A program made the position numbers and the translations under genes. The notes beneath the pieces were generated by a model that searched no databases, had not been told where the DNA came from, and saw nothing but the letters and a program-made list of their open reading frames with translations. Shown piece by piece: positions 1-27,827 of a stretch of 27,827 nucleotides of DNA. Each line of letters starts with the position of its first letter. Within the stretch, counting starts at the first letter, position 1. This DNA is from Nanobdellati archaeon (GTDB taxonomy: Archaea; EX4484-52; WAPT01), in assembly GCA_015520605.1 (NCBI GenBank), contig WAPT01000026.1, forward strand, positions 1 through 27,827, given 5' to 3'.

Positions 1-753
1 GAAAGCCAAAGAAAATACGATGAAAAATATTCTGAGATTCTCTCGCGATTAAAATTTCTAGAAAATAAAATAAATACTTTAAATTCCGGTGTTTCATCTC
101 AGGTAAAGTCGGAAATAAAGAGAGATTTTGAAAATGTAATAAATGAAATTCTTAAAGCACTTCAGGAAGTTGAAAACACAGTATCTCTTCTAAAACAGAA
201 AGGAAACGAGGTGGATGTAATTAAAAATACCGAGAGATCAATAAAATCTGAATTTGATGCCAAAATAGCTGGTCTTAAATCGGAAATAGGAGTCCTTAGC
301 AACAAAATGGAAACAGTCTTTAAAACACTTCAGAAAATTAATGAGGAGTTAAATATAGTAAAAATGATGAGGGATGAACTTCTGGATGATGTTAATGCCA
401 TCATATCCTCCGAGTTAGATAATTTCAAGAAGGAGGAGAAAAAAATTGAAGAAATAGATTCTTATATCAACGAAAGGCTCGATAAGATTGAAGAAGAAAT
501 GGAAAGAAAGTTGGCCATAATTATGGATAAAATAGATAGAGATCTTGAAAGTAAATTTGAAGCCATCGCCTCAACGCTTAAGCGTGTGGAGGTTGATGAA
601 AAAGATGAAGAGAAAGTTATGGAAACGTTAGCATCGAAATTAAGGGAACTTGAAAAGGAAAATGCTCTCTTGAAATTTGAGCTTGAAAAACTTAGAAAGC
701 TTTACGGTAAACTTATTGAAATGAAATACAAATCACCGATGGTTATAGAATGA
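1..753 (+). CDS. Long coiled-coil protein, 5'-truncated by the window edge
   Basis: Frame is open from base 1 (ESQRKYDEKYSEILSRLKFLE...) through the ORF-track GTG at 211 to TGA at 753. E/K/L/I-rich heptad pattern throughout. Confidence 0.8.
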   Translation, partial: ESQRKYDEKYSEILSRLKFLENKINTLNSGVSSQVKSEIKRDFENVINEILKALQEVENTVSLLKQKGNEVDVIKNTERSIKSEFDAKIAGLKSEIGVLSNKMETVFKTLQKINEELNIVKMMRDELLDDVNAIISSELDNFKKEEKKIEEIDSYINERLDKIEEEMERKLAIIMDKIDRDLESKFEAIASTLKRVEVDEKDEEKVMETLASKLRELEKENALLKFELEKLRKLYGKLIEMKYKSPMVIE

Positions 754-817
754 AAATTATGAGAAAAATAAATATCTCCTCATATGAGAACACGGTGAAC
801 TAACCCATCGCATACCA

Positions 818-1966
818 TCATGTGAGCGGAAGGTATTTGTAATCCAGCGCAAGGATTTCGTTACCTTTTCTGAGTTCGGACGGAAGGCTCGCAGTACATA
901 TAAAAGACGCTATGCCATATTTTCCCGTTTTATCATAAATATCGGTGTGGTAATTCCTGCCTTCTATCCTGTCCAAAACAGTGGGTGCGTCGCTGACCGG
1001 AAAATAACACGAGTTTACACCCCTGAAAATACAGTCACTGTCCGTTATATTAGTTAGATATACCGTGTTCGCGGACACTACCACGTAGCTTCCGTTGCGT
1101 ATCATGCTTATATTTTCAACCCCACTGACATAATCAACGGACGACGGGTTCTCGTCCCTCTGGATTATTATCCCCGCAAAGTTCCCATAGTTCGTCTTTC
1201 CCAGGAGCGTATCCGTCACAAGCACAAGTCCCGAGTCAGGAGGAACAAATGAAAAATTGGTGGTCGTATAATCCACCAGAGCCTTCCCATAAAACACGCT
1301 TCCGCTGCTTTCATTGCCCTTGATCCACGGGCATAATCTGAAATTGTTGGTGATGAACCCAAGACTGCCAATTGTTACAAACGGGTCTTCTATGCCCTCT
1401 GCGCTTATCACGGTGCTCATGGTTTCGTTCCTTTTAAGCATGGCATCTTCTATCCTATCCACCAGGACTACCGAAACATTTGTTGTGACTCTAACTTTGA
1501 AGTAGCCGACAAGATCGACCGTTATGTTATGGTATACAAGTGAAGCTTCTATTCTCTGCTGCTTGAGGATATTTTCGATTTTTCCGCTCCAGTACGGCAG
1601 GGTTGAATTCTCCACAAATGGTTGCGGCTCACCACCGATGGTTCCGTTGAAGAGAAGTTCCTGCATGGTGGATGTGAAATTGGGTGTAAAGTTGCCCGTG
1701 GAGATCTCCCAGTTTATCGTTGCTATTAAAGAGCGAGTTGCGGAGATCGTCATTGCCCTTTCCATATCATCAAAAACATCCGAAATAATATGAAGAAGCT
1801 GAGATGTTCTCAGCTCCTCTTTTATAATCTTTTCTCTCGAGACAGTAGTTGTGCGAATCAATATCATGGCAAGAAAAACCGTGATGATCGCTATTGCAAA
1901 AATAGTATACACAAACCCTTTTCTGTTGTTCAATATGTTCCGCATCATTAGTCTCATACCCTCCAC
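818..1966 (-). CDS. Type IV pilin-like (minor pilin) protein with class III signal peptide
   Basis: N-terminal NRKG|FVYTIFAIAIITVFLAMILI (basic-G|hydrophobic helix), many N-x-S/T sequons, start overlaps the stop of the upstream gene. The true start may be one of the downstream Met codons. Confidence 0.75.
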   Translation of the reverse strand: MEGMRLMMRNILNNRKGFVYTIFAIAIITVFLAMILIRTTTVSREKIIKEELRTSQLLHIISDVFDDMERAMTISATRSLIATINWEISTGNFTPNFTSTMQELLFNGTIGGEPQPFVENSTLPYWSGKIENILKQQRIEASLVYHNITVDLVGYFKVRVTTNVSVVLVDRIEDAMLKRNETMSTVISAEGIEDPFVTIGSLGFITNNFRLCPWIKGNESSGSVFYGKALVDYTTTNFSFVPPDSGLVLVTDTLLGKTNYGNFAGIIIQRDENPSSVDYVSGVENISMIRNGSYVVVSANTVYLTNITDSDCIFRGVNSCYFPVSDAPTVLDRIEGRNYHTDIYDKTGKYGIASFICTASLPSELRKGNEILALDYKYLPLT

Positions 1967-3903
1967 ACCTCCATTGTCACGAGCACCGGACCGTACATGA
2001 ATGGTATATTTCCTATGGGCAGTGTTGACTTAGGATACGCTGTGATGTTTATAATATTGGCATAGCCTGCAAGGAGCTTTTCAAGCCTGTTTTTCGCGTC
2101 TTCGATCGCTTCCTCGGGGGTGTCGAATACCTTACCGTACGGAACCATCGACGGGAGCATTATGAGATAGTTGAGCGTTGTTCTCGGCAGAAAGCTTCTG
2201 TTCACGCCATCGCCCAGCACATCCTCAAGCGTTATGGTGTTGTTAACGCTGAAATCGAAATAGGAAGGATCAATGTAAATGCTGGACGGGACAACTCTTG
2301 CCAGCGAAGGGGCATACACTTCCTTTTCTATCTGACCCTCCGGTTTTACATAAACCGATGGTGTGGTGCTGAAAAGCTGTGCCATGTAGAGATATGCTTC
2401 AGCCACTTCATGCCCATAAAAGTAAAAATCTTTTGTTTTTGGGTTTTCAATAGCTCCTCCGAACTCCTTTCCAACAAGCACCGGCATGTAACCATAACGG
2501 TACTTTGAAAAATTCTCAATTGTGTAATTAACAAAGATGTACGAAGATCCGTTGGGATCATTCTCCGGATCGGAGTAAAGCTCGATATCATTCGGTGCCC
2601 AGAAAAGATCGTAGGACGGGTAGCAGTCGAAGCTCACATAAAGGACGTTAGTCACGTTCCCGCTGTTTCTCACGTAATTGGTGAGATCAAGATAGAGGTC
2701 AAAATTGCTGCTCGGATTATCCGCGGTATAAATCAACTCGTTATTGAAATAGACCCACACATCCGTATCCGGATCCAGTCCATAGAACCACCTGATCCAA
2801 GAAAAAGTATCCGCAACTCCGTTGACCCTCAAATGCACCGTGACATTGTTCACTTTGGCGCCCTTCGGAATTATTATTGGCATAACTGCCCAAACACCAC
2901 CGGGGTTTGTGGCGCTACCCTCCGAGTACAGATAGTCAAAGTATATTTTTTTTGCAACCGTTGTGGACAGGTTGTGTTCCGCGAGAGTCTTATTGTATGT
3001 TATGGTGAGATAGCTCCCGGGATGAAAGTGAGCATTATAACTCTGATCGACCAGTTGTATCTCTATCGTGTGCCACTCGCTGTTGTTGTTTCTCAAAATG
3101 TTTGTGACATCAAAAGTTATGTAACAGGCGTAAGTCCCGTAGTAGGGTTCCTCCACGCAAAAATAATTGCTGGTGTTTAGCGGAAGATCTACGCCGTCCA
3201 CTCTGAAATCGTTTGCGCTTATGTTGGATATCCCCGAGTGTATGGAAAGCGTGAGAGTAGCGTTCAGAATCGCGGTCGTGTTGAAATCCAGTTTGAACTT
3301 CTTTATCACGATTAACCTGTTCCCGCTTCCGTGCGCACTTCCCTCAATTTCTATCGGAATCACGAGTGTCTCGTTGGAGGTCGCAAACCTGACCATTGCT
3401 CTCGCCACATAACCGCGTGGCAGCGCGTTCTCCTTGTATCCCGAGACAAGACGTGAGGATGTTGCCACGAGCGAAGTATACTTCGGTGGAGTGCCTCTGC
3501 TGAGTATAACGTGTTGCCTGCCGATCGAATCAACAATCTTTATTTCATAACCGTAAGTTGTCGAATTAAGGATGTTGTTGATCACTCTTCCTAGCATATC
3601 CGCCGCTATGTTTTGCTGACCGTAGGCCCATAGCAGCACTGCGCCTTCGAGAACGCTCTTGTTGAGATCCTGCTCCGTGAGATTCGTGTTTTGAAGGAGA
3701 TATGATATGTAGGAAGAGTTGAGCTCGGACAACTTCATCATGGATAAGAGAGTCATAACATCGTCACTAACACAACTGAGCTCTTTGTAAGAATAATAAT
3801 AGGTGATCGTGTTTTCATTCATACTCCTAATCATTATGCTAACCGCAACCATAAGAATTATTGCGGCTATGAATACGTCAAAAGTGAGGAAGAAACCTTT
3901 CAT
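1954..3903 (-). CDS. Large pilin-like/adhesin protein with class III signal peptide
   Basis: MKG|FFLTFDVFIAAIILMVAVSIMI from ATG 3903 (ORF track extends to 3963). Large N/Y/T-rich secreted-type region with many sequons. Confidence 0.75.
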   Translation of the reverse strand: MKGFFLTFDVFIAAIILMVAVSIMIRSMNENTITYYYSYKELSCVSDDVMTLLSMMKLSELNSSYISYLLQNTNLTEQDLNKSVLEGAVLLWAYGQQNIAADMLGRVINNILNSTTYGYEIKIVDSIGRQHVILSRGTPPKYTSLVATSSRLVSGYKENALPRGYVARAMVRFATSNETLVIPIEIEGSAHGSGNRLIVIKKFKLDFNTTAILNATLTLSIHSGISNISANDFRVDGVDLPLNTSNYFCVEEPYYGTYACYITFDVTNILRNNNSEWHTIEIQLVDQSYNAHFHPGSYLTITYNKTLAEHNLSTTVAKKIYFDYLYSEGSATNPGGVWAVMPIIIPKGAKVNNVTVHLRVNGVADTFSWIRWFYGLDPDTDVWVYFNNELIYTADNPSSNFDLYLDLTNYVRNSGNVTNVLYVSFDCYPSYDLFWAPNDIELYSDPENDPNGSSYIFVNYTIENFSKYRYGYMPVLVGKEFGGAIENPKTKDFYFYGHEVAEAYLYMAQLFSTTPSVYVKPEGQIEKEVYAPSLARVVPSSIYIDPSYFDFSVNNTITLEDVLGDGVNRSFLPRTTLNYLIMLPSMVPYGKVFDTPEEAIEDAKNRLEKLLAGYANIINITAYPKSTLPIGNIPFMYGPVLVTMEVWRV

Positions 3904-3997
3904 TCCAACCTTCCTTAAATCCTCCGCAAATTTTTTCGACGGCATTTTCACCACACAATCCAAGATTATTTTTTAGAATTTTTCATATTAATATGAA

Positions 3998-4555
3998 TCA
4001 CATCCATAAAATTAACTCTATCCTGCAGATTTCTCTTTCACCCACTTTTTCAATCTGGCAGTATGCATATCTGTCTGCACGCAGCAAAAACTCATAAGAT
4101 TCTGTGGGCCTCAAACCCACATCTAACGGCGTGGAGTTTACCGTTATAACGGTCCCGTTTGTACTCTCTGCGACAAGGAAAAAATTATACACGCCCACAC
4201 CCATTATGGTCTGAAGGGTGGTGTAATTCATTTTTTTCATCTCGAGAATTTTATCCGCGCTAACAACATGATCAGAGACGGCGAGTCCGATTTTTCTGAC
4301 GTTTGTTGCGTTCCAGTTCTCCGGGACACCGGGACTAGTTATAAGGTAATCGAGAGTATTCATCGCACGTTCCCATAAATAAGTGGTCTCGATTTTCCAT
4401 GCTCTGCTTTGCTGTATGGAATAATATGCAAAAAATGTCGCGCTAAATATGACTCCGAAAATAACAAGGCTCATTATGAAGTCCTCCAGCAACACCTGCC
4501 CTTTTCTCCGCCTTGATTTTCCCGTGCCCTTAAGATCCTCATGGCACAACGACAT
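3998..4555 (-). CDS. Type IV pilin-like protein
   Basis: RRRKG|QVLLEDFIMSLVIFGVIFSATFFAY: Q+1, E+5, hydrophobic helix. Confidence 0.8.
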   Translation of the reverse strand: MSLCHEDLKGTGKSRRRKGQVLLEDFIMSLVIFGVIFSATFFAYYSIQQSRAWKIETTYLWERAMNTLDYLITSPGVPENWNATNVRKIGLAVSDHVVSADKILEMKKMNYTTLQTIMGVGVYNFFLVAESTNGTVITVNSTPLDVGLRPTESYEFLLRADRYAYCQIEKVGEREICRIELILWM

Positions 4556-4949
4556 ATATTCGACCTCCGATATTTCTAATAATGTTTACCTTCCCTGGAT
4601 AAAAGTTACCGTGTGTCTCATTGACTATTGTTGGTGAGAACTGATAATTATCATCGTAGCTTACCATGACCATACCCTCCCTGACTGTTATGTTGTATTT
4701 CATACCCGCTATGCTCTGAGGTAAAGTTATGTTTTTCTCAAACCCATTACCCGCAAGGAGTGCCGCATTCAGTGCCGTCGCCACGTACTCTGTAAGGAAA
4801 TCCGCCTCGTCCCTCGCTTTTTCGTTCAAATACTGAACGTTCTTACCCTGAAACGCGACGTAAAAAACAGACATTGCCATAGTCAGAAACATAATAACCG
4901 AGAGAAACTCTATGGACACCTGTGCTTTCCACATTTCCTGCTCACCCAA
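4539..4949 (-). CDS. Type IV pilin-like protein
   Basis: WKA|QVSIEFLSVIMFLTMAMSVFYVAF: Q+1, E+5. Alternative start ATG 4934. Confidence 0.85.
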   Translation of the reverse strand: MGEQEMWKAQVSIEFLSVIMFLTMAMSVFYVAFQGKNVQYLNEKARDEADFLTEYVATALNAALLAGNGFEKNITLPQSIAGMKYNITVREGMVMVSYDDNYQFSPTIVNETHGNFYPGKVNIIRNIGGRIYVVVP

Positions 4950-5394
4950 AAGTTATATTCACATAATCGGAGTATGCGGTTACCACGACCTTATTGAGAC
5001 CTTTCCTCGGATGGCCTCCAAGCCATATATCGTAGTCGAAAATCTGAATAACATCTATAGTTGTGTTTCTGTACCCCACGGATATCACGAGACCTTTGCC
5101 CTCGGAGTACATGTTCTCCATTCTTGTTGGCAAAGCAACATAGAACGTGAGTCTCGATGGCGGACCCTGAGAATACACGACATCACACCCTTCTTTTATT
5201 TTGAGCAACGCTTCGTGGGCCTGAAGCAAGTTGGCCGAGGTATTGAGATCATAGAGAGTACGCTGTGCAATAACCACAATCGGAGAGAGGAGAGCAAGCG
5301 CAACACTTATCACCATTAAATATTCTATTGCTGCCTGTGATTTTTTCGGGGACATCACTTCGGCCTCGGGTTTTTTATCTCGAAAAGCACCCAT
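4942..5394 (-). CDS. Type IV pilin-like protein
   Basis: KKS|QAAIEYLMVISVALALLSPIVVIA: Q+1, E+5, with Ser rather than Gly/Ala at -1. First gene of the operon. Confidence 0.85.
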   Translation of the reverse strand: MGAFRDKKPEAEVMSPKKSQAAIEYLMVISVALALLSPIVVIAQRTLYDLNTSANLLQAHEALLKIKEGCDVVYSQGPPSRLTFYVALPTRMENMYSEGKGLVISVGYRNTTIDVIQIFDYDIWLGGHPRKGLNKVVVTAYSDYVNITFG

Positions 5395-5441
5395 AAATAT
5401 TAATAAACATGAGCCTTCATATAAAGGTTTGAGGTGTGAGT

Positions 5442-6194
5442 ATGGAACTTAAAGCAATGCTTCTCGAAACAGAAGCGGATAAGTTAATCGAGTTGGTGAA
5501 AGAAAATCCAGGAATCACGGTCGAGGAAGCTGCCTCGATGCTCAATGTACCAGAAAAGACCGTGGAGATCTGGGCAAAGGTTTTTGCAAAGGAAAAATTT
5601 ATGATCCTTGACTATGATGCGAGAGGAAGATGTCACCTTTATCTTTCCGAGAGGATCGAAGAAGTGGGAGAACAGAAAGTACACGAGATAGATGAAAATA
5701 TTGGCAGAATTGCAAAAAGCGTTAGGGATGAACTGAAAGCCAGAGAAAGAAGAATAAAGGAGTTTAAAAAAATTATGGAAAAATACGAGAAAATTCTCAA
5801 CAAAGAGCTTGAGAAGTCAAGAACCGTGGAAAGAGAGATTGATGATCTAAAAAAACAGGAGGAAGAACTGAGAAAAGAGCTTGAAAGAGTGTTGAAAGAG
5901 GAAAAAGAGCTTGAAAGAGAGGAGAAAAGCATAGAGGAAATCATAGACAAAAAAGCCGTTGTTATAAGAGAAATGGAAAAGGAAGTAAATGATTTTGAAA
6001 AACTCAGAAAAGAGCTGGAAAAGGAAGTAAAAATTTTGTTAAAACTATCAAAAATACTGAAAAAGAAAGGTATCAGGGAAATGGGGAGGATTACAAAAGA
6101 AATAGATGGTCAAATAATTGAAATCAAAAAAGAATTAAAAGAAGTAAACGAAAAGTATTCTCGTGTAAAGGAACTTTTCGAAAAGTTGAAATGA
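5442..6194 (+). CDS. N-terminal winged-HTH-like domain fused to a long coiled coil
   Basis: LIELVKENPGITVEEAASMLNVPEKTVEIWAKVF resembles an HTH; the remainder is E/K heptads. SD-like GAGGTG at 5431-5436 favours ATG 5442 over GTG 5436. Confidence 0.8.
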   Translation: MELKAMLLETEADKLIELVKENPGITVEEAASMLNVPEKTVEIWAKVFAKEKFMILDYDARGRCHLYLSERIEEVGEQKVHEIDENIGRIAKSVRDELKARERRIKEFKKIMEKYEKILNKELEKSRTVEREIDDLKKQEEELRKELERVLKEEKELEREEKSIEEIIDKKAVVIREMEKEVNDFEKLRKELEKEVKILLKLSKILKKKGIREMGRITKEIDGQIIEIKKELKEVNEKYSRVKELFEKLK

Positions 6195-6313
6195 TAATGA
6201 TGACATTATTTACATTAATTTATTATTCAGCTTTTCGAAAATTCAGAGCGAGGTTGAAAGTTTTAAAATTTTCATGATATTTAAATTTATAATCACTAAA
6301 AAGGGGTGATTGA

Positions 6314-6861
6314 GTGGGTGGTCGTTTTATGGAAAGCGGATCAGGAGGAGTTTATAAGATATTACAAAAGATAAAGCAGGAGGTCGAGAAAATACAAAAA
6401 ATATGTCCAGCGTACGCTCTCTCCGAAATTGAGGTCAGAGATCAGCGTGAATGTGTGTCTCTGATAAACCTGATGACGGTGGAAAAAAGATATACCCGCC
6501 AATTGACTGTTTTAACAGAAAGTTTGAATTCTTGAAAGAATGTGTATATGGAAGTAGTGATCCCGCTGAAATAGCGAGCAGATCGTTCGGAGATGAGATG
6601 AACGGAAAGATCCACACAATGATGTATCACACGTCCAGATTCATGAAAATAATCCTCGATTACAGGGATGAATATGGGAAGCTTTCAGATCTCTTGCCTC
6701 CGCGCGAGTTAGATCTCTTCAATTGTGATAAAAATTGCACCGTCATGGTGCAGTATCTACACGAGCTTCCAAAAAAAGTTGAGGAATTAGAAAATGAATA
6801 CAGAAATCTGGACAAACTGCAGGCGAATATAAGAAACAGAGAAAAACGCAGAGATAAATGA
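6314..6861 (+). CDS. Hypothetical protein, possibly one frameshifted gene (ORFs 6314-6535 and 6451-6861)
   Basis: TATA-like AT tract (~6280-6292) and SD-like GGGGTGA (6303-6309) precede the first ORF. The two ORFs overlap in different frames and can be joined at a TG repeat (6452-6458). Confidence 0.5.
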
Positions 6862-6865
6862 ATTC

Positions 6866-6942
6866 TGGAGCGGGGGCCGGGATTCGAACCCGGGTAAATG
6901 GGATCTGCAGTCCCACGCCATACCAGGCTAGGCGACCCCCGC
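6866..6942 (-). tRNA. tRNA-Cys (GCA), CCA encoded
   Basis: Reverse complement folds as a cloverleaf: GCGGGGG/CCCCCGC acceptor, TGGGA-CTGCAGA-TCCCA anticodon arm, CCGGG-TTCGAAT-CCCGG T arm, U73 discriminator, CCA. Confidence 0.97.
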
Positions 6943-7024
6943 GTGAAAAGGCACATCTCAATGCCGGCGAGTATATTATTCCACCGAAATCTTAAAATAG
7001 TTTTGAGAGCGGAACAATAAAAAC

Positions 7025-8152
7025 ATGAATTCGGAAAAAGATGAGGTCTACGCCGAAAGTATAGCTATTCTTATTGGTGCGGTCATAGGGGCTGGTATTC
7101 TCGGGTTACCCGCAGTTTTAGATAGAAACGGGTTGTGTGTTTATGTCGTGATCACAATAATCGCATTCTGGATATATTATGTCACAGCTCTTGCCACGAA
7201 AAGATTAATGCTGTATTTCCGAGATGTTGATCGAGTATACCTAGGGGATATTGTCGAACTTAGTTTCGGAAAAGTGGGGAAATACATTGTAATCGGATCC
7301 TTGTTATTCTCTTTCATCCCCACGCTTGCGGCGTATTTCACCGCTTACTTTTCACTCTTCACCTATTTAAGGATAAGGGGTATTTACGGTGTGTCACTAC
7401 TATTTCTTATCTGTCTATTTCCGATGCTCGTCGGGTTGGAAAGAACAGGAAAGTTCGAACTAACCATTACAAGCTTGATGTTGACGACTGTGCTTCTAAT
7501 TGTTGTCTTCCTCTTCCCGGAATGTAATCTCAAGAATGTTCATTTTCTTCCTCCGCCTGTAACCGGTACGGGAATGGTTAATATCATGAATGCTTTTCTC
7601 GTTATGTTGTTCGCTATGGGTGCATATATGGTCGTACCGGAGACATATAAACTGCTAAGACACGAACACATGACAGGGAAGTTCAGAAAAGTGGTTGCCG
7701 CGGGTTTTGGTATTCCCGCTATCATTTACCTGCTTTTTTCCGTTGCCGTTGTGGCCTCCATGCCGGGAGTTAATGAGATCGCCCCAACATCATTCAACAC
7801 GTTCCCTTTGAAAGTGTTAGGAGTTAACTTTGCACTCTTTGCCGTTGCCACTTCGGCCATTGCGGTCACACTCGCGGCGACCGATATGATGGCTAGCGAT
7901 CTCGGACTGAACAGACTGAGCGCAATACCGCTTCTTTTCATCGGAGCATTTATGGGATTGAAAAGGCTGAGCTTTATCGAGCTGCTGGCAATTGCCGCAT
8001 GCTATGGGATGCTTGTTCCCATTGCCATGATTCTGCTGACGGTTATCAAGAAGGAAGTTAAAATCAAAAAGAGGGAAAAAATGCAGTATCTCTTGTGTCT
8101 GTTCGTGGTGATCGCCGCTATGTTACTCAAAACACTTACTCTTCTGTCATAA
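7025..8152 (+). CDS. Amino acid permease (APC superfamily, HAAAP/aromatic amino acid permease-like)
   Basis: TM1 motif IGAVIGAGILGLP and roughly 11 hydrophobic segments. Confidence 0.85.
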   Translation: MNSEKDEVYAESIAILIGAVIGAGILGLPAVLDRNGLCVYVVITIIAFWIYYVTALATKRLMLYFRDVDRVYLGDIVELSFGKVGKYIVIGSLLFSFIPTLAAYFTAYFSLFTYLRIRGIYGVSLLFLICLFPMLVGLERTGKFELTITSLMLTTVLLIVVFLFPECNLKNVHFLPPPVTGTGMVNIMNAFLVMLFAMGAYMVVPETYKLLRHEHMTGKFRKVVAAGFGIPAIIYLLFSVAVVASMPGVNEIAPTSFNTFPLKVLGVNFALFAVATSAIAVTLAATDMMASDLGLNRLSAIPLLFIGAFMGLKRLSFIELLAIAACYGMLVPIAMILLTVIKKEVKIKKREKMQYLLCLFVVIAAMLLKTLTLLS

Positions 8153-9583
8153 TCTCTCAAGATTCCGCAGATTGAACTTGGTCAACCCTTTCCAGAACTC
8201 CCTGCTCTTGATTTCCACAAGCTTTTCGTTTTTCAATAATTTGTATCCGTGCTCGCTTATGGTGAGGGCTATGTGTTTTGGTACGCCCTTAATCCTTATC
8301 TCCTCAAAGCTTCCCTTCAGGTGATAAGAAACGAGTTCGCCAACATTCCTGTGCTTTCTTTTTTCCCTCGCGTAGAATCTCCCCCCATCTCCCAGCCACA
8401 CAACCTCGTGTTTTGAGACGAACCTGTCTTGATGAGTGCGATTATCAAAGATTCTCGGGCCCTCAATGATTCTCGTGAATGGCAACTCATCATTGACCAC
8501 CTCAAAAGCTATGCCCGCTTCTTCATCCCCGAACACCCACCAATCTTCTACCACAAAATCGTTGTGCTCAAAAAATGACGCCATATTCTCGGCAAGTTTT
8601 CTCAGCTGAGGGTAAAGTGTATCATCCACAATATTTTCGGGTTTTTTGAACACGATGGCGTACACATTCCGTTTATCCTTTTTAATCCTCGAAATTATCG
8701 ATTTTTTATTTATTTTCAATTTTATTTCTCTGAAGAACGATTTTGATGGTCTTTCAAGAAATTTTCTCGCAACATAAATGAAAAGAGCAAGTTTTTCTGC
8801 CGAGAGAGCTGCAGCCACATTTCTGTTTTTGTCGACGGGATCTATGACTATAAGTGGGTGCTCTTTGAACATCTTCCTGAGCACAGGATAATCCTTTCTT
8901 GTGTAGTGTTCTGCGGGGTCTATAATTTCCTGCCATCTCCATTTCTGACAGGCCTTTAGCAGAGCAACGAACGAACCGTAGTGAATGATGAGCAACTCGC
9001 ATAAGTATCCTGAAAATCCTGCAGTTTTCAAATCCGATCCGTAAGCACCCATAGCCTTAAGGAATGCTTTTAACATACGTACATCGTCAGGATTTTTGAG
9101 ATGCGTAAGCACATACTCTTTGTGAAATGGAGTTCTATCCACAGCACTTTTAAGCTGATCCGCAGTCTTTATGCGATAAGCAGGTACGATCTCGACTTCG
9201 AATCCTTCGATCACACCCTTTACATATGGATGTTCCGCATATGCTATTTTTATATCCCTCCCATTGAATTCTTCGAACACCTTCCTCCCTATTTCAAGCG
9301 CCCTTTCCTCAAGAACCTCTCTCGGGGTTGACGGCGGGAAAAAGACGAAGATGTCGAGATCCAGATCTCCCTTAAGAAATGTGTCTTTAGCAACAGAACC
9401 CATAAGATCGATATTAAGCTTGTAGTTTCCCCTGATGAAACTCGCTATCTTGTTGAAAAGCGCCATAGCGCGTTTTCTGTCCTCCTCTTTAGGCTTTATC
9501 TCAGCCAGAACGTCTCTCAGAATTTTCTTGATCGCTCCCTCTCCGCAAGTTGAATAATTTTTTGATTGTGTTCCGTTCGTCAT
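8147..9583 (-). CDS. cca: Archaeal (class I) CCA-adding tRNA nucleotidyltransferase
   Basis: GSVAKDTFLKGDLDLDIF nucleotidyltransferase motif, YAEHPY, AVDRTPFH, GFSGYLCELL, DPVDKNRNVAAALS. Confidence 0.97.
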   Translation of the reverse strand: MTNGTQSKNYSTCGEGAIKKILRDVLAEIKPKEEDRKRAMALFNKIASFIRGNYKLNIDLMGSVAKDTFLKGDLDLDIFVFFPPSTPREVLEERALEIGRKVFEEFNGRDIKIAYAEHPYVKGVIEGFEVEIVPAYRIKTADQLKSAVDRTPFHKEYVLTHLKNPDDVRMLKAFLKAMGAYGSDLKTAGFSGYLCELLIIHYGSFVALLKACQKWRWQEIIDPAEHYTRKDYPVLRKMFKEHPLIVIDPVDKNRNVAAALSAEKLALFIYVARKFLERPSKSFFREIKLKINKKSIISRIKKDKRNVYAIVFKKPENIVDDTLYPQLRKLAENMASFFEHNDFVVEDWWVFGDEEAGIAFEVVNDELPFTRIIEGPRIFDNRTHQDRFVSKHEVVWLGDGGRFYAREKRKHRNVGELVSYHLKGSFEEIRIKGVPKHIALTISEHGYKLLKNEKLVEIKSREFWKGLTKFNLRNLERL

Positions 9584-9891
9584 GGCATGAATTTTTTAAC
9601 ATGATACTTATATATTAATTTCATTATTCATTTATTTTTATTATTTTATTTCCTTTCAGTGTTGTATTGGATGCACTCGTTTACTATCTGCACGCGGTAA
9701 GGGTTGTTGACGAAAAATGAGACAATGGATTAAACATCGCGAGGAACGCCAAGAGGAATGGTGAAATGTCCTTGAAGTCAGAGATAAACACCGAGAGTAC
9801 GAACAGAAAGGATCACAGGGAGTGCAGATGGAACGGGTGTGTGAGGATCCCTTCGGGGTAGCGATGTAGTACCGGGGGGCCGTTCTCGGAT

Positions 9892-10824
9892 TCAGAGACA
9901 ACCATGCAAATTTAAGGACATATTTTTAATGTTCTTCAGTAATGGACGTACATTTTTCTCTTTGTGAACAAGATAACAGTAAATGGTCTTTTTCTTTACG
10001 TTATCTTCGGAAACCCAACCATAAAATGCATCTGCCCTTCCAGCCAAATACACCACCCCCGCCGTTTCCGGATCCACATACAATACCCCCCTCCTGTCTT
10101 TTGTTCTGTCTCCCGTAATGATCCTTGTTGTCTCCTCTGGAAGAAGAAACCCAACATTATATTTCGGGGCGTAAATCATAATATTTCTCTCCAATTCATA
10201 CGGGAGCTCGGAGAGCGTGAATCCTGTTCTTTGATTTTTTGATAATTCTTGATATATGTATTTAATCTTTTTTTCGAGCTCAAAATAAGATCGGTAGAAA
10301 CTTAAAAACTTATTTATGAAGTTGTTCAAATGATCCTTACTTTTGGGGGGGAGAAACCCGAATGGTATAAGATGAAACACTCCTCCTATGGCTGAATAAA
10401 TTTTCACATCCCTTACGGAATCCTGCTGTAAACACTCACCACATTTGAACATATGTGAGATTTTATGTGCTCTGTTTAGATTTTTCTCAGAATCGTAGGA
10501 CAAACTTACTTCGATCACATCACCGTACACAAATTCAATAATAATGGAAAGTGGTATAAACACAAGACCATCACGTATCTCGAGTTTGGGAGGTAAGCTC
10601 AACTCATAAATGAGCTCCTCTTGTTTCTTATGGACGGATATTAGTTCTTCCTCAAGAACATTCTTCCAGATTTCGCCGAGCAGAGCTTTTTCTGCTCTAT
10701 AACGTTCATCTATCATCACTCTCCTTTTCCTATCATCGTGTTGTTTCTGTTCTATAAGTCTGTCTGCCCTGAGAAAGTGTGTTTCTGTCATGTCATTACC
10801 CTTCATAAATGAAATTTCTGACAA
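9892..10824 (-). CDS. Hypothetical protein (orphan)
   Basis: 310-codon ORF co-directional with the Cas4-like gene. No motif recognised except one CxxC. Start uncertain (TTG in track; internal Met codons available). Confidence 0.65.
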   Translation of the reverse strand: MSEISFMKGNDMTETHFLRADRLIEQKQHDDRKRRVMIDERYRAEKALLGEIWKNVLEEELISVHKKQEELIYELSLPPKLEIRDGLVFIPLSIIIEFVYGDVIEVSLSYDSEKNLNRAHKISHMFKCGECLQQDSVRDVKIYSAIGGVFHLIPFGFLPPKSKDHLNNFINKFLSFYRSYFELEKKIKYIYQELSKNQRTGFTLSELPYELERNIMIYAPKYNVGFLLPEETTRIITGDRTKDRRGVLYVDPETAGVVYLAGRADAFYGWVSEDNVKKKTIYCYLVHKEKNVRPLLKNIKNMSLNLHGCL

Positions 10825-10849
10825 AATTTTTAAATTTCATCGCCTGCTG

Positions 10850-11422
10850 CTAACAAGAATTCCTGTTTTCGATCTTCTCGCAGAGGAATGAGTACTCACA
10901 AAAGTCGCAGAGGGGTGTTGGCTCCTTCTCAGGAACTCTCAGCTCTGTAAGCGCGCGGTAGAGTTTCTCGAACCTTGCGAGATCAACAAGAAACATGTCC
11001 GCATCGAACTCTATGCTGAACTCTTTCCTTCCATTTCCGTTTCTTTCAATGTAGATTAGCGTGCCTTCTTTCTTGCCAAAAAGACCGAGATAAAAGTTAA
11101 GCTGCCTGACATGAGTAAGATATGGTCTGTTTGGAATCCTTGTTGTGGTTTTTATCTCAATAATCCGTTCTCCGCTCACAAGGTCAGCTTTACCAAGCAC
11201 CGCAAAGTTCTCGTGAAGAAACATCGCTTCCTCTTCTGGCTTTGCTTCTTCATCTATCGTAGCGATCCACTCATTCTGAAAATTCTGGTGGATCGTCTTG
11301 CCCTCGATGACTTCGGGTTTTTTGGACACATTCTCCAACCTTCCCAGAACATGAAGGAAGTAAAGGTACCGTAAACACTTCCCCACCTCCGAAACCCTGA
11401 AGAACATCATTCGCTCCGTCAT
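10850..11422 (-). CDS. cas4: Solo Cas4-like PD-(D/E)xK nuclease with predicted Fe-S cluster
   Basis: N-terminal Cys (GKCLR), GKTIH, GKADL..IIEIKT, QLNFY (QxxxY) and C-terminal CDFCEYSFLC. No array or cas1/cas2 in the window. Confidence 0.85.
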   Translation of the reverse strand: MTERMMFFRVSEVGKCLRYLYFLHVLGRLENVSKKPEVIEGKTIHQNFQNEWIATIDEEAKPEEEAMFLHENFAVLGKADLVSGERIIEIKTTTRIPNRPYLTHVRQLNFYLGLFGKKEGTLIYIERNGNGRKEFSIEFDADMFLVDLARFEKLYRALTELRVPEKEPTPLCDFCEYSFLCEKIENRNSC

Positions 11423-11488
11423 GAGGAAAAATTTTGCGGGAAAAATAATAAGAATTAAAGCTTTCAGAAGCGAAGTTAAGAAATATCT

Positions 11489-14212
11489 TCAGAGCTTCCC
11501 TACCAAGGCTAGGATGTCTTTGGCTCTACCCCCTCCTATCCACACGTTTCTGCCAGGCTTCATCCTGATCGCTAATCTGGACTCCAGCAACTCCCTGAGT
11601 CTCATGGCAGCATTCCTACTCTCATCGTTGTAGCTCACAACGATCTGAGCTCCTTTACCGCACGAGTTCACGACCACAACGGGTACTTGAGAGTTTTTGG
11701 CTTTTTCGCTCGCCATCCCCAAGATATCTCTGAGTTCCTGCCCTTCCGTTTTTATCAGCATGAATCTTATCCCATCCATCTCCTTTTCTTCGCCTTCAAG
11801 CGTTTCGACAAGTACCTGATTAAGCCTTGCCTTCAACTCTTCTATTTCCTTTCTCTGACCCTTCCACTCGTCGAAGAACCTCCTAACTGCTCTGGGCAGA
11901 TGAGGCGGTGTAACATCAAGTACAGCACAACTCTCCCTAATGTACGATTCCATCTTTCTTAAGTGCTCAAGAAGGCTCAGTCCGGCAACGAACTCGAGTC
12001 TCACAACTCCGTCCTGAATTTTTGAAGTGCCGATTATTTTTATCGGTCCGACCTCAGCCGTTGATCTCACGTGCGTTCCACCACAGGCCTGAACATCAAA
12101 ATCATCTATTTTTATTATTCTGAGCTCTCTTCCGGGCACGGCTCCGCCCTGATATATTATGAAGCCGAACTCCCTCTCAGCGTCATTTCTGTGCATGAGC
12201 TTGCTCTCAACTGGGAGGTTTAGCATGACTATCCTGTTCGCTTCCTCCTCAATCCTTCTGATGGTTTCTTCGTCGAGCGCCTCGTAATGAGTAATGTCCA
12301 ACCTTGCCTTCTCCGGCCGCTTCTCGGCTCCGGCCTGCCACACATGCCTTCCGAGAATCTCCCTGGCCGCTCCTCCTATTATGTGGGTTGCCGTGTGAAG
12401 CTGTGTGAGTTTTATCCTCCTTTCCATATCTATTTTTCCCTCTACCTCCATACCTTCCCTAAACTTGCTCCCATCTTCCACCTCATGCACGATGACCCTT
12501 CCGACCTTAAAAACATCAATAACCTTCACGCCATCGAGCCACCCAACATCGTGCAGCTGTCCTCCGCTTGTCGGGTAAAAGGCCGTTGCATCCAAAACGA
12601 TATAGTTTCCGTGTGCTTTCACCACCCTCGCTCTGAACTCAAGGAGGCGGTAATCATCATGATAGAGTATTCTGGTTGGAGGTAACTCGCCAACATTGAA
12701 TTCGAGCTTTCTCTTCTCTTCCTTTCTTTTCTTCTCAAGTTCCTTTCTTCTTGCTTCAGCATGCTTTGCGGCAAGCCTCGTATAGAAATCCTTGGGAACA
12801 GCATCAATTATCCCTTCTTTTACCAGCATTTCCGGAGAGATACCCCTGCTATCATACAGCTCCACGAGCTTTTCTTCGGTCAGCTCCTCCTTTTTCAGCC
12901 TGCTCACAATCTCTCTGACCATCCTTTTGGTGGACTTGTATTTTTTCCTCTCCGCATCGAAAATTCTGACAACGTGTTCCACAACCTCCTCAAGCTCGGG
13001 GTACTGAGGTTTCATGTAGGACGCATGAGCTTCCAGCACCTTTTCAAGGTCAAATGCCCAGCTGTACTCCTCCATAAGGTCGAAGACCCTTCTCATTATA
13101 ACGCGCAGGTTATAGCCTCCGCCAACATTTGAAGGAAGTGCTCCATCCCCTATAGCGAAGAGCAGACTTCTGGTATGATCAGCTATGGCGTAAATGGCTG
13201 CTGCTGGCAGTATCGCTTCCTTCAGCGTCTCCACATCAATACCGATCTTTTCAGCTATGAAGTTCCACGCCTTCTTAACATCTTCCAGCTCATCAACGTT
13301 CAGTATGCCAGAATACGGCAAAAATGCCTCGATTATGTCATGCTGCGGCTTAATGCCTGTGAGTCTGTAAAGCAGTTCAACAACCTCTGGCATATTGGCT
13401 TCATAGCTCGTTGATGTTGCAAGAGTGAGCCATGCGCATCTCTCCTGCCCCATGCCCATGTCGAGAACCTTTATCGGCAGCTCCTTTATGTTACCATCCC
13501 TTATATCGAACATCATGTAAACCTGATTTCCTATTTCAAGCGAGCGGGAGAAAAACTCCATGCTCGGTCCCAGGTTTCCCCCGCCGGCCCACGCATCCTC
13601 GTGGAAAGTTATCTCTTCCTTTGGTAGCTTAAGGCCCTTTCTCAGCCATGTGTAGATATCAGCAAGGTACTTCTCATGATCGTACTTCTCGGCAGGAACG
13701 AAAGCATGCTGGCCTATCATTACGAAGCCTGTGTAATGCCTGCCCGTTATCCCCACGTTCTCTATGTCTGTAAAGCGCAGGCAGAACTGAGGCACCACGA
13801 GCGGATTGGCCGGAGGTTCAACCTCTCCACTTACCACGTGCGGCTGGAAGTCCGCTATGCTTGCGATCACAAAGTCCAGATCGTCACGCCATCTTGCAAC
13901 AACCGGGTAACGGTTTATGGGAGTGTAACCGAGCTTTTCAAATAATTTTGCAAACTCCTGCCATACATTTATGAAGTCCATCCTTGCAGGAGAGGGACTG
14001 TTACCTATAAAAGAATAAAATCCGGTGCAGTTGGGATCATCACACACTTCTCTGTTCTCATCCGTAGTCCAGAAGAACGTTCCGCATTTTTTGCATTGCC
14101 TCCTCACGAAACCCTCACTCTCCAGTAACCCAATAGGGTAATATTTTTCAGGGTTTTTCTGTGCTTTCTTCTTAAACTCCTGCTTGATCCTTTTTTCATC
14201 CACATCGCTCAT
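11489..14212 (-). CDS. alaS: Alanine--tRNA ligase, archaeal type
   Basis: CKKCGTFFWT, RYPVVARWRDD, ASIADFQP, DHTR, editing-domain HTATH and CGGTH. ATG 14212 preferred to GTG 14278. Confidence 0.97.
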   Translation of the reverse strand: MSDVDEKRIKQEFKKKAQKNPEKYYPIGLLESEGFVRRQCKKCGTFFWTTDENREVCDDPNCTGFYSFIGNSPSPARMDFINVWQEFAKLFEKLGYTPINRYPVVARWRDDLDFVIASIADFQPHVVSGEVEPPANPLVVPQFCLRFTDIENVGITGRHYTGFVMIGQHAFVPAEKYDHEKYLADIYTWLRKGLKLPKEEITFHEDAWAGGGNLGPSMEFFSRSLEIGNQVYMMFDIRDGNIKELPIKVLDMGMGQERCAWLTLATSTSYEANMPEVVELLYRLTGIKPQHDIIEAFLPYSGILNVDELEDVKKAWNFIAEKIGIDVETLKEAILPAAAIYAIADHTRSLLFAIGDGALPSNVGGGYNLRVIMRRVFDLMEEYSWAFDLEKVLEAHASYMKPQYPELEEVVEHVVRIFDAERKKYKSTKRMVREIVSRLKKEELTEEKLVELYDSRGISPEMLVKEGIIDAVPKDFYTRLAAKHAEARRKELEKKRKEEKRKLEFNVGELPPTRILYHDDYRLLEFRARVVKAHGNYIVLDATAFYPTSGGQLHDVGWLDGVKVIDVFKVGRVIVHEVEDGSKFREGMEVEGKIDMERRIKLTQLHTATHIIGGAAREILGRHVWQAGAEKRPEKARLDITHYEALDEETIRRIEEEANRIVMLNLPVESKLMHRNDAEREFGFIIYQGGAVPGRELRIIKIDDFDVQACGGTHVRSTAEVGPIKIIGTSKIQDGVVRLEFVAGLSLLEHLRKMESYIRESCAVLDVTPPHLPRAVRRFFDEWKGQRKEIEELKARLNQVLVETLEGEEKEMDGIRFMLIKTEGQELRDILGMASEKAKNSQVPVVVVNSCGKGAQIVVSYNDESRNAAMRLRELLESRLAIRMKPGRNVWIGGGRAKDILALVGKL

Positions 14213-14279
14213 GTTCTTGAGATGAGCAAAAAACTTTTTTATTTGTTGATCTGAGAATGTGAGGTGGGAGCTTGCCACA

Positions 14280-15059
14280 TCATAGGAGAAAGTTCAGCAA
14301 AAATTTGTAAATGAAAAAAAGAGTAACAAAATTCGTTACCGTGCTGACCGCCGCATCAAATGTTTGCGGTCTGTCAGAGCTCAGGCTTTTGATAACATTT
14401 ATCCCGTGTTTTAAAAATAGTGCTAGCCCCATTCCGAAAAATATGTTCATACCTAATCGTGAGGTCATCCACCCGATCGCTCCCACCATCCCGTCAAGAA
14501 ACGACCCTATTCCTAAAGGAATCGGTCCCTCCTCGGGATCCGTTCTCTCCCGCCACAAGAAGAACTTGAGCGGCTGTATAAGAAAACCCGGAAGGAAAAA
14601 TGCAAGAACAACACCGATAGGGAAACCGAACTTATAGCCAAGAAAATAGGTTGCCGATGTTGTTAGCTCAAGTCCGGGAATCCCGAAAATGGCAAGCTCG
14701 CATTTCTCAAAGTACATGATAAATATGCAAAACCCTAGCATGCGATCTATAAGAAATGCTATGGAGGATATGAGGAGCATGATGGGTGTGCGCAGTTTTC
14801 TAACTCTTTTTTCCATCTCATCATCGCTATCGCTTCCGGGGTAGATTGGACTTTCGAGTGTTTTTTTGTTTTCCACTCCTTCATACATAGGTATTCCGGA
14901 CTCATGGCACATAGCGGTAAGAGCATGCTCGGTGCCAACACCGCCCCGAGAGCCACCACCACAATCAAGTTCGGTTTCACTTTTTTGCTGAGTATCGCTG
15001 CTATTACTGCGGAGACTCCGCTGGTCATTGTCTTCAGATTCGTTCCACTCCGAGACCAT
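14280..15059 (-). CDS. Hypothetical multi-pass membrane protein
   Basis: About 5 hydrophobic segments in the C-terminal ~170 aa and an acidic low-complexity N-terminus. Start uncertain. Confidence 0.7.
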   Translation of the reverse strand: MVSEWNESEDNDQRSLRSNSSDTQQKSETELDCGGGSRGGVGTEHALTAMCHESGIPMYEGVENKKTLESPIYPGSDSDDEMEKRVRKLRTPIMLLISSIAFLIDRMLGFCIFIMYFEKCELAIFGIPGLELTTSATYFLGYKFGFPIGVVLAFFLPGFLIQPLKFFLWRERTDPEEGPIPLGIGSFLDGMVGAIGWMTSRLGMNIFFGMGLALFLKHGINVIKSLSSDRPQTFDAAVSTVTNFVTLFFIYKFLLNFLL

Positions 15060-15291
15060 CCGTAAAAAATTTGTGGAAACATCCTTATTAAATTTTGGGA
15101 GAGTCCTAGAGTGTTCCTTAAAGAATTTAAAACATTAAGCGGTGCAATTTTTATGGTAAATGCAAAATTAAGGAAGGTTTACAGATAGATAAGAGGGACC
15201 TTCTGTGGAATAAAGTCACACATAAGTGCTGAGCCCTTCACTCATTATCGTACGAAATGTTACCGAACTGAACAACTATGGAGAAAGAAAA

Positions 15292-15531
15292 ATGACCAAG
15301 GTCCGATACTATTTTTCCTCCCGCCCAGAGAAAACGCTCCGAGAAATCACAGAGTTGGCTGGAAATTGTTGCTTAAGGCTAGATAAAAAAATATGCGGAA
15401 ACATTTTTGAGAGGAGGGTAGTTGCATTCAGATATAACGACCAAGAGATCTTCCCCAGGTCATCAATCAACATAATTTATCAAAAAATCAAAGAACGATT
15501 CCCTCAAAACAAGGTTCTTTTAAGCCGATAA
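15292..15531 (+). CDS. Small hypothetical protein
   Basis: ORF filling the gap before hisS (track starts at 15226; ATG 15292 used). No motif recognised. Confidence 0.4.
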   Translation: MTKVRYYFSSRPEKTLREITELAGNCCLRLDKKICGNIFERRVVAFRYNDQEIFPRSSINIIYQKIKERFPQNKVLLSR

Positions 15532-15540
15532 ACCGGTTTG

Positions 15541-15550
15541 ATATTTAAAT
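15541..15550 (+). promoter_or_regulatory. Putative TATA box for leaderless hisS-rnz transcript
   Basis: ATATTTAAAT about 25 nt upstream of the hisS ATG, with no SD sequence in between. Confidence 0.45.
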
Positions 15551-15571
15551 GTTCGATTTACTCTTCTGAGT

Positions 15572-16855
15572 ATGCCCGAAAACAGGTTTCAGCCACCAAA
15601 AGGAATGAGGGATATCTATCCGGAAGAGATGGCTGCAAGACAGGCTATCTTCTCTAAAATTCGGGAGATAATGAAGCTTTATTCTTTCAGAGAGGTTGAG
15701 CCGACCAAAATAGAACATTTTGAGACTCTCGCTGCCAAGTCGGGCGAGGAGATAGAAAAGGAAATATATACATTTGAGGATAAAGCCGGCAGAAAGCTCG
15801 GGTTGAGGTTTGATCTTACAGTCGGTATGGCAAGAATGGTTGCAAGCTCCGCCTATCCATTGCCTGTAAGATGGTTTTGCATAGCAGACATGTTCAGGTA
15901 TGAAGCACCGCAAAAGGGCAGGTACAGAGCGTTCTGGCAATGGGATGCTGAAATTTTTGGCTCTTCCAGCATTTTCGCTGATGCTGAATGCATAGCTCTT
16001 GGTTGTGATGCAATGAGCGCTTTCGACATAGAATTTGAGGTGAGGATGAGCAACAGGAAGCTTGTGGAAGGGATAATGAGAGTGGTGGGTATCCCTAAGA
16101 ACAAAATACTTGATGCTTTCAGGTGTGTGGATAAGTTACAGAAAATTGGAAAGGAAAACGTGCTCATCGAGATGGAAAAACGGGGGATAGATCCCGAAAA
16201 AGGAGAGAAAGTGCTTGATGCTCTCAAAATAAGTGGCACGTACAAGGATGTTGAGGAAAGCGTGAAGAGTCTTAACAACTCCGATGACCCCCTAATTCCC
16301 GAAGCTCTCAAAGAGATGTGCATGCTCGATAAAGCTCTGAAGTTCTTTGGTGTTGATAAGCACTGCACCTTCGATCTTTCCATCGTGCGGGGGCTTGACT
16401 ACTACACAGGCATAGTGTTTGAAGGCTACGCCACTAACAGAAAGGTGCTTGGAAGCGCGCTGTTTGGTGGCGGAAGATATGATGGACTTGTTGGGCGGTA
16501 TGGTAAGGATGTGCCTGCGGTTGGACTGGCTGGCGGTGTTGAAAGGCTCATGGAAGTTTTAAAAGCTGAGGGTAAGTTACCATCAGTAACCACAGCCCCG
16601 GACTACTTTGTAGCTTTCGTGACTCCTGAATTGATGGATGTGTGTGCATCCATAGCCTCAAAGCTCAGAAAAAGGGGTATGGCAGCAGAGATGGAACTCA
16701 TGGACAGGAGCCTCTCCAAACAGTTAAAGCGCGCATCACGCATAGGCGCAAAGAAGGTGATAATAGTAGGTCCAAAGGAGCTTGAGAAGGACAAGGTCAA
16801 AGTGAGAGATATGGAGAGCGGTGAGGAAGTGCTTGTGGAGGTGAATAACCTGTGA
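15572..16855 (+). CDS. hisS: Histidine--tRNA ligase
   Basis: PKGMRD, LRFDLT, FRYEAPQKGRYRAFWQ, RGLDYYTG, GGGRYD and the C-terminal anticodon-binding domain. Confidence 0.98.
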   Translation: MPENRFQPPKGMRDIYPEEMAARQAIFSKIREIMKLYSFREVEPTKIEHFETLAAKSGEEIEKEIYTFEDKAGRKLGLRFDLTVGMARMVASSAYPLPVRWFCIADMFRYEAPQKGRYRAFWQWDAEIFGSSSIFADAECIALGCDAMSAFDIEFEVRMSNRKLVEGIMRVVGIPKNKILDAFRCVDKLQKIGKENVLIEMEKRGIDPEKGEKVLDALKISGTYKDVEESVKSLNNSDDPLIPEALKEMCMLDKALKFFGVDKHCTFDLSIVRGLDYYTGIVFEGYATNRKVLGSALFGGGRYDGLVGRYGKDVPAVGLAGGVERLMEVLKAEGKLPSVTTAPDYFVAFVTPELMDVCASIASKLRKRGMAAEMELMDRSLSKQLKRASRIGAKKVIIVGPKELEKDKVKVRDMESGEEVLVEVNNL

Positions 16856-17775
16856 TAACCATCTACTTTCTTGGCACAAGTGCAGGTATTCCTACAAAAG
16901 AGCGCAACCTTCCCGCCATTCTTCTGAAGTACAACGAAGACAGGATTCTGTTCGACTGTGGAGAGGGTACACAGAGGCAGTTGATGATCAAAAACCTGAA
17001 GTTCATGAGGATCAAGGCGATATTCATAACACACTGGCACGCTGATCACTTTGCTGGGCTTCCCGGCTTGATTCAGACTATGGCGATGGAGGGAAGAAAA
17101 AAGCCACTCTACATTTATGGTCCGGAAGGTACTGTGGAATTTGTTGAAAAGCTCCTTAGCATAGGTTATTTTGAGAGAGAATTTCCCATCATCGCTGAAG
17201 ATCTGAAACCCGGCGATAGGGTTGAGTTCAAGGACTACTACGTTGAAGCATTCAAAACATACCACGGAATCCCATCGCTCGGATACATTTTTCAGGAAAG
17301 AGATAAACTAAAGGCGAACATGGAAAAGGCAAGAAAGTTCGGACTGATATCCGGCCCGCTGATAGGTAAGCTAAAAAAAGGAGAAGAGATCGTGTACAAA
17401 GGGCACAGGATAAAGCCAGAAGATATCGTGGAAGTTGTGAAGGGTAAGAAGATCGTTTACACAGGCGATACAGGCTACAGAAAATCTCTTTTGAAGCCAT
17501 GCAAAGATGCTGATGTTCTGATCTGTGACAGCACGTTTTGCTCGGATTTTGAGGAGAGAGCGCACACATTCTATCACATGACCTCAAAACAGGCTGCGAT
17601 GCTTGCTAAGGAAGCCAATGCAAAGCTTCTTATACTCACTCACATAAGCAGAAGGTATCAGAAGAATGATAAAGAAGATAGAAAGTACACAACCGAGAAG
17701 CTCTTGAGGGAATCGAATGAAATCTTTCCCAATACCATCCTTGCCGAGGATTTCATGGAATTAGATATCAAATGA
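16852..17775 (+). CDS. rnz: Ribonuclease Z (tRNA 3'-processing)
   Basis: FLGTSAGIPT, DCGEGTQRQ, HWHADH, exosite GPLIGKLKKG, YTGDT, THISRRY. GTGA overlap with hisS; SD GGAGGTGA upstream. Confidence 0.97.
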   Translation: MITIYFLGTSAGIPTKERNLPAILLKYNEDRILFDCGEGTQRQLMIKNLKFMRIKAIFITHWHADHFAGLPGLIQTMAMEGRKKPLYIYGPEGTVEFVEKLLSIGYFEREFPIIAEDLKPGDRVEFKDYYVEAFKTYHGIPSLGYIFQERDKLKANMEKARKFGLISGPLIGKLKKGEEIVYKGHRIKPEDIVEVVKGKKIVYTGDTGYRKSLLKPCKDADVLICDSTFCSDFEERAHTFYHMTSKQAAMLAKEANAKLLILTHISRRYQKNDKEDRKYTTEKLLRESNEIFPNTILAEDFMELDIK

Positions 17776-18062
17776 AACTGCGGCAGGGTAAAAAATATTG
17801 AATAAACATCAGTCCGATAGATGTTTTGAAGGAGATTATGTTGCTTTTCCTCGGTTCAGTCAAATTTAACTGCGCACACGAGTCAACGATTATGGGAATC
17901 CTTCAGTTGGTTACGGCTGCGCGTATCGGCTCGTAGAAAATATGCTCCCACCGCGATGCTGGTAGCTGAATTAATTTAAAATTTAAAAACAGCACCATTC
18001 TTTGTCCCATTATAATTACCTGAATACAGGTCATCGGTTCAAAAATCCCGGAGGTGGTGGAA

Positions 18063-18980
18063 ATGCTGCATGTCTTCGGCCACAAAAGCCCGGATACTGA
18101 TTCAATATGTTCCGCGATAGCTTACGCTTATCTTAAGAACCAGGTGGGTGAGGAGGCAAAAGCTTTTAGGTTAGGTGAAACCAACAACGAGACGAAGCTT
18201 GTGCTCGGAAGGTTTGAAATGGATGCCCCTCCTCTACTGAAAAGTGTCGCCGGCAAGGATGTTGTTCTTGTGGATCATAATGAGTTTGAACAGAGCGCTG
18301 ATGACATAGAGAAAGCAAACATAGTGGAAGTCATAGATCATCACAAAATTAAATTCAGCTGGGATAAGCCCATCTACATGCTTGTCATGCCGGTGGGGAG
18401 TACTGCCACCATCATAGCAAAGAAGTTCATATGGAAAGGTGTAAAGATACCACAAGAGATAGCTGGGATATTGCTCTCCGCTATACTTTCCGATACGGTC
18501 ATTTTCAAATCCCCAACCACCACAGAGGAGGACAGGGAAGTTGCGAGGGAGCTCGCCAAGATTGCCGAAATTGAGGACATTGAGGCGTGGGGTGTGGAGA
18601 TGTTCAAAGCAAAATCAGCGATAAGTGAGAAAAGCGCGAGAGAGATGATATACAATGATTACAAGACCTACGACTTCAGCGGCAGAAAAGTGCTCATAGG
18701 TCAACTCGAGGTGGTGGATGATGGCGAAGTCCTCAAAAGAAAGGAGGAAATTATGGAGGAGATGAAAAAAGTCAAAGAGGAAGAGGGTTTATTCGCTGTG
18801 CTTTTGCTCGTGACGGACATAATGAAGGAAGGTTCGACCGCATTGCTTGTAGCTGATGATGTCAAACCATTCGAGATGGCTTTCAATGTGAAGTTTGAGA
18901 ACGGACAGGCATGGCTTGTGGGGGTGATGTCACGAAAGAAGCAGGTCGTACCACCGTTAGAATGTGTGTTCAAAAATTGA
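18063..18980 (+). CDS. ppaC: Manganese-dependent inorganic pyrophosphatase (family II, DHH)
   Basis: GHKSPDTDS, LVDHNE, IDHH, SDT, SRKKQ. SD GGAGGTG at 18050-18056 favours ATG 18063. Confidence 0.97.
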   Translation: MLHVFGHKSPDTDSICSAIAYAYLKNQVGEEAKAFRLGETNNETKLVLGRFEMDAPPLLKSVAGKDVVLVDHNEFEQSADDIEKANIVEVIDHHKIKFSWDKPIYMLVMPVGSTATIIAKKFIWKGVKIPQEIAGILLSAILSDTVIFKSPTTTEEDREVARELAKIAEIEDIEAWGVEMFKAKSAISEKSAREMIYNDYKTYDFSGRKVLIGQLEVVDDGEVLKRKEEIMEEMKKVKEEEGLFAVLLLVTDIMKEGSTALLVADDVKPFEMAFNVKFENGQAWLVGVMSRKKQVVPPLECVFKN

Positions 18981-19166
18981 AAACTGCTAAAAGAGGCGAA
19001 AAGACTGTGCCGGAAAAGGGAAGAGAGGAAAAGAAAAACACATATGCTATGAGAATGACCGGCTTTTAAACGAGTCAGAAGCAACACCATTCAATAAATA
19101 CAATATCTCCAATATTCCGTAAACCCAAACGACAATAGGCTTTTCGATAAGGAGAAGGTGATTCAC

Positions 19167-19658
19167 GTGCAGAAACTCGTTCCCAGGAAGTGCTTTTTGA
19201 CCAGAGGTGTTGGCGTGCATGAGAAAAGACTCGTGTCCTTTGAGCTTGCCCTGAGAGATGCGGGGATCGAGAGATTCAACCTCGTGCCAGTATCGAGCAT
19301 AATTCCCTGGGGATGTGAGATTGTGAGCAGAGAAGAAGGCCTTGAGGAACTTAACGATGGTGAGGTCGTGTTTGTTGTCATGGCACGGAAGGAAAGCGAT
19401 AAAAACGAAGAGATAGCAAGTGCCGTTGGTTATGCACGGCCCAGAGCAGAAGAAAAACACGGGTACATCGCCGAGTACTCCGCGAGTAACTGTGATGCTG
19501 AAACGGCCAAGAGAGAAGCGGTTGATATGGCCGTGAAAATGCTGAAGGCTAAACTTTCGGATGTAAAGGATCTTGAGATGGGTGGCATGGCCGTAAGCGC
19601 AAAAGCAAGGGAAGGAGAATACACCACGGTTATCGCTGTAGCTGTGTTTGTAATTTGA
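19167..19658 (+). CDS. pdaD: Pyruvoyl-dependent arginine decarboxylase
   Basis: SFELALRDAGIERFNLVPVSSIIP with the Ser-Ser autocleavage site, and GYIAEY. AGGTGA SD suggests GTG 19167 (track start 19158). Confidence 0.95.
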   Translation: MQKLVPRKCFLTRGVGVHEKRLVSFELALRDAGIERFNLVPVSSIIPWGCEIVSREEGLEELNDGEVVFVVMARKESDKNEEIASAVGYARPRAEEKHGYIAEYSASNCDAETAKREAVDMAVKMLKAKLSDVKDLEMGGMAVSAKAREGEYTTVIAVAVFVI

Positions 19659-19681
19659 AAGGTTAAAGACGGTAATAATCA

Positions 19682-19699
19682 CCGGGCCTCCAAGCCCGG
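19682..19699 (+). terminator. GC-rich hairpin between pdaD and tRNA-Met
   Basis: CCGGGC-CTCCAA-GCCCGG perfect 6-bp stem. Terminator role is an inference. Confidence 0.35.
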
Positions 19700-19701
19700 A
19701 T

Positions 19702-19716
19702 AAAACTTTTAAAATT
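19702..19716 (+). promoter_or_regulatory. Putative BRE/TATA promoter of tRNA-Met
   Basis: AAAACTTTTAAAATT roughly 40 nt upstream of the mature tRNA 5' end. Confidence 0.45.
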
Positions 19717-19752
19717 ACCCTTTTGGATAAATAATGATTATCGGATGACAGC

Positions 19753-19905
19753 GCCGAGGTAGCTCAGCTGGTTAGAGCGCCAGACTCATAAGCCGTGTGC
19801 TGGCTTGTGAGTGATGAGTTTGCCGAGTTATGAGGCGGCGATGATTTTGTGTTACGGCGCTGAGAAATCTGGAGGTCGGGGGTTCGAATCCCCCCCTCGG
19901 CACCA
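19753..19905 (+). tRNA. tRNA-Met (CAT), elongator type, with 76-nt intron at 37/38 (19791-19866); CCA encoded
   Basis: GCCGAGG/CCTCGGC acceptor, CCAGA/TCTGG anticodon stem, CT-CAT-A loop, GGGGG-TTCGAAT-CCCCC T arm. Canonical bulge-helix-bulge: TAA bulge, CTCA/TGAG helix, AAA bulge. Lacks initiator A1:U72 and the three G:C pairs. Confidence 0.93.
19811..19863 (+). ncRNA. Putative box C/D guide RNA within the tRNA-Met intron
   Basis: C GTGATGA 19811-17, D' ATGA 19830-33, C' GCGATGA 19838-44, D CTGA 19860-63, with 12-nt and 15-nt guide spacers. Confidence 0.7.
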
Positions 19906-19909
19906 TAAT

Positions 19910-21073
19910 TTAGATGGTGGTCTTTTCGAAGAATTCTTGTATAGTTTTCTCAATGATTTCAACGAGGGCCTCTAAATCCTTTTTAACATAGCTCATTTCA
20001 AGTCTGATCTTTCTGTTCTCGTCTTTCAGAACTTCCATTTCATGTTTGAGCCACACCATTTCGCTTTTAATTCCCTCGGCGATCTTCTTCTTGATTTCCT
20101 CTCTGCTCTTCATTTCATCGGTGCTCAGCTTCTTCTCGAGATTCCTGATGTATGCTTCCATGTCCCTGATCTTTTCCTCCACGTCGCCTATCTCCGCTTT
20201 CAGACTCTCCTCCCTGGTCAGCCTATCCTTCTCGAGCTTCTTCAGCCTTTCTTCAGAATCTTTAACCTCGCTGACGACTTTTTCGAGACCTTTTAAGTTG
20301 TTTCTCAACCCATTGAATTCCTTCTTAAGCTTTTCGATTTCATTCTTTATTTTTCTTCCCTTCTTAATTTCATTATACACAACGGATATCTCTTTTAGTT
20401 TTTTCTCCGCCTCCGCTATGATGTCACTCAATGTCCCGATCTTCTTCTTAAAATCATTCATAATCTTGTCGAGTTCTTCCTTTCTGACAACCCCTTTCAT
20501 CTCAATCTCGATTCTCTCAACAGACTCTCTGAGCTCTTCGACCTGAGAACCCAGAGTTTTGACCTCTTTCTTGACCTCAAGAAAATCTCTGTACCTTCGA
20601 TCTATCTCCTCCAGCACGCTCATACTCTTTTCGGCGTTTATCTTGGTCGAAGCTTCCAGTTTTTTGAGCACATCTATGTTCTCTTTCATCTCCTCATAAA
20701 GATCCTTAACGACCTTCAGGCCTTTAAACTCAAGCAGGGTGCCGCGCAGATCTTTGATCTCATTCGCAAGCTTTTTTATCATGTTTTCATTTTTCTCGAT
20801 CATTTCTTTCAGCAGAGATACCTTATCCTCGAACGTACCGATTTTATTAAGTATCTTTTCGGGTTTAATCTCTTTGGTTATTGTTTCCATTTTTTCATAT
20901 GATGCCTTCATTTCAGCGAGGCTCCTCTCATTTTCAACAAACATTCCTCTCAGTTCACCTATTTCCTCCCTAATCTCACTTACCATATCCGTAAGGCTTT
21001 TCCTAACTTCGTTCAAAGCTTCGACCTTGGCTTCAAGTTCCTCCACCTTTACTATAAGTTCCGCTTCAGGCAT
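19910..21073 (-). CDS. Long coiled-coil protein
   Basis: 387 aa of near-continuous E/K-rich heptads with no TM segment or Walker motif. Start overlaps the stop of the giant ATPase gene by 8 nt. Confidence 0.85.
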   Translation of the reverse strand: MPEAELIVKVEELEAKVEALNEVRKSLTDMVSEIREEIGELRGMFVENERSLAEMKASYEKMETITKEIKPEKILNKIGTFEDKVSLLKEMIEKNENMIKKLANEIKDLRGTLLEFKGLKVVKDLYEEMKENIDVLKKLEASTKINAEKSMSVLEEIDRRYRDFLEVKKEVKTLGSQVEELRESVERIEIEMKGVVRKEELDKIMNDFKKKIGTLSDIIAEAEKKLKEISVVYNEIKKGRKIKNEIEKLKKEFNGLRNNLKGLEKVVSEVKDSEERLKKLEKDRLTREESLKAEIGDVEEKIRDMEAYIRNLEKKLSTDEMKSREEIKKKIAEGIKSEMVWLKHEMEVLKDENRKIRLEMSYVKKDLEALVEIIEKTIQEFFEKTTI

Positions 21074-24000
21074 GTTCCTCCACCATGCTCAAGGCATTCT
21101 TTAGTTTCTCAATCCTTTCCTTCAGCTTTCTGAGTTCCTTAATATTATTTTCTAACTTTGCCATTTTTATTTTTGGTTCTAATGTCTCGAGTTCCATCTC
21201 TATATCAAAGACGTCAATGTTTCTTGCTTTAAGGTCTGTTATTTTATCCTTCATTTCTTCGTACAGGTTTGAGAGGTATGTTGCAAGCTCTTCAGCCGTT
21301 TCAGTCCTGGCCTTCCCTATGAATTTCTCGAGTTCTTCGGCGCTTATTCTTTCTTTTTTCAGAGCCTTAAGGTTTATTCCGTATCTTTTTGCTTTTTCTA
21401 CAGCGTTCTTTTCCAGCGAGCTCAGGTAGATATCCACCACCTCAAATTTGCCCTGAGCGAGTTTCGAATCGGCAAGCTTGAGTTCCGTTTCGAGCTCGAA
21501 AACATCTATGCCCTTGGCTTTCATTACCTTTACAAGTTTCCTTATCCTCTCAAGCTTTTTATCATAAGCCACATACTTGTCAAGTTCAGCGTCACTCAGT
21601 CTTGTGACCTGATGGAGGAGTGGTCTGAACTCTATGAAGTAAGGCCTTCCTCTGTTGTATTCGCTGAACACGAGCATCCCCATACCGACTCCAGCTTTAA
21701 CCACGTTGGAAACATAAATATCACCGTATTTTAATCTTATCCTCTCGAGGTCGTTCTCGTACCTCGTTCTGAACTGTATCTCCATGCCGATGTTTGCTCT
21801 TATCTCTCCCACAAAATCGCTCAACACCTGACTTATCAAAATAAGACCTAAACCCCACTTCCTGAATTCCCTCGTTGCTTTTTCTATTGCAAGGAAGCCC
21901 TTCCCCGATCCTCCGAATTTCGGTAGCAATCTGTGTACCTCATCAAAAATCAGAACCGTATTTAGTTTATGACTTTCTTCCAGCCTCGCTTCAAAAATGC
22001 TCCTTATGAAGTTAACCACGAAGTCTTCGATTTCCTTGTGGCTCAATCTGTTAATAACAAAAACGGTTATTCTTCCTCTCTGGGAGAGAAGATCTTTTAT
22101 GTCAATTTTCTCATAAGCATCCTCCACCACCTTGATTTTTCCCGGGAAACCTCTTGCATCCTCTTTCTTCATTCCAAATTCCTTGTATTTCTTGAGCATG
22201 AAATCTTCTTTGCACTTTCTCAGGAATCCCGTCCACTGGGCGGTTGGATCAAAAACTATAACATTCTTGCCTTTGAGTAATAGCTCTTCAGCTATTACCA
22301 TAGCTGAAACCGTCTTACCAGATCCTGTAGCTCCTGCTACCATGACATGGGTTGATAGATGATCTGGGTGGATGAATGCTCTTATACCTTTGTTTGCGAT
22401 GTTTCCAATGAAAAGGGTTGATGTCGTTGGTCTCGGTATGTGATGTATGTCGACAGGTATGTCGAGCTTCTTCTTTGTTCTCTGTTTTCTCCTCTGCCAG
22501 TACAAGTAATATAATCCAGCCATAATTCCGAATGTTTGAAGGAGAACAATAAGTTCCTTGACCTTCAGCCCCAGAAGTGTTTTTCTCTCCAGAAACGGTA
22601 CCCCGACAGTTACATATTGGAGTGCCGTTGCCTTAAGTGGATATGATGCTGAAATGTATTCAGCTGTCGCTCTGACAATATATCTCTTTTTCTCTATGTT
22701 CTTTGGGATTTGTAGGGCCAATATCTTTGTCAGGCTTGTTTCAACGGCCATTGTTTCCCTTACAGCAGTGATCGTTTTAAGGGTGTCGGGGTCAACAAGC
22801 GCTATAGTCACGTTTGTGTCCACTCTATTAGTTTTACCGAGATTAAATAGTTCAACCTGAACCTTCAGCCTGTCCCCTGGGTCAACTGAACTCTGCAGAA
22901 GATTTATCTTCATATCCATCAGCTCTTCCGGTTTGGGTAGGACTTTAACGGTTATGGGTATCGCTGTGCTCTGGTTTTCTCCAAAAATCCTCATAACGCC
23001 GGAGTATGTCTTTGATCCTGCATTCTTTGGAATATCGAAAATCAGTATGAAAGCTCCTTCGCTTTTTGGATCCACAGTTATGGTGCTCTGATAAATTCGA
23101 GATATAAGCGCGATATCTCCGTATACTGTAGCTGAAAACTCCGCATCTCTGTCGAGCATGTTAAAAAGATACACATTCTTCATGACCTTCTCTCCGGGGT
23201 AGGTTGTGATATCTATTTCCTGTGTTCTGACCATAAAATTGGACTTGCCCAGCCTCTCAACTATTTTATTCACGAGCTCATCTTCGTTTATTTTCTGTAC
23301 AAAAGTACCACCGCCACCTCCAGAACCCCCGACTCTGGTCGAAATAGGCGCAGGACAATCGGCGGGACATGTCTTGTAATTCTCGCCCGCATCACACACC
23401 CCATTGCCACATGTTCCGCAGTCTTGGGGGCAGTTATAAGGACTTTCTCCATACTCACACACACCGTTCCCGCATACAGCATAGGTTTCCGATTCTTCCG
23501 GTTCACCAAGGACGAGCAACGGGTCTGAATCATTAAGGGTTACAATCACTCTGGCTTTTCTATAATCGTAATGCGGTAGTATACTTGTGAAATTTGAGTA
23601 ACATATACCATTGCTAACAGAATAGTTTGAGCACTTATAAACCATCAAATGGGAAAGATCCGAAATCTCATCAAGGTACGGTAGGACGTTGAAAATCACA
23701 GTCATATTTTTGAAAGGCGCACTGATGGAATACATCAGAGCTCTGTGTTTGATGCGCACACCGCTCATCGGAATGAGTTTCGGATTGAGCTCACTGAAAG
23801 ACATCAAGGTGTTGTTTTTGGAAATGTTTATATTTTTCACAGAGATATTCTCTAATCCTATATATACGTCGAGATCGTAAGGGCCGGTCCTCATATTCAC
23901 GATTTTATTACCCGTTACATTTATCCTATTGAAAACATAGTTCGTATTGCTCTTTTTGAAAGAAACATTCATGGAGGTGGAGGTGCTCAGGTTGACATTC

Positions 24001-27000
24001 ACTCCCGGAGTATATCTAACCCATACGGTTTTTGAGACGCTGTTTTCGGTGGAGTCCCACACTGTGTAGGTCAGCTTGTAATCGCCGTTAACCGTGAGAT
24101 TGAAGCTGGCATTCCAGCTTCCGGAAGCAGGATCCCATCCGAACATCACCGTGGTGTTATGGAGCAGAGGATCAATGATGGTTGCCTGCACGCTCGTTAC
24201 GTTGACATTGTCATCCGCAAAAACTTGCATGTTGAGGACACCATTTTTTATTGTTTCATTCGTGCTGATTATCTCCGGAGGTGTTATGTCCCGGTAATAA
24301 AGGGCATTATCCTGAAGCGCCCTTACGGTGAACCCGTAGGTGTGATAGGTGCCAACAACGCTCAAATCGTGCCACCTCCCGTCCTTCAGGGGTGGTAGGG
24401 TGCACGTCATGATCCAGTACCCTCCCTGATAGGTGTAATTACATGGACATTCCTCGGAGTCCGCGTAAGCGTGAAGGGTAACGTTGTTATCGATAGGTGT
24501 ATCCGCAAGAGTGAAGGATACGTTGATCGTTATCGTGTCGTTCGCGAGCAGGTCTGTGTACGGATTTGATGTTGTGGGCGAGAGAATGTTCAGTCTCGCC
24601 TCATAGACGTCCATTGTGATGGGTATAATCATCAAGGAATTATAATCGATCTCCTGAATCGTGAGGTTGCCCTCGTAGTGGGAAGCTACGGGGATGTTGC
24701 CGTATTCGAGGAGCAGTTCCGTTTTCTCCTGTGGATCAAGCAGAGAGGAGGTCTGATTTAAGGAGAGCACCGTGCTGATGTTGCCCGCCAGCGAGTAGTA
24801 GAACTTGAGCTGTGTGTTACCGAGGTTGCTCACCAGCATGCTGAGATTTCCGCTGATGTTGGCAACAGCGGAGATCGATATGGAAGAGAGGTTCGTGGCC
24901 CATGCCGGGCTCTCCGGTACGGTAACCTGAAGCGATTTCTCAACACATGTAGTTTCGCTACATGCTCTTATGACCGGGAAATACGCACCGTATGCGAAGC
25001 CTGCGGGTAAGCTGATGACCACTGTGATATTAGAGGAGTTTTTAGGATAAAGGGAAGTGAGAGTACTGGGGACAAAGCTTATGTACGGACATATGTCCGG
25101 CTGGTATGCACACGCGAAACTTATGTTTTCGGCCGGGGCATTACCCACCGAACTAATGACGAACCAAGCATAACCTGTTGAGTTGTGCTCCACCACGACG
25201 GATTCGAGCATTTCCGATATGTTCAGCTCAACGGTGGGCGTGACGTTAATGTAGATGGAATCCGCAAAGACCTTGTCCAGCAATGCAGGGTTCGGATTGA
25301 CCCACTCGACGTAGGGCTTGATGATGTAGGTGGCCGGGGGTGTGCCTGCAGATATATTGATCAAAAGCAGACACGACTCAGTCTGGTTGGGAAGAAGCTG
25401 GGCGTAGTTGCACTTTGAAATGTTCCACGCGGTTCCGGCCGGCACATCCGCTGTTACGTTCACGTTGTAAGCATTCACATAACCTGTGTTGGTGATGTTG
25501 ACCTCAACGTACACAACCTTACCACGATAACTTGTTACATTTTCCACCTTCACATAAGTTTCGTTCACCGCTATGGCCATCGTTGTTGCGTCGAGAGCCT
25601 GGAACGTGAAGCCATACTGGTTGCACTTGTTCCCGGTGTCGCATGCTATGAGCAGTGCACGATAAGTGCCTCTCACAGCAGGTGAATAGACGCATGAATA
25701 CGTACCGTCGGGTATAGGATTGCCCTGTGCACAGATTATAGACTCGTTGGAGCCGTCAGGCAGGGTTATGTTGAGTTTTACAATGGCGAGTTCGTCCTGA
25801 TCGTCATCAAAGTAAGCGGTAACCACCTGATCCGTGTTTATCTCAACTATATCCTTGTAAGTGACATCCGAAATGAACGGGGGCATATCCTTGTAGTGGA
25901 GGTAAAGCTCAACGTTTCTCTGCTGTGGCACAGCCGTATCGTTGAAGATCGTTATGTTGGTCGCATAAGTTGCTGAAACGTAACTTCCTTCCTGATAAAG
26001 TGTCAGGTTTTTTGCTTCCTGAGGTGCTAAATACACATACGTGGGGTTGTAGGTTGCATTGCCCGCCTGCTTATTCAGAATCATAAGTGGTGGAACCTGC
26101 GTGGTCGGATTAGCATAACCGAGAATATCAAGGTAAGACACGGTGAAGTTGAGAGGCACATTTCCCGTGTTTCTCAATTCTATTAATCCAGCGGTTCCGT
26201 TCTGATTCAGAGGGAACGTGATGTTCAGAACGTTTGTTGAAGTTCCGTTGGGATAAAAGACTCTTATCGAGTATGTTGTGTTTACGGGTACGGTTACGTT
26301 GATGGGTATGACCTTCCTTCTCTCATCCAGTCTCCCGAGATTTGCGGTTATGTTTATCCATCCAGCATATGTCCCGGGCGGGAAACCCGCAGGAAGGGTT
26401 ATAGTTACCGCGGATTGCCCGCTTCCGCCCGGATAAATCACGTCAAAATAAGATGGTTGGATTGTTATGGAGGAGGCGGGCAGGTTTATCGGGGTGTAGT
26501 TGATCCATACACCGTAAAGTTCTGCGTTGCCGGTGTTGTTTATTACCATTATGTAGGTTTTCTGCGTGCCGTGTTCCATGGTGGTGGTTATGTTGTCTAT
26601 ATTGGTCGTGATCTGAGGGTTCCCGACAACGGTGATCACCTGCTGATTCGAGTAAACAAGTCTGGACGTTCCGTCGTTATCAATCCAGCTCATGTTGTAC
26701 ACCTGCTTGTAGGTGCCCGGAGGTGTTCCTGCAGGAATTGTCATGTTGAACGTTATGTTTATGGCCGTTTCCGGAGGTATGTCGGGGATGGAAGTTGTGT
26801 TGATGATGTTGAATGGACCGGAATATCTCCAGAGAGTTATGTTGTGCATGGTTGCTCTGCCGGTATTGTTTATGGTGATGTTGAACTGAACCGTCTTATT
26901 TTCCGTATTGGTAACGTTGTAAATCACCATATCTGGAGCAAAAGCTGTGGCGGATGTGCTGCTCTCCTCAAAATAGAACGATGTTACATCATCACGCGGG

Positions 27001-27827
27001 TAGTATAAAGCTGTTTCATTCTCTACATGAATCGTTATCGTTTTGTTTCCACCCTCCTGCTCGCAGCCGTACACCGCAGGGCCGAATGTGAAGTTTACGG
27101 TACAGTTTCCAAGGCCTGAGCACGTTTTTGTAATGCTTCCTACCCTCACAGTAAAGTTTCCGTAGAGTTGCTGAGCTGATGTCGCGTTGATGTAGTTGCC
27201 AACAGTGATATGGTACAGAGAGCACCCAGCAACGGTAACGAAATCCGGGACAAATATGTAAGTTTTTGTTAGGTTGGCAGGCCATCTAACCTTCAGAACT
27301 GTCTGGTTCTCTCCATAAATTTCCCGAGCATCCGTCAGATTGACTTTCAGAATGTAATCTCCCGCTTGAGATGGAGCCGTGAAGGTGTAGTTGTAGAAGC
27401 CGGAGGAGTTTGTTTGAGTTGTGTTCAGTAATTGTCCGTTCAGCCAGATTGAAATTGAATTGTTTGCTACCGGAGAATTATCAGGCTGTAGTAAAGCCTG
27501 GCCCTGGATTGTTATTGTCTGGTTTGGATTGACAAGGTATTTATCCAGGTTAAGTGAGACTGAAATGTTCTGAATGGCGAACCAGGTTTTTCTCGGGGGA
27601 ATTTCCTGGGTTATGGTTGATCCGTTGCTTAAGGTTGAGTTTGCATAGAAGGTTACGGTGTAGTTGCCGAGCATGTTGTTGAATTCTTTGGTTATGTTGA
27701 GGATTGTGTACCATAAACCTGTTTCTGATTTTGAGGTTGTGTTCTGCAGGAAGTATGTGTGGTTTGTTCCGTTTGGATCCGTGATGGTTATCCACACTTC
27801 GTCTATCGGGTTGTCTATGTTTCTGTA
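21066..27827 (-). CDS. Giant single-pass membrane protein: repeat-rich ectodomain + TM + HerA/FtsK-like (DUF87-type) ATPase + coiled coil; 5'-truncated
   Basis: Frame open to the window edge (>2250 aa). Repeated N-T-G-N beta-sandwich-like modules, CGNGVC repeats, Gly linker, TM 22497-22553, Walker A GATGSGKT 22311-22334, Walker B LIFDE 21939-21953, REFRKWGLGLILISQ. Confidence 0.9.
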   Translation of the reverse strand, partial: YRNIDNPIDEVWITITDPNGTNHTYFLQNTTSKSETGLWYTILNITKEFNNMLGNYTVTFYANSTLSNGSTITQEIPPRKTWFAIQNISVSLNLDKYLVNPNQTITIQGQALLQPDNSPVANNSISIWLNGQLLNTTQTNSSGFYNYTFTAPSQAGDYILKVNLTDAREIYGENQTVLKVRWPANLTKTYIFVPDFVTVAGCSLYHITVGNYINATSAQQLYGNFTVRVGSITKTCSGLGNCTVNFTFGPAVYGCEQEGGNKTITIHVENETALYYPRDDVTSFYFEESSTSATAFAPDMVIYNVTNTENKTVQFNITINNTGRATMHNITLWRYSGPFNIINTTSIPDIPPETAINITFNMTIPAGTPPGTYKQVYNMSWIDNDGTSRLVYSNQQVITVVGNPQITTNIDNITTTMEHGTQKTYIMVINNTGNAELYGVWINYTPINLPASSITIQPSYFDVIYPGGSGQSAVTITLPAGFPPGTYAGWINITANLGRLDERRKVIPINVTVPVNTTYSIRVFYPNGTSTNVLNITFPLNQNGTAGLIELRNTGNVPLNFTVSYLDILGYANPTTQVPPLMILNKQAGNATYNPTYVYLAPQEAKNLTLYQEGSYVSATYATNITIFNDTAVPQQRNVELYLHYKDMPPFISDVTYKDIVEINTDQVVTAYFDDDQDELAIVKLNITLPDGSNESIICAQGNPIPDGTYSCVYSPAVRGTYRALLIACDTGNKCNQYGFTFQALDATTMAIAVNETYVKVENVTSYRGKVVYVEVNITNTGYVNAYNVNVTADVPAGTAWNISKCNYAQLLPNQTESCLLLINISAGTPPATYIIKPYVEWVNPNPALLDKVFADSIYINVTPTVELNISEMLESVVVEHNSTGYAWFVISSVGNAPAENISFACAYQPDICPYISFVPSTLTSLYPKNSSNITVVISLPAGFAYGAYFPVIRACSETTCVEKSLQVTVPESPAWATNLSSISISAVANISGNLSMLVSNLGNTQLKFYYSLAGNISTVLSLNQTSSLLDPQEKTELLLEYGNIPVASHYEGNLTIQEIDYNSLMIIPITMDVYEARLNILSPTTSNPYTDLLANDTITINVSFTLADTPIDNNVTLHAYADSEECPCNYTYQGGYWIMTCTLPPLKDGRWHDLSVVGTYHTYGFTVRALQDNALYYRDITPPEIISTNETIKNGVLNMQVFADDNVNVTSVQATIIDPLLHNTTVMFGWDPASGSWNASFNLTVNGDYKLTYTVWDSTENSVSKTVWVRYTPGVNVNLSTSTSMNVSFKKSNTNYVFNRINVTGNKIVNMRTGPYDLDVYIGLENISVKNINISKNNTLMSFSELNPKLIPMSGVRIKHRALMYSISAPFKNMTVIFNVLPYLDEISDLSHLMVYKCSNYSVSNGICYSNFTSILPHYDYRKARVIVTLNDSDPLLVLGEPEESETYAVCGNGVCEYGESPYNCPQDCGTCGNGVCDAGENYKTCPADCPAPISTRVGGSGGGGGTFVQKINEDELVNKIVERLGKSNFMVRTQEIDITTYPGEKVMKNVYLFNMLDRDAEFSATVYGDIALISRIYQSTITVDPKSEGAFILIFDIPKNAGSKTYSGVMRIFGENQSTAIPITVKVLPKPEELMDMKINLLQSSVDPGDRLKVQVELFNLGKTNRVDTNVTIALVDPDTLKTITAVRETMAVETSLTKILALQIPKNIEKKRYIVRATAEYISASYPLKATALQYVTVGVPFLERKTLLGLKVKELIVLLQTFGIMAGLYYLYWQRRKQRTKKKLDIPVDIHHIPRPTTSTLFIGNIANKGIRAFIHPDHLSTHVMVAGATGSGKTVSAMVIAEELLLKGKNVIVFDPTAQWTGFLRKCKEDFMLKKYKEFGMKKEDARGFPGKIKVVEDAYEKIDIKDLLSQRGRITVFVINRLSHKEIEDFVVNFIRSIFEARLEESHKLNTVLIFDEVHRLLPKFGGSGKGFLAIEKATREFRKWGLGLILISQVLSDFVGEIRANIGMEIQFRTRYENDLERIRLKYGDIYVSNVVKAGVGMGMLVFSEYNRGRPYFIEFRPLLHQVTRLSDAELDKYVAYDKKLERIRKLVKVMKAKGIDVFELETELKLADSKLAQGKFEVVDIYLSSLEKNAVEKAKRYGINLKALKKERISAEELEKFIGKARTETAEELATYLSNLYEEMKDKITDLKARNIDVFDIEMELETLEPKIKMAKLENNIKELRKLKERIEKLKNALSMVEEHA
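23355..23474 (-). repeat. Tandem Cys-rich peptide repeat (2x CGNGVC-x8-CPxDC)
   Basis: CGNGVCEYGESPYNCPQDC-GT-CGNGVCDAGENYKTCPADC in the translation. Confidence 0.85.

Follow-up and report, generated by a model that had tools for sequence, protein, structure and literature searches.

The intron within the gene for elongator tRNA-Met in a small archaeal genome probably serves as a cis-acting guide for 2'-O-methylation of the wobble nucleotide C34 of its own precursor, using a fold that excludes the splicing fold, and in this genome the cis guide appears to be fused to a guide for 23S rRNA. The gene lies on a contig of 27,827 nt (WAPT01000026.1) from a Nanobdellati archaeon (assembly GCA_015520605.1), the full length of which is called the window below. 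The genome (G000) comprises 863 kb on 27 contigs and is 90.7% complete. An initial annotation of the window had noticed an antisense copy of the anticodon and 5' splice junction within the intron, and had proposed either a self-guiding precursor tRNA or a hairpin that acts as a splicing switch. The spacing of the boxes in relatives, covariation at base 31 and equivalent modules in the introns of tRNA-Leu(CAA) and tRNA-Trp support the idea of a self-guiding precursor at the level of sequence.

Anatomy of the tRNA-Met gene and its intron

The Rfam tRNA model matched positions 19753-19902 with 62.4 bits, and ARAGORN, when introns were allowed, reported tRNA-Met(cat) i(39,76), that is, a 76-nt intron starting at gene position 39. 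Without the intron option, ARAGORN missed the gene. C34 corresponds to position 19787, and the 5' splice site is located at 19790/19791. The features of the locus are compiled in Table 1.

Table 1. Features of the intron-containing tRNA-Met gene and of the RNA elements within it (positions in the window)
Feature	Position	Strand	Evidence
Elongator-type tRNA-Met(CAU) gene, CCA encoded	19753-19905	+	Rfam tRNA, 62.4 bits; ARAGORN with introns allowed
tRNA-Met exons	5' 19753-19790; 3' 19867-19905	+	Rfam tRNA, ARAGORN
76-nt intron at the canonical 37/38 position	19791-19866	+	ARAGORN i(39,76); BHB geometry read off the sequence
Target strand (tRNA nt 31-37 and first four intron bases)	19784-19794	+	Sequence; MFE folds
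5' BHB bulge	19789-19791	+	Sequence; BHB-constrained fold
Antisense (guide) element, G19809 opposite C34	19802-19812	+	Sequence; MFE folds; homologue in 30 of 31 phylum tRNA-Met genes
GUGAUGA, box C of the canonical C/D sRNA, overlapping the D'-type box	19811-19817	+	Sequence; Rfam sR11 alignment
AUGA, putative D'-type box of the cis guide	19814-19817	+	CUGA, AUGA or UUGA in relatives
12-nt D' guide complementary to 23S rRNA	19818-19829	+	LSU rRNA pairing in G001, G002 and G009; kept in G001 and L065
AUGA, box D' of the canonical sRNA	19830-19833	+	12-nt spacing from box C; AUGA in G001, GUGA in L065
3' strand of the linker hairpin, partner of 19818-24	19834-19839	+	Constrained fold; pairing-preserving changes in G001 and L065; helix covaries in 120 introns
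GAUGA, C'-type box (x-A-U-G-A)	19840-19844	+	Immediately follows the hairpin in all relatives read
15-nt spacer in the D-guide position	19845-19859	+	No target found
CUGA, box D of the canonical sRNA	19860-19863	+	Sequence
3' BHB bulge with the 3' splice site 19866/19867	19865-19867	+	Sequence; BHB-constrained fold

In the splicing fold, the bulge-helix-bulge (BHB), positions 19785-88 pair with 19861-64 in the central helix, which is flanked by the bulges 19789-91 and 19865-67, and the outer helix is formed by 19792-97 and 19853-58. Box D overlaps the UGAG at 19861-64, the 3' strand of the central helix, which by itself already accounts for most of its CUGA, and the 3' half of the 15-nt spacer (19853-58) provides one strand of the outer helix.

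The intron contains a second complement to the anticodon loop

The 11-nt complementarity described in the initial annotation was recovered in full. The sequences ACTCATAAGCC (19784-19794) and GGCTTGTGAGT (19802-19812) are antiparallel and paired at 11 of 11 positions, with T19789:G19807 as the sole G:U pair. The accompanying proposal about the register also proved correct: counting upstream from the ATGA at 19814-17 (G19813, position 1; T19812, 2; G19811, 3; A19810, 4; G19809, 5), the fifth base is the one that pairs with C34, and position 1, G19813, is unpaired. The antisense hairpin was present, and lengthened to 12 bp, in both minimum free energy (MFE) folds computed, one for the entire precursor (-65.1 kcal/mol, z -3.7) and one for the intron plus the anticodon arm (-31.4 kcal/mol).

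All canonical archaeal introns must pair once with nt 32-35 in the central helix of the BHB, and the antisense could in principle be a chance match or a by-product of this ordinary pairing between intron and anticodon. However, the 5'-proximal antisense is a second complement, additional to the BHB strand 19861-64. Moreover, when bases 5-76 of the intron in the window alone were subjected to 200,000 dinucleotide-preserving shuffles, a complement of 11 bp with at most one G:U was obtained in only 140 of them, and 363 of them yielded N-NTGA preceded by 8 bp of complementarity to nt 31-38. Together with the covarying conservation over at least 120 distinct introns described below, these results refute an origin by chance or as a by-product, to which we give practically no credence.

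The module is conserved in the phylum and in other archaeal lineages

The phylum was represented by a sample of 42 small genomes, all from one order, which was searched with a pattern taken from the 5' exon only. This yielded 33 matches in 30 of the 42 genomes; two matches were not tRNA genes, leaving 31 tRNA-Met genes. In 30 of the 31, the antisense, one nucleotide, NUGA, a hairpin and xAUGA follow one another as in the window. The common layout starts with a loop of 3-17 nt, followed by the antisense, which ends with UGAG-Y and pairs with nt 31-35 and usually with more. After a single unpaired base come NUGA, either a hairpin or a C-GNRA-G mini-hairpin, and x-AUGA, and an A/U-rich spacer leads to the 3' strand of the splicing helix. 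The sole exception is the tRNA-Met gene of G007, which is intron-less. Of the 12 genomes lacking a match to the exon pattern, one (G008) has a tRNA-Met gene that was missed by the pattern and also exhibits the module layout; the f8 genomes contain intron-less CAU tRNAs of uncertain identity. A search for a stand-alone anticodon guide in the genomes without the intron module retrieved coding-looking matches only, apart from the module of G008.

For a wider scan, a stricter pattern was applied to one genome per prokaryotic species. At least 120 stretches were matched, and at least 108 archaeal ones, including that of Nanoarchaeum equitans, passed a simple tRNA check. Among the 12 stretches that failed it, at least two are plainly not tRNA genes. 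The labels of the matches listed, as deposited, were Micrarchaeota, Woesearchaeota/Nanoarchaeota, Aenigmatarchaeota, Nanohaloarchaea, Parvarchaeota, Iainarchaeum, Hadarchaeota, Marsarchaeota and "uncultured Methanosarcinales". When 121 sampled genomes from the phylum of N. equitans were searched, the module pattern was found in 24 genomes and the reversed-pattern control in none, while the exon-only pattern was found in 49 of the same genomes but was noisier, with about twenty control matches.

The distance between the antisense and the D'-type box is identical in the relatives, in which this box is CUGA, AUGA or UUGA; among the matches listed, one of these three forms was present in 107 of 108 introns. 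In every intron read, the first pair is formed at guide position 2, which places C34 at position 5. An unpaired position 1 and pairing from position 2 agree with the solved structures of C/D RNPs. The length of the guide helix is variable. Position 36 is paired in 75% and position 37 in 80% of cases, and the helix is confined to the 5 bp of nt 31-35 in 32 of the 108 introns (matches listed), which is short for a C/D guide. At the other extreme, the helix of the window (11-12 bp) is the longest of the data set, and it is kept in G001, a genome of the same genus, where an A:U pair replaces the G:U pair.

Covariation fits a putative single kink-turn motif

Covariation in related introns was found at base 31. 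In 120 distinct aligned introns, base 31 and its partner form AU in 90 and GC in 30 introns and are unpaired in none. The pattern used to choose this set prescribes one portion of the motif, nt 32-35 with their partners, but sets no constraint on pair 31 or the linker; the set includes related sequences that are not independent. Within the phylum, G in place of A at nt 31 is matched by C in place of U in the partner. In the same 120 introns, the four pairs of the linker stem that adjoin the two boxes are paired in 92.9% of cases, and all four have changed on both sides. The covariation score was 0.312, compared with 0.099 in shuffles (0 of 500 reached 0.312) and 0.02-0.07 when the partners were slid. 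Three or more consecutive pairs between the ends of the linker were found in 76% of 126 distinct introns, compared with 5.5% of shuffled linkers. In these 126 introns, x of xAUGA is G in 73, A in 31, U in 22 and C in none, and x-AUGA is followed by U or C in 114.

According to standard kink-turn rules, these features fit a register in which NUGA supplies the strand without the bulge and the guide adjoins it on the 5' side, in the manner of a D' box. The linker hairpin would then form the canonical stem and x-A-U the three-base bulge. The GA after the bulge would pair with the GA of NUGA, and the next base, U or C, would lie opposite the U of NUGA; the distributions of x and of the following U/C match the L1 and 3b positions of the predicted kink-turn. 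By its sequence, the motif would thus be of the inner C'/D' type with an internal stem. A register in which NUGA contributes its GA to a pairing with the first GA of the 3' box was rejected, because it leaves no three-base bulge, with the linker stem abutting both boxes, and because the variable x would occupy the invariant 1b position. An inverted kink-turn with the NUGA strand bulged (k-junction) was also considered, and the second-GA register with the x-A-U bulge was kept instead.

An outer C/D pair is absent from most relatives, which exhibit one putative kink-turn motif and a half-mer architecture. In those introns, the 3' "CUGA" is accounted for by a C preceding UGAG, which is complementary to C32-A35 in the splicing helix; among the 126 introns, 26 have UAAG and 25 have UGAG at the site of box D. 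The half-mer architecture of most relatives counts against guiding, as half-mer C/D RNPs are weakly active in vitro.

Paralogous modules and the protein components in the same genome

ARAGORN predicted 29 tRNA genes in the genome under study, eight of which contain introns. The module was detected in three of the eight introns, namely those of tRNA-Met, tRNA-Leu(CAA) and tRNA-Trp(CCA), and was absent from the introns of tRNA-Lys(CUU), tRNA-Thr, tRNA-Tyr and tRNA-Ser. In the Leu(CAA) and Trp(CCA) introns, the antisense is retuned to the respective anticodon loop, with 8 bp in each case, and is followed by one base and AUGA, so that C34 is again fifth. Searches of the 42 phylum genomes retrieved the Leu pattern in 14 and the Trp pattern in 9 genomes, 7 of the latter looking genuine by eye, and reversed controls gave no match for either. 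A strict version of the Trp pattern had no match in five named genomes from other lineages. In Pyrococcus, tRNA-Met, tRNA-Leu(CAA) and tRNA-Trp are the tRNAs with a C/D-guided C34, as summarised in a review.

The proteins that such a module would need are encoded in the genome. The genes for fibrillarin (contig C3, 15413-16000) and Nop5 (C3, 16084-16689) lie side by side, and an L7Ae-family protein (C11, 12308-12583) and the splicing endonuclease EndA are also present. In 36 of the 42 genomes, fibrillarin scored above the threshold of its family, and the same count was obtained for Nop5.

A model for cis guidance and its competition with splicing

From the gene anatomy, conservation, covariation, paralogues and protein genes, we infer a model that involves kink-turn formation, protein binding, methylation of C34, a defined order of events and a switch between two folds. 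In the unspliced precursor, 19802-12 would fold onto nt 31-37 and the first intron bases, leaving G19813 unpaired. The AUGA at 19814-17 would act as a D'-type box and form tandem G.A pairs with the GA of x-AUGA at 19840-44, while the sequence between the boxes would close as a hairpin to provide the canonical stem of the kink-turn, with x-A-U as three-base bulge. L7Ae, Nop5 and fibrillarin may then bind to this single kink-turn and transfer a methyl group to the 2'-OH of C34, which lies opposite the fifth guide position. At this stage, the guide helix would hide the 5' splice site and compete with the 3' end of the intron for C32-A35. After refolding to the bulge-helix-bulge, EndA would cut and a ligase would complete the tRNA. 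Because the splice site is buried and C32-A35 are contested in the guide fold, refolding would be needed before EndA can act, and modification would come first and splicing second.

The mutual exclusivity of hairpin and BHB, the second proposal of the initial annotation, was borne out structurally. The guide helix takes the same positions 19785-88 as the central helix of the BHB and buries the 5' splice site, and constrained folding yielded -31.4 kcal/mol for the guide fold and -29.6 kcal/mol for the splicing fold. As these energies are close, the precursor RNA is plausibly bistable between the two folds in the folding model. This exclusivity does not conflict with guiding.

The same data could be read without any methylation of C34. 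The antisense helix and an L7Ae-bound kink-turn would then mask the anticodon and the 5' splice site as a structural switch or chaperone, and the effect would be a delay of splicing, or protection and stabilisation of the precursor and the excised intron. The exclusive folds of near-equal energy fit such a role, guide helices of down to 5 bp and the missing outer C/D pair of most relatives would be of little concern to it, and the fixed spacing could be equally well explained by kink-turn geometry without catalysis, since the three-base bulge accounts for it as well as the N+5 rule does. However, a mere switch does not explain why the module in this genome is confined to exactly the three C34 tRNAs that carry a C/D-guided Cm34 in other archaea, why pairing always starts from guide position 2 with C34 at 5, or why fibrillarin and Nop5 have been retained in most of these small genomes. 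We therefore regard a role restricted to switching as unlikely, and favour guidance of C34 methylation by the intron. The sequencing runs that contain the locus are all DNA runs, and a single RNA run was found to have a 0.04 share of the sampled words; four of the DNA runs showed tRNA exons from other organisms.

The intron of the window also contains a canonical C/D sRNA with a guide complementary to 23S rRNA

A canonical C/D sRNA carries box C (RUGAUGA) near its 5' end and box D (CUGA) near its 3' end. Positions 19811-19863 of the window exhibit the canonical box order and spacing, with box C at 19811-17, D' at 19830-33, C' at 19838-44 and D at 19860-63, and with spacers of 12 nt from C to D' and 15 nt from C' to D. 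The region aligned with the Rfam family sR11 (RF01150) with 28.3 bits (E=0.0013). Because this is below the gathering score of 39, the match is a lead and does not indicate membership, and no Rfam C/D family was matched at gathering thresholds.

The D' guide (19818-29) is complementary to the large subunit (LSU) rRNA at 12 of 12 positions (11 Watson-Crick pairs and one G:U) in G001 and G002, which belong to the same genus, and in G009. The matching site is located approximately 1,760 nt into the LSU rRNA gene, and a C is found at the fifth position. The LSU rRNA of G000 itself is absent from the assembly; the best match to the D' guide in G000 (C24:25166) is not rRNA. The guide is kept in G001 and at locus L065 and differs there only next to D'. 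No stand-alone copy of the 23S guide was found elsewhere in the phylum, and for the D spacer (19845-59) no convincing target was retrieved in G000 or in four LSU rRNA loci.

The initial annotation had called the same AUGA a part of box C and had considered this call to compete with the D-type reading. The box C call turned out to be right, whereas the competition did not: because the D' guide behind box C matches 23S rRNA at 12 of 12 positions, the two readings coexist and neither is wrong. A further claim concerned the heptamer TTATGAG (19828-34), which is present and is an exact complement of CTCATAA. Its core is box D' (19830-33), its counterparts are TAATGAG in G001 and TGGTGAG in L065, and the complementarity to the anticodon is thus not conserved. 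Judged by sequence, it is not a second anticodon antisense but comprises the last bases of the rRNA guide together with the D' box.

It might be asked whether the intron of the window is nothing but a trans-acting, sR11-like C/D sRNA for 23S rRNA, with the antisense as a terminal or tethering stem that remains from an ancestral module and has lost its guiding role. The canonical boxes with their 12-nt C-to-D' spacing, the Rfam alignment and the perfect rRNA complementarity would all be expected in this case, and canonical sRNAs bear no guide on the 5' side of box C, where the antisense is located. In addition, the window's AUGA is embedded in a perfect box C, and the C' partner is also needed by the D' box of the rRNA guide, so the cis reading requires a second, predicted fold. 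However, a leftover stem would hardly be the longest antisense of the data set, nor be kept in G001 with an exchange from G:U to A:U. Furthermore, the linker hairpin of the cis fold has been preserved. Positions 19834-39 are the D'-C' loop in the canonical sRNA fold; this flank differs in sequence among the window, G001 and L065, yet it always pairs back to the invariant 19818-24, the first seven bases of the D' guide, which double as the 5' strand of the linker hairpin. The window forms six such pairs, two of them G:U, with one bulge among them; there are six in G001 and seven in L065. This pairing is a requirement of the cis fold, and these three sequences provide it. Finally, the Leu and Trp introns of G000 contain the cis module but no rRNA guide. 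An exclusive role as rRNA guide is therefore improbable in our view, even more so than a mere switch.

Under the favoured reading, the module of this genus would be fused with a complete canonical C/D sRNA, and each GAUGA would offer one GA to each of the two folds. The cis fold would use the second GA of each GAUGA, whereas the canonical fold would use the first GA of each, with boxes D and D' as partners. The released intron would refold as a canonical C/D RNP and methylate 23S rRNA, probably acting from the excised state.

These considerations can be extended to a more far-reaching hypothesis, which we put forward tentatively and hold to be possible but distinctly less secure than cis guidance itself. 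A minimal guide with a single kink-turn, located within its substrate, may be an ancestral and widespread route to Cm34 on tRNA-Met, tRNA-Leu(CAA) and tRNA-Trp in DPANN archaea and Hadarchaeota. In this genus, it would have merged with an rRNA guide to yield a single bistable RNA, in which the GAUGA boxes are used twice, the second GA in cis in the precursor and the first GA in trans in the excised intron. One intron would thereby methylate both a tRNA and 23S rRNA and time its own splicing.

Comparison with known guide-bearing introns and guide RNAs

The described tRNA-Trp introns contain all four boxes and two guides. The box C/D RNA in the intron of pre-tRNA-Trp has been reported for Haloferax volcanii and Pyrococcus (Clouet-d'Orval 2001; Singh 2004; both as covered by reviews). 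As far as these accounts go, the intron of the window resembles it in that the guide resides in a 37/38 intron and base-pairs with both sides of the junction between exon and intron, nt 34 being among the paired bases, in that C34 is fifth upstream of a D'-type box, and in the competition with the BHB; the tRNA-Trp intron of G000 itself bears the same module as its tRNA-Met intron. In contrast to the published system as summarised there, the hosts here are tRNA-Met and tRNA-Leu(CAA), the guide for position 39 is absent and tRNA-Met has no 3'-junction antisense, and most relatives have only the predicted inner D'/C' kink-turn, with target and guide in one hairpin and separated by 3-10 nt.

For N. 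equitans, a stable RNA derived from the 66-nt intron of elongator tRNA-Met has been described (Randau 2012, Genome Biol 13:R63, PMC3491384). The main text of that article names no target for it and nowhere uses the words anticodon, wobble, C34 or cis. In our analysis, this gene (L124) contains an antisense of 8 bp to nt 31-38, one nucleotide, CUGA, a CCC-GAAA-GGG hairpin and GAUGA, and the host tRNA, intron position and order of the boxes are the same as in the window and the 126 introns. Unlike the N. equitans intron, that of the window is also host to a complete canonical sRNA that bears an rRNA guide.

For Cm34 of elongator tRNA-Met, separate guides have been described, namely sR-tMet of Haloferax (Joardar 2011), an sRNA of Pyrococcus and human SNORD97/SCARNA97. 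They share the target nucleotide and the enzyme system with the module, but they are independent genes that act in trans, whereas here the guide lies inside its own substrate. The Haloferax guide reportedly also requires the intron-containing precursor. Reviews up to 2024 present, in the sections devoted to the topic, the tRNA-Trp intron as the sole guide-bearing intron, with tRNA-Met served by separate sRNAs. A literature search, the scope of which excluded supplementary target tables, retrieved nothing beyond the tRNA-Trp intron, the trans guides and Randau 2012. The present analysis adds the paralogous modules that one and the same genome has for Leu(CAA) and Trp, the predicted kink-turn register, and the box-sharing fusion with a canonical rRNA guide.

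If the model is true, the intron is a guide for wobble modification, which would offer a reason for the persistence of the elongator tRNA-Met intron in archaea, and the tRNA-Trp intron would no longer be the single textbook case, as two more tRNAs and many lineages whose genomes are reduced would join it. The form with one kink-turn and a guide of 5-12 nt folded onto its target would be the smallest natural box C/D-type guide, and would represent a natural test of half-mer RNP function with guide and target in cis. It would also provide a simple system to study RNP assembly versus the splicing fold on one RNA.

Pyrococcus sR11 (Rfam RF01150) is similar to the sRNA of the window in the order and spacing of the boxes, and its D' guide is nearly identical in the Rfam alignment, whereas its D guide is unrelated and the copy in the window lies inside a tRNA intron. 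The composite of the window, if confirmed, would link cis guides in introns with free trans-acting sRNAs, and bear on the movement of guide RNAs into and out of introns.

Recurrence of the module in other tRNA introns

The module of the tRNA-Met intron was also found in the introns of a tRNA-Leu(CAA) gene and a tRNA-Trp(CCA) gene, both located on other contigs of the source genome. In both introns, a sequence antisense to the gene's own anticodon loop is followed by one nucleotide, AUGA, a hairpin, and GAUGA. The tRNA-Trp intron additionally contains a seven nucleotide antisense element to the 3' exon junction, with which position 39 is not found at the fifth guide position.

Variation among tRNA-Met genes of relatives

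Window 19861-19864 and the homologous positions in relatives form the 3' strand of the splicing helix. Among 126 distinct introns, this strand is UAAG in 26 cases and UGAG in 25. UAAG results in a C34.A mismatch in the bulge-helix-bulge, which might make the splicing fold weaker in comparison with the guide fold.

In the tRNA-Met orthologues L060 (from the same-genus genome G001), L045-L049, L051, L032, L035, and L036, the T-loop region holds a second intron, and two of these genes, L032 and L035, are additionally interrupted upstream of the D-arm. Several of these second-intron orthologues escape ARAGORN.

Genomic neighbourhood and other RNA genes

The RNase Z-like gene places a predicted tRNA-3'-processing enzyme 2 kb from the tRNA-Met gene. 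An LSU rRNA gene was not found in the source genome assembly. The CCA end is encoded in every tRNA gene read in this genome.

Features in the window and on other contigs of the source genome (G000)
Feature	Location	Strand	Remarks
tRNA-Leu(CAA) gene	G000:C10:14180-14319	-	outside window
tRNA-Trp(CCA) gene	G000:C16:49581-49714	-	outside window
tRNA-Cys(GCA) gene	window 6866-6942	-	without intron
RNase Z-like metallo-beta-lactamase	window 16852-17775	+	upstream of tRNA-Met gene
DHH/DHHA2 phosphoesterase	window 18054-18980	+	upstream of tRNA-Met gene
Pyruvoyl-dependent arginine decarboxylase	window 19158-19658	+	upstream of tRNA-Met gene
387-aa coiled-coil protein	window 19910-21073	-	adjoins 2243-aa open frame
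2243-aa open frame	window 21066-27797	-	CARDB and NPCBM-associated domains in first half; HerA/DUF87-type ATPase near C-terminus
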